Shown here in pieces: positions 1 to 64,000 of a stretch of 64,000 nucleotides of DNA. This DNA is from an uncultured Chlamydiae bacterium. Lineage in GTDB: Bacteria > Chlamydiota > Chlamydiia > Chlamydiales > JAJFMA01. The translations under genes were made by a program, and so were the position numbers. The number at the start of each line of letters is the position of its first letter. Positions within the stretch are counted from its first letter, which is position 1. The notes beneath the pieces are model-generated. The model saw nothing but the letters and a program-made list of their open reading frames with translations. It had not been told where the DNA came from and did no database searches. The DNA lies in assembly GCA_963713615.1 (NCBI GenBank), contig CAVQMM010000001.1, forward strand, positions 1,824,001 through 1,888,000, written 5' to 3'.

Positions 1-438
1 CATCCTGAGATGTGGAGACATTTCGCTCTTAGCTTAGGTCAAGCTGACGAAGAACTTGACCGACAAGAGCCCCGAGCTGCCATTCAGGAAATGATTGCAT
101 CATTCAGTAACCTCTGTCGTGATGGTTCTGTTGCTGAAGGTATTGCTGCCCTGTATGCCTATGAAAGCCAAATTCCTAGCATCAGCGAATCTAAAATAGA
201 AGGTCTGCTCCAGCATTACGGTATGAATAATCCCAAAGACTGGTACTATTTTAGTGTGCACATCGAAGCGGACAAAGAGCATGCCGCAGTAGAGCGAGAA
301 CTTCTTGCTAAGCATGTTACCAGGGACAATGCTCAGGCTGTTAAAAATGCTGTAGAGCAAATATTAGATGGCCTGTGGGCATTCTTAGACAGCCTTTGTG
401 AGAAGTACCAGATCTCCTGCACAATGCCAACTGCTTAG
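1..438 (+). CDS. CADD-like (PqqC/TenA-fold, heme-oxygenase-like diiron) protein, 5'-truncated by window edge
   Basis: Frame open from base 1 (HPEMWRHF); motifs ALYAYESQIP, KIEGL, YFSVHIEADKEH typical of chlamydial CADD/CT610. Confidence 0.8.
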   Translation, partial: HPEMWRHFALSLGQADEELDRQEPRAAIQEMIASFSNLCRDGSVAEGIAALYAYESQIPSISESKIEGLLQHYGMNNPKDWYYFSVHIEADKEHAAVERELLAKHVTRDNAQAVKNAVEQILDGLWAFLDSLCEKYQISCTMPTA

Positions 439-447
439 TTAAAGCGT

Positions 448-1920
448 ATGTTACGCGAAGAGATCCTACAAACCGAAACCATCATCTGCATCATCTGTTC
501 TGCCATTCTGGTGCTAGCAGGCTTGCGTTGGCTCATCAAACGCGCAGAAAAACATGCTGCATACAAACGCGAACTCGAAGAACGTATTCTAGAAGAATGT
601 GAACGAAGGGCTATCGCCGAGGAAAAATGTCGACGTTTGGCTGAGCTTGATGGGGAGCTTAAGGAGCGTGACCAAAAAGTTGCTACCCTGCAACACGACA
701 ATGCTCAGCTGGCTCAACGAGTGGTGCAGTGCGAGACACAGCTCTTTGAAGAACGCAAAAATGCACAAGAGCGCCTTGAACTTGTTAAGTCGGAACAAAT
801 TAAGTTGGCTGATGCCTTCAAAGTCCTATCTGCGGACGCCCTATCTCGTAATAACCAGAGTTTTCTTGAGTTGGCCAAAGCCACTCTTGAGAAATACCAA
901 GAAGGTGCCAAAGGGGATTTGTCCCACCGTCAAGTGGCCATTGATAATCTTGTAAAGCCCATTAAAGAGTCTCTTGATAAGGTAGACCAAAAAATCGGCG
1001 AATTGGAAAAAGCTCGTGCTGCCGCCTATGGTGGACTCTCCGAGCAGGTCCAAGGGCTAGCAAAAACCCAAATACAACTGCAAACAGAAACAGCCAATTT
1101 AGTTAAAGCCCTTCGCCAACCTACCGTCCGGGGTCGTTGGGGAGAGACGCAACTACGTCGCGTAGTAGAACTCGCTGGTATGGTCGAGCAGTGTGATTTT
1201 ACATGTCAAACGTCGATGTCAACCGACGATGGAATGCGCCGTCCCGACCTCATCGTAAAATTGCCAAATGAACATCATATCGTTGTAGATGCCAAAACCC
1301 CGCTACAAGCATACCTAGACGCCTTAGAAGCTCCCGATGAGGTAACAAGAACTGCTCGCCTGATAGACCATGCCAGACAAGTCCGTACACATATCACTCA
1401 GCTTGCTGCCAAAAGCTATTGGGACCAATTTAGTCCCACGCCGGAGTTTGTCGTATTGTTTATCCCTGGAGAAACCTTCTTCGCAGCCGCTCTAGAACAG
1501 GACCCCACTCTGATTGAATATGGTGCAGAGCAGCGCGTGATGGTGGCCACACCAACGACATTAATAGCATTATTGCGTGCTGTGGCTTCGGGATGGCGTC
1601 AGGAAGCCATTACCAAGAACATGCTTAAAATTAGTGAACTCGGAAAACAGCTCTACGACCGTCTGCGAACGCTTGCGGACCATTTCGAGGATATGCGTAG
1701 AGGGCTTGAACGCGCCGTAGAAGGATATAACAAAGCCGTTGGTTCGATGGAAACACGCGTGCTGGTGTCTGCGCGGAAGTTTCGCGAATTAGGTACCATC
1801 GCTCAGGGGGAAATTGTCGAGTTATCCCCGATCGATTCAAGCCCAAGAGCCCTTGCCATGCCTATAGAAGAAACAGAGGCAAGCCCAGAGCTAGTCTCCA
1901 CAGCACAAGCCATCGAGTAA
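448..1920 (+). CDS. rmuC: DNA recombination protein RmuC
   Basis: N-terminal TM, coiled coil, [34 protein letters not shown] motifs. Confidence 0.95.
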
Positions 1921-2062
1921 CAAAGCTCGATGGATAGGCCATAACTACCATCCTATCCTCCTAAATCCTCCTAGATCCGTGTGCATCCGTGTTACTCCTA
2001 AAAATGACACAAACCATTCTATCTTAGTCTCTTTGTGGAAAAATCCCTAAATCCGCTCTTCA

Positions 2063-3616
2063 TCAAAACGGCAAATCGCGTGTGGCTGTAGAAGTCTCAA
2101 GAGAACGAAAACTCATGGCTTCCATCAAGTGTGTCTGCTCCATCTTGGGAGCCCCTTCTAAATCCGCAATCGTTAATGCCACTCTCAGAAGCCTGTCACA
2201 TGCACGTGCTGATATCCCAAGAACATCCACAGCATGCTGAAGAGCCATATGGCATCCTGTATCTAGTGGACAATATTGCTTGATCTCGCGAGAGGTCATC
2301 TGGCTATTCGTCTTCGTCTTACCGAAACGCTGATGCTGCCGACGTCGAGCCAGTCGAACTCTCTCTCGCACCACCGAAGAGGTTTCAGCCGCTGCGGCCT
2401 GCCCATGGAGGTCGCGGTAGCGTTGTGCTGGAACCTCTATGTGCATATCCAGGCGATCACGCAAGGGGCCTGAGATTCTACTGCGATAGCGATCTGTCTG
2501 AATCTGAGTATCGCGGCAAGGCTTATCAGGATGTCCAAGGTAGCCACATGGGCAGGGGTTCATAGCTGCCAAACAGATGAAGCTAGTAGGAAACGTAATA
2601 TTCCCATTGGCACGGCTAATGGTCACATGCCTGTCTTCAAGGGGCTGTCGCAAAACCTCTAGCACCGTGCGGGGAAATTCCGGCAGCTCGTCGAGGAAAA
2701 GTACGCCATTATGTGCCAAGGCGACTTCGCCAGGGCGAGGAACATGCCCCCCACCGATAAGACCTGCATAGCTGACAGTATGATGTGGAGAACGAAATGG
2801 ACGCTGAGTGACAATATTATGTCCATCTAACAATACCCCAGCAATGGAATGTATCTTAGTGGTTTCTAAAGCTTCTTCTAGGGTCAGATCTGGCAGAATA
2901 CCGCTGAAGGCTTTGGCTATCATCGTCTTTCCAGAACCTGGTGGACCACTCATCAGGACATTATGTGCACCAGCAGCAGCTACTTCCATCGCTCTTTTAA
3001 CATGTGCTTGACCACGCACATCACCAAAGTCCACCAATGGTGTGGTATTTTGGAAGATGCTTGAGGTAAGAGTCATTTCCAATGGTCGGATTGTTTCAGG
3101 GTTATTGATCAGCCCAACAGCTTTCTTAAGGTTATCTACAGCGATGACTGCGATACCGGGCACAGCTGCGGCTTCGCGAGCGTTGGCTGCAGGGAGAATG
3201 ATTCCCTTCTTGCCCATCTGACGCGCCAAAACCGCCATGGATAATGCTCCATTGATGCGTCTAATCTCCCCACCCAATCCCAACTCACCAACGATCAGAT
3301 AGTCATTTTCAATCAAGGGACCTTTGAGCATTTCCAAGGCACGCAGTAACCCAAGAGCTATGGGTAGGTCGTAGAGAGCTCCTTCCTTTCTCAAGTTTCC
3401 AGGTGCAAGATTGACGGTAAATCTAATGGTGCCTAAAAAAAATCCTGAATTTCGAATAGCCGTAACTGTGCGATCTCTTGCTTCTCGAACAGCCGCGTCG
3501 GGAAGACCAACGATCACATAACAAGACTCCTCGGCAGCGGACGCATCAACCTCGACCTCAACGGCAACAGCGTCCAATCCAAGTAGTGCAGCAGAGTGTA
3601 ACCGTGCCAAGCCCAT
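2063..3616 (-). CDS. comM: YifB/ComM Mg-chelatase-like AAA+ ATPase
   Basis: VGLPDAAVREA, NLAP, GPPGSGKTM, RPFRSPHH, LFLDELPEF, AMNPCPCG. Confidence 0.95.
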   Translation of the reverse strand: MGLARLHSAALLGLDAVAVEVEVDASAAEESCYVIVGLPDAAVREARDRTVTAIRNSGFFLGTIRFTVNLAPGNLRKEGALYDLPIALGLLRALEMLKGPLIENDYLIVGELGLGGEIRRINGALSMAVLARQMGKKGIILPAANAREAAAVPGIAVIAVDNLKKAVGLINNPETIRPLEMTLTSSIFQNTTPLVDFGDVRGQAHVKRAMEVAAAGAHNVLMSGPPGSGKTMIAKAFSGILPDLTLEEALETTKIHSIAGVLLDGHNIVTQRPFRSPHHTVSYAGLIGGGHVPRPGEVALAHNGVLFLDELPEFPRTVLEVLRQPLEDRHVTISRANGNITFPTSFICLAAMNPCPCGYLGHPDKPCRDTQIQTDRYRSRISGPLRDRLDMHIEVPAQRYRDLHGQAAAAETSSVVRERVRLARRRQHQRFGKTKTNSQMTSREIKQYCPLDTGCHMALQHAVDVLGISARACDRLLRVALTIADLEGAPKMEQTHLMEAMSFRSLETSTATRDLPF

Positions 3617-3708
3617 AACGTCCTACATGTAAAAAATTTGAATGACATCTTAGGAGAGGTGGGGATTTGCTACAATAGGACATTTGGAAAAATGCGTGCG
3701 AAAGATCG

Positions 3709-5304
3709 CTAGGTTAGCAAAGCTCTAGTAAAATGTGTTTCTTCGACATCTAGCTCTCGCTCTAGCATACCTAGCAACCGATCATCAAGTTCTCCACGTT
3801 CCCATATCTGCAATAAACAGGTTCGTTGGGCCTGAAGCACTTTTTGTCGCGCAAGCTCTAACTGATGCGGATTGGATTCAAGAGGGGGTTGCGCCATTTC
3901 CCAAATGCGATGACGTGCATTGATATACATCGACAAGAAGATGCGGTCCTCTTCACTAAGCTTGCCTTGGCTAAATAGACGTTGAATTTCATCTTCAGCG
4001 GCTTTCACAAGTAGTTTTCTAGTATGCGAGGTGCTAGAATCGCTATCAGGGCAGTGATGGATTTTTAGCCATCGAATGACCGTAGGAAGAGTGAGGCCGG
4101 GAATAATAAGTGTAAGCAAAATCACAATGAAGGTGATAAATATCACCACTTCACGGCCAGGTAACGGCATGCCATCAGGAAGGGTCTCTGGTAGCGCAAG
4201 TGCGGCCGCCAAAGATACAATCCCACGCATGCCCGACCACCCCAGAAGAGCAGCATCGCGAAGGATCATTGGACACTGTGCAACCTTCTTAGGCTGACGG
4301 CTTGCACGTATGTAATCGATGCCTTGTTTTGCGTAAACCCAAGCCATGCGCACTGCTATGAGCACAATGGTAAAAAATATGCCATAGCCAGTATAGCGCA
4401 CCATTTCCTCGGCCGTCATTCCCTCCGTTACGATTCTAAGCTGTGAACCGATCAAAATAAACACAAAACAATTCAATAATATGACAAAAATATCCCAAGA
4501 AGAGTACCCCACAACACGTCTTAGTGATGAATGATGCTTTATAAGAATACGTGCGCCTATCAATCCATTGATCACTACTGCTAGAACGCCTGATACGCCA
4601 ATCAGATCAGCACTAATATAAACGATGTAAGGCATCGTAAAGGAAAATACAACTCCCACGATAGGATCCAAAAAGCGTCTTGAAAATCTTTGAAGAATAA
4701 AGCCACTAATCAGCCCAACACATATTCCACCGAGAGTTATTCGGCCAAATTCCAACATTCCCTCTGACAGCGAAAAAACTCCCGATAATAGGGCTGCTAC
4801 ACCCAATCGGTATAGGACCAATGCGGAAGCATCGTTGATGAGGCTCTCTCCCTCTAAAGTCGTCAACAGACTAGAACGAATAGTGAAGCGTTTGAGGATG
4901 ACTGTAGCCGAAGCTGCATCGGGTGGCGAAACCGTGGCTCCGAAGACAAAAGCCAGTGCCCATGGTAGATCAGGGAATAACCATTTAAATGACAGGCCCA
5001 CAAATACTGTTGTGGCCACTACCAAGCCTAAAGCTAACGATAAAATATCTCGTAGCCGCTCCTTGAACTCGCGAAATGAGATCCAAAAAGCCGCATAGTA
5101 CAAAATAGGTGGCAATACAACTACCAAAATCAAATTGGGATCGAAGTAAACGGGTGGCAAACCAGGAATAAAACCTAGGATAGCGCCTCCGATAACAAGG
5201 ATAATCGGATAAGGAAGTCGGAGCTTCTGGGCGATACCAACCAATAGGATTGCTATCGCCATTAGCCCTACGAGGAGTTGAAAACTACCCACTAGCCCTC
5301 TCAT
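3709..5304 (-). CDS. CPA1 family Na+/H+ antiporter (NhaP/YjcE-like)
   Basis: Multi-TM; LPPILY, SPPDAA, LEGESLINDASAL, GMRGIVSLAAAL. Confidence 0.9.
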   Translation of the reverse strand: MRGLVGSFQLLVGLMAIAILLVGIAQKLRLPYPIILVIGGAILGFIPGLPPVYFDPNLILVVVLPPILYYAAFWISFREFKERLRDILSLALGLVVATTVFVGLSFKWLFPDLPWALAFVFGATVSPPDAASATVILKRFTIRSSLLTTLEGESLINDASALVLYRLGVAALLSGVFSLSEGMLEFGRITLGGICVGLISGFILQRFSRRFLDPIVGVVFSFTMPYIVYISADLIGVSGVLAVVINGLIGARILIKHHSSLRRVVGYSSWDIFVILLNCFVFILIGSQLRIVTEGMTAEEMVRYTGYGIFFTIVLIAVRMAWVYAKQGIDYIRASRQPKKVAQCPMILRDAALLGWSGMRGIVSLAAALALPETLPDGMPLPGREVVIFITFIVILLTLIIPGLTLPTVIRWLKIHHCPDSDSSTSHTRKLLVKAAEDEIQRLFSQGKLSEEDRIFLSMYINARHRIWEMAQPPLESNPHQLELARQKVLQAQRTCLLQIWERGELDDRLLGMLERELDVEETHFTRALLT

Positions 5305-5424
5305 CGTGAATCGGAACGAGAGCTTACCGTATCTCTTGATGTATTTTCATGACAAGTCATTGGAAAGAGAGAGAAAAAAAGAGCCCTCGAAGAGAGAAAA
5401 GGACCAAAACGACGAAACAGCCAT

Positions 5425-5690
<266 letters not shown>

Positions 5691-5738
5691 TTGATCATCG
5701 GACATCTCGAACGAATTCTGCAATCCAAGCAACCCGCT

Positions 5739-5768
5739 AAAAAAAATGCGGTCTATCATAGACCGCAT
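5739..5768 (-). terminator. Rho-independent terminator
   Basis: Hairpin ATGCGGTCTA-tca-TAGACCGCAT followed on the minus strand by a T-run. Confidence 0.75.
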
Positions 5769-5827
5769 CTTAGGATGTCTCCCGTAGGATCACAGCTAAT
5801 GCCTACCAGCCTGACTGTGAAGAACAT
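5756..5827 (-). CDS. Putative 23-aa small protein MFFTVRLVGISCDPTGDILRCGL
   Basis: AGGAGG 8 nt before ATG; stop falls in the terminator loop; below ORF-track cutoff. Confidence 0.35.
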   Translation of the reverse strand: MFFTVRLVGISCDPTGDILRCGL

Positions 5828-5876
5828 AGAGTATACCTCCTGAACATTTAGATTATGTTAAGAGATAACAAATCGA

Positions 5877-7226
5877 TCATTCAACGGAAGCAATATCCAA
5901 TACAAAGTACGCAGGAAATGCAAAATTATTGTTAGGCCGCGGAGCAACTTTAAGCATTACCTTTCGCCCTACCAAAGAATCCAAATTAACTTTAGTGCTG
6001 TACAAGAACGCAATCGGAATGTCATCAACATGGTCTATGAGGACAAAATTGCCTGGCTTAGCCTTAATCAAACGACGATAAGGCTGTACGCTTCCATGCA
6101 CCTGCATGCCCAAAAGACCCTGCTCATTATAGAAATCATCTAGAGTACCATTCGGATGCGATAGTAACCATCTCTGATAAAAAGCGTCCTCTAGAACCGC
6201 CCAAGGATCCGCGGGGTTAATAGGCTGAGAATCTGTCATTGTCAATGGAGCACTCTCGGCAGCGCGCTCAGTAGGCCTCTGAGGCTGGTGGTGTTGCACA
6301 GGCACTGCTGCCGTACTGGCTGACGCTAACTGCTCCGTAGTCCGGGTGCGAAGGCATTGCTCCATAACCTCAAGGCTTGCTTGCTGTGTCGCCATCTGTT
6401 GGGCTAGCTCCTTGCAGCGCACATTCCAAGATTCTGAAGCCTGAGCCGCTTGCTGCTGCAAATAATCAATCTTTTTGCGATTATAAGCCTCTTGATCCTC
6501 CGAAAGAAGACGCTGTGCCCTCCTACTTTGCTCCGGAACATCGGTATATTCGACAATAACATTCTCGAGTTCCTGACAAGCTTTGCCCAAATCAATCTCT
6601 TCAAATGATTTGGCGAGTTCCGCTTGACAGGCAACGTGGGCCTGATCAACTTTAGCACTCGCATCGCGCTGACGGCGCTCTATACGGTCCATTAAATCAA
6701 TATCACCGGCATGCTCGATATAATCTGTTGCTACGTAAAAACGAACAACTTCTGGCAGTGCTATCTGCAGCCACTTATTATTAATTGGCGAGACATGACC
6801 GTCAACACGATCACCCTTATTGAGCTGAACAAGCACCGGAGCATCGAGATGGGGCTCTGAGCGCACATTAACGTGGTTGCCCTCAACAATATCATCAATG
6901 ATATAAGTGCGATAGACAAACGCTTTAGTGCGCGCTGGAGGGCGAATGGCGTAGAAGCCATTCTGTTCGCCAAGAATCACCACCAAATCACCTCCAGACA
7001 GCTCGTCGAGAATGGGGCTATCTACACTAGGCTCTAGGCGTACCCGCACTTTTGACCCAGTCACTCTACCAGTAAAGGGCTCCAGCGTACCGGCACCACT
7101 GTCTCGCTGCATCGCTCTCGATTGTACTGGCAATAAGGGCTCCTCAGCAATCGAAGATGCAAAAGTCGTGCATAGGAATATCGCACTGATCATAAATGCG
7201 AGACGTATCTTTGCTCTCTTAACCAT
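5877..7226 (-). CDS. Secreted SH3-domain protein (chlamydial CT017/Ctad1-like)
   Basis: Signal peptide; two SH3b-like repeats (KVRVRLEPS..., HVNVRSEP...); C-terminal NNFAFPAYFVL. Confidence 0.8.
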   Translation of the reverse strand: MVKRAKIRLAFMISAIFLCTTFASSIAEEPLLPVQSRAMQRDSGAGTLEPFTGRVTGSKVRVRLEPSVDSPILDELSGGDLVVILGEQNGFYAIRPPARTKAFVYRTYIIDDIVEGNHVNVRSEPHLDAPVLVQLNKGDRVDGHVSPINNKWLQIALPEVVRFYVATDYIEHAGDIDLMDRIERRQRDASAKVDQAHVACQAELAKSFEEIDLGKACQELENVIVEYTDVPEQSRRAQRLLSEDQEAYNRKKIDYLQQQAAQASESWNVRCKELAQQMATQQASLEVMEQCLRTRTTEQLASASTAAVPVQHHQPQRPTERAAESAPLTMTDSQPINPADPWAVLEDAFYQRWLLSHPNGTLDDFYNEQGLLGMQVHGSVQPYRRLIKAKPGNFVLIDHVDDIPIAFLYSTKVNLDSLVGRKVMLKVAPRPNNNFAFPAYFVLDIASVE

Positions 7227-7319
7227 CCCTCTACTCCCAAATAAGGCAGGGTTCTTGATAGCCTTATGGCAAACCTTCTATTGGAGAAAAATCATAGGCT
7301 TTTTGGCTTTTTTTCTCAA

Positions 7320-8045
7320 TCAGCTTTGAAGCACAGCAACGATATGCTCGCAACCTTGCTTGCCACATGTGCAACCCATCGGGTTACCAAGGAAGACACT
7401 ATAATGCTCTCGAGCATCCAGCCTATTGGAAACTCGATAAAGATTGTCCCCTGTCTGCTGAATATCCCACTGTTGAAACTGAAGCTCGGTGTCATCTATC
7501 TTTGGCTCATGCTCGTGAACAACATGAGACACCTCTGCATCACCAGAAAGTGCCCGTGCGATCTGACAATGAAAACAGTTGCAGTGAGGCTCCGCCTTTG
7601 GTAACGACTGAGTATCCTCTACAGCCATCCACTTAGCTATGGATGAAACTTTTTCTAAAACTTCAGCTGGCAAGCTAGGAGCATTCGCCTGAGCAGGGTT
7701 ATGCTGTAGCATCGTTCCTAAATTCTCAAGAGAACTGAAAGCCATTCGTACTGGCGCACCACTCGCATCCGGCGACAGTAAAGACTGTAGCAGAGCACTA
7801 AGCGGATTCCCAGATGGCTGCTTAGCGGCCTCGCTATGCTGCTCTGGCTCCTCGTGCTCTAAATAAGCCTGATGCGCCTTAAAGATAAGCTCGATTTCAG
7901 TCAGCTTAAGGTCAGGCACATATACCGCTTCTCCCCCAGAAAGAGTGACGATCATGATGCCATCAGTCATGTGGATGGAATGAATATTTCGCCAGCTTGT
8001 GGAGATATAAGGAGGTATGCTGATGATTCTATTGGTAATTTTCAT
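7320..8045 (-). CDS. Chlamydial conserved protein (CT016-like), Cys-rich C-terminus
   Basis: Starts MKITNRIISIPPYISTSW; EPHCNCFHCQI and GCTCG...CEHI motifs; start moved to ATG 8045. Confidence 0.8.
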   Translation of the reverse strand: MKITNRIISIPPYISTSWRNIHSIHMTDGIMIVTLSGGEAVYVPDLKLTEIELIFKAHQAYLEHEEPEQHSEAAKQPSGNPLSALLQSLLSPDASGAPVRMAFSSLENLGTMLQHNPAQANAPSLPAEVLEKVSSIAKWMAVEDTQSLPKAEPHCNCFHCQIARALSGDAEVSHVVHEHEPKIDDTELQFQQWDIQQTGDNLYRVSNRLDAREHYSVFLGNPMGCTCGKQGCEHIVAVLQS

Positions 8046-8139
8046 AAGCCACCCTTTAGAGTATTGAGCTTTTTGTGCAGAACCACTGCCCTCTTCAACC
8101 ATCATTTTAGGCGATGTTAGCCACTTCTGTCAAGCTTTT

Positions 8140-8166
8140 TTAGCACTTTAAACATTCAAGTGCTGA
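8140..8166. promoter_or_regulatory. CIRCE element (HrcA operator) in the divergent CT016-like/phoH intergenic region
   Basis: TTAGCACTT-N9-AAGTGCTGA versus consensus TTAGCACTC-N9-GAGTGCTAA, with a compensatory C>T/G>A pair. Confidence 0.8.
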
Positions 8167-8249
8167 ATTGCCTCACACTTAAAATAAAAGGTTGTTGCTT
8201 ACCGCTCACTGAGCTATCATGCGTTTTTTTGACAAATGTGAGACATTCC

Positions 8250-9578
8250 ATGGTTGCACAGAAAAAGCCTTCTTCCCTTTTAAAAGCTTTCGTCCTCGAT
8301 ACCAACGTTCTTTTGCACGACCCGGAATCCTTCTCTAAATTCCCCAATCAAGAAGTGATCATCCCCGTCACCGTGCTCGAAGAATTAGACCACCTAAAGC
8401 GTTTGCCTAGCGAGGTAGGTCGAAACTCGCGTGTGGTCATCCGCAATCTGGATACCCTGCGCGAAAAGGGCAAAGGGGATATGGGCGAAGGCGGCATCCA
8501 GCTTGATAATGGCTCCGTGGTCCGCATTCAGATTCAAATTAAAACCGACTACGACCCCAACTTCGCTTCTACTGTTCAGGACAACAGAATCATCCTAGCA
8601 GCCTTGTGGCTTCAGGATCAGGGAACACGAAAGGTTATATTTGTCTCGAAAGATTTTGGCGCCCGCCTGAAGGCGGAAGCGGTAGGGATAGAGGCTCAAG
8701 ACTACAGAAACCTGAAGTTTTCGTATGAAGCCATCTATCGAGGAATGCGCACTGTTGAAGTCCCCAAACATGATATCGATGTCTTCTATAAAGATGGAAC
8801 GCTTCCCCCTCCTGGGTCAAATTTTCGTCCCAATGAATACTGCTCTTTGAATGCCCCGGGTCCAACAACTGGCTTGGCCAAGTTCAACCAGGAAAAAGGA
8901 GTCTTAGAGCCCCTCCTGAAACCTAAAAATCTTTGGGGCATTGAAGCGCGCAATCCAGAACAACGTTGCGCTATCGACCTGCTTTTGCGCGATGATGTAA
9001 AGTTAGTCACCCTGATAGGCCCTGCAGGAACCGGTAAGACTCTCCTGGCCTTGGCCTGTGGCCTACGCAAGGTCTTCGACGATGGCATCTACTCTCGCAT
9101 ATTAGTAAGCCGTCCTATTGTTCCGCTCGGACGAGATATCGGCTATCTGCCAGGGACCAAAGAGGAGAAGTTATTTCATTGGATGCAGCCCATCTATGAT
9201 AACCTTGAATTTTTATGCGAATCGTCAGGTCATGAACCCAATGAAACCTTACGTTGGGTCTTAGATAGCAAAAAAATCGAAATGGAGGCCGTCACCTATA
9301 TCAGAGGACGCTCCATCCCTAGACAGTATTTCATCATCGATGAAGCGCAAAATCTTTCTCCCCATGAGATCAAAACAATCATCTCACGTGCCGGAGAAGG
9401 CACCAAGGTCGTGTTAACTGGCGATCCATCGCAAATCGACAACCCGTACCTGGATAAGGATTCCAATGGCCTTACCTATACAGTGGGACAGTTTAACGAA
9501 TACCCGATCTTCGGTCATATGTTCCTAGAGAAAACTGAACGATCCGCCTTGGCAGCCCTAGCTGCAGACATTATGTAA
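8250..9578 (+). CDS. phoH: PIN-PhoH family protein (PhoH2-like)
   Basis: PIN domain (FVLDTNVLLHDP, LEELD, DNRI) plus PhoH ATPase (GPAGTGKT, RGRS, DEAQN, GDPSQID); likely start ATG 8250. Confidence 0.9.
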   Translation: MVAQKKPSSLLKAFVLDTNVLLHDPESFSKFPNQEVIIPVTVLEELDHLKRLPSEVGRNSRVVIRNLDTLREKGKGDMGEGGIQLDNGSVVRIQIQIKTDYDPNFASTVQDNRIILAALWLQDQGTRKVIFVSKDFGARLKAEAVGIEAQDYRNLKFSYEAIYRGMRTVEVPKHDIDVFYKDGTLPPPGSNFRPNEYCSLNAPGPTTGLAKFNQEKGVLEPLLKPKNLWGIEARNPEQRCAIDLLLRDDVKLVTLIGPAGTGKTLLALACGLRKVFDDGIYSRILVSRPIVPLGRDIGYLPGTKEEKLFHWMQPIYDNLEFLCESSGHEPNETLRWVLDSKKIEMEAVTYIRGRSIPRQYFIIDEAQNLSPHEIKTIISRAGEGTKVVLTGDPSQIDNPYLDKDSNGLTYTVGQFNEYPIFGHMFLEKTERSALAALAADIM

Positions 9579-9601
9579 TCAGCCTCGAAAAGACTATTTT
9601 T

Positions 9602-11200
9602 ATGGAAGACAAGCCCATCATCACAATCCGACCTTTGAGTCTCAGTGATTTGCCTGCTGTTGTGGCGTTACAACAGCGCGCCTTTCCTGATATGCCTATT
9701 TGGAAGATTGAAGATCTTGCCCATCACCTAACCATCTTCCCTGAGGGACAGATTGTCGCCATTGATCAAACCGGTCGTATCGTCGGTTCCGCCAGTTCTC
9801 TAATCATCGACTGGGATGATTACTTTGAATCTGCACAATGGTCAACCATTACAGAACATGGAACATTCAACACTCACAACCCTCTAGGGATCACGCTTTA
9901 TGGCGCTGATATGAGTGTTGATCCCGATATGCGTCGGCAAGGCATTGGCACTCTCATGTATGACGCTCGCAAGCAATTGGTCAAGGACCGAGGCCTAAAG
10001 CGAATGTTGGCTGGGGGGCGGATTCCTGGTTATGTCCAAGTTCAGCATGAGATGTCCCCAAAGCAATACATTACAGAAGTTATCCAAGGCAAGCGGAAGG
10101 ATCCTACACTGAATTTTCAACTCAGAAACGGTTTTGTCGTTTTAGACATCGTACCAGACTATCTGAAGGATAAGCAATCCGCAGGTTTTGCCACGCTACT
10201 GGAATGGCTCAATCCCGAATACGTCATGCACGTCAGTTTACGTGAGCGCGAAGAACACATCGCTTTGAAGGAGCTCGAAAAAGAGGCGCTTAAAGAATCC
10301 CCCCCACCGCGTCGAGTGCGCATAGCTACGCTGCAGTATCTACTGCGTCACATCAACTCCTTTGAAGAATTTGCCAGTCAGGTCGAATTTTTTGTTCGCA
10401 GTGCCAAAGAGTACAATAGCCAATTTGTGCTTTTTCCAGAATTATTCACCATGCAATTGTTGAGCTATTTGAAAGAATCTTCCCCAGGACGTGCCACGCG
10501 CATGTTGGCTCAGCTCACTTTAAGATATGATACCCTCTTCAAACGACTGGCTACTGACAATGGTCTTTATATCATAGCTGGGACACACCCTGTCATCGAA
10601 AAGGGTGAACTGTTCAATGCGGCACACCTCTTTACACCCCATGGCCGTGTGTTCCGACAGAAAAAAGTTCATCTCACCCCTACAGAAAAAAACCAGTACC
10701 AGATGAGCCGCGGTCATGGCTTTTATGTCTACCACACAGACTTTGGCAAAATTGCCATTCTTGTATGTTATGACGTGGAATTTCCCGAAGCTGCTCGGGT
10801 AATGGCTGAGGCCGGTGCTGAAATTCTCTTTGTCCCCTCCTGCACAGACGATCGTCAAGCCTTTTGCCGAGTGCGTTATTGCGCTCAAGCGCGCGCCATT
10901 GAAAATCAGATCTATGTTGTCATGGCATCCACGGTAGGCAACCTTCCCCAAGTACCTGGTATGGCAACCAACTATGGTCAAGCTGCTATCTTTACTCCTT
11001 CAGATTATTTCTTTGCTCGCGACGGCATTGCTGCCGAAGGAGTCATCAATCAAGAGCAAATGGTCATCTCAGATGTGGATTTGGATCTCCTAAACGAACG
11101 TCGTGCCAATGGCACCGTCATCCCTCTTAATGACATCATCAAAGATGCCTATGATCGCATCATTCACTATTCCGATTGGCCGATCGACAACAAAGAATAA
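9602..11200 (+). CDS. Bifunctional GNAT N-acetyltransferase / carbon-nitrogen hydrolase
   Basis: GNAT motif A (VDPDMRRQGIG); nitrilase triad E (FPEL), K (KVH), C (VCYDVEFPE). Confidence 0.9.
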   Translation: MEDKPIITIRPLSLSDLPAVVALQQRAFPDMPIWKIEDLAHHLTIFPEGQIVAIDQTGRIVGSASSLIIDWDDYFESAQWSTITEHGTFNTHNPLGITLYGADMSVDPDMRRQGIGTLMYDARKQLVKDRGLKRMLAGGRIPGYVQVQHEMSPKQYITEVIQGKRKDPTLNFQLRNGFVVLDIVPDYLKDKQSAGFATLLEWLNPEYVMHVSLREREEHIALKELEKEALKESPPPRRVRIATLQYLLRHINSFEEFASQVEFFVRSAKEYNSQFVLFPELFTMQLLSYLKESSPGRATRMLAQLTLRYDTLFKRLATDNGLYIIAGTHPVIEKGELFNAAHLFTPHGRVFRQKKVHLTPTEKNQYQMSRGHGFYVYHTDFGKIAILVCYDVEFPEAARVMAEAGAEILFVPSCTDDRQAFCRVRYCAQARAIENQIYVVMASTVGNLPQVPGMATNYGQAAIFTPSDYFFARDGIAAEGVINQEQMVISDVDLDLLNERRANGTVIPLNDIIKDAYDRIIHYSDWPIDNKE

Positions 11201-11389
11201 ACCTCTTTTCAAGTGCCGAAGAAAGCTCCAAAGTGGGGTGCTGCTGGACCACCCATCGCCAATTAGCAAGGTATTCTTCATATTGCATAAAAAAAATATT
11301 TTGAGTACGATGTAACGTTTTTAGCATTTAACTGCTGTTAAGATAACCACAAGCCACATGACATGCTTTCGCCATGAGGAGAAAAAGAT

Positions 11390-12304
11390 ATGATTCTACG
11401 CATACTCGTCATAGCTCTGACATTTGCGATCCACCTATCTGCATCGCCGGAAGATGGACTATTTGACAATTCTATCTTTGAGCCCCAAAAAGACATGCAG
11501 TTTACGAGTGATGCTGAACTGACTGCAAACTCGTTTTTTATCCCCAAAGAAGGCATGCATCTTGCGAACGCCCCCCCCGTTGGGATCGCCCCCCAAGCAT
11601 GCGGTGGATGTAATAGTTGCCGCGAGACACCTTCTGCCGCTGCCCTCCTTCAGTCTATACAAACAGTCCTTAATAGCGACCTATTGCTACTGCCACAGCT
11701 CGAAACTCAACTGATTAACGTTGTACAAACAATAGTGACAGAAGGTGGAATAGGGGTTCCAGGCATTCCAGGGCCTACGGGACCAACTGGAGCTACTGGA
11801 GCTACCGGTCCTGCAGGACCTACTGGCGCGACGGGGGCTACCGGTCCTGCAGGCCCTGCAGGCGGGGCATTGGATTTTGCGGATTTTTACGCCTTAATGC
11901 CTCCAAACAACGCCTCCACAGTTGCAGCTGGCTCGGATGTTCAGTTTCCAGAAGACGGACCATCGAGTGGGTCTGGTTTGATTGCTCGCACCGGTGCTAG
12001 CACCTTTAACCTTGCTGACATTGGTGTCTATCAGGTCATGTTTCAGGTTAGTGTGGACGAAGCCGGGCAATTGGTATTGACTCTCGATTCGGGAGGAGGA
12101 CCCATTGAGCTAGCCTACACAGTGGTGGGTCGAGCGACAGGTACATCCCAACTGGTCGGAATAGCTATTGTGCAAACGAGTGTCATTAATTCGATACTCA
12201 CAGTCCGTAATCCTGCTTCGGAGAGTACAGCATTAACGATAACTCCCCTAGCAGGGGGAACAGACCCCGTTTCGGCGCACCTCACCATCATACGGATTCA
12301 ATAG
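11390..12304 (+). CDS. Secreted collagen-like protein with BclA-type C-terminal domain
   Basis: Signal peptide; G-X-Y run GPTGPTGATGATGPAGPTGATGATGPAGPA; FADFYALMP...GVYQVMFQVSV...ILTVRNP C-terminal beta domain. Confidence 0.7.
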   Translation: MILRILVIALTFAIHLSASPEDGLFDNSIFEPQKDMQFTSDAELTANSFFIPKEGMHLANAPPVGIAPQACGGCNSCRETPSAAALLQSIQTVLNSDLLLLPQLETQLINVVQTIVTEGGIGVPGIPGPTGPTGATGATGPAGPTGATGATGPAGPAGGALDFADFYALMPPNNASTVAAGSDVQFPEDGPSSGSGLIARTGASTFNLADIGVYQVMFQVSVDEAGQLVLTLDSGGGPIELAYTVVGRATGTSQLVGIAIVQTSVINSILTVRNPASESTALTITPLAGGTDPVSAHLTIIRIQ

Positions 12305-12330
12305 CCACCCATTAGTTAGGAAAATGTCGT

Positions 12331-13242
12331 ATGCTATACTTCAAAAAGATACACGTAGCGATAACATTCCTCATGGTCGCTTCAGTAGGTGTCACCTACG
12401 GCGAATACTACGATGTGTTCAGTTTCCGACCTACCTGTTGTGAATGTGGTAACACGTTCATAACCGCCGATTTGTTATTTTGGAGGCCTTTTGAAGGTGG
12501 GCTGGATACCTGCATCCCCGATTCAACCACTGACACTACGACCTCAGGAACAGTCATTTCAACTCTTAATGGAACAGCTCGTGATCCGCACTTCAGGTGG
12601 ACTCCTGGCTTTCGTATTGGTGCTGGATATGAGCCGGCCGATTGCGGGTGGGATTTTGGGGCATCTTGGACGCATTTTCATTCGCACGCTAATGCAAACG
12701 GGGGGCGATGGAATATAGATTTGGATGTTGTCGATGCGATAGCGGGATATGAATATTGTTTAAGCCCTTGTTTCGTCTTGAGGCCATTTGCGGGTTTACG
12801 TGGCGCAAGAATTGATCAGCAGGTGCGCGTCAATGAATTTATCGCGAGTGAGCTGACTACAATCAACACGAACAACAAAGAAGACTTTTGGGGAGTCGGC
12901 CCTTTAATAGGCCTTGAAGGAGATTGGAAGATCGGGTGCGGTTTTAGTCTATTTGCCAGTGGTTCCATCTCTTGGTTATATGGAAAGTTTGATGTTCGAC
13001 TTATTGACTCCACAGTGACAGCAGATTCTGCTAGTTATTGCAATGTCGGAAAGAATCTTGATGCTTCTCTAGCTGGCGCTGATGCTGCAATAGGGATCCG
13101 CTGGTGTGAGTGTTTTTGTAGCACAGAATTACTTCTTCAGGTGGCCCTGGAACACCACCGTTATTTTGACTACAACCGTATTGGCGGCTATGGCGACTTA
13201 AGCTTTGATGGCGTGACGCTATCCGCTGGCCTAGAATATTAG
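12331..13242 (+). CDS. Lpg1974/MOMP-like outer-membrane beta-barrel protein, Cys-rich
   Basis: Signal peptide; ADLLFW, PGFRIGAGY, LRPFAGLRGARIDQ, FWGVGPLIG, GDLSFDGVTL and terminal aromatic residue. Confidence 0.75.
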   Translation: MLYFKKIHVAITFLMVASVGVTYGEYYDVFSFRPTCCECGNTFITADLLFWRPFEGGLDTCIPDSTTDTTTSGTVISTLNGTARDPHFRWTPGFRIGAGYEPADCGWDFGASWTHFHSHANANGGRWNIDLDVVDAIAGYEYCLSPCFVLRPFAGLRGARIDQQVRVNEFIASELTTINTNNKEDFWGVGPLIGLEGDWKIGCGFSLFASGSISWLYGKFDVRLIDSTVTADSASYCNVGKNLDASLAGADAAIGIRWCECFCSTELLLQVALEHHRYFDYNRIGGYGDLSFDGVTLSAGLEY

Positions 13243-13260
13243 ACCGCGTTATCGAAAGCT

Positions 13261-13519
13261 AAGCCCTCACAAGCGTTACTCGGCGCGCAGCGCTTTGGAG
13301 TGCGTGTCGCTCGCGACCGCTTTGGATTTGGGTGAACTAGGCATTGCAAGAAACGTAACCCTTCTCTCTAGGGGTAACTGTGGGGGGGGGGGCAGCCTCC
13401 GTAGAACGGTGCGCGATTCAATAGACTCGCCCAAATCCAAAGCGGTCGCGAGCGACACGCACTCCAAAGCGCTGCGCGCCGAGATACGATTGTGAGTCGA
13501 GAAAAAGATGTGTGCAACC
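13261..13519. repeat. REP-doublet element copy 2 (spacer type A, G11), plus partial outer arm
   Basis: Inverted arms as in copy 1; tail TCGAGAAAAAGATGTGTGCAAC matches the outer arm at 17350 and 59773. Confidence 0.9.
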
Positions 13520-13533
13520 ACTAAGGAAACGAC

Positions 13534-14004
13534 ATGAAAAAATCAGGCGCCGTGCTACTACTATTTATCATAGTGATCTTTAGCGTAAGTTTTACCGAAA
13601 GCATAATCCAGGAACACTCTATAGAAACCTGGTACCCAACGCTTAATATCCCTTCTTGGACAGCACCTCCAGAGGTATTTGGACCTGTATGGATTGTACT
13701 ATACCTCTTGATGGCTGTTTCAGGGTGGCTTTTGTATCTTGCCCCTTCTTCTTCCAAGCGTACACAAGCCCTGATATGGTATGGATTGCAACTGGCTCTA
13801 AACCTAGTTTGGACTCTGGTCTTTTTTGGCCTTCATAGTATCTTCCTGGGACTCATTGACGTCATCGCTATCTGGTTATGTGTCATCTTAACAATGTACA
13901 ACGCTTGGCCGGTGAACCGGTTGGTGACGTATTTGTTCATTCCTAATCTACTTTGGATAACCTATGCAGCACTCATCAATGCTGCTGCCTGGACACTTAA
14001 CTAG
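13534..14004 (+). CDS. TspO/MBR family protein
   Basis: WYPTLNIPSWTAPPEVFGPVW, QLALNLVWTLVFFG, PNLLWITYA. Confidence 0.9.
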   Translation: MKKSGAVLLLFIIVIFSVSFTESIIQEHSIETWYPTLNIPSWTAPPEVFGPVWIVLYLLMAVSGWLLYLAPSSSKRTQALIWYGLQLALNLVWTLVFFGLHSIFLGLIDVIAIWLCVILTMYNAWPVNRLVTYLFIPNLLWITYAALINAAAWTLN

Positions 14005-14021
14005 ATCGCCGAGGTATAAAA

Positions 14022-14702
14022 ATGAAAGCTCCTCTGGTGTTGCTGTCCGGGCTTCTTTCAAATAAACTCCTTTGGCGTCACCAAGTCGATCACTTAGGTG
14101 ACATCGCGGAGATACGAACGATGGCTCCATCTCAAGATACACCCGATAGAATGGTACAAGCTATTTTAGACGCGGCGCCTCCAAAATTTGCCCTTGCTGG
14201 CCACTCTATGGGTGGCTGGCTATGCCTAGAAGTCATGCGCACCGCACCCTCACGAGTGAGCAAGCTCTGCTTGTTGAACACGACAGCTCGGGAAGATACC
14301 GAAGACAAAAGCACCAGACGTCAAACAATGATTCAAACAGCCGAAAATGGACAGTTCGAACAACTTGCTAAAGAACTCATCGCATACTTTGTCTTCAACC
14401 CACTCGTAAGAGACGATGTGGAAAAAATGTTCCTAGACGTAGGTAAAGAGGCCTTTATTCATCAAGAGAAAGCCATGCTTATCCGTAGCGAATGCGACTC
14501 GATTTTACCTAACATCTCATGTCCCACGTTAGTGATTCATTCTGCACATGACAAAATCTTCTCTCTTGAAGAGCATCAAGAACTCGTTAATCATATCAAG
14601 AATGCCAAACTTGCCATCGTCGAAGACTCTGGCCATATGAGCCCTCTTGAGGTACCACAAGCAATCACCACCCTTCTTAGGTTCTGGCTAACCTACTTTT
14701 AG
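14022..14702 (+). CDS. Alpha/beta hydrolase
   Basis: GHSMGG nucleophile elbow, catalytic D (HDKIF) and H (SGHMSP). Confidence 0.9.
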   Translation: MKAPLVLLSGLLSNKLLWRHQVDHLGDIAEIRTMAPSQDTPDRMVQAILDAAPPKFALAGHSMGGWLCLEVMRTAPSRVSKLCLLNTTAREDTEDKSTRRQTMIQTAENGQFEQLAKELIAYFVFNPLVRDDVEKMFLDVGKEAFIHQEKAMLIRSECDSILPNISCPTLVIHSAHDKIFSLEEHQELVNHIKNAKLAIVEDSGHMSPLEVPQAITTLLRFWLTYF

Positions 14703-14790
14703 GCAGACCTTGCGAAATTAGGATTCACTGGATATTTTTTTCTGTTTAGCCTACTTTTGAGCTTCGAAGCCAAGAAAAATCGAGAATCAC

Positions 14791-15213
14791 ATGAATCTTA
14801 AACGCTATATCGCAGCGACTTTTTCGCTTTTTATTTTCATCTTTATTTACCAATGGCTGGTCGATAGCTATCTATTAATCGGAATGTATATAGAAACATC
14901 AGACCTCTGGCGTGATTTTCGAGAGATGTTTGCTAATATTCCCTTGGCCATATGTTATATGTTTGTTCTGTCAGCGTGGGCTAGCTATGTCTTTCCAAAA
15001 CTTTGCAAAGACGGCGGAATCGTAAATGGATTACTCTTTGGACTGTATTTTGGCGTTTTTGCTGGCTTGCTAAAGGCTTCGTGGTATTTTTGGTTACCTG
15101 TCTCATTAGAACTTACTGCAGCATGGTTCTTGACTTGTTTCATACAAGTACTTGGTGCCGGCTTTATTCTTGGAGTCGTCTACCGTAAAAACCATGCACA
15201 GACGTTTTCGTAG
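14791..15213 (+). CDS. Four-TM membrane protein of unknown function
   Basis: Four hydrophobic segments; GLLFGLYFG motif. Confidence 0.65.
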   Translation: MNLKRYIAATFSLFIFIFIYQWLVDSYLLIGMYIETSDLWRDFREMFANIPLAICYMFVLSAWASYVFPKLCKDGGIVNGLLFGLYFGVFAGLLKASWYFWLPVSLELTAAWFLTCFIQVLGAGFILGVVYRKNHAQTFS

Positions 15214-15295
15214 AACACATTTTTTGCAGAACTCTTGGGCTTTCCAGAAGCCATGCTAGAGTAGCCTTTCTCTGTGGCGCAGTCATTCCATGCAT

Positions 15296-17011
15296 CCTCA
15301 TTTCCCGCGAAAATTGTAACTAGGTCTGTCGTAATTCACTAAAAAAAAGCCTGTTGCGCACATTTTATGCTGGATTTTTTCATTTTTCATCGTTACAATT
15401 GTAACGATTTAAGGAAGGAAATAGTGTATGCCATGCAGAGTCAACCATATAAACAAGACTACCGGCGTTACCTACGTATACGAATACACCTCATTCTGGG
15501 ATAAAGAGAAAAAACAGTCTCGTAATAAGCAAGTGTGTGTGGGTAAGCTCGATCCAGTCACCGGAGAGTTCATTCCCTCCAAGCGTCTTAAACCTGAACA
15601 GGCAGTCATTCGAGATCCCGCGGTCACTGCATCTGCTGAAGTTGTGGGACCTTCGATCGTGCTCGATGCTATTACCGAGCAGTTAGGCCTGAAACAGTTG
15701 TTGAGGTCTTGCTTCCCTCAGGAGTACCAACAGATTCAGGCAATGGCCTATTATCTTGCCATTCAAGGAGGGCCTCTGAGCTATTGCGGGACATGGTGCA
15801 AGAACCATGTGCCTTCCGTTGAGTGCTTAACCAGCCAGAGGATTAGCGAAATCCTTGGCGCCATTAGCATCGATAAGAAGCAAACCTTTTTCACCAAGTG
15901 GATGAATAAAGTGTTAGAGGATGATTATCTCTGTTACGACATCACTTCTATTTCCTCATATTCTGAGCTCAATGAATACATCAAATACGGCCACAACCGC
16001 GACCTGGATAAGTTACCACAGCTGAATCTTGCCATACTCTTCGGCCAGAAGGGACGTTTGCCAGTGTATTTCGAACGGACTCCGGGCAACATCACCGATG
16101 TGACTACATTACACAACCTCTTGAAGACCTTCAAAGCTCTGGAGATAAAGAAACTTCACTACGTGATGGACAAAGGGTTCTACAGCAAAAAAAATGTTGA
16201 TCACCTGCTTGCTGCCAGGGACAGATTTACTCTATCAATCCCTCTGAAGAACAAGTGGGTACAACTCGCTATAAATGACATTTATGGGGTGATCCATGGG
16301 CCTGAGGGATACCAAAAGCTTGATAATGAGATCCTATATGTTCACTCTCGTCTGTACCCATGGGGGGATGACAAGCGTCGCTGCTATCTACACCTCTACT
16401 ACAATGCTCATGCACGAGCCACCGCCGTCGATCAGTTTACTGAAGAATTGGTTGGGTATAAGAAGGAACTGGAATCAGGAGATTTGATTAACGCGCATCA
16501 AGATGCGTACGACGCATTTTTTGTGATAAAGACCACCCGCAAGCGAGGCATACGAGTCTCGTACAATGATCAAGCTGTGAGTCAGTACATCAACCGCTAT
16601 GCTGGATTCCAAGCGCTGTTGACCAATAGTATTAAGGATCCGGTGGAGTCCTTGCAAATCTACCGAGACAAAGATGTGGTAGAAAAGTGCTTTGATGACC
16701 TGAAAAATCAGTTGGATATGAAACGCTTACGCATGCATAGTTCAGCAACTGTTGATGGCAGGCTTTTTGTGCAATTCATTGCCCTTATTTACATGAGCGC
16801 TCTGCGCAAAGAAATGAGACAGTCTGGTCTTATTAAACGATACACGGTTCGGGAGCTTCTACAAGAAATGGATACACTGACTAAAATAAAGTATTCTGGT
16901 AAGTACGGCCATATCCTCACCGAGGTTACAAAACCACAGAGGGAAATTTTACAGGGTCTAAAAATTGCGTTGCCGGGCCAGACCTAGTTACAATTTTCAC
17001 GGGAAATGAGG
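15296..17011 (+). mobile_element. Complete IS1634-family insertion sequence
   Basis: 33-bp TIRs CCTCATTTCCCG(C/T)GAAAATTGTAACTAGGTCTG with one mismatch; ATGCAT duplicated at 15290-15295 and 17012-17017. Confidence 0.92.
15428..16987 (+). CDS. IS1634-family DDE transposase
   Basis: YDITSISSYS, YGHNRD, GNITDV, VMDKGFYS, YRDKDVVEKCFDDLK (IS4-like YREK motif). Confidence 0.9.
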   Translation: MPCRVNHINKTTGVTYVYEYTSFWDKEKKQSRNKQVCVGKLDPVTGEFIPSKRLKPEQAVIRDPAVTASAEVVGPSIVLDAITEQLGLKQLLRSCFPQEYQQIQAMAYYLAIQGGPLSYCGTWCKNHVPSVECLTSQRISEILGAISIDKKQTFFTKWMNKVLEDDYLCYDITSISSYSELNEYIKYGHNRDLDKLPQLNLAILFGQKGRLPVYFERTPGNITDVTTLHNLLKTFKALEIKKLHYVMDKGFYSKKNVDHLLAARDRFTLSIPLKNKWVQLAINDIYGVIHGPEGYQKLDNEILYVHSRLYPWGDDKRRCYLHLYYNAHARATAVDQFTEELVGYKKELESGDLINAHQDAYDAFFVIKTTRKRGIRVSYNDQAVSQYINRYAGFQALLTNSIKDPVESLQIYRDKDVVEKCFDDLKNQLDMKRLRMHSSATVDGRLFVQFIALIYMSALRKEMRQSGLIKRYTVRELLQEMDTLTKIKYSGKYGHILTEVTKPQREILQGLKIALPGQT

Positions 17012-17398
17012 ATGCATAGTGTTGCACACATCTTTTTCTTGACAGCGGCACGTATCCGAAATAGCGTCTACCCGAATGAACGTGAGTGAAGCTATACGCA
17101 TCGGCCTAAGTCTACACAATCGTCGCTCGGCGCGCAGCGCTTTGGAGTGCGGTCGCTTGCGACCGCTTTTCGGTGTTTACGAAGATCATGTGAAACGGTA
17201 TCACCATCATTCGCTAAGGGTAAATAGTTAGCACATGCAGTTTTCACCGAAGCCGTACAACGCCTTTTAGCATTACCTTCGCAAGGAGCCCAAAGCGGTC
17301 GCGAGCGACACGCACTCCAAAGCGCTGCGCGCCAAGATACGATTGTGAGTCAAGAACAAGATGTGTGCAACACTATGCAGGGAATGACTGCGCCACAG
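17012..17398. repeat. Composite palindromic element: REP doublet (spacer type B) inside outer IR arms; left outer arm begins at 15272 and is split by the IS
   Basis: CTGTGGCGCAGTCATTCC-[IS]-ATGCATAGTGTTGCACACATCT... pairs with ...AGATGTGTGCAACACTATGCAGGGAATGACTGCGCCACAG (ends 17398). Confidence 0.85.
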
Positions 17399-17417
17399 GG
17401 GACCAGTTCAACCGTAT

Positions 17418-19562
17418 CTATGCCTCGGCAAAGTGACCCGGATAAAATAGCGCTTCATTCACCCCAAAGATGTCAGAGATCTGTCGTACAATGGCTGGGG
17501 TAATTGCCTTATAGCCATTTTCGAGATTACTCATGGTACCATCACTCATGGGACTACGCGGAAAACGCTGCTTATAGATCTGTTTAAAATGATCCTGGCT
17601 CATTCCATCAGACAAACGCAGCTCTACCATTAGCTTCCGACGAAATGTCGCGCTTTTTCGCTTTAATCTGGCAGCCTCTTCAAGGGCAAGTTCCGAAATA
17701 TCAGCTATTTTTTGCGCTTTTCTTGCCACGAGACGTTCTGCTGCAGTCGTCTTATTGCGTTGCATGCGCTCGATCCTTACATCTAACGTACTTTGGTCGT
17801 GCCTTAAAAGTTCTTCTAGAAGGCGTACCGCTTTTTTATCTGTCACTTGGTCAAACAGCCTTTTACGGAATAATACTGATGTTGCTTCGCTATGATTTCT
17901 GCTGTTGAGCTGTCCTTCAAGACGTTTGAGCCGTCTTTCAAGCGAAGATTTATCATCCGTTCCGCGCGCATCTCCAGTCGCTGTAAAGGTAATGCGTTTC
18001 GATAATTTGCTGATCAAGGTTGCATTGGTCTCTATGACCCCATGCGCCCTGGAGTTGATGCGAATCTCTCGACTCTTTTGAGCCAAGTCTAGATCCGAAA
18101 TGTTTAGCAGTTTGCAAAACATGACTCTTTCCGCTTCGGTACTTGCATGGTCTAGAAGAGCACGGTAGAAAAAAACATCCAGATGCTTGCTACTCTCTTT
18201 TTTCACACTGTTTAATACCGACTCTATCTTGCTCTTTATAACGCTCTGAACTTGCTGGTCCGCCTTAATCATCTCGTAGCGCAGACGATAAATGTTTGTC
18301 CTTAAACACCGCTTTTTTTCTTCCGTCAGCCCCACAAGCTGGCTAGGAGGAACTTGTCTTCCGCTGGCCTTGGCGATAAAGGGTTTGATCTCCCTTACCA
18401 ACTCGTCAATTTTAGCGCTATTTTCTGCTAATATGGCCTTGGTCTTGCCGACTCTGCCAAATTCAGCAACATTTGCTTTTAGTGTCGCGTAATCAATGCT
18501 AGTGGCCTTTTCCGCCACTTCACGATCTAGTCCTTTGAGGCGCTTTAAAACATGAAAATGATACATGTCCAAAAAATGAACAGGCGCACGAGATTCGTTA
18601 TTTTTCTGATGATATTCATGTCGAATGACTACCGGAAGCGCATCAATCTTCCGCTTGATCAGCGCTCGAATTTTTTTGGGAGAGACCGCTTGCTCATCTT
18701 CTAGTTTTTCAACAAGCTTTGTTGCTTTGCCAAGCTCAGGGTCATCCAGCTGCAAATCGAGCCAGAGGTCGAAATTGTTTGCATCCTCCGTATAAGCCTG
18801 AAGCTCCTCGGCTTTGTTCCGGTAGATGTCTAAGACATCTTTCACCTTATGATTTGTCTCACGCTCATAGCCTTTGACGATTTCTTTACGAAGGGCTTTT
18901 GCAAATTTTTTGGCAACTTGATGGGGAGTGAGTTCTTTCTTTGATGCTCGATTCAATAGGTCAACCGTTTTGTTGCGTAGCTGGCTGGGCAGCATGCTCT
19001 GATACGCAGACTTATCCGCTCCCTTAGGACGATATTTCTCATCTATAGCCCTATCTGCATCATTGAGTTCCTTCACAAGATCAATGGTGGCCTGACTTTC
19101 GTCGTATATCCCAGAACGGTATAGATAGACGAATTTGCGGTCTGAATTTGGTGTAGAGGCATAGATGCACGGCAGAGTCGCGTGATGAGCAGCCTGAAGG
19201 GTAATGTCCTCTCCAATTGGGTTGTAAATCCCTTCCGCATTAAAGCCCTGATGTACTGTGTGACCTTCGCAAAAATTAAGGCCGGTGCCATAACAGGTGA
19301 CGGCCTGCACAACCAGCTGAGAAAGGCGTTTTTCCAGATGTAACTCAATCGCTGTGTAGGATTTTTTTAGGCGATGGTTCCAGTCATTGAGTTTAATAGC
19401 CTCTTCATGTGGAAGGTTTTCTTTGCGAAATTTAGATAGGCAAGGGTCTATTATCGACGAGGTAACGTTACCACCAAAAGAAACACGTGTGGTTACCTTG
19501 TCGGCATCATCTGCTGCTAGAGTTGGGTATACAGGGAGCTTATTTAACGCGATAACGGCCAT
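17418..19562 (-). CDS. Large hypothetical protein with C-terminal XRE-type HTH and possible N-terminal HNH-like motif
   Basis: AAGGAG 7 nt before ATG 19562; C-terminal LRLSDGMSQ...TMSNLENG...ISDIFGV; N-terminal QAAHH...ATIDLVKELNDAD. Confidence 0.7.
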   Translation of the reverse strand: MAVIALNKLPVYPTLAADDADKVTTRVSFGGNVTSSIIDPCLSKFRKENLPHEEAIKLNDWNHRLKKSYTAIELHLEKRLSQLVVQAVTCYGTGLNFCEGHTVHQGFNAEGIYNPIGEDITLQAAHHATLPCIYASTPNSDRKFVYLYRSGIYDESQATIDLVKELNDADRAIDEKYRPKGADKSAYQSMLPSQLRNKTVDLLNRASKKELTPHQVAKKFAKALRKEIVKGYERETNHKVKDVLDIYRNKAEELQAYTEDANNFDLWLDLQLDDPELGKATKLVEKLEDEQAVSPKKIRALIKRKIDALPVVIRHEYHQKNNESRAPVHFLDMYHFHVLKRLKGLDREVAEKATSIDYATLKANVAEFGRVGKTKAILAENSAKIDELVREIKPFIAKASGRQVPPSQLVGLTEEKKRCLRTNIYRLRYEMIKADQQVQSVIKSKIESVLNSVKKESSKHLDVFFYRALLDHASTEAERVMFCKLLNISDLDLAQKSREIRINSRAHGVIETNATLISKLSKRITFTATGDARGTDDKSSLERRLKRLEGQLNSRNHSEATSVLFRKRLFDQVTDKKAVRLLEELLRHDQSTLDVRIERMQRNKTTAAERLVARKAQKIADISELALEEAARLKRKSATFRRKLMVELRLSDGMSQDHFKQIYKQRFPRSPMSDGTMSNLENGYKAITPAIVRQISDIFGVNEALFYPGHFAEA

Positions 19563-19637
19563 GAGCACTCTCCTTATAGGTTTTTGAGGGGCTCAACCGT
19601 TTAACATAATAAAGTCTATTTCGTCCAGTCGTACAGC

Positions 19638-20426
19638 TTAAAAGATTGAACGAATCACTCCACCCTCGACCCGCAATGGAGCACCGTTTATTGCCGCACC
19701 ACGCTCGCTACAGACAAAGGCAACTAGCGCCCCCACCTCATCAGTTGTGGCAAAACGTTGAATCAGCGAACTGGGTCTAACGGTCTTAAAGAACTCATCT
19801 TCGACTTGCTTAACAGTGACATTTTTTGATTTTGCGATATCGGCTACAAATTTTTCTACTCCTTCAGAGTAAGTGGGACCAGGTAATACGGAATTGACAG
19901 TAACGCCTGTCCCTTTAGTCATTTCAGCAAGCCCACGTGCAATAGCCAACTGCGCGGTTTTAGTCATTCCATAGTGAATCATCTCTGTAGGAATATTCAC
20001 GCCAGATTCGCTTGAAATAAAGACAATGCGACCCCAATTTTTCGCTTTCATCTTAGGAAAATAATGACGAGAAAGGCGGATGCCACTCATGACATTAATA
20101 TTAAAAATTCGAAGCCAATCTTCATCAGAAATGTCCTCAAAATCTTTGACCTCGTAAATCCCAAGATTGTTGATGAGAATATCCACAGTAGGAAGAAGTT
20201 CAATTAGCTTATCGATACCGGCTTTATCTGATAGATCGAAGGGAGCAGCAAACAATTTGCCATTTGTGGTCTTTATTGTGTCTATGGCAGCGTGAACTTT
20301 CTCAGCAGAACGCCCGTTGATATAGACACTTGCTCCTTCTTCAGCTAAAGCCTTCGCGATCGCGAACCCAATACCCGATGTCGATCCCGTCACCAAAGCG
20401 ACTTTATCTTTCAAATCCAAATCCAT
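19638..20426 (-). CDS. SDR family oxidoreductase
   Basis: TGSTSGIG, NNLG, YGMTK, VNSVLPG. Confidence 0.92.
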   Translation of the reverse strand: MDLDLKDKVALVTGSTSGIGFAIAKALAEEGASVYINGRSAEKVHAAIDTIKTTNGKLFAAPFDLSDKAGIDKLIELLPTVDILINNLGIYEVKDFEDISDEDWLRIFNINVMSGIRLSRHYFPKMKAKNWGRIVFISSESGVNIPTEMIHYGMTKTAQLAIARGLAEMTKGTGVTVNSVLPGPTYSEGVEKFVADIAKSKNVTVKQVEDEFFKTVRPSSLIQRFATTDEVGALVAFVCSERGAAINGAPLRVEGGVIRSIF

Positions 20427-20590
20427 ATTGGCCTCCCAATTTGCAGAGCCATTTGATTGTGTCTTACTATGGTTATGTATAAAAAACCAGGTCTTTTGGA
20501 CAAGGTCAACGATAAATTCCGTTAAAAATTTTCTTGCGACGATGGATGGGTGTTGCTAGATTCGGGTTAAGGCTTAAAAAGAGGTTTGAT

Positions 20591-21220
20591 ATGGCAAAAT
20601 TGATCTACATCAAAGCTTCCCCACGTAAGGATCGTTCACACTCATCACGTGTGGCGCAGCAATTTGTCGACTCCTATCGAGCAGCGCATCCTCAAGATAC
20701 TATTGAGGAACTTAATCTATGGGAGTTGGATCTGCCCCCTTTCGACGGAGACACAATTGATGCTAAGTATGCTATCATGCATCAGAAATCACAAACTCAG
20801 GAACAACAAGAAGCGTGGAAGCAAGTGACTACCATTTTCCAAAAGTTTGCAAACGCTGACAAGTACCTCTTTAGCGTGCCGATGTGGAACTTCGGAATTC
20901 CCTATCGTTTAAAGCACTATATTGACATCCTAACCCAACCTGGATTGGCATTTAACGTCACTCCCGAAGGGCGTTATGTTGGATTGGTCACTGGGAAGCC
21001 TGCACTCGTCGTATATGCCAGCGGAGGGGCCTATCGCCCAGGGTCTGCGACAGAAAGCTATGACATGCAAAAACCCTTTATGAAGCTATGGCTTCAGTTT
21101 ATCGGCTTTAGTGATATCCGAAAAATCACTGTTGACGGGACTATGGGAGATCCTGCAAAGGCCAAGGAAATTGAAAACTCTTGCCTTCAAGAGGCCTCTG
21201 AGATGGCCAAAACCTTCTAG
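20591..21220 (+). CDS. azoR: FMN-dependent NADH-azoreductase
   Basis: ASPR, PMWNFGIP, LKHYID, SGG; ATG 20591 after GAGG. Confidence 0.88.
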   Translation: MAKLIYIKASPRKDRSHSSRVAQQFVDSYRAAHPQDTIEELNLWELDLPPFDGDTIDAKYAIMHQKSQTQEQQEAWKQVTTIFQKFANADKYLFSVPMWNFGIPYRLKHYIDILTQPGLAFNVTPEGRYVGLVTGKPALVVYASGGAYRPGSATESYDMQKPFMKLWLQFIGFSDIRKITVDGTMGDPAKAKEIENSCLQEASEMAKTF

Positions 21221-21436
21221 GAGATGGACACAGTTGCTTTCCAGCCTATGATGCGCTAAGAAATTACTTACACGGTCAAGATTTCACCGTTCCCACCACA
21301 ATACAAGAGGTCAAGGAGCTTCTAGATATAGCCGAGTTAGCCCAATTGTTAAATCTAACGTATATAAATGCGTTACTTCAATGAACTCGGTCACCAAGAC
21401 TCATCACGTACCACTAGAATTTAAAAATATTTGTGG

Positions 21437-21578
21437 TTTTGCCACCTGCCAATTTTTAAGTGTTTTGTTAAAAATTGGAAGGTGGTCAAGCCCCTTCGAG
21501 CGATTGACTGCATCCCCGACTGTGAGGGAAATTGCCACTTTTGCCACTTGCCAATTTTTAAGTATTTTGTTAAAAATT
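21437..21578 (+). repeat. Two 40-bp direct repeats upstream of the ATPase
   Basis: TTTTGCCAC(C/T)TGCCAATTTTTAAGT(G/A)TTTTGTTAAAAATT at 21437-21476 and 21539-21578. Confidence 0.85.
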
Positions 21579-21583
21579 TAGAC

Positions 21584-22726
21584 ATGAGTGAGCTAAAAGC
21601 AAATCCCTTTAAATTTGGCGATCCCGTGGCAGGAGCCTACTATCTCCCCCGCCCAGAACTAACTGCAATGGTGAGGCAGTTTTTAGAGAATCGCATCCAT
21701 ATTGTGCTCATGGGACCCAGACGTTTTGGAAAAACTTCCTTCGTTCTGAATCTCTTAGGTAGTCTGGAGAAGGAGCATTACACGTGTCTACTTGTTGATA
21801 TTTTTAACATTACGTCCCATAAAGACTTCCTGCATCAATTGTTAAGAGCCATTCGAAAAAAGGAAACATTCAAGAATAAACTGAAATCTTGGTGGGAAGG
21901 AATAAGCCGATTCGTTCCCAGGATCACAGCAGAACTTGATCCTATGACTGGGAATCCCAGTTTGGGCTTCACCATAGGTCATTTGGGGGAAGCTGACGTC
22001 AAGAACGCTATTCAGGATTTATTAGAGGAGCTATCCAGTCTAGGGAGTAAGGTGATCCTTGCCTTAGATGAATTTCAGAAGATTTCAGAAATAAATGATG
22101 ATGGCTGGCTGGAGGCAACGCTCAGAACGCACTTTCAAAGACTAACAAACGTTTCGTTCTTATTTACTGGCTCAAGAAAAAGCCTAATTTCGGAAATGCT
22201 CAATGACCCATCCCGCCCTCTCTATCGTTCGTGTCAGACTATAGAATTTCCAACATTCGGCCCAGAATTTACCGATTGGATTGCGAAGAGGTTCGCTACG
22301 GTCGGGATAGTGTGCGACAAAAAGGCAGTCGAGCATCTGCGACAGCTAGTGCAAGACACTCCGAATTATGTTCAAATGGTTTGCTTTCATCTAGTCGCAC
22401 AGGCTCGCGTCCAGGTTGCGGATAGAGACGTCTTAGAAGTGTTAGAAACCGTTGCGAGGCAGAATGCCTATGCTTACCAGACATTGTTGAACTCTTTGAC
22501 GCTAGCGCAACAACGAGCTCTTCGACTAGCGGCAAACGAAAAGCGCTCTCTTTTCCAAAAAGACCTTCTAATAGAATATGAGATTTCGAGCGCCTCCGCC
22601 CTCCACTCTTCCATCAACGCTCTCAAGGCCAAGGGAATTCTAGATGAAGAAGGCACCAGTAAGGGAAATGTGCTATTCGACGATCCTCTTTTCGCCTATT
22701 GGTTACGACTTTGCCTCCCTATGTAG
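21584..22726 (+). CDS. Archaeal-type/STAND-like P-loop ATPase with C-terminal wHTH-like region
   Basis: NPFKFG, GPRRFGKTS (Walker A), LDEFQ (Walker B), TGS, DPLFAYWL; likely start ATG 21584. Confidence 0.8.
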   Translation: MSELKANPFKFGDPVAGAYYLPRPELTAMVRQFLENRIHIVLMGPRRFGKTSFVLNLLGSLEKEHYTCLLVDIFNITSHKDFLHQLLRAIRKKETFKNKLKSWWEGISRFVPRITAELDPMTGNPSLGFTIGHLGEADVKNAIQDLLEELSSLGSKVILALDEFQKISEINDDGWLEATLRTHFQRLTNVSFLFTGSRKSLISEMLNDPSRPLYRSCQTIEFPTFGPEFTDWIAKRFATVGIVCDKKAVEHLRQLVQDTPNYVQMVCFHLVAQARVQVADRDVLEVLETVARQNAYAYQTLLNSLTLAQQRALRLAANEKRSLFQKDLLIEYEISSASALHSSINALKAKGILDEEGTSKGNVLFDDPLFAYWLRLCLPM

Positions 22727-22859
22727 GACAATGCAAATAGAGGTTCATTCGGGTTTGTAGGCCTTAAGTATAGATATGGGAGGAAAATGCTGAAATCTTG
22801 TTAAATCGACAGCTCCTCTCCCTAGTGGCTTAAAGGGATGGAAAACCAATTCAAATCTA

Positions 22860-23019
22860 GGCCTTGTTCACCTTTACGGTCAGAATTTCGGTCGGACGAA
22901 AAAGGTCGGATGTCGTGGTTTGTGACGAGGGCATAGCGCCAGCTATGTCCGAGGAGCAAAACGCGACAGACGATCCTTTTGCAGTCGACCGAAAACTGAC
23001 CGCAAAGGTGAATAAGGCC
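22860..23019. mobile_element. 160-bp hairpin MITE with 8-bp target-site duplication
   Basis: Arms GGCCTTGTTCACCTTTACGGTCAG... / ...CTGACCGCAAAGGTGAATAAGGCC; CAAATCTA at 22852-22859 and 23020-23027. Confidence 0.8.
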
Positions 23020-23024
23020 CAAAT

Positions 23025-23333
23025 CTAAATACCCACCACCTTTAACTCTGGCAACATAGGTATATGCGCATGATTTTGTCTCGCATACCAAAGGTCATAG
23101 CGATTCTGTAAGTTAAGCCAAAACTCTGCCGAAGTTCCAAGGGCATCTGCAAAATCTAAAGCTATGACCTCGGTAATACGACGTTTTTTGTTAATAATTT
23201 CGCTGATTTTTGGCTGCGTCCAGGAACCTCCCAAGTGTTGCGCAAACTGTCCTTGTGACAATCCCAACGGCTTTAAAAACTCCTCCAGAACAACTTCCCC
23301 CGGATGTGTAGGGGGTCTATTTTTAGGCAACAT
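23025..23333 (-). CDS. higA: HigA antitoxin (XRE HTH)
   Basis: THPGEVVLEEFL, ISEIINKKRRIT, AEFWLNLQ. Confidence 0.9.
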   Translation of the reverse strand: MLPKNRPPTHPGEVVLEEFLKPLGLSQGQFAQHLGGSWTQPKISEIINKKRRITEVIALDFADALGTSAEFWLNLQNRYDLWYARQNHAHIPMLPELKVVGI

Positions 23334-23341
23334 GTTGCCTC

Positions 23342-23635
23342 CTAATGATAGTCTGTTATTTTTACTTGCTCAGCACCTTGATCCGTCCAACGAAAAATAA
23401 TTCGGTATTGATCGTTGATCCTTATGCTATGCCAACCCCTCAAGTTGCCCTTTAAAGCTTCGAGATGGTTGGAGGGCGGAATTCGAAGATCAGTCAAGTT
23501 CGTCGCCGCATTAATCATGTCCAATTTACGAAAAGCAATGGGAAACAACTTTGGGTCTAAACTCTTGCGAGCCTTCTTAGATTTAAACCCGTCAAATATG
23601 TCGCGAGTTGAGTCGTCAGCAAATGATCTGACCAA
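23342..23635 (-). CDS. higB: HigB (RelE-like) toxin
   Basis: KLDMI, DLRIPPSNHLEALKG, HSIRINDQYRIIFRW, DYH; likely TTG start at 23635 after GGAG. Confidence 0.9.
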   Translation of the reverse strand: MVRSFADDSTRDIFDGFKSKKARKSLDPKLFPIAFRKLDMINAATNLTDLRIPPSNHLEALKGNLRGWHSIRINDQYRIIFRWTDQGAEQVKITDYH

Positions 23636-23666
23636 AATCGGTCTCCAGCACTCCGCACCTAATCCC

Positions 23667-23694
23667 ATTATATCATATAACGATATAATTGCAA
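23667..23694 (-). promoter_or_regulatory. higBA promoter with overlapping palindromic operator
   Basis: TTGCAA-N16-TATAAT with extended TGn; inverted repeat ATTATATC-N7-GATATAAT (23667-23689). Confidence 0.7.
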
Positions 23695-23769
23695 GAAATG
23701 TATCAGGCGTCTCATAACCCCCTCCGATGATTAAAATGCATGTCTTGCATTCAAATCTGAAGAAAAAAC

Positions 23770-24280
23770 GCTTTCTTCTGAAAACCTAAAGGCAGTATTT
23801 GAAAAGCAATTTAACAATTTAGGTTGGGAAATTTCTCGTCTTATCTCTGCGATGAATGACGTGACGATTGCTACTTTAATTCAATATCAGAATGCCATGC
23901 TGGTCTAAAGGAAAAGTCGCGCTTATAGGAGATGCCGCCCATGCTGTTTCTGGAATGGGGTCAAGCCTCTCAAGGTTGGAGCTCATATTTTAGCACGAGA
24001 AATCGAAGAATCGAATGGAGATTACAATGTTGCTTTTGCTGAGTATGAAAAATCGATACGGAACTTTGTTGAAGATGCGCAGGACTTTGCTGAATCCAAC
24101 CAACAACTCTTAACGGATGGAGGCTCTTCAATGCGATTGATGTTTCAGCTCTATTTAATGAAAATTATGCCCAAAAAATTCATTCAATTTGTCACGAAAA
24201 GGGGAAGGGAGCAAATGAAAAAAGTGGCCAATGGCTTGACCTTAGAACCAATGACAAGGCTGAGTGCAGAGACGCATTAG
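23770..24280 (+). pseudogene. 3' fragment of an FAD-dependent monooxygenase, frameshifted
   Basis: Fragments LGWEISRL, MPCWSKGKVALIGDAAHAVSGMG, VGAHILAREI...AFAEYEKSIR in different frames; no N-terminus. Confidence 0.7.
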
Positions 24281-24362
24281 GAATTTTTGACTGGGTAAAA
24301 TTGAAAAATTACTTTACCATCCCCAAGAAAAATGGATGATGATCTATCCCCAAAAGGTGATT

Positions 24363-26644
24363 ATGTTCCGCAAATTTCGAAAACGCTTCCTGCATTCTTT
24401 ATCTGGAGTCAGCTTTTCTCTTTGCTATCGGAAATCCCTTGTTCTCTGTCACAATTCCCGTCACCAGCACCGACAGTTTTTACGGAACCCCCGGTACTCT
24501 AGGTGCAGCTCTTTACTCGGCTGAAGATGGCGACGTCATCGACTGCTCGCCCATTGCAGGGCAGATGATCAGCTTTACAGGCAACCCCCTACCAGCGATT
24601 GGAATCAATTTCACTTCGCCCACTTCTTCTCTCACCATTCTAGGAAGTGGAGTGATCATCGACGGGGGAAGCGCTGTCACAGTTTTCTCCTTAGCACTAG
24701 GCTCGGCCACGATTACTGATTTCACGATTCAAAATGGTCTCTCGAAAGGTGGCAGTGGAGGTTTTGGCATTACTGGCGGTGGCGGTGGAACTGGCGGTGG
24801 CGGCGCACTTTACATACACTCAGGCACTACCATGACCATCTCTGCCATAAGTCTCAATAACAACCAAGCTATCGGTGGCAATGGCGGCGCTGGTAATTCC
24901 TCTGGCGGCTCGGGTGCTGGAGGCGGTGGTTACGGTGGTGGGAGCTGGGGGCTTCGCAGCTGCAACGGGTTCTAGTGCTGGCTCTGGCGGTGGCGGTGGC
25001 GGCAATAGCGGTGGGACCACTGGCGGTAGGGACGGGGGGGCTGGATCACCCAATACCTTCTCAAACTTCGGCGGCGCTGGCGGCGGTGGGGAGCGACCCA
25101 CACCACCTTCGGGTGCGAGAGCCGGAGGGAGCAGTGCCGCTAGTCTTTCTAGTCCTGCCCACAGCGGTGGAGCTGGAGGCATAAGCACTGCCAATAATGG
25201 TGCAGGGGGTGGTGGTGGCGCTGGCTCAGGTGGGAGCGGCAGCGCTGGTTCTGATGCACGATCCTCCATCGCAGGAGGTGGCATAGGTGGTGCTGGAGGC
25301 ATTGGCTTTGGCGCAGACAATACTTATGGTGCTGGTGGGGGTGGCGGCGGCGGCAATGGCGGCGGTGCAGGCTATGGCACAAGTGGTGGGGGCGGTGGAT
25401 TGACTGGACCTGGAGGTGCCGGAGGTGCTTTAGGCGGCGGTGGCGGGGCCTCTGGCAATACGGCTACGCTATGGGCGGGGCTGGCGGCTTCGGTGCGGGC
25501 GGGGGTGCAGGCCACGTCGGTGGCTCTGATATGTATGGCCTTGGTGGAGCTGGCGGCTCGGGGGCAGGCGCACCAGCAGGCGGGGGAGGAGGTTCTGGGC
25601 TTGGGGGAGCCATCTTCATTCATGGAGGAGGCCTTCTCATCGTTGAAGACGGCGTCAGTTTTTCTGGCAACTCGACGACTGCTGGGACTGGCGGCACGGC
25701 AGCGGCAGGTGGTACTCCTGGAGGCAATGGATCTTCCCTTGGGGAAGATATTTTTATCCGGTCGGGAGGCAGTGTAACCTTCCAGATCAACAGCTCATTG
25801 ACCATTCCCAATCCGATCGGGGGAGGTGGATTGTTATCTGAAGTCACCGGACCCGGAGTGACTTTGTCGGGCACAGGGATTGTCAACCTGAGTGGAGCAA
25901 ATACCTATCTAGGCGAAACTCTCATCCAATCGGGAAACCTGAATCTGAATGGGTCTGTCCTCGGAGATTTGAATATCGCAATCGAGCGGCACACTATCAG
26001 GCAATGCCACAGTTAATGGTTCCATCTATAATAGCGGAACGATCTCGCCAGGCAATTCCATTGGCGAAGTTTTCACTACGGATCTCTACTTATATTCTAC
26101 GAGCCTCTATAACGTCGAAGTCGATTCCACGAGCTGTAGCTTGATCGATGCGACAGGAACCGCCACATTGGGAGGAGTCCTTGAAGTCACACAAGATCCG
26201 GGTGCCTATGGTTCGTCTGGTCAATATACTATTTTGCAAACAACAGGCGGCATCAATGGTGCATTTGATTCTATTGTGATTCACAGCTTGCCTGGCTATC
26301 AATTTCAGTTGGAAAATAACGGCTACACGCTTTCTCTCATTTATGAGTTCGTTCTATTACCTCCGACGAACTTACAAGGCAAAAGAATAAAAAATGTGTT
26401 TCTTAATCAAACCGACATTGTGAATGTACTACAGTGGGGTCCACCCATTGGCGGGGTTGTGCCTGTTGCTTACAAAATTTATCGAACCAATCTAAATACA
26501 TTGATCGGTATTGTGGGAGCCGGTGGAGCATTATATTTTGAGGATCACATTCGATCGAAGAATGTCACCTATACTTATTATATCGTATCTGTTGATGCTC
26601 AAAATAACAATTCACTTTCTGCAAGCATTACAATTACTCCATAA
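24363..26644 (+). pseudogene. Glycine-rich secreted protein with autotransporter-associated beta-strand repeat and C-terminal FN3-like domain; four frameshifts
   Basis: Signal-like start MFRKFRKRFL; frame switches near 24415, 24940, 25470, 25980; LSGANTYLGETLIQSGNL repeat; PPTNLQG...YKIYR...YTYYIVSVD. Confidence 0.7.
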
Positions 26645-26751
26645 CATTCCTCACTAACCTCTCAAGTCACCTGGGTAAACCGCATACTCTAGCAATCTAT
26701 CAATCTTTCCTTGATGTCAATAGCTTCAACCAGTAACTTATTGCCAAAAAA

Positions 26752-26795
26752 AATGGACTGATTGGACGAATTGGACTGATTGGACGAAATGGACA
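26752..26795. repeat. Left arm: five 9-bp units A(A/T)TGGAC(TG/GA)
   Basis: AATGGACTG ATTGGACGA ATTGGACTG ATTGGACGA AATGGACA; contains the ATG at 26789. Confidence 0.9.
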
Positions 26796-27364
26796 GCTCA
26801 AACGAATTATTAATTCCCAAGCATGGAGGCTATCGAAAACTCAAGACTTTTCAACTCGCGCGATTAATTTTTGACATAACAATTCGATTCTGCAATCGGT
26901 TCGTAGGAGTAAAAAGCCGTACACACGATCAGATGGTCCAAGCAGCTCGTTCCGGCGTTCAGAACATAGCTGAGGGCAGTCAGGCATCTGGTACGTCGAA
27001 AAAAACTGAGCTAAAATTAACTAATGTGGCTCGTGCAAGCCTTGAAGAGTTACGATTGGACTATCAAGACTTTTTGCGACAGCAGCAATTGCCTTCGTGG
27101 GATCACCCAGATCCCCGTGGACAAGAACTTGTTAAACAGCGGTTGGAAACCGCGGATGAATTTGCCCTTTGGACAAAGCATCTTCATGAACTGCAGCAAG
27201 GGCACCTTGCGGAAATTGCAGCTAATGGTGTCTTAGTATTACTGTCGGTAACCTGTGCACTTTTGGATCGGCAAATCGCTGCACAAGCAGCAGCTTTTCA
27301 ACGCGATGGAGGCTTCACAGAACGCCTTTATCGCACACGAACAGCCTTGCGCAACAAATCTTAG
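26789..27364 (+). CDS. Four-helix-bundle protein with suffix domain (TIGR02436/TIGR04258-like)
   Basis: HGGYRKL, RTHDQMVQAARSGVQNIAEG, VARASLEELRLDY, LLDRQI, GGFTERLY. Confidence 0.88.
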   Translation: MDSSNELLIPKHGGYRKLKTFQLARLIFDITIRFCNRFVGVKSRTHDQMVQAARSGVQNIAEGSQASGTSKKTELKLTNVARASLEELRLDYQDFLRQQQLPSWDHPDPRGQELVKQRLETADEFALWTKHLHELQQGHLAEIAANGVLVLLSVTCALLDRQIAAQAAAFQRDGGFTERLYRTRTALRNKS

Positions 27365-27414
27365 TCCATTTCGTCCAATCAGTCCAATTCGTCCAATTAG
27401 TCCAATTAGTCCAC
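27362..27414. repeat. Right arm: six inverted 9-bp units
   Basis: TAGTCCATT TCGTCCAAT CAGTCCAAT TCGTCCAAT TAGTCCAAT TAGTCCAC; first unit contains the TAG stop. Confidence 0.9.
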
Positions 27415-27455
27415 TTCATGAGACTTTCTTTTGTGAAAAAAAGCACCCAGTGTTC

Positions 27456-27557
27456 GGGGTCAGACGTGACTTATTGACTTTTCGTCCGAAATTCGGCTGG
27501 ATTTCTCACCCAAGGTCTCTCAGGCGATGAACAAGTCAACAAGTCACGTATGACCCC
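27456..27557. repeat. GGGGTCAGACGTGAC-type hairpin element, copy 1
   Basis: Ends GGGGTCAGACGTGACTTATT ... AACAAGTCACGTATGACCCC; direct repeat at 27822. Confidence 0.85.
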
Positions 27558-27580
27558 TGACCTTTTTGTAAACTAAATAT

Positions 27581-27700
27581 TCAGTATCTTTTAACATCGT
27601 TGAATTCTCTTTCAAATTTTTCGATTGTTATCAAAATTAATTCCCAAGCTGGAATTTCGCTAAAAAACATATCTTTCATCAGTGCTCGGTAATTCTATTT
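27581..27700 (-). pseudogene. Possible C-terminal remnant of an AbiEii-like nucleotidyltransferase
   Basis: NYRALMKDMFFSEIPAWELILITIEKFEREFNDVKRY*; recalled resemblance to AbiEii C-termini only. Confidence 0.3.
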
Positions 27701-27821
27701 TTCACTGCGGTTTCGATACTAAAGCGCACTTCTCACTCCTACTTTTCACAAAAACTACTATTTTTTTGTGAAATTCAACAGTTAGATAGCGAGACGAATT
27801 GAGAACTTTAGATCGATGTTC

Positions 27822-27914
27822 GGGGTCAGACGTGACTTATTACTTTTTGTCCGAAATTCGGCTGGACTTCTCAACCAAGGTCTCTCAGGCGATGAACAAG
27901 TCACGTCCGACCCC
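27822..27914. repeat. GGGGTCAGACGTGAC-type hairpin element, copy 2
   Basis: Near-identical to 27456-27557. Confidence 0.85.
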
Positions 27915-27922
27915 ACTTGTAC

Positions 27923-27951
27923 AAAAAAAGCCGGATCATTTGACCCGGCTT
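27923..27951 (-). terminator. tmRNA terminator
   Basis: Minus strand AGCCGGGTCA-aa-TGATCCGGCT followed by a T-run. Confidence 0.85.
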
Positions 27952-27955
27952 AAAC

Positions 27956-28361
27956 TGGAGGTGGAGAGAATCGAACTCTCGTCCTAGGTAAACTACGTAT
28001 TGACCACTACATGCTTAGCGTCCTGAAATAACGTCGGTCCCCATGCAGAACGCAGACACTGAGACCAACTTGCTTCATTTAATCTCGAAGGAAACGTCCT
28101 AGAAGCGGCGGGCTTTCCCTTCACACCAAGATTGATAATCGACAGCTGACAACGTCCTTGGTCTAACGCTGGGCCATCGGCGACCGAAGACTGTTAGGTC
28201 TTAGGCAGCATATGCAAGGACAGGTTCTTCACCATTTTGGAACCATGCATATTGTGTTTGTTCGTTGGCATTTATAGCCTTATCGGTTTTTTTAGGAGGC
28301 CAACCGACATCCTCCGCATGCGCTCAATATTTCATTTCCAAGTCGAAACCAGTGCACCCCC
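27956..28361 (-). ncRNA. ssrA: tmRNA; tag peptide ANEQTQYAWFQNGEEPVLAYAA (28269-28201)
   Basis: 5' GGGGGTG...GTTTCGAC; 3' GAGAGTTCGATTCTCTCCACCTCCA; resume context ATAAAT-GCC; tag ends YAA; CCA not encoded. Confidence 0.97.
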
Positions 28362-28416
28362 ATGTCGTTCTTATTGTAACATACTGTATAAAAAGGTTCA
28401 ACTTATAGGTCTGAAC

Positions 28417-29589
28417 ATGTCCACAACATCTTCAACAGGTCAAGCCTGGCGTTTTATCATTCTGCTTGGATGCGTAAGTCTCCTAGCCGACGTCACCTAC
28501 GAGGGTGCCCGTAGCATCGTAGGTCCCTACCTAGCTACTCTTGGTGCTAGTGCCACAATCGTCGGCACCGTCGCTGGCCTAGGCGAACTCATCGGCTATG
28601 GTCTGCGGATCGTATCCGGATATGTAAGCGATAAGACTGGTAAATACTGGACCACTGCTATTGTCGGATATATCATTAATCTATTTTCAGTACCGCTACT
28701 AGCCCTGACACATACATGGCCATTTGCTGCCATCCTGGTTGCCACCGAACGCTTAGGCAAGGCAATACGCAATCCCGCACGCGATGCTATGCTCTCCTAC
28801 GCCGTGCGACAGGTTGGCAGTGGCAGAGGCTTCGGCGTTCATCAGGCGATGGACCAAATTGGCGCTGTCACCGGCCCCATCCTTGTCTCGGCAATGCTCT
28901 TATGGCAAGGAAGCTACCGAATAAGCTTTGCGGTGCTGCTTATTCCTGCCTTAATGGCGATGAGTGTGCTGTTCTTTGCTCGCTACCAATACCCTCAGCC
29001 TCAGCATCTTGAATCCGTTGGGTCTACAACACCAATAGACGGCAAGATTCCTCCGATATTCTGGCTTTTCCTGGCCGGAGCTGCATTGGTGGGCTTCGGT
29101 TTCGTGGATTTCGCACTAGTTGCTTTTCATTTCCATCAGGCACAGGTAGTCTCAACCGCATGGATTCCCCTCTTTTACTCCTTGGCTATGGCTACAAGTG
29201 CCTTGTCTTCAATTGTGATTGGCCATCTATACGATGCAAAAGGTATTTCAGCATTGGTCTATGTAACAGTCGCCTCGGCGCTGTGCACTCCTTTGCTGTT
29301 TCTGGGCGGCTTTTATGAAAGCATGCTGGGAATGATGCTGTGGGGTATTGGCATGGGCTGCCAAACAACAATTATGAGTGCGATTGTTGCTGAAGTGATC
29401 GCCGGAAATAAGCGTGGATTAGCCTACGGTATCTTAAACGTCGCCTTTGGCCTATCTTGGTTCATCGGCAGTGCTTTGATGGGATATCTCTATGATACCT
29501 CTCTATCCAGCCTGATTCTAGTGTCAGTAGGTGTACAGCTCGCCGGGGCCCCTCTATATGCCCTGGCAGGGCGCCTATTGCGCCCTTGA
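28417..29589 (+). CDS. MFS transporter
   Basis: LLADVTYEGARS, ERLGKAIRNPARDA, MDQIGAVTGP; start moved to ATG 28417 to avoid tmRNA. Confidence 0.9.
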   Translation: MSTTSSTGQAWRFIILLGCVSLLADVTYEGARSIVGPYLATLGASATIVGTVAGLGELIGYGLRIVSGYVSDKTGKYWTTAIVGYIINLFSVPLLALTHTWPFAAILVATERLGKAIRNPARDAMLSYAVRQVGSGRGFGVHQAMDQIGAVTGPILVSAMLLWQGSYRISFAVLLIPALMAMSVLFFARYQYPQPQHLESVGSTTPIDGKIPPIFWLFLAGAALVGFGFVDFALVAFHFHQAQVVSTAWIPLFYSLAMATSALSSIVIGHLYDAKGISALVYVTVASALCTPLLFLGGFYESMLGMMLWGIGMGCQTTIMSAIVAEVIAGNKRGLAYGILNVAFGLSWFIGSALMGYLYDTSLSSLILVSVGVQLAGAPLYALAGRLLRP

Positions 29590-30537
29590 CTTTTCATCGA
29601 CGTCAATAGCAACCAAGCGGTAGTCGCCAACAGGTTTATTCCAAGGTGTCAATGGTCTGTTGACTACCTGCAAAAAGAGGTTTTTATTATTTTTTAAAGT
29701 ACTCCAGGGGGCATCGGCATGCAAGACATAGAGATGTCTTCCATCAGAAAAAAACGCAAGAAAAACGCCTCGATCGTGACTGGCGAATCCGTGGGTTCCA
29801 TCAAAGTGATCGCGATTGCGGTCGCCATGACCTAGCAAAACCAGCGTGTCTTTGCCTTGCAAGATCGAAAAGGCTTTCTCACCACCTTGTAGAAGACCGA
29901 GGTGCCAGTTGATAATCGCCTGGATAACCGCATCTTTGGCTGTCTGGCTCTGTAATCGACTGATATCAAACACCCTGACATCGAGATAATAGGGTATTCC
30001 CAAATCCGTTTCACCCAGTTCCACACGCTTATAAATATCAAAAGGCAATGGAGTGGTGTAAGAAAGGGGTGCTGCAGGCGGAATATTCAGAATGCTGTAC
30101 AAGTTATTAGGAAAAGCCAACTTCAACGGTTCTATCGTCGCCTGAATTTCCTGAATGGTCGAGATTAATCGATCGCTTTCCTGTTCAAAGGTGTTGGTGG
30201 GAAGACCAGCCTGCTTGCGACGCTTATTCAGTTCCTCATGGCCCTGTTCTAGGGAGCGTACATCAGCTACCATGCCATCTGTCACGTGAGTCAAGCCAGA
30301 CTGAAGGCGTATCCAAGGATATGTCACCACGTCGCGGTATTGACCAAGAGCCACCGGGCTTTGCATCGGAACAGGAAGCTTTGACTGGCCTGGTGAGCTG
30401 TCATTTACAGAGGCATCAGCAATCCAAGCCGGGGACTGACTGTCACGGGCAGCTGTTTGTGGTTTCGGCGGTGTTCCACAACTACCAAATCCTAAAAAAC
30501 CTAGAACAGGAACGATAAGAATCCAGCGAACGATCAC
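29575..30537 (-). CDS. Putative lipoprotein, unknown function
   Basis: Hydrophobic N-terminus with lipobox-like FGSC; long ORF. Confidence 0.65.
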   Translation of the reverse strand: MIVRWILIVPVLGFLGFGSCGTPPKPQTAARDSQSPAWIADASVNDSSPGQSKLPVPMQSPVALGQYRDVVTYPWIRLQSGLTHVTDGMVADVRSLEQGHEELNKRRKQAGLPTNTFEQESDRLISTIQEIQATIEPLKLAFPNNLYSILNIPPAAPLSYTTPLPFDIYKRVELGETDLGIPYYLDVRVFDISRLQSQTAKDAVIQAIINWHLGLLQGGEKAFSILQGKDTLVLLGHGDRNRDHFDGTHGFASHDRGVFLAFFSDGRHLYVLHADAPWSTLKNNKNLFLQVVNRPLTPWNKPVGDYRLVAIDVDEKSRAQ

Positions 30538-30625
30538 GATACCCCCCCTTGCAAGGCATTGCGATGTGAAGATGCGAGATCAGGCAGCCGCAACACAAGC
30601 GGCTACCTGGAGAGCTTTGAGAAGA

Positions 30626-30760
30626 CTATCCGCCTCTAGGAGTATCAGGTGTCTCAGGTGTGGCATTCTTGTCAGGAGTCGCTGGCGTAGTATTTGGGTT
30701 ATGGCAAGCAGCTAACACTAGCGCTAGACATGGTAAAAGCAGCAAAAATTTGAACTTCAT
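30626..30760 (-). CDS. 44-aa lipoprotein MKFKFLLLLPCLALVLAACHNPNTTPATPDKNATPETPDTPRGG
   Basis: GAGGTG RBS; n/h regions with LAAC lipobox; missed by ORF track (<60 aa). Confidence 0.7.
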   Translation of the reverse strand: MKFKFLLLLPCLALVLAACHNPNTTPATPDKNATPETPDTPRGG

Positions 30761-30892
30761 GACACCACCTCGTGGTTAGGTTTAGCAATGGAAACTCTAC
30801 CTAATCCGGATACTAGCACCACCCTCTAATATGCTGCTAGTAGCATGTTATGTACTTAAATGCCTATGTGTTGCGCTACGCGAGGCGGAGAG

Positions 30893-31095
30893 GGAGGGGG
30901 AAGTGGAGGGGGAAGTGGAGGGGGAAGTGGAGGGGGAAGCGGAGGGGGAAGCGGAGGGGGGGAGGGGGGAGGGGGGGAAAGAGGCGGCTATGAGGGGGGT
31001 ATACGAATTAAGGAGAGGATTAGGAATTAGGAATTTTTACCACAGAGAGCGCAGAGACGCCGAGATAGGAGAGAGAGGAAAGGAAGGAAAGGGTT
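30893..31095. repeat. Left arm of GxxExxY cassette: 5 x GGAGGGGGAAG(T/C) plus IR core
   Basis: Core TAGGAATTAGGAATTTTTACCACAGAGAGCGCAGAGACGCCGAGATAGGAGAGAGAGG (31021-31078). Confidence 0.9.
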
Positions 31096-31143
31096 GATTT
31101 TTTCTTTAAATCGAGTTTAAATTTTGAAAAAAAATTAAAGAGT

Positions 31144-31536
31144 ATGGCTGTGGATAGTTCTTCAGAAGATGTTATCACCGGAAAGATTATTGGCGCTGCC
31201 ATTGAGGTACATCGTCATTTGGGCCCGGGCTTGCTCGAATCTTCATATAAAGCATGTTTAATATCCGAGCTGACCCAGCTCCAACTAAAAATCGAGCAGG
31301 AAAAGGCCCTTCCAATATGCTACAAGGGACTCAACCTTGCTTCCGGCTACAAATTGGATCTTTTGGTTGAAGAACAGGTCATCGTTGAGCTCAAAGCAGT
31401 CAGCGAAATAGCCGCTATCCACAAGGCACAGTTATTGACCTATCTGAAGCTGGCCGGATGCCGAGTTGGCTTACTAATCAACTTTAACGCTCTTGTTCTT
31501 AAGGACGGTATATGCCGTCTAGTCAACTTCTATTGA
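31144..31536 (+). CDS. GxxExxY protein (PD-(D/E)XK nuclease superfamily)
   Basis: EVHRHLGPGLLESSY, LDLLVE, IVELKAV, AQLLTYLK, GLLINF. Confidence 0.93.
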   Translation: MAVDSSSEDVITGKIIGAAIEVHRHLGPGLLESSYKACLISELTQLQLKIEQEKALPICYKGLNLASGYKLDLLVEEQVIVELKAVSEIAAIHKAQLLTYLKLAGCRVGLLINFNALVLKDGICRLVNFY

Positions 31537-31542
31537 GATAGA

Positions 31543-31712
31543 CCCCTCTTCCTATTCCCTCTCTCTTCCTATTCCCTCTCTCTTTCCTATCTCGGCGTCT
31601 CTGCGCTCTCTGTGGTAAAATCCTAATTCCTATATCCCTGATCATCCTTAATCTTCACACTCCCCGCCCCTCTCCCATCCCTCTCCCATCCCTCTCCCAT
31701 CCCTCTCCCCCC
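31543..31712. repeat. Right arm of GxxExxY cassette: inverted IR core plus (CCCTCTCCCAT)n
   Basis: CCTATCTCGGCGTCTCTGCGCTCTCTGTGGTAAAATCCTAATTCCTA (ends 31632); 11-bp pyrimidine repeats 31668-31710. Confidence 0.9.
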
Positions 31713-31777
31713 TATAGACTTAAAGCGTCCAATATCATAAACTTACTCTTCCATAATCATCTTTCATAAGCGTTGGT

Positions 31778-34700
31778 ATGAGCATGTTTGAAGAACAACA
31801 AAATGAAACTTTTCCATCTCGCGAAGAACGTATCTTGCAGTTCTGGCACGAGAACCGTATTTTCGAGCGTTCGATAGAACAAAGGGCCGATAAGTCTCTA
31901 TTTTCTTTTTATGATGGTCCACCCTTTGCTACGGGTTTACCGCACTATGGGCACTTTTTAGCCGGTACCATTAAGGATGTTGTCCCTCGCTATAAAACAA
32001 TGAAGGGTTTTTGTGTTCCTCGTCGCTTTGGATGGGACTGCCACGGCCTTCCCATTGAAAGTGAGATTGAAAAGAAGTTCAGCCTATCCGGTGCCGATTC
32101 TATCGAAAAATTTGGTGTCGCCAACTTTAACGAAGAATGCCGTGCCATCGTGCTACGCTATACGGCGGAATGGAAGACAGCTGTTGAGAGAATGGGACGA
32201 TGGGTCGACTTTGGCAATGTGTACAGAACGATGGATCCCACCTTCATGGAATCGGTATGGTGGGCTTTCAAGCAGCTGTATGAAAAAGGTCTGGTTTACG
32301 AAGGCTATAAGGTGATGCCCTTTTCGGCAAAGCTAGGAACACCTTTATCCAATTTCGAAGCAGGAGAAAATTACAAAGAGGTCGACGATCCTGCTATTAC
32401 AATCGCCTTTCAGTTGCTTGATGATTCGTCCACATACCTACTGGCTTGGACCACAACGCCATGGACATTGCCGTCAAATTTGGCTCTTTTGGTTGCTCCT
32501 GAGCTCGATTATGTTAAAATTCACGACAAAAAAGAAGACAAGAACTATATCCTAGGCCGTAATCGGTTGACGATTTACTATCCAGACCCATCGACCTATA
32601 CCGAATTGGAATCCTATACAGGTAAGGATCTATTCGACCTGCATTACCGCCCGCTTTTTGACTATTTTGCAGATCGAGGAAATCAAGGAGCCTTTAGAGT
32701 GATCGCTGAGGCCTCCGTGTCTGCTGAAGAGGGTACTGGGATCCTCCATGGAGCCCCAGCTTTCGGTGAGGTAGACTTCTATGCATGCCGCGCTGCAGGA
32801 ATTGATCTGGTCTGCCCCGTGGATAGCAACGGACGCTTCACTGCTGAGATACCGGAGTACCAGGGATTATTTGTCAAAGATGCAGACAAAGACATTATCA
32901 AGCGCTTAAAAGCAGCAGGCAGCTTAGTACGCCAAGAGTCTATTCGCCACCGGTATCCTTTTTGTCCTCGGTCGGACACGCCCTTGATCTACAAGGCAGT
33001 GAGCAGTTGGTTTGTGGCTGTCGAGAAAATAAAAGGCCGCATGGTAGAGCTCAATGAGCAGATTCACTGGACGCCCGAACATATCAAACACAAACGCTTT
33101 GGCAATTGGTTGGCGGGTGCCCGTGATTGGGCAATCAGTCGCAACCGCTACTGGGGCACACCTATCCCTCTATGGAGGGCTGACGATGGCGAAATCCTTG
33201 TCATCGGCAGTGTCGCTGAGTTGCAGGAGTACTCTGGAGTCCAGGCGACAGATCTTCATCGCCATTTCATCGATGATATCGTTATTCAAAAGGATGGAAA
33301 AACTTTCCGACGCGTCTTCGAAGTCTTCGACTGCTGGTTTGAGTCGGGTTCCATGCCCTATGCGCAAAATCACTATCCTTTTGAAAACCGCGAACGCTTC
33401 CTAAATGCCTTTCCAGCGGATTTCATCGCTGAAGGCCTGGATCAGACACGAGCCTGGTTCTATACTCTGATGGTATTGTCAACCATACTTTTCGACAAAC
33501 CTGCATTCAAGAATGTGATTGTGAATGGAATCATCTTAGCTGCCGATGGTGCTAAGATGTCTAAACGGCTTCGCAACTATCCTGATCCCGCACTGGTCAT
33601 TGGTAAATATGGAGCGGATGCTATCCGCCTTTATATGCTTCACAGCCCTGCTGTAAAGGCCCAAGACCTTTCTTTTTCCGAGAAAGGTGTTGAACATGTA
33701 TTGCGAGTGATCCTGATCCCTTGGTGGAATGCCTATAGCTTCTTTATGACCTATTCTCGTCTGTATGAATGGCGTCCGCCTGCACAGGAGATCAAGGTCG
33801 AGAAGGAAATTGACCGCTGGATGCTCTCAGTGCTCAATAAGCTAGTCCATGAGATCGAGCTAGGCATGGATGATTATGATCTTAGTCGAGCCGTAGAGCC
33901 TTTGGTGGGTTTCATCGACCAGCTAACTAATTGGTACATCAGGCGCTCCAGACGTCGTTTTTGGAGCGACGAGGCATCCCCAGACCGTGATCAAGCCTTC
34001 GCCACGCTGTATCAAGTGTTATTAGTTTTAAGTAAATTAGCGGCTCCTTTTGTGCCTTTCATCAGCGATGCTATCTATCGCAACCTTCGGGATCCCAACA
34101 CTCCCGAGTCGGTACATCTGTGCGACTATCCTATCTACCATGCAGATACGCGTGATGTAGCACTAGAAGTGGCCATGGAGGCGGTGCAAAAGAGCGTCAG
34201 TTTAGGCCATGCCCTGCGCAAAGAGCGTAGCCTAAAGGTTCGCCAACCATTGCCCGCGGCTCATGTGGCATGTAGTGATCCGGCTATCTTAACGGCTTTG
34301 CAATCGCATGCACAGCTGATTGCCGATGAGCTCAACGTAAAAGATGTTCTTTTTAGCCAGGATGAAGAGCAATTTGTCAGGCTGAAGGCCAAGCCTAACT
34401 TCCGTGTCTTAGGCAAGAAGGTCGGCCCCCTTATGCCTGCCGCTAAAGAAGCTATTGCTAAATTTAACCGGCAACAGCTTACGCATCTTCTAGAGGGACG
34501 AAACGTCCCGCTAGAATTGAACGGAACCACCATCGACATCACTCCAGAAGACGTTGAAGTGGAACGCGAGGTGCGTGAAGGTCGTGTTGCAGCTAACGAT
34601 GGGGTCATCACCATAGCCCTAGATACCACGCTAAATGACGAACTGATCATGGAAGGACTGGCTCGCGAGATCGTCAATAAGGTAAATACGATGCGACGAG

Positions 34701-34903
34701 AAGCGGGATTGGCTGTTAGCGATCGCATTTCGTTGAAAGTCGATAGCACAGCCTCCGTCGTGAAGTGTTTTGAAGTTCATGGCAACTTCATTCAAGGCGA
34801 GGTTTTAGCGGTGGATGTCGTATTCGACAAATGCGAAGGTACCGTCTGGGATCTCAATGGAGAAGCAGCCACCATAGCATTGACTAAGGTGACAACAAAA
34901 TGA
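31778..34903 (+). CDS. ileS: Isoleucine-tRNA ligase (type 2)
   Basis: DGPPFATGLPHYGH, GWDCHGLP, WTTTPWTLP, KMSKR. Confidence 0.98.
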   Translation: MSMFEEQQNETFPSREERILQFWHENRIFERSIEQRADKSLFSFYDGPPFATGLPHYGHFLAGTIKDVVPRYKTMKGFCVPRRFGWDCHGLPIESEIEKKFSLSGADSIEKFGVANFNEECRAIVLRYTAEWKTAVERMGRWVDFGNVYRTMDPTFMESVWWAFKQLYEKGLVYEGYKVMPFSAKLGTPLSNFEAGENYKEVDDPAITIAFQLLDDSSTYLLAWTTTPWTLPSNLALLVAPELDYVKIHDKKEDKNYILGRNRLTIYYPDPSTYTELESYTGKDLFDLHYRPLFDYFADRGNQGAFRVIAEASVSAEEGTGILHGAPAFGEVDFYACRAAGIDLVCPVDSNGRFTAEIPEYQGLFVKDADKDIIKRLKAAGSLVRQESIRHRYPFCPRSDTPLIYKAVSSWFVAVEKIKGRMVELNEQIHWTPEHIKHKRFGNWLAGARDWAISRNRYWGTPIPLWRADDGEILVIGSVAELQEYSGVQATDLHRHFIDDIVIQKDGKTFRRVFEVFDCWFESGSMPYAQNHYPFENRERFLNAFPADFIAEGLDQTRAWFYTLMVLSTILFDKPAFKNVIVNGIILAADGAKMSKRLRNYPDPALVIGKYGADAIRLYMLHSPAVKAQDLSFSEKGVEHVLRVILIPWWNAYSFFMTYSRLYEWRPPAQEIKVEKEIDRWMLSVLNKLVHEIELGMDDYDLSRAVEPLVGFIDQLTNWYIRRSRRRFWSDEASPDRDQAFATLYQVLLVLSKLAAPFVPFISDAIYRNLRDPNTPESVHLCDYPIYHADTRDVALEVAMEAVQKSVSLGHALRKERSLKVRQPLPAAHVACSDPAILTALQSHAQLIADELNVKDVLFSQDEEQFVRLKAKPNFRVLGKKVGPLMPAAKEAIAKFNRQQLTHLLEGRNVPLELNGTTIDITPEDVEVEREVREGRVAANDGVITIALDTTLNDELIMEGLAREIVNKVNTMRREAGLAVSDRISLKVDSTASVVKCFEVHGNFIQGEVLAVDVVFDKCEGTVWDLNGEAATIALTKVTTK

Positions 34904-35562
34904 CGTTAGGCGGTTTCCATGGTGCAATTTTCGATATGGATGGTGTTCTGATAGACACCCTGGCTATTCATGAGCGCAGCTGGTTTGCTGTAGGAAAAGA
35001 ACGAGGGCTCTACATAGACCACGACCTGTTTCAGCAAGGCAATGGCCTCACCAGTGTCGCACACGCCACACGCGTTTTAAAATGGACATCATCCCTAGAA
35101 GAAGCACAAGAAATTGCTAACGCCAAAGAAGCTGCTTATGTCCAATTTATTAGCAAAGAAGGAGTAGCGCCTATACCTGGTGTGATTGCATTTCTGTCAA
35201 GGCTGCGTGAGCTAGGAATTCCGTGTGCCGTAGGCACATCGGCTCCACGCAGCAATTTGGACCGTGCTCTTAAGGCTACCGGATTAGAGGGCTTCTTTAG
35301 CGCTTTTATTACCTCGGAAAATGTTAAAGAGGGTAAGCCAGATCCCGAAGTTTTCTTGAAAGCAGCTCAAGAGCTCCAGATACCACCAATCCAATGTGTT
35401 GTATTCGAGGATGCCGCTAATGGTGTGACGGCGGCAAAAAGAGCAGGAATGGGCGTGATTGCTCTAACGACAACGCATCCCCGTGACGAACTACTAGGCG
35501 CTGATCTTATTGTAGATGGCTTTGCAGAACTAGATCCGCAGGTGTTATTCAAAGGACTTTAA
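34900..35562 (+). CDS. HAD-superfamily phosphatase (beta-PGM-like)
   Basis: FDMDGVL, GKPDPEVF, FEDA. Confidence 0.9.
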   Translation: MTLGGFHGAIFDMDGVLIDTLAIHERSWFAVGKERGLYIDHDLFQQGNGLTSVAHATRVLKWTSSLEEAQEIANAKEAAYVQFISKEGVAPIPGVIAFLSRLRELGIPCAVGTSAPRSNLDRALKATGLEGFFSAFITSENVKEGKPDPEVFLKAAQELQIPPIQCVVFEDAANGVTAAKRAGMGVIALTTTHPRDELLGADLIVDGFAELDPQVLFKGL

Positions 35563-35796
35563 CAATCGTGTCTCGGCGCGCAGCGCTTTGGAGTGCGCGT
35601 CGCTCGCGACCGCTTTGGATTTGGGCGAAGTTGGCATTGCAAGAAACGTAACCCTTCTCTCTAGGGGTAACTGTGGGGGGGGGGGCAGCCTCCGTAGAAC
35701 GGTGCGCGATTCAATAGGCTCGCCCAAATCCAAAGCGGTCGCGAGCGACACGCACTCCAAAGCGCTGCGCGCCGAGGCACGATTGTGAGGGCTTTT
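35562..35796. repeat. REP-doublet element copy 4 (spacer type A, G11), between convergent genes
   Basis: Near-identical to 13261-13496; reverse orientation relative to 5425-5690. Confidence 0.9.
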
Positions 35797-35801
35797 ACCT
35801 C

Positions 35802-37781
35802 TTAGCGCCCTTTCTTGTGGGGATAAAGATATGCTTGAAGTCTTAGCGCTAGAGGAGCTAGGCTACTTTTAGCCTGCGTAAAATCTGCCCTTTGAAATAT
35901 TCTACGACGCGATCGTAACCAGTAAATTCCATAGCTTCCTGCAGCAATCAACCAAAAGAATCCCCATACGAAAACGCGTGGCAGCGTAGCCCATGGCACG
36001 GCAGGCTGCTGAGGAGCTCCCCAACGCTGTCCAGGTGGCCACAGAATATAGCTAGGAGCCCCCAGAAGATTTTTTTCAGGCACAAAACCAAAATAGCGAC
36101 TATCCACACTGCGAGCGTGGTTGTCACCCAAAACCAGATATTGCCCCTCGGGAACGTGGAGACCAAAGCTACGCACAAAACGTCTGTCAAGGCGCCCATC
36201 ATGAACTGGCGCCCCTCTATCTAAAAATGCAACATAAGGTCGCCTACGCGATGACATCCGCTGACGTTCCAGTTCATGTTGCACGTAATACTGCATCGTA
36301 GGCTCATCTTTGAGGATGATGGGTGCTCCGAGAACATACAGATCACCATCACGGAAGTAAGCATAGCGCGAAGGAAAATCGACTTGGTTTGCTTTAGTAG
36401 GTGCAAAATCGGCATCGAATTCGATTCCCAGATTGAATAGACGCTGAATATTACTGCTAACCTTGCGGTAGAGGGGATGTGCCCGATCCAGCTCGCTAAG
36501 GGAGCCGGACCAGTCAACGCTATACGCTTTACCATTATAATACTCATAGACGCCATTAGGAACCTTGGTAAACATAGGACTCCCGGGACCCAATGAGCCT
36601 CCTGCAATGCCATAGAGACCCGCTCGCCCATCTTGTACGATAAAGCGACTGGTATAGATGTTATCCATCAAACGCACGAGATGCTTATCCTGCAATGGAA
36701 TGACAGTAACGTGTGGAGAAAGAAGGAGACGAATGCGTCCATCAGGACCTTCTTGAAAACGAGGCTTAGGCGAAGTCAAACTTGGCGAGTGGCGCAGCTC
36801 GAGGTACAGAGGAGCCTCTTCCAACGTATTCGGCTCTATATCGGCAAGCTGGCGTACCTGGTCCTTAGTAAGGATGCGAGCCATCGCATAATTTCGCATT
36901 CCCCAGAAATCTGTATAGGTTTCAATGCCATCATGCTGAATACGCTGTGCTAAGGGGTTATCTTCAATCCATTCTCCCTGGTCATTGACATCACCTTCCA
37001 AAACACCATATCCTGCGAGAGTAAGCCGGCCAATTGGCTTGCCCATCTGATTCAGAAAGATCTGATGAACGAGGTTACTGCCCTCCGCTGTCGATGTGGT
37101 GATACGTCCCTCGAATCCACTAAATGGTACATACTCCAATTGCTGCATCCATGGTGTCTCAAAATCCCCAGAAATATCGCGTCCATCTTTATCGAAACCA
37201 AAAACCTTACCCCCATAGAAATACAAGGTATCACCAGGCTTTCCGATGACACGTTTAATGTATCGTGAGGAGGAATCGGGTAGATCTAAACCATCCCCAG
37301 ACCAGACAATCACCCCCGTTCGCATGACTAGCTTGGGATCAAAATAGAGGTGCTTAGTCTGGAACGGCCAGTTCAGACCAAAGGCTGTCTTGGTCAAAAG
37401 AAAATGGTCTCCCTCTCGAAACGTGGGACGCATCGATCCCGTGGGAATCTGATATAGCTCCAGCCACGACTGACGCATAACAAGGACAGCTAGGGCAAGG
37501 ATGGCAATACCCAAGAGGGTCTTGGTGGCGGTTATCCATACCGAGCGCCGCAAAACCTGCGGAAAATGTTCCTTAAGGTAACTAACGAGATGATGAGCTT
37601 CTGCCCTTTGTGCTTGGTCGATGGCTGCTTCGAGGTTCTCAAGACAGTCCTCCAGGTCGTTTAACTGCTCAGGCGAAAGGGTGTGCCCATGACGACGATA
37701 CCATGCGCTAGCGCGGCGCAGATAGCGACGCGATAACCCGATACGAAGGGGTCTAGACAGTGTCGACGAATTAAACTCCAT
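35802..37781 (-). CDS. lepB: Signal peptidase I, long chlamydial type
   Basis: IPTGSMRPT (Ser), YIKRVIG (Lys), GDNHARSVDSR; start uncertain (37781 or 37820). Confidence 0.9.
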   Translation of the reverse strand: MEFNSSTLSRPLRIGLSRRYLRRASAWYRRHGHTLSPEQLNDLEDCLENLEAAIDQAQRAEAHHLVSYLKEHFPQVLRRSVWITATKTLLGIAILALAVLVMRQSWLELYQIPTGSMRPTFREGDHFLLTKTAFGLNWPFQTKHLYFDPKLVMRTGVIVWSGDGLDLPDSSSRYIKRVIGKPGDTLYFYGGKVFGFDKDGRDISGDFETPWMQQLEYVPFSGFEGRITTSTAEGSNLVHQIFLNQMGKPIGRLTLAGYGVLEGDVNDQGEWIEDNPLAQRIQHDGIETYTDFWGMRNYAMARILTKDQVRQLADIEPNTLEEAPLYLELRHSPSLTSPKPRFQEGPDGRIRLLLSPHVTVIPLQDKHLVRLMDNIYTSRFIVQDGRAGLYGIAGGSLGPGSPMFTKVPNGVYEYYNGKAYSVDWSGSLSELDRAHPLYRKVSSNIQRLFNLGIEFDADFAPTKANQVDFPSRYAYFRDGDLYVLGAPIILKDEPTMQYYVQHELERQRMSSRRRPYVAFLDRGAPVHDGRLDRRFVRSFGLHVPEGQYLVLGDNHARSVDSRYFGFVPEKNLLGAPSYILWPPGQRWGAPQQPAVPWATLPRVFVWGFFWLIAAGSYGIYWLRSRRRIFQRADFTQAKSSLAPLALRLQAYLYPHKKGR

Positions 37782-37838
37782 AGATTTGCGTAAAGTATCT
37801 CGTCTGGCACGAAAATTCAAGAGATATATAGCGTCGTG

Positions 37839-38879
37839 TCATCCAGCAGGCTCAAACCGTATGGGATCGGATGTCTCTGCACCTGAATTGGGATGCTTCC
37901 AGGATTGTATTGCAAAGCGGTATGCCTTTCCAGGTGTCAATTTATCGGCTAGCACTCTTCCTGGGACTTCGAAAAACAACGTGTCATTTTCTTCTGTTGG
38001 ACGGACTGAAAAGGGTAAGGGCGTTATTTTTTTCTCGGCACCAGCTTCAATAGCTACAAGGGTAAAATCGGAATAATAGGGTCTGGTCTTTAGCCAAAGA
38101 TGCAAATTGCCCCGCTCAAACCGTCCGTTGTTCGTGAAGGCTAAGGGCCTGCGAGGCATAGGAGGTGCAGGAGATCGAAGAGCAGTTCCAGAGTCGATAA
38201 TACGCATTTTGGCTTTACCAACTACCCCACTGACCTGCATCCAATAGGGGAAATAGGAAGGGTACCTTCCCTCCTCCGTTGGCAAATAGATCTCTAACTG
38301 CTTACCGGCCAATTCACCACCATCATTAGGCCAATAGGTTCGCCAAGCTCTAAAAGAGGCATGGGGAACTGTCTGACCATCGACAACTAAACTTGGCTGC
38401 CATACCCCACGACGGTCTGCATGTCCATCATTTGGAGCTCGGCCGATGCGGCGGCGTGATTGCTCAGGCATTAGGGTCAATGGCAGGTTAACGAGAGTCC
38501 CCAGAAAGCTATCTGCGCTGGGAAGATCACACCAGCTGTTCTTGGTATAGGAAAAGGTCTCTAGAAGACGGCCACTCTGGGGTTCCAGTTCATAGGCTAC
38601 CCAGCCGGTATGCCCTGGGGCTCCCTGCATCACCCAGTCACGCCAAGAAGGCATATCAGGTGGAAAACGCCCCTCTGGAACAGTGATCTCTTGAATGAGA
38701 ATGGTCTGCGGAGTCTTATCGGCAATCAGAAGAAGAGTGTAGGTGCGATTCTGCCCCGTCACGATGAAGTCGCCAACATTAGCACGAGAAAGGTTGTCCC
38801 TGAGAAAAATCTGCTCACCGCTAAGACCAAAAACCGCGATTGTGAGTACCGAAATGAATAGGTTCCGTATGAGCTTCAT
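37839..38879 (-). CDS. Chlamydial conserved secreted protein (CT021-like)
   Basis: Signal peptide; GDFIV, YFPYW, IIDSG; position upstream of lepB. Confidence 0.65.
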   Translation of the reverse strand: MKLIRNLFISVLTIAVFGLSGEQIFLRDNLSRANVGDFIVTGQNRTYTLLLIADKTPQTILIQEITVPEGRFPPDMPSWRDWVMQGAPGHTGWVAYELEPQSGRLLETFSYTKNSWCDLPSADSFLGTLVNLPLTLMPEQSRRRIGRAPNDGHADRRGVWQPSLVVDGQTVPHASFRAWRTYWPNDGGELAGKQLEIYLPTEEGRYPSYFPYWMQVSGVVGKAKMRIIDSGTALRSPAPPMPRRPLAFTNNGRFERGNLHLWLKTRPYYSDFTLVAIEAGAEKKITPLPFSVRPTEENDTLFFEVPGRVLADKLTPGKAYRFAIQSWKHPNSGAETSDPIRFEPAG

Positions 38880-38950
38880 AGCTTCCTCCCTCAAGGTGTG
38901 CAATCCAAGAGTTTAGGTCTTTGAGGTTTATGGTGCCAGCCTTTTGTGAT

Positions 38951-39093
38951 GGGGAGAGGGGGAGAGAGGGGAAGGGAGGGGGAAGGAGGAGGATTAGGAA
39001 TAGGATTAGGAATTTTTACCACAGAGGACACAGAGACGCCGAGGTAGGAGAGAGAGGAGAGGAAAGAGGAATTTTTTGTCTTTTATTGAGTTA
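38951..39093. repeat. Left arm of second IR cassette: purine tract plus IR core
   Basis: AGGATTAGGAATTTTTACCACAGAGGACACAGAGACGCCGAGGTAGGAGAGAGAGGAGAGG... Confidence 0.9.
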
Positions 39094-39175
39094 AAGCCTG
39101 TAACCTCTTAATACCTCCTTAACTGATTGGCGGTATAGTATCGGTTAAATCGAACAGACAGAAGAGGGAGAGAAG

Positions 39176-39808
39176 ATGAACGTTATACAAAGTTGTTATA
39201 GATCCGTTTGTGACGCAGTAGTTCCAGAATCATTGAAGCCCAAATTTGGCATGGTTTCAGAGGCAGAAATCTCAGAAATTGCATACAAAGTTGCTCAACT
39301 AGATTCTTGGAAGACCCTAACAACAACAGTTAGCGTTGGATTGCTACCAAGCTGCGTCCCAAGTCCCTTCAATATTCTCAAGCCAGAGGAATTGACAAGC
39401 TTACCTGCACTGTTTAATCTGCGCCACCCCGTCGAAATTATCTTCTTTCCCCTGGCAATTGCAATGTTAACCCTAATGTCTGCCATCTTTGTACCTGTAT
39501 TGGCAATAAGTGGAACGATTAATGGCATGAATTTAGGTGAGAATCTTTCCGGAAAACTTCTTTGTGGCATTGCCTCAACCATTTGGGCTGTTGCTGCCGC
39601 AGGGGTCTTTGGAGCTGTGCTTTCCATCAGTCCAGGAAGTATGATAGTCATAACCTTAACCCTGTTTGTAGCATCGCGTGTTTTGAAACATATGCGAAAC
39701 AACGAGATCGCGAGCATTACAGAGCGAAATGGAGGCCGCGTACCCACTGCTGTGGTACAAGCCTGCCCAGACGCCATCCAATGGAATTCCTTGTACAAGA
39801 CGGCCTAA
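39176..39808 (+). CDS. Orphan membrane protein, Inc-like hydrophobic profile
   Basis: GGAG upstream; no signal peptide; central TM plus about 40-aa bilobed hydrophobic stretch. Confidence 0.6.
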   Translation: MNVIQSCYRSVCDAVVPESLKPKFGMVSEAEISEIAYKVAQLDSWKTLTTTVSVGLLPSCVPSPFNILKPEELTSLPALFNLRHPVEIIFFPLAIAMLTLMSAIFVPVLAISGTINGMNLGENLSGKLLCGIASTIWAVAAAGVFGAVLSISPGSMIVITLTLFVASRVLKHMRNNEIASITERNGGRVPTAVVQACPDAIQWNSLYKTA

Positions 39809-39824
39809 TCGCTACCTGGGTTTT

Positions 39825-39920
39825 AATGTCCATTTTGTCCATTAATGTCCATTTTCCATTAAGAACCAATGGACTATGGACAAAATGGACTTTATGGACA
39901 TTAATGGACCATATGGACAC
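39825..39920. repeat. Gene-less hairpin of GTCCAT/ATGGAC units
   Basis: AATGTCCATTTTGTCCATTAATGTCCATT...AATGGACTATGGACAAAATGGAC... Confidence 0.85.
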
Positions 39921-40088
39921 TAATTAAATAAAAAACAAAAAAATCCTATTTCTTCTCTCCTCTCTCTCCTAACTCGGCGTCTCTGTGTCCTCTGTGGTAA
40001 AATTCCTAATCCTCTTTTCCTCTCCCACTCCCCTCCCTTCCCTTCTCCCACTCCCCTCCCTTCCCTTCTCCCACTCCGCATCCTCCGC
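39921..40088. repeat. Right arm of second IR cassette: inverted core plus pyrimidine tract
   Basis: ...CCTAACTCGGCGTCTCTGTGTCCTCTGTGGTAAAATTCCTAATCCT (ends 40013) then CT-rich tandem duplication. Confidence 0.9.
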
Positions 40089-40124
40089 TTGCTCTTTCCC
40101 CTCGCATTATCTTATAAGCAGGTC

Positions 40125-40679
40125 ATGGCAGAAACATCGCAAACACGCATCGTCCTCAAAAAGGGTGACATCACCAAGGAAACGGTGGATGTTATCGTCA
40201 ATGCTGCCAACAGCAGTTTGATGGGTGGAAGTGGTGTAGACGGAGCCATTCACAAGGCGGGAGGGCCCGCGATCCTGCAAGAATGCATAAAAATTCGCGA
40301 TCGCCAAGGCCCCTGTGCCACCGGCCAAGCAGTCATTACCACTGGTGGAAAGCTCAAGGCACGCTATGTCGTTCATACTGTAGGTCCTGTGTGGCGTGGA
40401 GGTAACTCCGGTGAAGCGACCGCCTTGCGACAATGTTACATCAACTGTTTGGCTACAGCAGGAGCGGTGGGAGCGAAAACCATCGCCTTTCCAGCCATTT
40501 CAACCGGAGCTTATGGCTTTCCCATCAGCCACGCAGCATCAGTAGCCTTTCAAGCTATCAAAGAATTTATCTCTTTTGACCACTCATTTGAAGAAATACG
40601 CTTCATTCTCTATTCACAATACGATCTGCTCATGCATCAAGAAGCTCTCAATAACATTGAGTTGTACAACGACAAATAG
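40125..40679 (+). CDS. Macrodomain O-acetyl-ADP-ribose deacetylase (YmdB-like)
   Basis: GDIT, VNAAN, GGSGVDGAIH, HTVGP, AISTGAYG; start ATG 40125. Confidence 0.92.
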   Translation: MAETSQTRIVLKKGDITKETVDVIVNAANSSLMGGSGVDGAIHKAGGPAILQECIKIRDRQGPCATGQAVITTGGKLKARYVVHTVGPVWRGGNSGEATALRQCYINCLATAGAVGAKTIAFPAISTGAYGFPISHAASVAFQAIKEFISFDHSFEEIRFILYSQYDLLMHQEALNNIELYNDK

Positions 40680-40682
40680 CTT

Positions 40683-41786
40683 ATGCGTATCTTGGTGGCT
40701 CCACAAGCATTTAAGGGTACTATTACCGGTGAACAAGCTTCTCAATCTATGGAGGATGGTATTCTACAGGTCATACCCAATGCTACGATTTTTAAATACC
40801 CACTCGCTGATGGCGGTGACGGCTCCTTGGATGTCCTCATGGGCTCTTCAGGACAACGCATGAGATCGCTAGTTAAGGATGCTTTGGGACGTCCTCACGA
40901 GGTGATGTGGGGAATTCTGTCCGATGGGCATACAGCTGTCATTGAGCTAGCGCGCATCTGTGGCCTTGCACAACTTCAAAAAGAGCGGAACAATGTCAAC
41001 ATAGCTACCACCTACGGCGTTGGAGAGGCAATCAAAGAGGCGCTGGACAAGGGTCTTCGTCGCATCATTATCGCTTGTGGAGGCAGCGCCAGCAATGATG
41101 CTGGCGTAGGCATTGCACAAGCCTTGGGAACACGCTTCCTTGACAGCAAGGGTAAAGAACTACCGCAAGGTGGGTTGGCACTAGAAAAGTTATGCCAAAT
41201 CGACCTCAGTCACCTTGATGCGCGTCTACATCAATGTGAAATCATCGCTCTGTGCGATGTGATCAACCCCTTGCTCGGCCCTCGTGGTGCCACACAGACT
41301 TATGCACGTCAAAAAGGGGCTTCAGAAACTGACATCGAAGGGCTCGAAAAGGCGATGCAACGTTTCGCTGAAATCGCTGGGCATGATGTCGGCTCACTTC
41401 CAATGGGTGGAAGCGCTGGTGGCACAGGAGCGGGACTGTATGCATTGTTAGGAGCCACGCTTGTCGAAGGTGCTCAATATATTCTTGAGGCTCTGCAGAT
41501 AGAGAAGTTTGTAAAGGATGTAAACTTAGTGCTTACCGGTGAAGGATGTCTAGATATGCAAACAGGCTTTGGCAAGGCTCCTGGGGCAATAGCACGCTTA
41601 GCTCGCAAGCATAATGTCCCTCATGTAGCTATCGTCGGTTCAGTAGAAAAAAATACTACCTTCGAAGGTTTCGATGCTGTTTTCCCTCTCTCTTGGCTTC
41701 CTTTGGAGAAACTTCCGACTCCTCAGGTGACCATTAAGGCTCTTGCCCGGTTGACTGAACAGGTTTTGCGCTTGTTGATGGAATGA
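40683..41786 (+). CDS. Glycerate kinase (GlxK/GarK family)
   Basis: APQAFKG, PLADGGDGS, GGSASNDAG, TGEG...GKAP. Confidence 0.9.
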   Translation: MRILVAPQAFKGTITGEQASQSMEDGILQVIPNATIFKYPLADGGDGSLDVLMGSSGQRMRSLVKDALGRPHEVMWGILSDGHTAVIELARICGLAQLQKERNNVNIATTYGVGEAIKEALDKGLRRIIIACGGSASNDAGVGIAQALGTRFLDSKGKELPQGGLALEKLCQIDLSHLDARLHQCEIIALCDVINPLLGPRGATQTYARQKGASETDIEGLEKAMQRFAEIAGHDVGSLPMGGSAGGTGAGLYALLGATLVEGAQYILEALQIEKFVKDVNLVLTGEGCLDMQTGFGKAPGAIARLARKHNVPHVAIVGSVEKNTTFEGFDAVFPLSWLPLEKLPTPQVTIKALARLTEQVLRLLME

Positions 41787-41850
41787 CTGCTCTACAGAAA
41801 ATGACCCTGAAGACTATACTTTTGCCTACGTTTGGCAACAAGGAGTAGCT

Positions 41851-43389
41851 ATGACAGCTAATGGCGTCCCTAGCGCCTATCCTCACATCTATCACGAATC
41901 ACTAGCGTTGTTGACTGATTTCTATCAGCTCACCATGGCTTACGGTTATTGGTGTAAAGGATTGGACAATCGGCAAGCAGTCTTCCATATGTTCTTCCGC
42001 CGTCCTCCTTTCAACGGTGGATTCGCCATCGCAGCAGGGCTACAGTCTCTTATCGAGTTCATACAGGCATTTCGTTTTACGACGTCTGATCTAGACTACC
42101 TCGCTAAGCTTCCGGGTCCTGACGGCAAGACATTATTTCATGATGGATTTCTCAAATATCTCTCCGATTTTACTTTTACCTGTGACATCGAAGCCATCCC
42201 TGAAGGTTCGGTTGTTTTCCCCTATGAACCGCTTATCCGTGTAACAGGTCCTTTAATCCAGGCGCAGCTATTAGAATCTCCTTTGCTAAACTTAATCAAT
42301 TTTCCTTCGCTGATAGCCACCAAGGCTGCGCGTGTCTGCCTCGCCGCAGGTCAAGATACTGTTTTAGAATTTGGCTTGCGCCGCGCTCAAGGCATCGACG
42401 GCTGCCTAACAGCGAGCCGATCAGCCTATATCGGTGGATGCCATGCGACGTCAAATATTCTGGCGGGTAAGCTGTTTGATATCCCTGTCCAAGGTACTCA
42501 TTCGCATAGTTGGGTGATGGTCTTCGATGACGAGGAACAGTCCTTTTCTAGCTATGCTGACGCATTTCCGACCAACTGCCTCTTTCTAGTCGACACCTAT
42601 AACACCCTTGCAGGTGTTTCTAGGGCCATTGATATCGGAAAAAAGCTTCGTCAAAAAGGCCACGAGATCCTAGGGATACGTCTAGACTCCGGAGACCTGA
42701 CATACCTCAGCGTTAAAGCCCGAGAGATGCTCGACAACGCCGGTTTTCCCAAAGCGGTCATCGTAGCAAGCAATGAACTCGATGAAAGCCTCATCGCCGA
42801 AATGAAACATCAGGGCGCCAAAGCAACAGTATGGGGTGTCGGAACCAATTTAGTGACTGGCAAGGAGTGCCCAGCCCTAGATGGAGTCTATAAGCTGTCA
42901 GCCATCCAAGAAGCGGATGCCACCTGGCAATATAAATTAAAGCTATCCGAGCAGATGCGCAAAATCTCTAATCCAGGTATCCTGCAAGTTAGTCGCTTCA
43001 GCAGCGATGGTGAGCCTGTTGGTGACGTCATCTATGACACGATTATAGGCCTGCCAGAGACATGTCAAGCGATAGATCCTCTCGATCCTACACGACAAAA
43101 GACGCTTTCAGGTAATCTTGAAAGGCACGATCTCCTTGTACCCATTTTTCGCAAAGGGCGCTGTGTCTATCAATCCCCACCAATCAGTCAAATTCGAGCC
43201 GCCACACAACGCAATCTCGCAACCTTCCACCATAGCATCAAAAGGTTTGTCAACCCGCACCAATATGTCGTAGGTCTGGAGAAAAAACTCTACGAGCTAA
43301 AAGTCAATCTAATCAAGAAAATCCGTCAGGGAGAGCCCGCTAAGATAGCCCTGGACCCCGCAGAGAAAACAAGGCCTATCACACCATGA
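41851..43389 (+). CDS. pncB: Nicotinate phosphoribosyltransferase
   Basis: TDFYQLTM, EFGLRRAQG, GTHSHSW, RLDSGDL, GVYKL. Confidence 0.95.
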   Translation: MTANGVPSAYPHIYHESLALLTDFYQLTMAYGYWCKGLDNRQAVFHMFFRRPPFNGGFAIAAGLQSLIEFIQAFRFTTSDLDYLAKLPGPDGKTLFHDGFLKYLSDFTFTCDIEAIPEGSVVFPYEPLIRVTGPLIQAQLLESPLLNLINFPSLIATKAARVCLAAGQDTVLEFGLRRAQGIDGCLTASRSAYIGGCHATSNILAGKLFDIPVQGTHSHSWVMVFDDEEQSFSSYADAFPTNCLFLVDTYNTLAGVSRAIDIGKKLRQKGHEILGIRLDSGDLTYLSVKAREMLDNAGFPKAVIVASNELDESLIAEMKHQGAKATVWGVGTNLVTGKECPALDGVYKLSAIQEADATWQYKLKLSEQMRKISNPGILQVSRFSSDGEPVGDVIYDTIIGLPETCQAIDPLDPTRQKTLSGNLERHDLLVPIFRKGRCVYQSPPISQIRAATQRNLATFHHSIKRFVNPHQYVVGLEKKLYELKVNLIKKIRQGEPAKIALDPAEKTRPITP

Positions 43390-44027
43390 GATCAGCATTA
43401 CTACTCGTCGATATTCAACGCGATTTTCTACCAGGAGGGGCTCTAGCTGTTCCCAAGGGGGACCAGATTATCCCTGTAGTGGATCGTCTATTGCAAATGC
43501 CCTTCGATCTCATCGTGGCGACTAAGGACTGGCACCCACGTGAACATGGCAGCTTTGCTCCTAATCACGATCGCAAAGTGGGCGATATCATAGAATTAGA
43601 AGGCATCGAACAAATCCTGTGGCCCATTCATTGCGTCCAAGATACCCGAGGCGCCGAGTTTGGGGAGGGGTGGGATACGTCTCGAGTGGATAAAGTATTC
43701 TATAAAGGGACAGATCCGAAGATCGATAGCTATAGCACCTTCTTCGATAATGCGAGACGTCGCTCTACGGGTTTGGAGGACTATCTTCGTTCACAGAAAA
43801 TTGAGCATGTTTTTGTGGCGGGACTTGCTACGGACTACTGTGTGAAATATTCCGCCATGGATGCCGTGGATTTAGGATTCGATACCTATCTCATTGAAGA
43901 TGCATGCCGCGGAATAGAACTACACCCCGGGGATGTTGAACACACACTAGGCATGACCAAGAGCTTAGGAGGGCATATATGCCACTCCGAAGAGGTGCCT
44001 GGCCTCCTAAAAGATGCATCGGGGTAG
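43386..44027 (+). CDS. pncA: Nicotinamidase/pyrazinamidase
   Basis: VDIQRDF, DWHP, WPIHCV, GLATDYCV. Confidence 0.95.
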   Translation: MRSALLLVDIQRDFLPGGALAVPKGDQIIPVVDRLLQMPFDLIVATKDWHPREHGSFAPNHDRKVGDIIELEGIEQILWPIHCVQDTRGAEFGEGWDTSRVDKVFYKGTDPKIDSYSTFFDNARRRSTGLEDYLRSQKIEHVFVAGLATDYCVKYSAMDAVDLGFDTYLIEDACRGIELHPGDVEHTLGMTKSLGGHICHSEEVPGLLKDASG

Positions 44028-44093
44028 CGGGATTCGAACCCACGACCTCTTCGTCCCGAACGAAGCGCGCTAGCCAAACTGCGCCATACCCCG
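44019..44093 (-). tRNA. tRNA-Pro(CGG)
   Basis: Acceptor CGGGGTA/TACCCCG-A; anticodon arm CTTCG-TTCGGGA-CGAAG; T-loop GGTTCGAATCC. Confidence 0.95.
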
Positions 44094-44113
44094 AGAAAGA
44101 AAGGAGCCAAATC

Positions 44114-44386
44114 GTGCCACATTGCATTATTGCCTGCAAGGTCATTCCTAAGGCACATAAGAGCGAAGTGGTTGGCTGGGATGCCGGTGTCCTTAAAGTA
44201 CGTTTAGCGGCCGTCCCAGAAAAAGGCAAGGCTAATGACGAACTCATCCGCCTCTTAGCCGATCAACTGGGCATCGCCAAGAGCCGCATCACCCTGATCT
44301 CGGGAGATACCAGCCGACAAAAACGTGTACGCATTGAGGGCATGAGCGAGGATACCGTCGTTGACAAAACACGGCAAAACGACTAA
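44114..44386 (+). CDS. DUF167 (YggU/UPF0235) protein
   Basis: AAGGAG then GTG 44114; KVIPKA, LKVRLAAVPEKGKANDEL, GDTSRQK. Confidence 0.88.
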   Translation: MPHCIIACKVIPKAHKSEVVGWDAGVLKVRLAAVPEKGKANDELIRLLADQLGIAKSRITLISGDTSRQKRVRIEGMSEDTVVDKTRQND

Positions 44387-44459
44387 GCTTACACCACAAT
44401 CGGTCATAAATTGTGGTGTAACTCTCTTACAACGAGTTGCTTAATTAAAGGGAACGCTC

Positions 44460-45986
44460 ATGCTTAAATTGAAGTTTTTACTGTCGGTCATTCTACTGGC
44501 ATCCGCACTGTCCTCTTTAAACGCCAAAGAATCTAAGGCGCACGAGGAAAATGCAAAACAGGAAGCTACCTCCGACGAAGAAGACTTCAAAGAGAAGTTC
44601 TCGGTCACCCAAAGTTCTGTAAAAATTGGCGGTAGAGCGGTTGACTATACTGCCACTGCTGGGAATCTGATTCTTAAGGATGATGACGGCAAGGCAAAAG
44701 CGAGCATCTTCTTCGTTGCCTATACCAGAAATGGTGTCAAAGACTACTCCGCACGGCCAATCACTTTTGTCACCAATGGCGGCCCTGGTTCATCGGCCGT
44801 CTGGCTACATCTTGGTCTTTTCGGCCCTCGACGCCTACTGATAAACGACGATGGCACCGCTTTCCCCCCTTATAATCTAGTCAATAACGAATATTCCTTG
44901 CTGGATAGCACTGACCTGGTATTCATCGACCCAGTATCTGCCGGTTTTAGCCGACCCGCTCCTGGTGAAGATGCGAAGCAGTTTCATGGAATCGATGAAG
45001 ATGTCAAGAGCCTTGCGGAATTCATTCGCCTATACATCACCCGTTACCACCGCTGGGATTCTCCTAAGTTTTTTGCCGGCGAAAGCTATGGCACCACGCG
45101 CGCCGCCGCTCTCGCTGCGCAGCTACATGACGATGAACACATTTATCTCAATGGAGTCATACTCATCTCGACGGTATTAAGCTTCCAAAGTATCGATTTT
45201 GACAAAGGTAATGACCTACCCTACGTCATTTTCTTGCCTAGTTACGCAGCAACCGCTTGGTACCACCACGCTCTTCCCGACGATTTACAAAAAAAAGCCC
45301 TTCCCGATTTTCTGAAGGAAGTCGAGGAGTTTGCTCTCAACGAATATTCCGTAGCACTGATGAAGGGCGATAAGTTAGCCAAATCAGAGAAAGATGCCAT
45401 AGCTGCGCGTCTCGCACGCTACACCGGCCTATCACCAACCTATATTAGACGTGCCGATTTACGCATTAATCTGCCCCGCTTTAGCAAAGAGCTGTTGCGC
45501 AACCAAAATCGCACCGTTGGACGTTTTGATAGTCGCTACCTAGGGATCGATTCCGATAATATTGGCGAGATGGCCGAAAATGACCCCAGCGCAGATGCGA
45601 TTTTTGGAGCCTTTACGGCAACATGGAATAACTATGTGGATACCGAACTGGGATGGCATTCCGACAAAAAATATGAGATTATTGCCAATGTTTGGCCCTG
45701 GAGTTTTGGCAAATTTTCCAATTCCTATGTCAATGTATCCGACAACCTCCGCGATGTGATGACTCGTAATCCTCGTCTCAAGGTCTTTGTCGCTAGTGGA
45801 TATTACGATTTGGCCACCCCCTACTTCGGGGCAGACTATACTTTTAACCACCTAGGACTGGATCCTAGCCTCAAGAGCAATCTCACCATCCGCGAGTATG
45901 TCGGTGGTCATATGATGTATACCTCTAAACCTTCCCTGATAAAGCTTAAGGAAGACCTAAACTCCTTCATCAAAAACGCGTCGTAA
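44460..45986 (+). CDS. S10 family serine carboxypeptidase, secreted
   Basis: Signal peptide; NGGPGSS, GESYG, GYYDLATP, GHMMY. Confidence 0.92.
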   Translation: MLKLKFLLSVILLASALSSLNAKESKAHEENAKQEATSDEEDFKEKFSVTQSSVKIGGRAVDYTATAGNLILKDDDGKAKASIFFVAYTRNGVKDYSARPITFVTNGGPGSSAVWLHLGLFGPRRLLINDDGTAFPPYNLVNNEYSLLDSTDLVFIDPVSAGFSRPAPGEDAKQFHGIDEDVKSLAEFIRLYITRYHRWDSPKFFAGESYGTTRAAALAAQLHDDEHIYLNGVILISTVLSFQSIDFDKGNDLPYVIFLPSYAATAWYHHALPDDLQKKALPDFLKEVEEFALNEYSVALMKGDKLAKSEKDAIAARLARYTGLSPTYIRRADLRINLPRFSKELLRNQNRTVGRFDSRYLGIDSDNIGEMAENDPSADAIFGAFTATWNNYVDTELGWHSDKKYEIIANVWPWSFGKFSNSYVNVSDNLRDVMTRNPRLKVFVASGYYDLATPYFGADYTFNHLGLDPSLKSNLTIREYVGGHMMYTSKPSLIKLKEDLNSFIKNAS

Positions 45987-46100
45987 AAAACGCGTCTGCA
46001 AGCTAGACTTGCGGGACTTTGGTGCTTTTCTTAAAGCTATTGGCCATTTTAAGAAAAAAACTATACTTTGTTCCTTAGCCCATGAGCAAGGAGCAAAGTC

Positions 46101-48491
46101 ATGCAAACATGCGTAGAAACGAGTCTAGAAATACCTCCGACACTCTCGCCAGAGGAAGTCGCTAAAATTAATGCTTACTGGCGAGCAGCCAACTACCTCT
46201 CGGTAGGGCAAATCTACCTTCTAGACAATCCCCTGCTGAAGGAACCTCTGGCATTAAAGCACGTAAAGCCCAGACTGCTGGGACACTGGGGTACCACTCC
46301 AGGACTAAATTTCATCTATGCACACTTGAACCGAGTCATCAAAAATAGCGACCTCGATGTCATATATCTAGCAGGTCCAGGGCATGGTGGACCAGCAATG
46401 GTAGCCAACACGTACCTAGAGGGCACCTATAGCGAAGTCTATCCCAATATCTCCCAAGATACCGAAGGGATGAAAAAGCTTTTCAAACAGTTCTCCTTTC
46501 CAGGAGGCATTCCCAGCCACGTCGCACCCGAAACGCCTGGTTCTATCCATGAAGGCGGTGAGCTCGGTTATGTCCTAGCCCATGCCTTCGGGGCGGTCTT
46601 CGACAATCCCGACCTAATCGCCTGTGCAGTTGTTGGTGACGGTGAGGCTGAAACTGGCCCTTTGGCCGCCAGCTGGCACTCCAATAAGTTTCTCAATCCG
46701 ATTACCGATGGAGCGGTGTTGCCAATCCTACATCTGAATGGCTACAAAATTGCCAACCCAACGATCTTGGCCCGCATTAGCCATCAGGAACTGGAGCAAC
46801 TCTTCCTAGGCTATGGCTACAAGCCCTATTTTGTCGAAGGCTCCGACCCCGAAACGATGCACCAAAAGATGGCTTCAACCCTTGACACCGTAATCGCCGA
46901 GATCAAAAAAATCCAACACAATGCCCGCACGCATGGGGAGACAGCCCGGCCGCAGTGGCCGATCATCATCCTACGGTCCCTCAAAGGATGGACGGGCCCC
47001 AAGGAGGTGGATGGCCTGAAAACAGAAGGCTCATGGCGCTCACATCAAGTGCCGCTGGCCGAGCTAGCCACCAAGCCTGCCCACCTACAACTTTTAGAAG
47101 AATGGCTAAAGAGCTACCAACCCCAAGAGCTATTCGACGACCATGGAAAATTAAGGGCAGATATTGCCGAGCTGGCGCCCAAGGGTAACCGACGCATGGG
47201 TGCCAATCCACATACCAATGGCGGCGTTCTGCTTAGAGACCTACGTTTGCCCAATTTCCGTGACTATGCCGTTCAACTCAATAAACCCGGACGGGTTGTC
47301 GCGGAGTCAGCACGCGTGCTAGGCACATTTCTGCGAGATGTCATGAAGCTCAATACAGATAGCCGCAACTTCAGGGTCATGGGACCCGACGAAACCGCCT
47401 CTAATCGCCTAGGAGCTCTCTTTGAAGTCACAAACCACACATGGAATGCAGACATTCTTCCTGGCGATGACCACCTATCTCCTAATGGTCGCGTTATGGA
47501 AGTTTTGAGCGAACATATGTGCCAGGGCTGGCTAGAAGGCTATCTTTTAACCGGTCGGCATGGCTTTTTCTCGTGCTACGAGGCATTTATCCATATTATA
47601 GACTCCATGTTCAATCAACATGCCAAGTGGCTAAAAACTATCCGCGGGATCCCTTGGAGACGCCCCATAGCTTCACTCAACTACTTCTTAACATCCCATG
47701 TCTGGCGCCAGGATCACAATGGCTTTTCACACCAAGATCCAGGCTTTATCGATCATGTGGTGAATAAAAAGGCTACCGTCGTCCGGGTATACCTCCCCCC
47801 AGATGCCAACACCTTGCTATCTGTCACAGATCACTGCCTACGCAGTCGTAACTACGTAAATGTCATTATTGCCGGCAAACAACCGGCATTGCAGTATCTG
47901 ACGATGGATCAGGCCATCAAACACTGCGCTAAAGGTGTAGGGATCTGGAAATGGGCAAGCAACGACTACGGCAGCGAACCGGATGTCATTATGGCATGTT
48001 GTGGAGATATCCCCACTCTGGAGACCCTGGCAGCGGTAGACCTCTTACGCCAGCACGTTCCAGAGGTCAAAATACGCGTGATCAATGTGGTAGACCTAAT
48101 GACATTACAACCGAAGACTGAGCATCCACACGGGCTGTCTGATTCAGAGTTCAACGACCTATTCACCACCGACAAACCCATCATTTTTGCCTTCCATGGT
48201 TATCCTTGGTTAATTCACCGGCTCACCTATCGCCGTACTAGCCACCAAAACCTGCATGTAAGAGGCTATAAAGAGGAAGGAACGACCACGACGCCTTTTG
48301 ATATGTGTGTCATGAATGACATTGACCGTTTCCATTTATTCATCGATGTCATGGATCGCATTCCTAGGCTAGCCACAATGCGTGCTTATGTTCGAGACAT
48401 AGCCGAAAGCAAGTTGGTGGACCACAAACATTACATCGAAGAACATGGCGAAGACATGCCAGAAATTAGGGACTGGAAATGGTCGTACTAG
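46101..48491 (+). CDS. xfp: Phosphoketolase (xylulose-5-P/fructose-6-P)
   Basis: [43 protein letters not shown]. Confidence 0.97.
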
Positions 48492-49633
48492 CCCCAGGAC
48501 ATCTTTTAGTCGTCAACAGTGGAAGTTCTTCACTAAAGCTTTCGCTGTTCACCTGCGGGGAAGGCCCTTGTACCAGAGTGTTCGATGCCGATTCATCTCA
48601 TTTAACTGAAGATCTGCAAACGATTCTAAGTTCCCATGGATTGGACCTCAGCACGATTCGCGCTGTAGGACATCGTTTTGTCCATGGAGGACCACGCTAT
48701 ACATCAAGCATCGTCATCACAGACGCCATTCTACAAGACCTTGAGACTCTCAATGAACTGGCCCCATTGCATAATCCCGCGTGCCTAAAGGGTATCCAAA
48801 ATGCAAAAGCGCTTGTGGGACCCCAAATTCCTCAAGTTGCTGTGTTTGACACGGCATTTCATCGCACCATGCCTCCACAAGCTCATATGTATGGAATCAA
48901 CAGAACACTAGCGAAGCAATATAGCATTCAGCGGTACGGCTTTCATGGCATAGCCCACGCCTATCTGTGGCAAGCCTACAGCCATCACAATACGGCGGCT
49001 TCTTCAACCACGCGAGTGATTACTCTGCAATTGGGGAATGGCTGCTCGATGGCTGCGATCGTAGGAGGTATATCCGTCGACACCTCTATGGGATTTACTC
49101 CAGCAGAAGGCCTTCTCATGGGCACTAGAGCAGGAAATATCGATGCTGGAGCAGTCGAATATTTATGTAGACGAGAAAACAAAAACGTCACAGACATCCT
49201 CAACCTCCTGAATACCCAATCAGGGCTGCTAGGTGTATCGGAGGCGTCGTCCGATATGCGACAACTGCTCGCCACAGAAGCTACTAGCGAAGGGGCAAGG
49301 TTAGCAATTGAGTTATTCTGCTACCGAGCTCTGAGCTATCTTGGAGCCTATATGGCCGTGCTAGGCGGTGTTGACGCAATCCTATTTTCTGGAGGCATCG
49401 GGGAAAATGCCCCGACCATCCGCGAGAGAATTCTCCATTCAATGTCTTGGTGTGGTATACATGTGGACGATGAATTAAATCAGCAAGCCATTAAATTACA
49501 TCGCGGACAGGTACGAAAGATCAGCAATGACCACTCCACCGTAGATGTATGCGTCATCGGTGTAGATGAAAATAGTTTCATCGCAGCAGAGACACAACAA
49601 CTGCTGCAAACAACAGGAGAATCCCATGTTTAG
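48479..49633 (+). CDS. ackA: Acetate kinase
   Basis: [37 protein letters not shown]. Confidence 0.95.
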
Positions 49634-50108
49634 ATCTTTGATAACATTGATATTGCTATCTTTTAGCACCTATGCGCTGGCGGACAATGATGAAGCAGGC
49701 GTAAGAAGCCTAATCAACGGTTTTGTCAAAGCTTGGAATAAACATGACCCCCAAGCCATGGCCGCCTTTTGGGCTGACGATGGTGACCTGATCGATCCGT
49801 GGGGTAAGCGTGGCAGCAACAAAGGCGCAGTGCAAAGCATCTTTATCGGCGAGCAGAAAGGCCGTCTCAAGGATGGTACGATTGAAACAACGATTGAACG
49901 CATCCGCTTTCTAACTCCCGATATTGCTCTAGTCGATGCAAGCGGCAAAATTACAGGCTTAAAAGACTCTAAGGGCAAACCACTAGACCCTTTCAACCAT
50001 CATGTCTTTTGGGTTTTGAAAAAAAATGATGGCGTCTGGAAAGCTGCTGCTGCTCGTCCCTATCAGTTGCTAAAGCCAGATCCCATCTTTGGCTTTCAAT
50101 TGCAGTAG
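49626..50108 (+). CDS. Secreted NTF2-like (SgcJ/EcaC, DUF4440) protein
   Basis: Signal peptide from ATG 49626; AWNKHD, FWADDGD, IRFLTPDIALV. Confidence 0.8.
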   Translation: MFRSLITLILLSFSTYALADNDEAGVRSLINGFVKAWNKHDPQAMAAFWADDGDLIDPWGKRGSNKGAVQSIFIGEQKGRLKDGTIETTIERIRFLTPDIALVDASGKITGLKDSKGKPLDPFNHHVFWVLKKNDGVWKAAAARPYQLLKPDPIFGFQLQ

Positions 50109-50116
50109 AGGTGATG

Positions 50117-52111
50117 TCACTCCTCATGCTGATACTGCGCCTTTATCTCGTGAATGACTGCTGGGTCTGATAGTGTTGTAACATCCCCCAATACGCGTCC
50201 CTCTGCGATGTCGCGGAGAAGTCGACGCATAATCTTCCCACTGCGCGTTTTTGGAAGCTCGGCAATAAAATAAATCTCATCAGGTCTTGCTATCGCTCCA
50301 ATTTTCTTGACGACGTGGCGTTTGAGGCTGTCTTTTAAGGCGTCATTACCTAATACACCTTCCTTTAACACGACAAATCCCACAACAGCTTGGCCTTTGA
50401 TCGTATGGTTAACAGCGATGGCCGCAGCCTCTGCGACTCCTTCAAAGTCTACCAAAGCGCTTTCTATCTCCATAGTGCCCAAGCGGTGCCCTGAAACGTT
50501 TATGACATCGTCGACACGTCCCATCAGCCAGAAAAAGCCGTCTTGATCGATCTTTGCGCCATCACCGGTAAAATAATAGCGCCCATTCCATTTGCGCCAA
50601 TAGGTCTCCTCATAGCGCTTTGGGTCCTTATGGATACCTCTTAGCATAGAAGGCCACGGAGATGTCGCCGCTAGATACCCTGAGAGGCATGCACTTCCAT
50701 TTTCATCGACCACGGACATATCGATTCCTGGAAGAGGTTTTGTCGCACACCCTGGTTTCAACGGCGTGATCCCCGGAATAGGTGCAATTAGAATGCTGCC
50801 CGTTTCCGTCTGCCACCACGTGTCTGAAATAGGACACCGTTGGCCACCCACATGATTGTAATACCACCACCACGCTTCGGGATTGATGGGTTCCCCAACG
50901 GAGCCCAACATACGTAACGACGACAAGTTACTGCCTTGAAGCCACCCCTCCCCCCATTTCATAAATGTTCGGATCGCTGTAGGGGCTGTGTAGAGAATGG
51001 ACACCTTATATTTTTCGATAAGCTTCCAGTAGCGATCCTTTTCGGGATAGTCGGGAGTGCCTTCAAAGATCATCACCGTTAGACCATTGGAAAGGGGGCC
51101 ATAGACAACATAGCTGTGCCCAGTGATCCATCCGATATCTGCCGTACACCAATAGACATCGGAAGGCTTGGTATCAAAAATCCAACGTGTGGTCAGGGTG
51201 GTTTGTACAAGATAACCGCCCGTAGTATGAACGATGCCCTTGGGCTTTCCTGTGGTCCCTGAGGTATAGAGAATAAACAAAATGTCTTCTGCATCCATTT
51301 CCTCTGCTTTACAAAGAGACTGTGCACTAGTCATGAGGTCATGATACCAGAAGTCTCTCGTGGCATGCATATCCACAGATTGCCCCGTATGCTTGACAAC
51401 AACAACCTTTGTCAGGCCAAGGCAATCGACGATAGCCTCATCCGTTGCTTGCTTTAGATTTACCGTACGTCCTCGGCGAAATCCTCCATCAGCTGTGATG
51501 ACAAGCTTCGCTTCAGCATCCTGTATACGGTCTTTTAATGCATCGGCCGAGAAACCACCAAATACGACTGTGTGGATGGCTCCAATGCGTGCACAACTAA
51601 GCATGGCGACAACTGCCTCGGGAATCATAGGCATGTAGATGGCTACGCAGTCACCTTTCTGAATTCCTAAAGACGTAAGCGCATTGCTAAATTTATTCAC
51701 CTCCCTATACAGGTCAGAATAGGTCAAAGTGCGCTGCTCACCACGTTCTCCCTCCCAAATAAGCGCAGCCTTGTCTCTTGTTTCGCTATGCATATGCCTA
51801 TCTAAGCAGTTGTAGCAGGCATTAAGCTTGCCGCCCACATACCACTTTGCATAGGGAGGTGTCCATTCCAAGGTCTTTTCCCAAGGCTGAAACCACTCAA
51901 GGCAGCTTGCCTGGGATGCCCAGAAGGCTAATCGGTCCTGTTCCGCCTCCTGAAAAAGAGCGTCGGATTGAATATTTGCCTGGGCAATGAATTCCAAAGA
52001 TGGTCTAACAATCGTATTCGACTCTGTAAGAAACTCCTCTGTAGCACCAAGGCCACTATTTGCTAGCATTGACGTTGCAAAAAAATAGAGAAGGAGGTGA
52101 GATCGTGTCAT
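50117..52111 (-). CDS. acs: Acetyl-CoA synthetase with signal-peptide-like N-terminal extension
   Basis: YTSGTTGKPKG, DTWWQTETG, GRVDDV, PKTRSGKIMRR. Confidence 0.95.
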   Translation of the reverse strand: MTRSHLLLYFFATSMLANSGLGATEEFLTESNTIVRPSLEFIAQANIQSDALFQEAEQDRLAFWASQASCLEWFQPWEKTLEWTPPYAKWYVGGKLNACYNCLDRHMHSETRDKAALIWEGERGEQRTLTYSDLYREVNKFSNALTSLGIQKGDCVAIYMPMIPEAVVAMLSCARIGAIHTVVFGGFSADALKDRIQDAEAKLVITADGGFRRGRTVNLKQATDEAIVDCLGLTKVVVVKHTGQSVDMHATRDFWYHDLMTSAQSLCKAEEMDAEDILFILYTSGTTGKPKGIVHTTGGYLVQTTLTTRWIFDTKPSDVYWCTADIGWITGHSYVVYGPLSNGLTVMIFEGTPDYPEKDRYWKLIEKYKVSILYTAPTAIRTFMKWGEGWLQGSNLSSLRMLGSVGEPINPEAWWWYYNHVGGQRCPISDTWWQTETGSILIAPIPGITPLKPGCATKPLPGIDMSVVDENGSACLSGYLAATSPWPSMLRGIHKDPKRYEETYWRKWNGRYYFTGDGAKIDQDGFFWLMGRVDDVINVSGHRLGTMEIESALVDFEGVAEAAAIAVNHTIKGQAVVGFVVLKEGVLGNDALKDSLKRHVVKKIGAIARPDEIYFIAELPKTRSGKIMRRLLRDIAEGRVLGDVTTLSDPAVIHEIKAQYQHEE

Positions 52112-52196
52112 TTTAACTTCCCATGTTGTGTAGCGGAAATAGCGAAAACTTTATTGTGTTACAAAATATACCACAATCGGATTAAGGGGTGTTCCA

Positions 52197-52985
52197 ATGC
52201 CAGCTCTTCATGTCTTCTTGGTCGCCTCATTATTTATCTATTCGGCTGTTCTGGGTGATAATCATGTTTCCATCAATGTCAACCAGATCTCTCCCAATGG
52301 AGCACCGATGGCTGTTAGCCTGGGGGCCAATTGCGAATCTGCCCATATAGCTGATGCCATTGGACTACGAAAGGCAGCGTTTCCATTGGATTGGATTGTT
52401 TCAGGAAATATCGAAAAACTGATTGAGTTATTAGATAAAGATTTTCTGCATGTTCTTCATGAATCCTTTCTGATACCCAATGAACTCACTAGCGGCCTCT
52501 TGCATACCTACTATCATTTGGAGTTTGTTCATGAGGGTGATTTCCGAGGAAATAACTACCGGAAAAATATCGAGATTTTCAAAACAAAATACCGACGTAG
52601 AGTTGAGCGTTTCAAAAATCTGGCATCCTACAGAGGCAAGGTCTACTTTATCCGCATACCAGACATCAATGCCATGAATGAACGCGTTCGCTACTATCCC
52701 TGTATCGATAACCTGGAAGTCACAGATACTGATGCTATTAGATTATATGAGGCGCTCAAAAGACGCTTTCCACATCTCGATTTTACGCTGGTCATTGTTA
52801 ATTATTGGGAGTATGACAACTTTGAATTTGAGGGAAAGATCTATGACGACCTCTTACTCGTGAAAATCAATCCAGCAATGAATCGTGAAGTAAAATTCGC
52901 GATGTGTAAACATTTTTTTGATAGGATCATGGCGGAAGATGATGGTCCGAGTATGCGTCGATGGAGAAAAAGAAACTCACACTAA
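52197..52985 (+). CDS. DUF1796 putative papain-like cysteine peptidase
   Basis: SLGANC, FPLDW, FVHE, KYRRRVERF. Confidence 0.75.
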   Translation: MPALHVFLVASLFIYSAVLGDNHVSINVNQISPNGAPMAVSLGANCESAHIADAIGLRKAAFPLDWIVSGNIEKLIELLDKDFLHVLHESFLIPNELTSGLLHTYYHLEFVHEGDFRGNNYRKNIEIFKTKYRRRVERFKNLASYRGKVYFIRIPDINAMNERVRYYPCIDNLEVTDTDAIRLYEALKRRFPHLDFTLVIVNYWEYDNFEFEGKIYDDLLLVKINPAMNREVKFAMCKHFFDRIMAEDDGPSMRRWRKRNSH

Positions 52986-54382
52986 TTCTGAGAAGGCTGC
53001 CAGCCGCCGAGCTGTCGCTCGAGATGCGCAGCAACCGCTAGAGCAACGTGATCTTTCCATGGAGCGGCAACAATTTGCACGCCTATAGGCAGTCCATCCG
53101 CACTGGTTCCACAACGCACTACCGCTGCTGGCCATCTGGCCAAATTATAAGCCATGGTATAGCTATGATCCTTGACTTCAGCATTTGATGTTCCATGAAG
53201 CTTCGCTGGTGTAGCAGCCACGGGGCATATAATAACGTCATAGTCATCCAGAAAACGTAGCATCTGAGAGCGAAAGTAGTCGATTTCGTTGAGACGCGAG
53301 CGCAGATCGGTGACCGAAAAGCGCACCTCTTTGGCGGCATCCAAAAAGCCCTGCAGCAATGGCGATGGCGTCATCACACCAATATGGTTTAAATACCCCA
53401 TCAACCCCTCACCACCATCTCCACCAAGGGCTAACGTCTCTGATACAAGCCGAAAACTTATGCTCAGAGGGCTCGGACGAGCTTCAGTGACATTTTTTGT
53501 GTAGTCACGCAGACTATCCGCTGCCTGCAGCACCGTTTTTATGGTGTTCATGCTGGCTGTTGAAAAGCCGTCGTCGGTATAGTAGGCGATACGGAGGCTC
53601 TTTAAATTAACCTTAGAAGGATCTCCAACCGGAATTGGCAATGTATCTGGATCTCTTCCATTTGGTCCCGCTAAAATGGGAAGTGCAAGAATGAGATCTT
53701 CGACAAAGCGAGCCATGGGTCCTGCGGTTACAAGCATGCCAAAAATGCCTGGACATTCGCCCAAAATACTACCGGTCGAAGTAGGCAACAACCCAAGAGT
53801 AGGCTTTAAGCCTGCGATACCACAGTTATGCGCGGGTACACGAATGCTTCCACCGGCATCGCTACCAAAACCTAAAGCTGATCCACCAGCCGCTAGAATG
53901 GCGGCCTCACCACCGCTACTCCCCCCAGTAGTACGTTCGAAGTTATAGGGGTTTAATGTTCGTCCATATAGGCTGTTATCCGTCTCAAAAGCCATCAACA
54001 ACTCGGGAACGTTAGTGATCCCAAGAATAATAGCGCCTTCTTGACGATAGCGAGCCACCAGAGTGGCATCCTCAGTGCCTAGCTTCTGCAAACCCACACA
54101 ACCACAGGAGCCTACCAGGCCTTTTACCCAATGAGAGTCTTTGATGGTTACTGGAATACCGTGTAGCTTACCTAACGGGCTTCCTGACGCAACTTTAGCA
54201 TCAGCCTCTGCAGCTTGCTTTAAAACTTCTGAAGGATCGACTTGCTGAACGATAGCGTTGAGGGTGGGATTTACTACTGCAATACGATCGAGATAGGCAT
54301 AGGCTACTTCAACACAAGACACCTGCTTGGATCGGATCAGAGAAATGAGTTTGCATGCCGATATCTTGTTCAACTCGTTCAT
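52982..54382 (-). CDS. Amidase signature family enzyme
   Basis: GIPVTIKD, GGSSGGEAA, GSDAGGSIRVP. Confidence 0.92.
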   Translation of the reverse strand: MNELNKISACKLISLIRSKQVSCVEVAYAYLDRIAVVNPTLNAIVQQVDPSEVLKQAAEADAKVASGSPLGKLHGIPVTIKDSHWVKGLVGSCGCVGLQKLGTEDATLVARYRQEGAIILGITNVPELLMAFETDNSLYGRTLNPYNFERTTGGSSGGEAAILAAGGSALGFGSDAGGSIRVPAHNCGIAGLKPTLGLLPTSTGSILGECPGIFGMLVTAGPMARFVEDLILALPILAGPNGRDPDTLPIPVGDPSKVNLKSLRIAYYTDDGFSTASMNTIKTVLQAADSLRDYTKNVTEARPSPLSISFRLVSETLALGGDGGEGLMGYLNHIGVMTPSPLLQGFLDAAKEVRFSVTDLRSRLNEIDYFRSQMLRFLDDYDVIICPVAATPAKLHGTSNAEVKDHSYTMAYNLARWPAAVVRCGTSADGLPIGVQIVAAPWKDHVALAVAAHLERQLGGWQPSQN

Positions 54383-54607
54383 AATGACCCGAAACGGTTC
54401 GTGTATTTTTTTTAACGCATTGACGCAAAGAAGAGCTCATTTTTGCCTTTCGCTAGTACTTTACAACTTGGTATTGATTTTTAGAATCTCAAAAAACTTA
54501 AATCAACCGTCCACAGGGTTCCAGGGGGAATTGTATTGAAAAAAAAGGAACTTCCGATTACATAGGATGCACAAATATCTACCCTAATCGACGAAAGGAC
54601 CACCTCA

Positions 54608-55381
54608 ATGAAAGGTTTCTGCCCCCTGGCTTCAGGATCCAAGGGCAACTGTATCTATGTTGGCACAGAACATACCAAAATACTCATTGATGCTGGGATC
54701 AGCAGACGCATGCTCATCGGTCGCCTGGCGGAAATTGGTGTAGAGCTTTCGCAAATCGATGCCATTTTAATCACGCATGAACATACAGACCATATTCAGG
54801 GTCTCAATACGCTAGCTTTCCGAATGGGCATTCCCGTACTGGCTAACGCAGAGACCGCTAAAGGAATCGTAGAGCATTTTCAGGATTGCCCGAAATTCAA
54901 GATTTTCACCACTGGCGAAACGTTCGAGTTTGGGGACCTAGAGATTCATCCCTTTTCTATCCAACACGACACTCTTGATCCGGTAGCTTTTACCATCAAA
55001 ACCGGTGGCTTAAAGCTCGGCTTCTGTGCCGACCTAGGTTTCGCCACGACTCTGGTGGTTAACCATCTTAAAGATTGCGACTATTTGTATTTGGAGTCCA
55101 ACCACGATCCAGTCCTAGTTCAAGCAAGCCCACGTCCAATGGTCTATAAGCAGCGCGTATTGGGTCGTAGCGGTCATCTCTCAAATGGTCAATGTGCTGA
55201 ATTGCTGGAAAAGATATGCCATGCGGACCTCAAGCATGTGCACCTGGCGCATTTGTCCAGTGAATGTAATACGCACGATCTCGCCCTCCAGGTTGTTGGT
55301 GAGGTGCTAAAACGTTTAGGCGCCACCACGGAATACGGCGTGGCACCTCAAGACCGTAATGCACGAGCTATTGCCTTTTAG
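54608..55381 (+). CDS. MBL-fold metallo-hydrolase (YycJ/PhnP-like)
   Basis: SGSKGN, THEHTDH, ESNHD, GHLSN, HLSSECN. Confidence 0.9.
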   Translation: MKGFCPLASGSKGNCIYVGTEHTKILIDAGISRRMLIGRLAEIGVELSQIDAILITHEHTDHIQGLNTLAFRMGIPVLANAETAKGIVEHFQDCPKFKIFTTGETFEFGDLEIHPFSIQHDTLDPVAFTIKTGGLKLGFCADLGFATTLVVNHLKDCDYLYLESNHDPVLVQASPRPMVYKQRVLGRSGHLSNGQCAELLEKICHADLKHVHLAHLSSECNTHDLALQVVGEVLKRLGATTEYGVAPQDRNARAIAF

Positions 55382-55421
55382 AGAGCCCCGGCCACAGAAG
55401 GCTTGTAGTGTCGAAACAGCC

Positions 55422-55665
55422 ATAAAACCCTCACAATCGTGTCTCGGCGCGAAGCGCTTTGGAGTGCGGTCGCTCGCGACCGCTTTGGATTTGGACGAAC
55501 TAGACACTTTACAAACTTTGACTTATCCCTTCTGCATGTATATTGAGGGCTGTACTAACTGCACAAACCTCACGCAGGGCTAGAGGCTTGCCCAAATCCA
55601 AAGCGGTCACGAGCGACACGCACTCCAAAGCGCTGCGCACCGAGATATGATTGTGAGGGCTTTAT
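55422..55665. repeat. REP-doublet element copy 5 (spacer type C)
   Basis: Same arms with an unrelated spacer of about 90 bp; outer flanks resemble those of copy 1. Confidence 0.88.
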
Positions 55666-55709
55666 AGCCATCCGACATCTCAAAAGATTTCTGCAACTAC
55701 CTCAGCTGG

Positions 55710-56600
55710 TTATTTTTTTAAGCGCTTCGCCGGCTTTGCCTTCGATGCCTTCGCTTTAGTAACCGGAATCGCTTTGCCGGCACGGCCTTTAGGCTTGGCG
55801 GGCGATGTTGCCTCCATCGTTAGAATCCTGCGTGGACGACCTCTGGGCTTCTTCAAAGGTTCAGAAGTTTTAGCCGGAATAACCGCCTCGTCCATATCAA
55901 TCCCAAACAATGCAGATAGTTCGCTATCCTCAACAGCATTGGTAGCACTCATTGCAGGCGTCAGAATACTACCAGCGTCAGCCGTAGCAACCAAATCAAG
56001 GTGATCAACATGACGTAGGGCAAACAACCCTTCTGGCTCGTGATCTAAGGATGCACCAACTCCATACAGAACAGCAGCAACATGCTTACACATCCTAGCA
56101 CCGTCAGGACATGAACAGCTCATCTTGATCTCCTTAGGCTGCGGAAAGAGACCATTTTCTCTTCCTGTAATCACTTCCATCACTGCTTTAGAAAATGTTC
56201 CGAGTAGCAATTCGATGAGAGAGTCAATCTTGCCTACGCATGCTTTTATCAGCGCTTTCCACTTAGATGCGGGCAACGATGCAATCTCGATATTAACGTG
56301 GTAGAGCGAGGAGCCCATGACTTGAGCTTGTACCTGTCCCTTGGTGATTTTTAAATCGATGACGGAACCATTGCGCACATAGGTACGTCCACGTGGTAGA
56401 CGATTGCTGAAGTCACTGTAGGCCTCCAGATGATTACACCAAGCTTGACCCCAAAAGGTTTTGGTAATTTTCCTACCATTAATAACAACAGGATTGAAAA
56501 CATGCCCTTTTTTTTCTAAAGTCTGGCGATGTTTGGCGGCCTTAGCCCGCCGGTCCGCAACAGAAACATAAGGTGCCCACTGATAATCTCTGTACCCCAT
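55710..56600 (-). CDS. SWIM zinc-finger protein with basic C-terminal tail
   Basis: RLPRGRTY, CSCPD...CKH; tail contains KPRGRPR. Confidence 0.9.
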   Translation of the reverse strand: MGYRDYQWAPYVSVADRRAKAAKHRQTLEKKGHVFNPVVINGRKITKTFWGQAWCNHLEAYSDFSNRLPRGRTYVRNGSVIDLKITKGQVQAQVMGSSLYHVNIEIASLPASKWKALIKACVGKIDSLIELLLGTFSKAVMEVITGRENGLFPQPKEIKMSCSCPDGARMCKHVAAVLYGVGASLDHEPEGLFALRHVDHLDLVATADAGSILTPAMSATNAVEDSELSALFGIDMDEAVIPAKTSEPLKKPRGRPRRILTMEATSPAKPKGRAGKAIPVTKAKASKAKPAKRLKK

Positions 56601-56615
56601 CTCGGTATACTCCTC

Positions 56616-59375
56616 CTAGGTTTCCGCAATAGCTCGATTTAGGTCGAGCGTTATGATATTGATGAGTTCTTCATCCGTTAGTTCAGTCAAACGTACTTCG
56701 CCATCACCTTCTAACAAATCCTCAGCAAGCTGTTTCTTAGAGGTAATAAGCGCATCAATCTTCTCTTCAATAGTGCCTTGGCAAATAAACTTGTGGACCA
56801 AAACCGGATGTTTCTGCCCAATGCGGTATGCGCGGTCGGTTGCTTGATTTTCAACTGCAGGATTCCACCACCGGTCAAAATGAATCACATGAGATGCCCT
56901 CGTAAGGTTAAGGCCGGTGCCTCCGGCTTTTAGCGATAGGACGAAGAATGGAGGTCCTTGTTCTTGCTGAAAACTAGCAACCAACTCAGCACGCTTACCC
57001 ACCGCTGTTTCCCCACTCAAGGTTAGACCCTCGCATCCAAATACCTGCGTCAACATTGCAGCAATAGCGGGAATGATCTCACGAAACTGTGTAAAAATGA
57101 GTACTTTCTCTTGCTTAGCAGCAATTTCTTCACAAATCTCTCGCAGACGCATAAACTTACCACTCTTCTCTACAGCGTAGTCACCGTATCCTAGCCATTG
57201 TGTGGGGTGGTTACAAATCTGCTTGAAGCGCATCAGATAGGAAAGGACGATTCCTCGACGCTGGATACCTTTGGCCTCTTGCAGCTGCCGCTTGAGCTCT
57301 GTAACCGATTGTTCGTAAAGGCATGTCTGCTCTTTGCTAAGCCCACAAAACGTTTGTACTTCCGTCTTGTCAGGAAGGTCGCAAATGATCTTCTTGTCAC
57401 TCTTTAAACGCCGTAAAATATAGGGCTGCGTCAAATGCCGCAGAGTGGATACAAAGCGCGAATACTGCAAAGCCCCGTCGCCCTTGCTGACCTTTTTGAT
57501 AAAGTCAGAGAATGCCTTGCTGGTGCCCAACAGACCGGGTGAAGTAAAATCAAATAAAGACCAGAGATCACCCAATCGATTTTCGATTGGCGTACCCGTT
57601 AGCGTTAGCCTTACCTGACTTTTAAGCTGCTTAACAGCACGTGTTTGCTTGGTACCAGGATTTTTGATCTGCTGGGCTTCATCGAGGATAAGAAGATCCC
57701 ATTGAATTTCCTCTAACCGTTTCAAACGATGGAGGTAGGCGTAGGTGGTAATAACGATATCCGTCCTGTCTAGCTCCTCTGGGGATAGATGAGCTAGATC
57801 ACCACCCCTAGCCGAGCTGTGAGCAATGAGGATGTTTAAAGTAGGCGCAAAACGGGAGGCTTCTGCCTGCCAATTTCCTATTAAAGATGCAGGTACAACG
57901 AGCAGATGAGGCTTTTTGACCTTTAAAGATGTGTGGTGCTTAACCAGCAGACAGAGAGCTAACACCTGGATCGTCTTGCCTAGGCCCATATCGTCAGCCA
58001 AACAACCACCCAAACGAAGTTGGTATAGCAGCCATAGCCACTGAACACCATCCATCTGATAGGGACGAAGAGTGGCTACTAAATATTGATTTAAAACCTG
58101 CTCTAATTTCTTCTCATGGGCTACTTGAGGGCTTCTTAACTTCTGTAAAACATCCTTTAACCAATCGCCAGCCACCACAGCGGACCAATCGGCAGCAGAA
58201 TCCACCAATCCTAAGTCGTCTTCCAATGCATGTAGGCCCAATCCTGAAATTAAACGAAGACCTTGCGCCATCGTCAATCCATCTTTGACGACCTTTTGAA
58301 CATTGTTCCAGTATTTCAGAACTTCCTGAAGCTTCTGACGATCGATCTCCACCCATTGACCTTTGACTTTGATGAGATCGCCAGATGCACTGAGCATCGA
58401 AAGCAACTCTTCGTGCGTGAGGGCCTCACCATCGCCAAGAGCCAAGTGCATATCGAAATCCAAAAGCGAACTTAGACCTAGCATGCTCTTATCGCTTTGA
58501 CCAATTTGAACCTGTACTTTAGGTCTAGGAGGGGCCTGATTATTCCACCAGTTTGGAACACGCACCACAACACCACTAGATTCCATCACAGAGATGTCGC
58601 GCAAGAAACGATGTGCCTCCTGAGGACTCCAGGCTAGCGTCTGAAAGATGGCGCCTGAATCAACCAGGCCTTGGATAAACGAGCTTTGATTAGCGGCTTT
58701 TTGCACGGGCCGCAACAGCGACAGAAGTGCTGCTTTATTTTTCTCGCCCGCATAATCTTCCAAGGCTCTTCGCAAAGGAAGATGTCGAGCTGAGGAGTCC
58801 TCAGATAGCTTTGTCGTATAGGTGGCTAAAAAAGCAAAAGGTCTTGCTTCGTCATTTTTGTTTTCAGCTAAATGAAAACAGACGCGCCCTAACAAGTTCC
58901 AACGAGGACTATGCTTACTGAGATATTCTTGGACCGCACCACCAAATTTTTCCAAAGTACAACGAAAAGCGTCAAATAAGCTGTTCCATAAATCTAAGAG
59001 CACATCGATGTTTAAATACTCGACGCCTCGGATACAGGGTGCGCAATCGACAAATTCTTGAAGTTCGGACAGCTTGGGTACCGAGATGTTCGGAAGACCT
59101 TGCTCATCTGATAGATGGCTATGTTTACAAACGTGTGCGACAAAATGGCGAGACAGCGACTGCCAAAACAAAAAACTCGGAGATAGCGGTAAAGAGATCT
59201 CCTGAATGCCTAGTTGCAGTAGTCCACTTGGCCCCCCCTCGGCAAATAGGCCACACATCAAGGTAAAAGCCTCTGGTGATAGCTTTTCGCCAACCTGCTC
59301 ACTGGTGTCTAAATAAACACGCCCCTCAGGAGAAAGGGTCAGTCCTACATTAATCAAACGTGATGCTTCATTCAT
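56616..59375 (-). CDS. SNF2-family helicase/ATPase
   Basis: LRPYQ, ADDMGLGKT, DEAQ, TGTPIEN, DRWWNPAVENQATDRAYRIGQ. Confidence 0.95.
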   Translation of the reverse strand: MNEASRLINVGLTLSPEGRVYLDTSEQVGEKLSPEAFTLMCGLFAEGGPSGLLQLGIQEISLPLSPSFLFWQSLSRHFVAHVCKHSHLSDEQGLPNISVPKLSELQEFVDCAPCIRGVEYLNIDVLLDLWNSLFDAFRCTLEKFGGAVQEYLSKHSPRWNLLGRVCFHLAENKNDEARPFAFLATYTTKLSEDSSARHLPLRRALEDYAGEKNKAALLSLLRPVQKAANQSSFIQGLVDSGAIFQTLAWSPQEAHRFLRDISVMESSGVVVRVPNWWNNQAPPRPKVQVQIGQSDKSMLGLSSLLDFDMHLALGDGEALTHEELLSMLSASGDLIKVKGQWVEIDRQKLQEVLKYWNNVQKVVKDGLTMAQGLRLISGLGLHALEDDLGLVDSAADWSAVVAGDWLKDVLQKLRSPQVAHEKKLEQVLNQYLVATLRPYQMDGVQWLWLLYQLRLGGCLADDMGLGKTIQVLALCLLVKHHTSLKVKKPHLLVVPASLIGNWQAEASRFAPTLNILIAHSSARGGDLAHLSPEELDRTDIVITTYAYLHRLKRLEEIQWDLLILDEAQQIKNPGTKQTRAVKQLKSQVRLTLTGTPIENRLGDLWSLFDFTSPGLLGTSKAFSDFIKKVSKGDGALQYSRFVSTLRHLTQPYILRRLKSDKKIICDLPDKTEVQTFCGLSKEQTCLYEQSVTELKRQLQEAKGIQRRGIVLSYLMRFKQICNHPTQWLGYGDYAVEKSGKFMRLREICEEIAAKQEKVLIFTQFREIIPAIAAMLTQVFGCEGLTLSGETAVGKRAELVASFQQEQGPPFFVLSLKAGGTGLNLTRASHVIHFDRWWNPAVENQATDRAYRIGQKHPVLVHKFICQGTIEEKIDALITSKKQLAEDLLEGDGEVRLTELTDEELINIITLDLNRAIAET

Positions 59376-59469
59376 AATTGGTTAAGATGCGTTAAATGAT
59401 AATGGTATGGTAGAGACATTAGCCACACAAATCAAGCAAATATTTATGGTCCTTTGCTTGGCGCAATTT

Positions 59470-59825
59470 CCTACGTGGCGCAATCATTCCATGACTGCGA
59501 GAACGGTTGAAACAGGTCCCGTTTGCATCACATGGGACAATTGTTTTGCACGTCTCCACAATTGCAACGTATGGATTCGGTTAGGCTGCATGTACTAACC
59601 CTTTTACCCTTAGCGAATGATACTGATGCCGTTTCACATGACCATCGCAAGGAACGGAAAGCGGTCGCAAGCGACCGCACTCCAAAGCGCTGCGCGCCGA
59701 GTAACACTTGTGAGGGCTTCGGTCGATGCGTAACGTTCATTCGGATAGACGCTATTTCGGATACGTGCCGCTGTCAAGAAAAAGATGTGTGCAACACTAT
59801 GCATTCCATGACTGCGCCACATAGG
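59470..59825. repeat. Composite palindromic element, inverted homologue of 17012-17270, with one REP unit
   Basis: Terminal IR CCTA(C/T)GTGGCGCA; holds the uninterrupted ATGCAT site (59798-59803). Confidence 0.85.
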
Positions 59826-59826
59826 A

Positions 59827-60993
59827 CTAGTTGCCACTGAAATCGGAAAAGAAGCCTTTGATCTTATCAATAAAGCCCTTGGCCTTAGGAAGATTCGCCG
59901 GAACTTCTAAAGAACTCAATTCATTTAGAAGCTCTTTCTGCTTTGCCGATAATTTTGTGGGCGTCTCCACAAAAATCTTCACCAACAAATCCCCCTTACC
60001 ACGTCCATGAACGTTGGCCATGCCCTCGCCCTTGACACGGAAGATCTTGCCACCTTGGGTTCCCTCAGGAATAACCAAACGACAAGAATGTCCCAACGGC
60101 GATGGTACTGTCTTTTTACATCCCAAAGCAGCTTCAGTGAAGCTAATAGGAAGACTGATAATGACGTCATTGCCTTCGCGTTCGAAAACCTCGTGAGCTT
60201 CCACTTGAATAAAGATGTAGAGGTCGCCAGGAGGCCCTCCACCATAACCGGCGTCGCCATGGCCACTCATCTTGAGCCGCATGCCACTGTCAACGCCTGC
60301 GGGAATGTGAACTTTGATGTTTTGCTTTTCTTTCACTAACCCATGACCGTGACATGCAGAGCAAGGGTCAGTGATCACACGGCCTTCCCCATGACACTCA
60401 GGGCAATTCATCGACATGCTAAAAAAGCCACGCTGCTCAAAGATCTGGCCATTGCCGCGACAACGTGGACACGTTTTAATGCCATTAGGAGTCTTAGATC
60501 CCTTGCCACCACACTCTTTACAGACCACTAGGTTGGTAATCGCGAGTTCCTTTTCGACGCCACGCGCCGCCTCTTCGAAAGAAATCGTCAGATTGACACG
60601 CTTGCTAGCCCCTTGGCGCGCTGTGTGCATCTGAGCCCCACCGCCACCACCGCCGCCAAAGAAGGATTCGAATATCGACTCACCGCCGCCACCAAATGCG
60701 TCCATAAAAGTGCGAAGAGCGTCTTCCATAGATGCAAAACCTTGCGGTCCACCCCCTCGAGCTCCTGCAAAACCTTGCACGCCTTCTTTGCCATGGCGGT
60801 CATATAACTTGCGCTTGTTGTCGTCACTGAGAACTTCGTATGCCTCAGAGATCTCTTTGAAGCGTTTCTCAGCTTCTGAATCTCCAGGATTACGGTCGGG
60901 GTGAAACTGAAGGGCTTTCTTACGATAAGCCTTCTTGATTTCCTCGGCAGAGGCCGCCTTGGGAACTTCCAAAATTTCGTAGTAATCAGCCAT
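59827..60993 (-). CDS. dnaJ: Chaperone DnaJ
   Basis: J-domain HPD, G/F region, four CxxCxGxG repeats. Confidence 0.98.
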
Positions 60994-61177
60994 GACGTTC
61001 CATGAGAAAAGTGATTCCTAACGATGACGCAACTGCAATCAGGCGCCACTACAGCAGGGAGTTTCCCCTGCAAACTTGTCAGGATGGGGGCCGCAGACTA
61101 AGACAGCAAAAAAGTCCAATACACAAATACCAGCAGTCACAACGGTGATTGCCGAGTATAATTAGAACAAGCCTGTT

Positions 61178-61357
61178 CTACCGTGTACGACGATACTTCT
61201 GAGCTGCTTTGGACTTAGCACGTTTTCTTACGGAGGGCTTTAGGTAAAAGCGATGTGCCTTAACCGTCTTCATAACGCCTTCTTTGTCCAATCTCTTCTT
61301 CAAAATACGAAGAGCCTTGTCAATTGAGTCACCGGCTCGGAGTCTTATCTGAGTCAT
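61178..61357 (-). CDS. rpsU: 30S ribosomal protein S21 (59 aa)
   Basis: [59 protein letters not shown]; missed by ORF track. Confidence 0.93.
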
Positions 61358-61634
61358 CCAATCAATTCCTGATGAGAACTTTTATCCATCCTGTCGTCGT
61401 CTCCTTGATTATTACATAATTCATAGGGACTTCTGTAGATAGGCAAGATTATAGCAGAGAGCGGGATATTGATCAACCCCTCTGCCCCCTTTTTCTATCT
61501 TTGCAGCGGCTTAGCTCCGTGAATGACGAAGCCTATGTGCACTGAAAATAGCGGGTCCAAAGATTCTTGTCAGCAATAACTCTTTATGGGTAATCAGGTT
61601 CATCCGGTAATCAACCAACTATAAGGAGAAGTCT

Positions 61635-61781
61635 ATGGATAGGAGCATTAAAAATCGCCAGTCTATTCAATCTAGCATCTTGAACTGGCTTCACATATTC
61701 ATTTTCGATCTAATATACCAGCATTACCTACATTTCATTCATCTGAAACTGTGTAAGCATTACTATAAATCATCTAGGTAA
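61635..61781 (+). CDS. Putative 48-aa small protein
   Basis: TAAGGAG upstream of ATG; MDRSIKNRQSIQSSILNWLHIFIFDLIYQHYLHFIHLKLCKHYYKSSR. Confidence 0.35.
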   Translation: MDRSIKNRQSIQSSILNWLHIFIFDLIYQHYLHFIHLKLCKHYYKSSR

Positions 61782-61826
61782 ACACGATTTATATTGCTCT
61801 TTTTCGATATAAATCACTTCTGTATG

Positions 61827-61855
61827 TTGACATTAAATATCGAATCTAATAATAT
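61827..61855 (+). promoter_or_regulatory. sigma70/sigma66-type promoter
   Basis: TTGACA-N17-TAATAT. Confidence 0.6.
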
Positions 61856-61892
61856 CAATGCTTGATAACAAAGATCTCCCTCCTCTCCATTT

Positions 61893-61927
61893 CCGGAAGA
61901 AGCCGCAAGGCCTCTTCCGGTTTTTTT
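61893..61927 (+). terminator. Rho-independent terminator
   Basis: CCGGAAGA-AGCC-GCAA-GGC-C-TCTTCCGG followed by T7. Confidence 0.85.
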
Positions 61928-62015
61928 ATGCATGCATGTCTTTTTCACAAGCAAAACAATGCAAGCTTGTAACGCAGGTAAGGTTTGTTTGCTTTAATCT
62001 TTTGAAAATGTGAAT

Positions 62016-62705
62016 TTACGTAACGTCTGGTCTTGTTTCTCTGTCGAGCTCTGCCTGCGTCTTGCGCAGGTAAAGGATTTCGACCTGGCCATCTGTAGAA
62101 AACTGCCCGTCCTGATAGGACTGCCGAGCCATTTTCACCATTTGGATGGCTTCTGGGGCTTTTTCAATCCAGCGCCACTCCTTTGCAGAGTTCAACTTCC
62201 TCATTTTGTCTGGTAATGTTTGCGCTACTGGCGTTACGATAACATCGACATTCTGGAGTAGATTGACAATCTGTTCAAGCGGAGCAATGTCTGGCAAAGA
62301 TAAAAACTCTATTTGAGTGCCGGTACGTTTTCCCAATAGGTAGTAGGCCCCGCCAACTTTGGCATCAATCAATGCTGCAAAATGACCATCTTCGGGAGGA
62401 ATGAGGCCAAACAGGGTCGACACCCCGACCAAGGGATGACGATGTGCAAAGGCCAGTGCTTTAGCTGTCGCCACCCCTACCCGAATGCCGGTATAGGATC
62501 CCGGACCCGACGCCACAGCGATTAAGTTAAAATTCGCTGTAGTTAGGTTGAGTTGTTTTAAAGCATGGTCCAAGGCTGGTAACAGCGCCTTTGAATTCTG
62601 CAATCCAAATGGAAGCTCCTCGGAAAATAGCTCTTCATCATCTTTAAAGATGGCCAAAATGCCGCGTTCTGTGCACGTATCAATTAAGAGGGTTAGCATG
62701 TCCAT
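62016..62705 (-). CDS. tsaB: tRNA t6A biosynthesis protein TsaB
   Basis: IDT, GPGSYTGIRVG, IDAK, LYLR. Confidence 0.92.
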   Translation of the reverse strand: MDMLTLLIDTCTERGILAIFKDDEELFSEELPFGLQNSKALLPALDHALKQLNLTTANFNLIAVASGPGSYTGIRVGVATAKALAFAHRHPLVGVSTLFGLIPPEDGHFAALIDAKVGGAYYLLGKRTGTQIEFLSLPDIAPLEQIVNLLQNVDVIVTPVAQTLPDKMRKLNSAKEWRWIEKAPEAIQMVKMARQSYQDGQFSTDGQVEILYLRKTQAELDRETRPDVT

Positions 62706-63799
62706 CCAATCGGTGAAGGAACAAAAATCTTCTGGAGCGTACGCAGGAAGAAGCCATCAGTCATTCCGGCCACATAATCGATGACTTGTCGAGCAGCGGA
62801 ACTTGTGCCTAGGTAGCCCTCGTCGCGGTCATGGAGAAAGTGTTTCCAGATGTAGCTGTTATGACCCTTGCCCTGAAGATCCTCCAACAAATATTCAACT
62901 AGCAAGCCGTAGCCTCGCTGAATTTTTTCCGATTCTACTTTGAGACGCGGCTCAAAATAAATGTGCTCTTGGCTGAAGGTTCTTAGGGCACGGATACCCT
63001 TGAAAACCGAATCTGACATGGAAATACATTCCTGATCCATGCTGCAACTAATGACATCTTCGGCAAAAATGCGTAAGATCTGTGTCGACTCACTGCCCAG
63101 ACTTGTCTGTGGTATCTGCTCACGACGAATAATTCCTAAGCTAATGGCGTCTTCAAGATCACGCGCGAGATAGCTGATGGTATCACAAACTTTCACAAGA
63201 CAGCCTTCTAGTGTCGTTGGAATGCAAGTTGTCTCAGGATTACGAAGCTTACTTTCAAGGTCCTCTTCATGGTCAGCCCAAGTTTTTTCCCACCGAGGAG
63301 TGATCGACGATGAGGACATACCGCCATCGTGACAAAGAATCCCATCGTAAACGGCTAATCCCAGATTCAGGGGTTCTAACACGGATAGCTGCCGACAGGA
63401 CTGCCAAGCGTGGGCAAAAATCCCCAAATCATGTTTTACGGATAGAGCCGACAAATAGCCTTCGCCCTCGTGTCCGAATGGAGGATGCCCCACATCATGC
63501 CCAAGCGCAATCGCTTCGACAAGAGAAGCATTCAGACGAAGGACCTCTGCGATGCCTCGTGCTAAACTGCTGACCAGTTGAACATGAATGGCACGATGAG
63601 AGATGTGGTCATTAGCTACCAAGTAGATGACCTGAGTCTTATCCACATAGCGAGAATAGGCATTGGACTGCAGGATGCAATCGGCGTCTCGGCGATAGGG
63701 CGTTCGATAGCTATCGGCCTCTTGGGAATAGCGAGGATGATAGTCAGCCGAAACAGCCGCTCGATGAAATAGATTAGTCTCGTATGCCATGGTCGTCAT
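62693..63799 (-). CDS. HD-domain dGTP triphosphohydrolase-like protein
   Basis: YRRD, KTQV, HRAIH, LGHDVGHPPFGH, DYVAGMTD. Confidence 0.88.
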   Translation of the reverse strand: MTTMAYETNLFHRAAVSADYHPRYSQEADSYRTPYRRDADCILQSNAYSRYVDKTQVIYLVANDHISHRAIHVQLVSSLARGIAEVLRLNASLVEAIALGHDVGHPPFGHEGEGYLSALSVKHDLGIFAHAWQSCRQLSVLEPLNLGLAVYDGILCHDGGMSSSSITPRWEKTWADHEEDLESKLRNPETTCIPTTLEGCLVKVCDTISYLARDLEDAISLGIIRREQIPQTSLGSESTQILRIFAEDVISCSMDQECISMSDSVFKGIRALRTFSQEHIYFEPRLKVESEKIQRGYGLLVEYLLEDLQGKGHNSYIWKHFLHDRDEGYLGTSSAARQVIDYVAGMTDGFFLRTLQKIFVPSPIGWTC

Positions 63800-64000
63800 T
63801 GTAGCGCATTGTGAAGGTTATTGTAACGCATTGTGAAGCTTTTTTACCACAGAGTCCATAGTTAAGCACGGCGTAAGCAGGGCGAATAACCCATCCAAAA
63901 GTAACGGATATGCAGGATCGCTTCGCGGCATGATATGCAGGATCACTCCCATCTTCTTCAGAGTCATAGGGTTAACTTTATCTTAAAAAACTAATGGGAT

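Follow-up and report, generated by a model that had tools for sequence, protein, structure and literature searches.

A four-helix-bundle gene between GGAC-array hairpin arms in an uncultured Chlamydiae bacterium: a possible protein partner for dispersed tandem repeats

The gene-bearing hairpin and its surroundings

The window considered here, that is, the whole 64,000-nucleotide stretch of DNA that was analysed, contains a gene for a four-helix-bundle protein of 191 aa (26789..27364, forward strand; TIGR02436 with the TIGR04258 suffix) that lies between two arms built of 9-nt repeat units, gene and arms together occupying 26751-27413. The left arm (26751..26794, forward strand) holds five units with a GGAC core, of the TTGGAC/ATGGAC subtype (cores at 26755, 26764, 26773, 26782 and 26791), and the right arm (27364..27413, forward strand) holds six complementary units with a GTCC core (cores from 27364 to 27409). 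A repeat search gave arms of 44 nt each, at 26751-26794 and 27364-27407, that are 569 nt apart and complementary at 42 of 44 positions (95%), the sixth right unit remaining unpaired. A first-pass annotation of this DNA had described five left and six right units in matching order, enclosing the gene in a stem of about 45 bp, and that description holds. It had also described the units as alternating between two sequences; the 9-mer units stand, but the first and fifth left units are AAATGGAC, not ATTGGAC.

When the segment 26740-27425 was folded, the long stem was present in both the MFE and the centroid structures, with a z of -7.67 and none of 20 shuffled sequences as good. The order of the units is matched between the arms: three of the four left spacers pair with the right arm, and among the other 43 genomic arrays of this subtype just one matches this. 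No direct repeat or target-site duplication was visible at the outer ends of the arms when the sequence was inspected, and no promoter-like site was found in 26400-28000.

As previously annotated, the start codon falls in the last left unit and the stop codon reaches the first right one: the ATG (26789-26791) lies within the fifth left unit, and the right arm opens with the final G of the TAG (27362-27364). Were translation to start at the in-frame TTG at 26780, in left unit four, the protein would have 194 aa; after a further in-frame ATG, at 26753, comes a stop codon. The left arm also appears to hold a GGA-type stretch resembling a ribosome-binding site. We consider the exact fit of start and stop codons to be a minor and, in all likelihood, largely incidental feature, since the units themselves often contain ATG and TAG (ATGGAC, TAGTCC).

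Downstream, the gene is followed first by a tmRNA (Rfam; 27953..28361, reverse strand), convergent with the gene and not part of the element. Besides this tmRNA, the Rfam search of the window returned one tRNA and no rRNA, which agrees with the earlier placement of the locus outside rRNA. Between gene and tmRNA, a palindromic repeat of the GGGGTCAG type occurs twice (27451-27557 and 27817-27914). Words related to GGGGTCAG flank two of the six Y1_Tnp genes of the genome (L216, L217), and repeats of this type may be RAYT-type REPs.

Other inverted repeats enclose genes in the same window. A GxxExxY gene (TIGR04256, PDDEXK_3; 31144-31536) lies between 43-bp arms that are 98% complementary (31035-31620) and belong to a ACCACAGAG-type repeat family with 43 chromosomal copies, and the only other GxxExxY gene of the genome (L220) has inverted triplicated repeats of a different word on its flanks; the GxxExxY loci are thus the same architecture with a nuclease-fold protein. 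Arms of the ACCACAGAG type (38948-40068) also enclose an unrelated 210-aa ORF (39176-39808) together with the second member of the GGAC-array family in the window, an empty hairpin of the ATGGAC subtype in the opposite order, GTCC then GGAC (39823..39923). Such nesting of hairpins is present elsewhere in the genome too. Upstream of the gene, 24439-26644 holds a glycine-rich autotransporter-like gene split over several frames, with a weak PATR match in one piece, which is either a broken gene or the product of assembly errors. What we take to be a HigB/HigA-like toxin-antitoxin pair and a P-loop ATPase gene occupy 23025-23668 and 21431-22726. Simple repeats comprise a collagen-like 9/36-nt repeat (11775-11864), a C20 run followed by CA repeats (5536-5570) and a purine-rich 12-mer array (30893-30977).

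The site beside the tmRNA differs among relatives. The gene is absent there in four of them (three genomes of the same genus, and G004), where the DNA past the tmRNA 3' end holds other genes and offers no flank that aligns and could serve as an empty site. In G149, of another family, a 78% identical homolog (L208, 1096-2195) is likewise convergent with the tmRNA 3' end; its units and spacing are different, and they stand 70 nt from the start. The genome under study has no second copy of the upstream flank, and neither an empty site nor a recent copy of the cassette was found. Comparison of 26000-28400 with four DNA contig sets returned short pieces only and no joint across the cassette, and a search for RNA data over 26300-27900 returned none.

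An Avd-like protein under purifying selection

Profile searches assign the protein to TIGR04258 (64.6 bits, cut-off 40) and TIGR02436 (30.7, cut-off 24), as the first-pass annotation had proposed, and its PF05635 score of 30.4 is slightly below the cut-off of 33.8. The predicted structure of the 191-aa protein (pLDDT 90.8) matches Xcc0516 (2GSC) with Z 15.8 and an rmsd of 1.3 A over 111 aligned residues, BT_0352 (2RLD) with Z 14.0, and Avd with Z 11.5-12. Foldseek likewise ranked 2GSC and 2RLD at the top, both with E > 0.001, and a PDB sequence search with the homolog alignment returned nothing under E 0.3. The modelled protein therefore has the Xcc0516/Avd fold, with 2GSC and 2RLD as the best structural matches; the kinship of fold with Avd of the diversity-generating retroelements (DGRs) had already been suggested for this gene, and the model agrees. 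Avd and PF05635 are described as related (PMC10053308). Xcc0516 is reported as a homopentamer, and the same account gives no known function for S23p (PMC4990558); ring structures have been solved for PF05635/S23p, and these two sources name no function outside DGRs (PMC4990558, PMC10053308).

Xcc0516 and BT_0352 are both PF05635/TIGR02436 proteins of unknown function and lack the TIGR04258 suffix and insertion; the gene described here is the short-linker form, without an internal array. With DGR Avd (4DWL, 8UB7) the protein shares the four-helix-bundle fold and a basic character (predicted pI 9.5, with many invariant polar residues among homologs), but it has an additional 40 or so residues ahead of helix four and, at the C terminus, a suffix helix; identity is 12-13%. 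Unlike in a DGR, no reverse transcriptase, template or variable repeat lies near the gene: the three RVT_1 matches of the genome (0.90, 2.88 and 2.94 Mb) are near neither paralog. The arrangement of a DGR, with reverse transcriptase, template and variable repeats beside avd, is absent. Profile searches of the protein found no transposase domain.

The core of the protein is under purifying selection, with dN/dS of 0.03-0.10 in nine close pairs; in the same nine pairs the arrays differ in number and order. The only paralog in the genome is 70% identical, with silent sites saturated, and carries a complete hairpin of another unit subtype on each side.

GGAC arrays in the genome and beside homologous genes

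A strict scan for TGGAC/GTCCA arrays found 113 of them, and a relaxed scan of the main contig, requiring at least three GGAC units, found 189; under the relaxed scan three control words gave 3-8 arrays per orientation. Most of the arrays are intergenic (13 of the 189 lie inside crude ORFs). Forty-seven pairs at most 120 nt apart form hairpins, 28 of them GGAC-first and 19 GTCC-first, and many of the array hairpins are empty, that is, they enclose no gene; 95 arrays are unpaired by the 120-nt rule, many of them being split by a MITE. There are three unit subtypes, with 45, 80 and 64 arrays, and like pairs with like in 41 of the 47 pairs. The 64 arrays are of the purine type (RGGAC), for which the genome has no paralog of matching clade, and of the 45 arrays of the left-arm subtype 27 consist of five units, no more and no fewer. 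The arms of pairs match at 35 of 120 spacers, against about 16 with shuffled partners. Among arrays with at least four units, 131 of 133 are distinct, so the arrays are not clonal MITE copies. Only 120 of the 2898 crude ORFs have an array on at least one side and only three on both: the 191-aa gene, its paralog and a spurious frame in a MITE. No GGAC array lies within about 1.5 kb of the six Y1_Tnp or the three reverse transcriptase loci.

The MITE itself merits description. It is non-coding and internally palindromic, commonly of about 430 and 750 bp (for example L224, 636275-636706), and has 249 ends on the chromosome, of which 176 keep the same distance from a GGAC/GTCC core (0.5% expected at random), so that it inserts between units; a 4-bp duplication is present at 32 of 92 paired copies. 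Tandem arrays of the MITE lie near 476.5 kb, 1174 kb, 2274 kb and 2601 kb, and the same ends occur beside GGAC units in genome G002. Some copies contain, at varying offsets, genes that we take to be IS66-, IS110- and IS1634-like; the transposase of this MITE was not found, and the genome has no DUF772 match. Because the MITE ends sit at a fixed offset from the cores, the array units are shown to be recognised as DNA targets by some transposase. This targeting is no evidence on the four-helix-bundle protein.

Homologous loci were drawn from the best 80 of 581 confirmed genome hits, the best 80 of 554 metagenome hits and loci of related genomes; 17 duplicate or fragment loci were set aside and 188 examined, of which 15 that were broken, truncated or anchor-less and two that were identical were dropped, leaving 171. 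Of these 171 sampled loci, 151 have an array of at least three exact units, either within the gene, in a fixed internal loop, or next to it on the upstream or downstream side. Windows of the same size taken further away gave 6 of 228, and four control motifs gave 1-11 of 171. The survey of flanks of these family genes that the first-pass annotation had called for has thus been carried out, and homologous genes elsewhere, far from lacking arms of this kind, mostly carry arrays. The array-bearing loci span 19 named phyla. By position, at least three units were found upstream (GGAC) in 60, internally in 91 (GGAC) and 88 (GTCC), and downstream (GTCC) in 50 of the 171 loci; at a two-unit threshold, 148 loci have both orientations, and in 127 of these a GGAC array leads and a GTCC array comes at the end. 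The internal arrays are in frame, just before helix four, with a frame bias of 80 of 91 (GGAC) and 86 of 88 (GTCC). In a few loci the homolog lies tight in an operon, before what is presumably a type I methyltransferase-subunit-like gene (L011, L012, L064, L148) or, in L082, before what we assume to be a Cas1-like gene.

Gene and repeats also go together at the level of whole genomes. TIGR04258 is present in 18 of 300 scored genomes of the phylum, and four-unit arrays on both strands occur in 16 of the 18 gene-bearing genomes against 4 of the 282 without the gene; as related genomes are not independent, we attach no P value to this comparison. A further 17 gene-less genomes have array matches on one strand only. 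An alignment search found no intact gene in the array-bearing G191, G251, G280 and G296 (drafts 91-95% complete) or in G006 (61%), and arrays without the gene were also found in G012 and G015; conversely, the gene-bearing G122 and G137 have almost no arrays.

The motif, moreover, tracks the protein clade. On the protein tree, the clades differ in the base that precedes GGAC: it is T in 129 of the 137 rows of the first clade, C in 12 of the 19 of the second and a purine in 9 of the 12 of the third. The clade logos are RTGGAC, CACGGAC and AARGGAC; with three clades, the match amounts to few independent events. In the genomes G003, G004 and G149, which have two paralog types, each gene stands beside its own motif, and both motif families occur genome-wide in all five genomes with both paralog types. 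The matching motif is dominant genome-wide in six of the seven genomes with the first type only (RTGGAC) and in five of the seven with the third type only (AARGGAC). G122 and G140 depart from the motif rule, and the exceptions overall are G122, G137, G140 and the genome under study. Homolog loci of the TTGGAC/CTGGAC subtype number only two.

Interpretation of the locus

That the arrays are dispersed, mostly intergenic, often arranged as hairpins and tied to this gene family at both the locus and the genome level is an observation that any interpretation must accommodate. The first-pass annotation saw in the locus a self-delimiting cassette resembling the intervening sequences (IVSs) of 23S rRNA, in which the arms would pair in the transcript, RNase III would cut the stem and the gene-bearing loop would be removed; taken further, such removal would be the purpose of the arms. 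RNase III cuts the 23S IVS of Coxiella burnetii in vitro; that IVS has a stem of 28 bp, and GACAGAT heptamers in tandem precede the start of S23p (PMC4990558). The two systems share a protein of the same superfamily in the loop of a terminal stem, GAC-core tandem repeats directly before the start and a variable number of repeats. The stem described here, 44 bp and nearly perfect, is a plausible substrate for the one RNase III encoded in the genome. Seven clean whole-gene stems, this locus included, have 9 of 25 spacers matched against 1.3 after shuffling, a shuffle that ignores genome-specific preferences for particular units.

The rest of the family fits such removal poorly. Whole-gene stems, with upstream GGAC and downstream GTCC arrays of at least three units, occur in just 19 of 171 loci, and stems around the front part, the back part or the internal loop only are at least as common. 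The layout described in the first-pass annotation recurs in G004 and G212, but with the locus of the 191-aa gene these make up the only three of the 171 loci whose start and stop fall within the arms or at their edge. Internal arrays dominate and enclose only part of the gene, and their arms are unmatched (3 of 127 spacers, against 2.9 by shuffling), which speaks against the silent excision from RNA that had been suggested, as does the paralog, whose complete hairpins lie to each side of the gene instead of one around it. In the internal hairpins of 54 homologs, A-C mismatches outnumber G-U mismatches on the sense strand (107 against 40), the reverse of what selection for a stem in the mRNA would lead one to expect, and codon constraints may be the cause. 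None of 20 of the homolog loci scanned with Rfam contains rRNA. Excision without ligation, as described for the Coxiella IVS (PMC4990558), would break the mRNA and destroy most of the homolog layouts; and since the next feature downstream is the convergent tmRNA, no transcript needs rescuing at this locus. The notion of a self-delimiting cassette is likewise not supported, the arms being two of 189 dispersed arrays and the arrays of homologs lying mostly inside coding sequence. The Coxiella comparison also has its limits: the arms here are outside rRNA and consist wholly of 9-mers of a genome-wide family. S23p of Coxiella is reported to be in decay, apparently without the protein being produced (PMC4990558), in contrast to the strong purifying selection on the protein here, and most homologs have arrays inside the gene. 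We regard excision as the purpose of the arms as unlikely; RNase III cutting may occur as a side effect or as regulation.

It could also be argued that the gene is a passenger: an unrelated transposase would have spread the arrays, as ordinary REP- or MITE-like repeats, and the gene would just happen to lie in a repeat-rich insertion hot spot. The genome offers some grounds for this, with its six Y1_Tnp genes and several other palindromic families, its GxxExxY genes and unrelated 210-aa ORF that are also wrapped in inverted repeats, and a site beside the tmRNA 3' end that varies within the genus, and several genomes have arrays with no gene found. Yet the two paralogs are, but for one spurious frame, the only ORFs among 2898 that are doubly flanked, the GGAC arrays keep their distance from the Y1_Tnp and reverse transcriptase loci, and neither a fixed internal position nor a clade-specific motif across phyla is expected of a passenger, an explanation that we hold to be rather improbable. 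Movement of gene and arms as a unit, with the arms as the terminal inverted repeats of a transposon-like DNA cassette, is in our estimation very unlikely: the patchy presence of the gene (18 of 300 genomes), the same tight layout in G004 and G212, and its absence beside the tmRNA in four relatives but presence there in G149 would suit it, but the outer ends show no direct repeat, the paralogs are saturated at silent sites and differ in layout, nearly all arrays are distinct, unlike MITE copies, the G149 copy has other units at another distance, and the protein has no transposase domain. Nor are the near-identical copies with target-site duplication of a MITE or insertion sequence seen: the arrays are distinct, the paralogs saturated, and the ends show no duplication.

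We favour, by a little over an even chance, the explanation that the arms belong to the genome-wide family of GGAC-array hairpins, that the enclosed Avd-like protein probably forms a five-part ring and probably binds single-stranded arrays unit by unit, and that the locus would be the protein-carrying copy of a REPIN-like family. REPINs fall into several sequence groups, and each group is linked to a RAYT gene of its own, present in single copy (PMC3116915). The present family resembles them in its numerous inverted doublets outside genes, which form hairpins (47 close pairs among 189 arrays; 13 arrays within crude ORFs). It differs in being made of tandem degenerate 9-mers, not palindromic REPs, and in that its copies are nearly all different; the linked gene, unlike RAYT, encodes an Avd-like helical bundle without an HUH tyrosine transposase domain. 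The locus stands, in this sense, between ORF-bearing IVSs and REPIN/RAYT systems, and the finding is the partnership of protein and repeat. Against this explanation, other genes of the window are also wrapped in other inverted repeats, and wrapping is thus not unique to this gene.

The mechanism that we propose is modelled on Avd, of which all five protomers bind an RNA stem-loop encoded beside avd, flipped-out bases entering base-specific crevices between protomers, with base contacts made by the same residues in the five protomers (10.1101/2023.10.23.563531). By analogy with its relatives, the protein would form a ring, and the ring would read GGAC units in single-stranded RNA or DNA, one unit per inter-subunit crevice, as Avd does with flipped-out bases. 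Five units for five subunits would suit this subtype in this genome, but we keep it only as a hint, because the commonest number of units across homologs is four. Because the left arm contains the start codon and the presumed ribosome site, the protein might control its own translation, both being hidden either by bound protein or by the closed stem, which would close once the right arm has been transcribed. In the spread of the arrays the protein would be an accessory factor that helps them to be maintained and to give rise to arrays at new sites, while another enzyme would do the cutting and joining.

A wider proposal, which we put forward tentatively and think doubtful as it stands, is that the four-helix-bundle IVS proteins are dedicated, sequence-specific ring partners of widespread, self-spreading tandem-array hairpins, each clade reading its own word and building or seeding arrays around genes, in its own frame and genome-wide, with protein-coding rRNA IVSs and DGR Avd as offshoots. 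Our search of the freely accessible literature found no description of four-helix-bundle genes paired with tandem-array hairpins outside rRNA; in the accounts closest to the subject, intergenic heptamer repeats are described without this protein being named (PMC4679880) and four-helix-bundle genes are merely listed (PMC8700078).

Recognition of these repeats is a predicted activity, and it would give a long-unexplained protein family a candidate first testable function. The locus supplies a defined candidate ligand, the five-unit GGAC array, and the RTGGAC, CACGGAC and AARGGAC clades are natural variants of the predicted specificity that can be used for swaps. A partnership of this kind would link three old puzzles, namely the protein-coding IVSs of rRNA, the dispersed short tandem repeats of bacteria and the origin of Avd.

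Follow-up and report, generated by a model that had tools for sequence, protein, structure and literature searches.

A GxxExxY gene of the PD-(D/E)XK fold linked to a dispersed family of inverted repeat arms in an uncultured Chlamydiae bacterium

Two Loci Framed by Inverted Arms

The window is a stretch of 64,000 nucleotides from an uncultured Chlamydiae bacterium; two of its loci share a layout in which a tail, an arm, a single ORF, an inverted arm and a second tail follow one another (Table 1). This layout and its coordinates had been described in a sequence-only reading and are confirmed. Cassette 1 holds a GxxExxY gene between arms whose cores (31035-31077 and 31578-31620) are 98% complementary; cassette 2 holds an orphan gene between arms of 137 nt (38948-39084 and 39932-40068) that are 71% complementary. 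The orphan lies off-centre, between the left stem and, on its other side, a nested hairpin that belongs to a different repeat family; this TGGAC family also flanks the four-helix-bundle genes of the genome. Both the second-family hairpin and the genome-wide spread of the arm had been overlooked earlier. Without its gene, cassette 2 resembles gene-less composites, and at C1:1287891 both halves abut. Promoter and terminator scans of cassette 2 returned chance-level hits only. Contigs from public runs are short and scattered and bridge neither cassette; one joint from these runs spans cassette 2 (39035-39981, with a 27 nt side) and likely represents another gene-less pair.

Table 1. Features of the two cassettes, in window coordinates
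Feature	Position	Strand	Remarks
Candidate direct repeat, left copy, 7-10 nt	30851..30860	+	Edge of cassette 1 insertion; single case, may be chance
Cassette 1 outer tail, purine-rich (G-rich), 12-nt tandem units	30884..30983	+	
Cassette 1 left arm, word 'A', anchor 31039	31012..31088	+	Alone non-palindromic
GxxExxY gene, 130 aa, PD-(D/E)XK fold	31144..31536	+	Predicted catalytic residues intact
Cassette 1 right arm, anchor 31616	31545..31640	-	Core 31578-31620
Cassette 1 right-arm outer tail, C-rich on +, 11-nt tandem units	31653..31713	-	
Candidate direct repeat, right copy	31715..31724	+	Conserved sequence upstream of ileS
Cassette 2 outer tail, purine-rich	38948..39004	+	
Cassette 2 left arm with AT-rich inner flank, anchor 39018	39005..39093	+	
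Orphan gene, 210 aa, two long hydrophobic stretches	39176..39808	+	One of three paralogues in genome
Nested hairpin, TGGAC repeat family	39823..39923	.	Between orphan ORF and cassette 2 right arm
Cassette 2 right arm with AT-rich inner flank, anchor 39998	39921..40021	-	
Cassette 2 outer tail, C-rich on +, 23-nt tandem units	40014..40088	-	

The Dispersed Repeat Family

The arm profile has 257 matches in the genome at E<=0.01 and none in the reversed genome, so the arm is not a product of chance; the arms of the two cassettes are 4 of these 257, members of a non-palindromic repeat spread over the whole chromosome, and are not private to these loci. Inward-facing pairs, 92 in number, take up 184 of the copies; neighbouring arms no more than 1500 nt apart form 88 inward, 7 tandem and 1 outward pairs, which shows the arms to be paired genome-wide rather than single or random, and at gene-sized spacing (401-1500 nt) there are 16 inward pairs versus 1 outward. 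The great majority (235/257) lie outside long ORFs, with 22 inside ORFs of at least 150 aa as against a coverage of 80%. Purine-rich tails accompany 81 of the 257 arms, compared to 4 of 5000 random windows. The consensus is that of a tandem word, and a single arm has a folding energy of only -2 kcal/mol; the REP-type hairpin with a GTAG-type foot was not found in single A arms.

Direct repeats of at least 8 nt at the symmetric ends of pairs occur once in 92 pairs versus 0.4 expected, which indicates no general target duplication; a wider search window gave 10/88 versus 4.1, in part due to enclosing MITEs. The pairs thus have neither fixed termini nor general target duplication. In the one case where a filled and an empty site were compared, the loop of a host hairpin is duplicated and inverted, though the 'empty' hairpin could itself be deletion-derived. 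Pairs of word A do not favour convergent gene ends; of the 69 scored, 27 lie at divergent gene junctions, a bias that is not relied on, as p=0.013 against gaps of at least 50 nt but p=0.12 against gaps of at least 200 nt. The pairs are tolerated insertion sites and have taken in other repeats as well as an intron and an IS.

It had been claimed that the two arms of each cassette match each other better than those of the other cassette; this is true of both, narrowly for cassette 1 and clearly for cassette 2. In a 58-nt window the left arm of cassette 1 scores 53 with its partner and 52 and 51 with the left and right arms of cassette 2, and 23 of 256 other arms outscore the partner; the arms of cassette 2 score 56 together and none of the 256 others scores higher. 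The 19-nt core of cassette 1 is present in 4 of the 257 arms, and that of cassette 2, the second commonest, in 20. Examined over many pairs, co-variation proves to be genome-wide: both partners have an identical 19-nt core in 22/92 pairs versus 3.1 when shuffled, and private 12-mers are common to both partners in 23/137 cases versus 0.8 expected. The effect persists inside subfamilies, in a test that set aside 4 pairs shorter than 110 nt, along with any stratum of fewer than 3 pairs. The RAYT-type doublets of this genome co-vary as well; partner co-variation is therefore not diagnostic of a cassette.

Part of the family is carried by ordinary transposons. In one other genome (G012) pairs travel in a MITE of 200-210 nt with 8-nt target duplications (16/17); in another (G017) many GxxExxY copies are fused to the end of a transposase, which we take to be of the IS5 type; in a third (G023) the arms face outward within a larger multicopy element, and the 20 stretches inspected there for target duplications, out of about 45 sites with uniform doublets, fall within this larger repeated element. 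Autonomous transposition had been considered for the 67 matches of G017 and was rejected, as its 11 full copies share a transposase 3' end upstream. In the present genome one MITE has 11 copies, 9 of them with 8-nt duplications and 5 with A arms inside; the hairpin of this MITE was at first taken for a GTAG REP, and the ISL3 copies of the genome agree with it in their first five letters but differ at their ends. Such MITE and IS carriage, in these three genomes and here, indicates that part of the family is spread by transposases other than its own protein; as regards autonomous spread by its own ends, there is one GxxExxY copy per word in this genome.

The GxxExxY Protein and Its Link to the Repeat

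The protein exceeds the curated cut-offs of PF13366 (E=1.4e-41, 141.9 bits vs 22) and TIGR04256 (E=1.1e-43, 148.2 bits vs 35) across the whole model, and E32, D72, E82, K84 and Y100 are invariant among 111 GxxExxY sequences. A structure model from the alignment has a pLDDT of 93.5, the single-sequence model (pLDDT 33.9) being unusable; it is predicted to contain both the core fold and the active-site residues E32, D72, E82 and K84, in agreement with the earlier assignment to the PD-(D/E)XK fold. The nearest folds are Cas4 and restriction-like nucleases, the best matches being SSO0001 (4ic1; Z 7.9, rmsd 3.4, 100 aligned) and Pcal_0546 (4r5q; Z 6.5, rmsd 3.4, 106 aligned); a Foldseek search with the model found nothing at E<=0.001. 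Likeness to Cas4 and RecB-like nucleases extends to weak Cas4 profile matches and to the E, D, ExK, QxxxY pattern. Unlike Cas4, the protein is only 130 aa long and lies outside any CRISPR context, and its alignment shows no evident cysteine cluster of the Fe-S type; with Z under 8, the model implies no membership of the Cas4 family. The gene is under purifying selection in relatives (dN/dS 0.06-0.09, five unsaturated pairs). The family is very large, as 7999 of 7999 scored candidates are homologues. GxxExxY is listed within the PD-(D/E)XK superfamily with its function given as 'Unknown' in the available part of a survey (PMC3424549).

Across phyla GxxExxY is tied to such arms. An inverted repeat flanks 47 of the 62 intact genes with both flanks, versus 38 of 620 control stretches; this count excludes two second copies (L023 and L025) and 6 of 68 loci with short flanks. 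The words match protein clades: on the tree, from which 13 of 81 loci were left out as incomplete or interrupted by stops, labels cluster with 32 changes versus 41.8 when shuffled, and none of 200 shuffles was as low; the agreement is imperfect, as the 20 rows of word A require 13 changes, 18 of the 68 rows are unlabelled and 129 columns resolve little. By tblastn this genome has only two clear GxxExxY loci, and the second gene, at about C1:1921706-1922140, has its own, different word with 138 arms, of which 50 inward and no outward pairs lie within 1500 nt; two genes thus correspond to two words and two dispersed families, with one full-length gene per word. Among 40 relatives, which as kin are not independent, word A is present in 15/20 with the gene and in 3/20 where no gene was detected. 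Evidence for the nuclease-repeat link is strong, based on the inverted arms at 47/62 genes, the tracking of clade by word and the separate word of each of the two genes. A literature search found no description of GxxExxY genes partnered with dispersed repeats.

Mobility of the Gene

An empty site for cassette 1 exists, in line with the earlier reading, at the lipoprotein-ileS junction of the congener G001 and of G002; the gene is missing at this junction in G001, G002 and G003, whose copies lie at other junctions. The intergenic DNA of G001 matches the window at 30637-30860 and picks up again at 31715, both ends falling on a single 10-nt stretch of G001. For cassette 2 no clean empty site was found, as relatives also lack the macrodomain gene that lies next to it, outside the arms. 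Junctions that hold the gene in family-level relatives hold gene-less arms here in 4/6 cases by an automatic table and 5/6 by hand, a subset picked after the data were seen and from a table in which 21 of 48 loci are untestable; both G003 cases have the same word. Over the whole order, shared junctions (6/35 ends vs about 9%, p=0.08) are not significant. The location of the gene changes between congeners and arms are left behind.

Enclosed Genes and the Orphan

Of the 88 inward pairs within 1500 nt, one encloses GxxExxY, one the orphan and one a fragment of what is presumably a group II intron protein; the remainder contain other repeats or short spacers. By tblastn the spacers hold no GxxExxY remnants. 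Two looser pairs of 2.3 kb also enclose genes of no obvious family. None of the 50 second-word pairs holds an orphan, the one other ORF inside them looking spurious, and a single cognate Y1 gene is found among 148 close RAYT-type pairs.

Chlamydial Inc proteins are lineage-specific, of about 200 aa, with a long two-part (bilobed) hydrophobic region. By sequence the orphan resembles them in lineage restriction and size and may do so in its hydrophobic stretches (residues 84-118 and 127-167 in a simple window); unlike Inc proteins, it has no family match in Pfam, NCBIfam, PHROG or PADLOC. The Atlas score of 0.75 by an IncV cluster is a lead at best. No relative was found in 40 related genomes, and among proteins of near length the orphan found only itself; a search of 1.84 billion returned itself, a match of 200 aa, which is as long as one paralogue, and a 93-aa piece, two long repetitive proteins being taken as noise. 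Its two paralogues in this genome have no arms, and no cargo cassette was found to occur twice.

Comparison with Known Systems

In the available portions of its descriptions (PMC3116915, PMC6006769, PMC3333891) the REPtron/REPIN system of RAYT (TnpA-REP) shares with the present one a gene for each repeat family that is under purifying selection and lies among repeats of its own type, and hundreds of extragenic copies, arranged as inverted doublets with variable linkers, in several families per genome; as in REPtrons, extragenic inverted doublets of word A outnumber singlets. By the same portions, it differs in that its enzyme is HUH-Y1 rather than PD-(D/E)XK (PF13366), that the GxxExxY-linked arm is a non-palindromic tandem word lacking the GTAG foot, and that GxxExxY pairs lack a convergent-end bias and the gene varies in position between congeners where REPtrons have a stable gene locus. 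The closest architecture, in the accessible part of its account, is the TIRtron/TIRYT (Di Nocera 2013, PMC3733652), in which long, not necessarily palindromic inverted repeats frame the gene and TIR dimers are dispersed; the gene of cassette 1 is likewise framed by long inverted repeats that are also dispersed, whereas TIRYTs are described there as tyrosine transposases with an HUH motif and the present protein belongs to PF13366. The MITEs that derive from DDE insertion sequences are alike in being non-coding, with inverted ends and many copies, and some pairs ride inside them; unlike MITEs and IS, A pairs themselves lack fixed termini and general target duplication. The GxxExxY-repeat system works like a REPtron or TIRtron and is a member of neither.

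Interpretation

The best reading is a partnership of the REPtron/TIRtron kind in which the enzyme is a Cas4-like PD-(D/E)XK protein, whose action we infer. In this reading the family consists mostly of gene-less inward pairs, with the predicted GxxExxY nuclease likely recognising the word and likely seeding and maintaining copies, and the orphan has likely inserted, as a single event, into a composite pair that already existed; we give this a probability of roughly one half. The protein would nick or cut at or near its word; since a hydrolytic PD-(D/E)XK enzyme would not itself rejoin DNA, host repair synthesis would be needed and would copy the partner arm by fold-back, or another copy. Such copying would yield self-matched arms and ragged, slipped tails with no target duplication. 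Some pairs are in turn carried inside MITEs and IS ends. A bolder extension, advanced only tentatively, is that GxxExxY proteins are word-specific nucleases driving a distinct repeat class by nick-and-copy; as they would lack transposase chemistry, host repair would build self-matched pairs at new sites, with the gene itself relocating, other genes from nearby or from outside, like that of the orphan membrane protein, occasionally being trapped, and each clade reading a different 7-9 letter word; if true, a 130-residue enzyme would hold a natural specificity code.

Equally tentative is the proposal that the arms only frame or regulate GxxExxY, say by forming a stem in RNA or DNA, and are not moved by the nuclease, gene-less pairs being decayed cassettes that travel with ordinary transposons and stay self-matched through host template switching. 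The carriage in G012, G017, G023 and partly here is consistent with this, as are the 76 of 257 arms whose outer flanks are common to another arm and the generality of co-variation among doublets; arm correction without a dedicated enzyme is a known outcome of template switching or recombination in the available part of PMC5941160. The unique outer flanks of the other 181 arms argue against it, as do the lack of target duplication at symmetric ends, the spacers free of gene remnants and the two independent words, each of which reaches 50-90 pairs although it has only one cognate gene.

The earlier proposal of an autonomous GxxExxY cassette with non-autonomous cargo cassettes, moved as units between their arms, is improbable. 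The orphan does lie wholly between well-matched arms and was not found in 40 relatives, gene-sized inward pairs are real, two looser pairs span genes, and the empty site of cassette 1 has a possible 7-10 nt duplication; against these stand one orphan in 88 close pairs and its off-centre position beside a hairpin of another family, the rarity of enclosed genes in second-word and RAYT-type pairs, and the macrodomain neighbour that is absent in relatives as well. In addition, just 8 of 72,556 plasmid records contain the GxxExxY gene, and a viral scan with two peptide patterns gave no confirmed relative, which is not proof of absence. The cargo reading is weak, since co-variation is non-diagnostic, only one pair holds an orphan, the paralogues are armless and the pairs lack fixed ends and target duplication. 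Mobilisation of the arms in trans as REP/TIR repeats by a Y1 (RAYT/TIRYT) transposase, GxxExxY having merely landed in a pair, is less probable still: the genome has six Y1 genes, some with their own dispersed doublets, and RAYT-type repeats nest within 11 and 10 of the 92 A pairs, but no Y1 gene lies within 4 kb of any A arm and GxxExxY genes have such arms, with clade-matched words, in many phyla.

A cargo effector would matter more, but is not carried by the present data. The genome illustrates how nested repeat mosaics fill the intergenic space of an intracellular bacterium, and, being near-complete, offers a clean test pair of two genes and two words. Clade-specific repeat words offer the function-unknown GxxExxY family a candidate substrate; through the nuclease-repeat link, the Y1 transposases would be joined by a second class of enzyme that populates bacterial chromosomes with REP-like doublets.

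Arms as a chromosome-wide repeat

Re-examination of the coordinates bore out the layout that the sequence-only reading had described at both loci, two arms facing inward around a single ORF; the first ORF is GxxExxY by its PF13366 and TIGR04256 matches, the second (the orphan) has no family match in domain and family profile searches, and the neighbouring genes are ileS, the CT021 gene and a macrodomain gene. The CT021 gene, together with the relatives recovered, suggests an environmental chlamydia. The observation is confirmed and its interpretation is partly supported. Copies of the arm occur throughout the genome: at E<=0.01, a profile built from 94 seeds recovers 257 of them, and 0 in the reversed genome used as a control. 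Arms are mostly paired inward (184 of 257, in 92 pairs), with co-variation of partners; adjacent arms <=1500 nt apart are inward in 88 cases, tandem in 7 and outward in 1, the pair span is <=400 nt in 72/92 pairs, and only 22/257 arms lie within long ORFs. A single arm, built of a word in tandem, does not fold, which sets it apart from REP sequences. Purine-rich outer tails, which vary from locus to locus, are present at 81/257 arms; neither fixed ends nor general target duplications of pairs were found genome-wide.

The spacers of pairs bearing the A word, that of the cassette 1 and 2 arms, are mosaics of other repeats: the 92 pairs contain a CTAAGG-type hairpin (39), TGGAC (17) and two RAYT-type repeats (11 and 10), and 29 have none of these. 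The real-looking genes in the 20 pairs >400 nt are GxxExxY, the orphan, an intron protein fragment, an IS element and the contents of three loose gene-spanning pairs of 2.3-3.8 kb, which are possibly not true partners; the remaining ORFs there are read-throughs of repeats.

Features of the window, of the chromosomal contig of its genome (C1) and of relatives
Feature	Location	Remarks
Second GxxExxY gene and arms (L002)	C1:1921556-1922648	Arms multiplied into tandem units; on the downstream side the period is 87 nt
Solo arm of the second GxxExxY word	window ~1993	Close to window start
Partial A arm	window 63841-63861	Close to window end
ACCGCC-subfamily pair	C1:1224338-1224760	Within another repeat; bordered by a perfect 12-nt direct repeat, absent from the subfamily's other seven two-ended copies
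Enclosed intron protein fragment	C1:1197435-1198330	Presumably group II, from its sequence
Enclosed IS element	C1:3362053-3364652	Assumed from its sequence to be IS66-like
Hydrophobic 257-aa gene	C1:1255912-1256685	Among A arms; no obvious family
Two orphan paralogues	C1:2956268-2957863	Tandem; 36-43% identical
Gene-less TGGAC composite	C1:1287891	Cassette 2 halves directly abut
Two-gene insert of relative G003	L050:13189-15122	208 and 436 aa; resembles an AbiE-type pair
Four-helix-bundle gene	window 26780-27364	TIGR02436, TIGR04258; own 44-nt inverted TGGAC arrays around it (26751-27407)
Second four-helix-bundle gene copy	C1:3217600	Also framed by TGGAC arrays
REP-like GGAGTGCG doublets	window 5427-5705, 13261-13518, 35554-35811, 55425-55679	Family of 367 arms genome-wide
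Y1 transposase gene	C1:3256519	Surrounded by one GGAGTGCG pair
Glycine-rich gene	window 24439-26644	Apparently split over several frames; possibly frameshifted
Collagen-like coding repeat	window 11762-11851	9-nt period

GxxExxY genes and their repeat words

Inverted flanks accompany 47/62 intact GxxExxY genes from Chlamydiae and other phyla vs 38/620 controls, and on the protein tree repeat words group, imperfectly, with 32 changes against 41.8 in shuffles; most rows with another word, the B word, fall in one chlamydial clade of 13 rows (support 100/98). The genome of the window (G000) has two GxxExxY genes, the second with a different word (138 arms; close pairs 50 inward, 0 outward). Among 40 relatives, which as kin are not independent, the A word is found in 15/20 with the gene vs 3/20 without. 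Relatives' genes show dN/dS of 0.06-0.09 in five measurable pairs, five further pairs being saturated, and the gene is rare on plasmids (8/72,556 records). The structure model has a PD-(D/E)XK fold, nearest to Cas4 SSO0001 (Z 7.9, rmsd 3.4, 100 aligned); E32, D72, E82, K84 and Y100 are invariant in the alignment.

Insertion of cassette 1 and relocation of the gene

The empty site sought at the lipoprotein-ileS junction is present in two relatives, G001 and G002, where these genes are adjacent with neither gene nor arm between; in G003 the junction holds another two-gene insert. DNA of G001 matches window 30637-30860 with a score of 84, where shuffles reach at most 36, and the match picks up again at 31715. 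Both alignment ends fall on the same 10 nt of G001, which makes cassette 1 an insertion of 854 nt, possibly with a duplication of 7-10 nt. At junctions holding GxxExxY in family-level relatives, G000 has gene-less arms at 4/6 loci (5 by hand), therefore the gene changes address over time, leaving arms. For the two G003 cases, the word of the arms at the shared junction is also the same; over the whole order, junctions are shared at 6/35 ends (p=0.08).

Spread of the arms

The favoured reading, with a probability of roughly 0.5, is word-specific nicking by GxxExxY followed by host copying; the protein would nick at its own word and the nick would then be copied by the host, enzyme steps that we infer throughout. 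Passive framing of the gene by arms that spread by hitch-hiking is possible at clearly lower odds, and arms do travel inside other elements. Of 20 elements taken from G012, 17 could be scored, and 16 of these are MITEs that enclose an arm pair and have 8-nt duplications; in G017 (L055-L068) the GxxExxY cassette is fused to a transposase 3' end in at least 11 copies, full gene copies follow that end, and there are dozens of half-gene derivatives, some as tandem arrays. In G023 doublets face outward, ~40 nt apart, and form part of a larger repeated element, the ends of which were not found in stretches L143-L162; the doublets resemble a right-end/left-end junction of the cassette. A G000 MITE has duplications at 9/11 copies and A arms in 5. 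Such carriage counts against the enzyme as mover; set against carriage are the outer flanks, unique for 181/257 G000 arms.

The G012 MITEs (L163-L182), presumably IS1595-like, measure 200-210 nt, carry GGCGTTG at their ends and have duplications of 8-9 nt; the same end adjoins GxxExxY genes there. On contig C5 of G017, a tandem array contains a B-word cassette.

Cassette 2 and the orphan gene

A transposon comprising an autonomous GxxExxY cassette and non-autonomous cargo cassettes, as first proposed, is improbable. The orphan is hydrophobic in the manner of Inc proteins, a resemblance only, and the cargo-effector idea is the weak part of the earlier reading. Cassette 2 belongs to the TGGAC composites: gene-less members match 70-80 nt at its left and 172 nt at its right, and the orphan is not centred but has the left stem on one side and the nested hairpin on the other. 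No arm lies within 3 kb of the two orphan paralogues, and no clear relative emerged outside its own genome from 40 relatives' genomes and protein searches. The clean empty site anticipated at the CT021-macrodomain junction was not borne out; in G001, G002 and G003 both the orphan and the macrodomain gene beyond the arms are absent and the neighbour differs in each, so the junction is a variable site.

Co-variation of partner arms

Among the four arms, each is most like its partner, by a narrow margin in cassette 1 (53 of 58, vs 52 and 51 for the cassette 2 arms) and by a clear one in cassette 2 (56/58). Partners have an identical 19-nt core in 22/92 pairs vs 3.1 in shuffles (3/91 between neighbouring pairs); co-variation persists within subfamilies (84 pairs, 36.5 vs 27.8, reached in 0/5000 permutations), and private 12-mers are common to partners in 23/137 cases vs 0.8. 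The proposed per-cassette homogenisation holds as real co-variation but is not diagnostic, because it also appears in 146 pairs of RAYT-type doublets of G000 (57.5 vs 50.0) and in 50 pairs with the second word (40.7 vs 37.0), and template switching or recombination is a known route to homogenisation in the accessible text of PMC5941160. In one filled/empty comparison a host hairpin loop is found in both arms, inverted, which is consistent with one arm having been copied from the other. A RAYT acting in trans on the arms is very unlikely; no Y1 gene lies near any A arm in G000.

Relation to known systems

In the accessible parts of the sources, the architecture of REPtrons (PMC3116915, PMC6006769, PMC3333891) and, more closely, TIRtrons (PMC3733652) is like that of the GxxExxY gene with its arms, but GxxExxY is not the enzyme that defines either. 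PMC3424549 gives the function of PF13366 as unknown, 10.1101/2021.01.26.428298 mentions GxxExxY beside Cas4 and PMC12085832 contains the term; a search of the literature, largely the main text of open papers, turned up no account of this gene together with its repeats. The four-helix-bundle gene and the TGGAC arrays, which number 114 genome-wide with 17 nested within A pairs, are a parallel gene-plus-repeat partnership in this chromosome.
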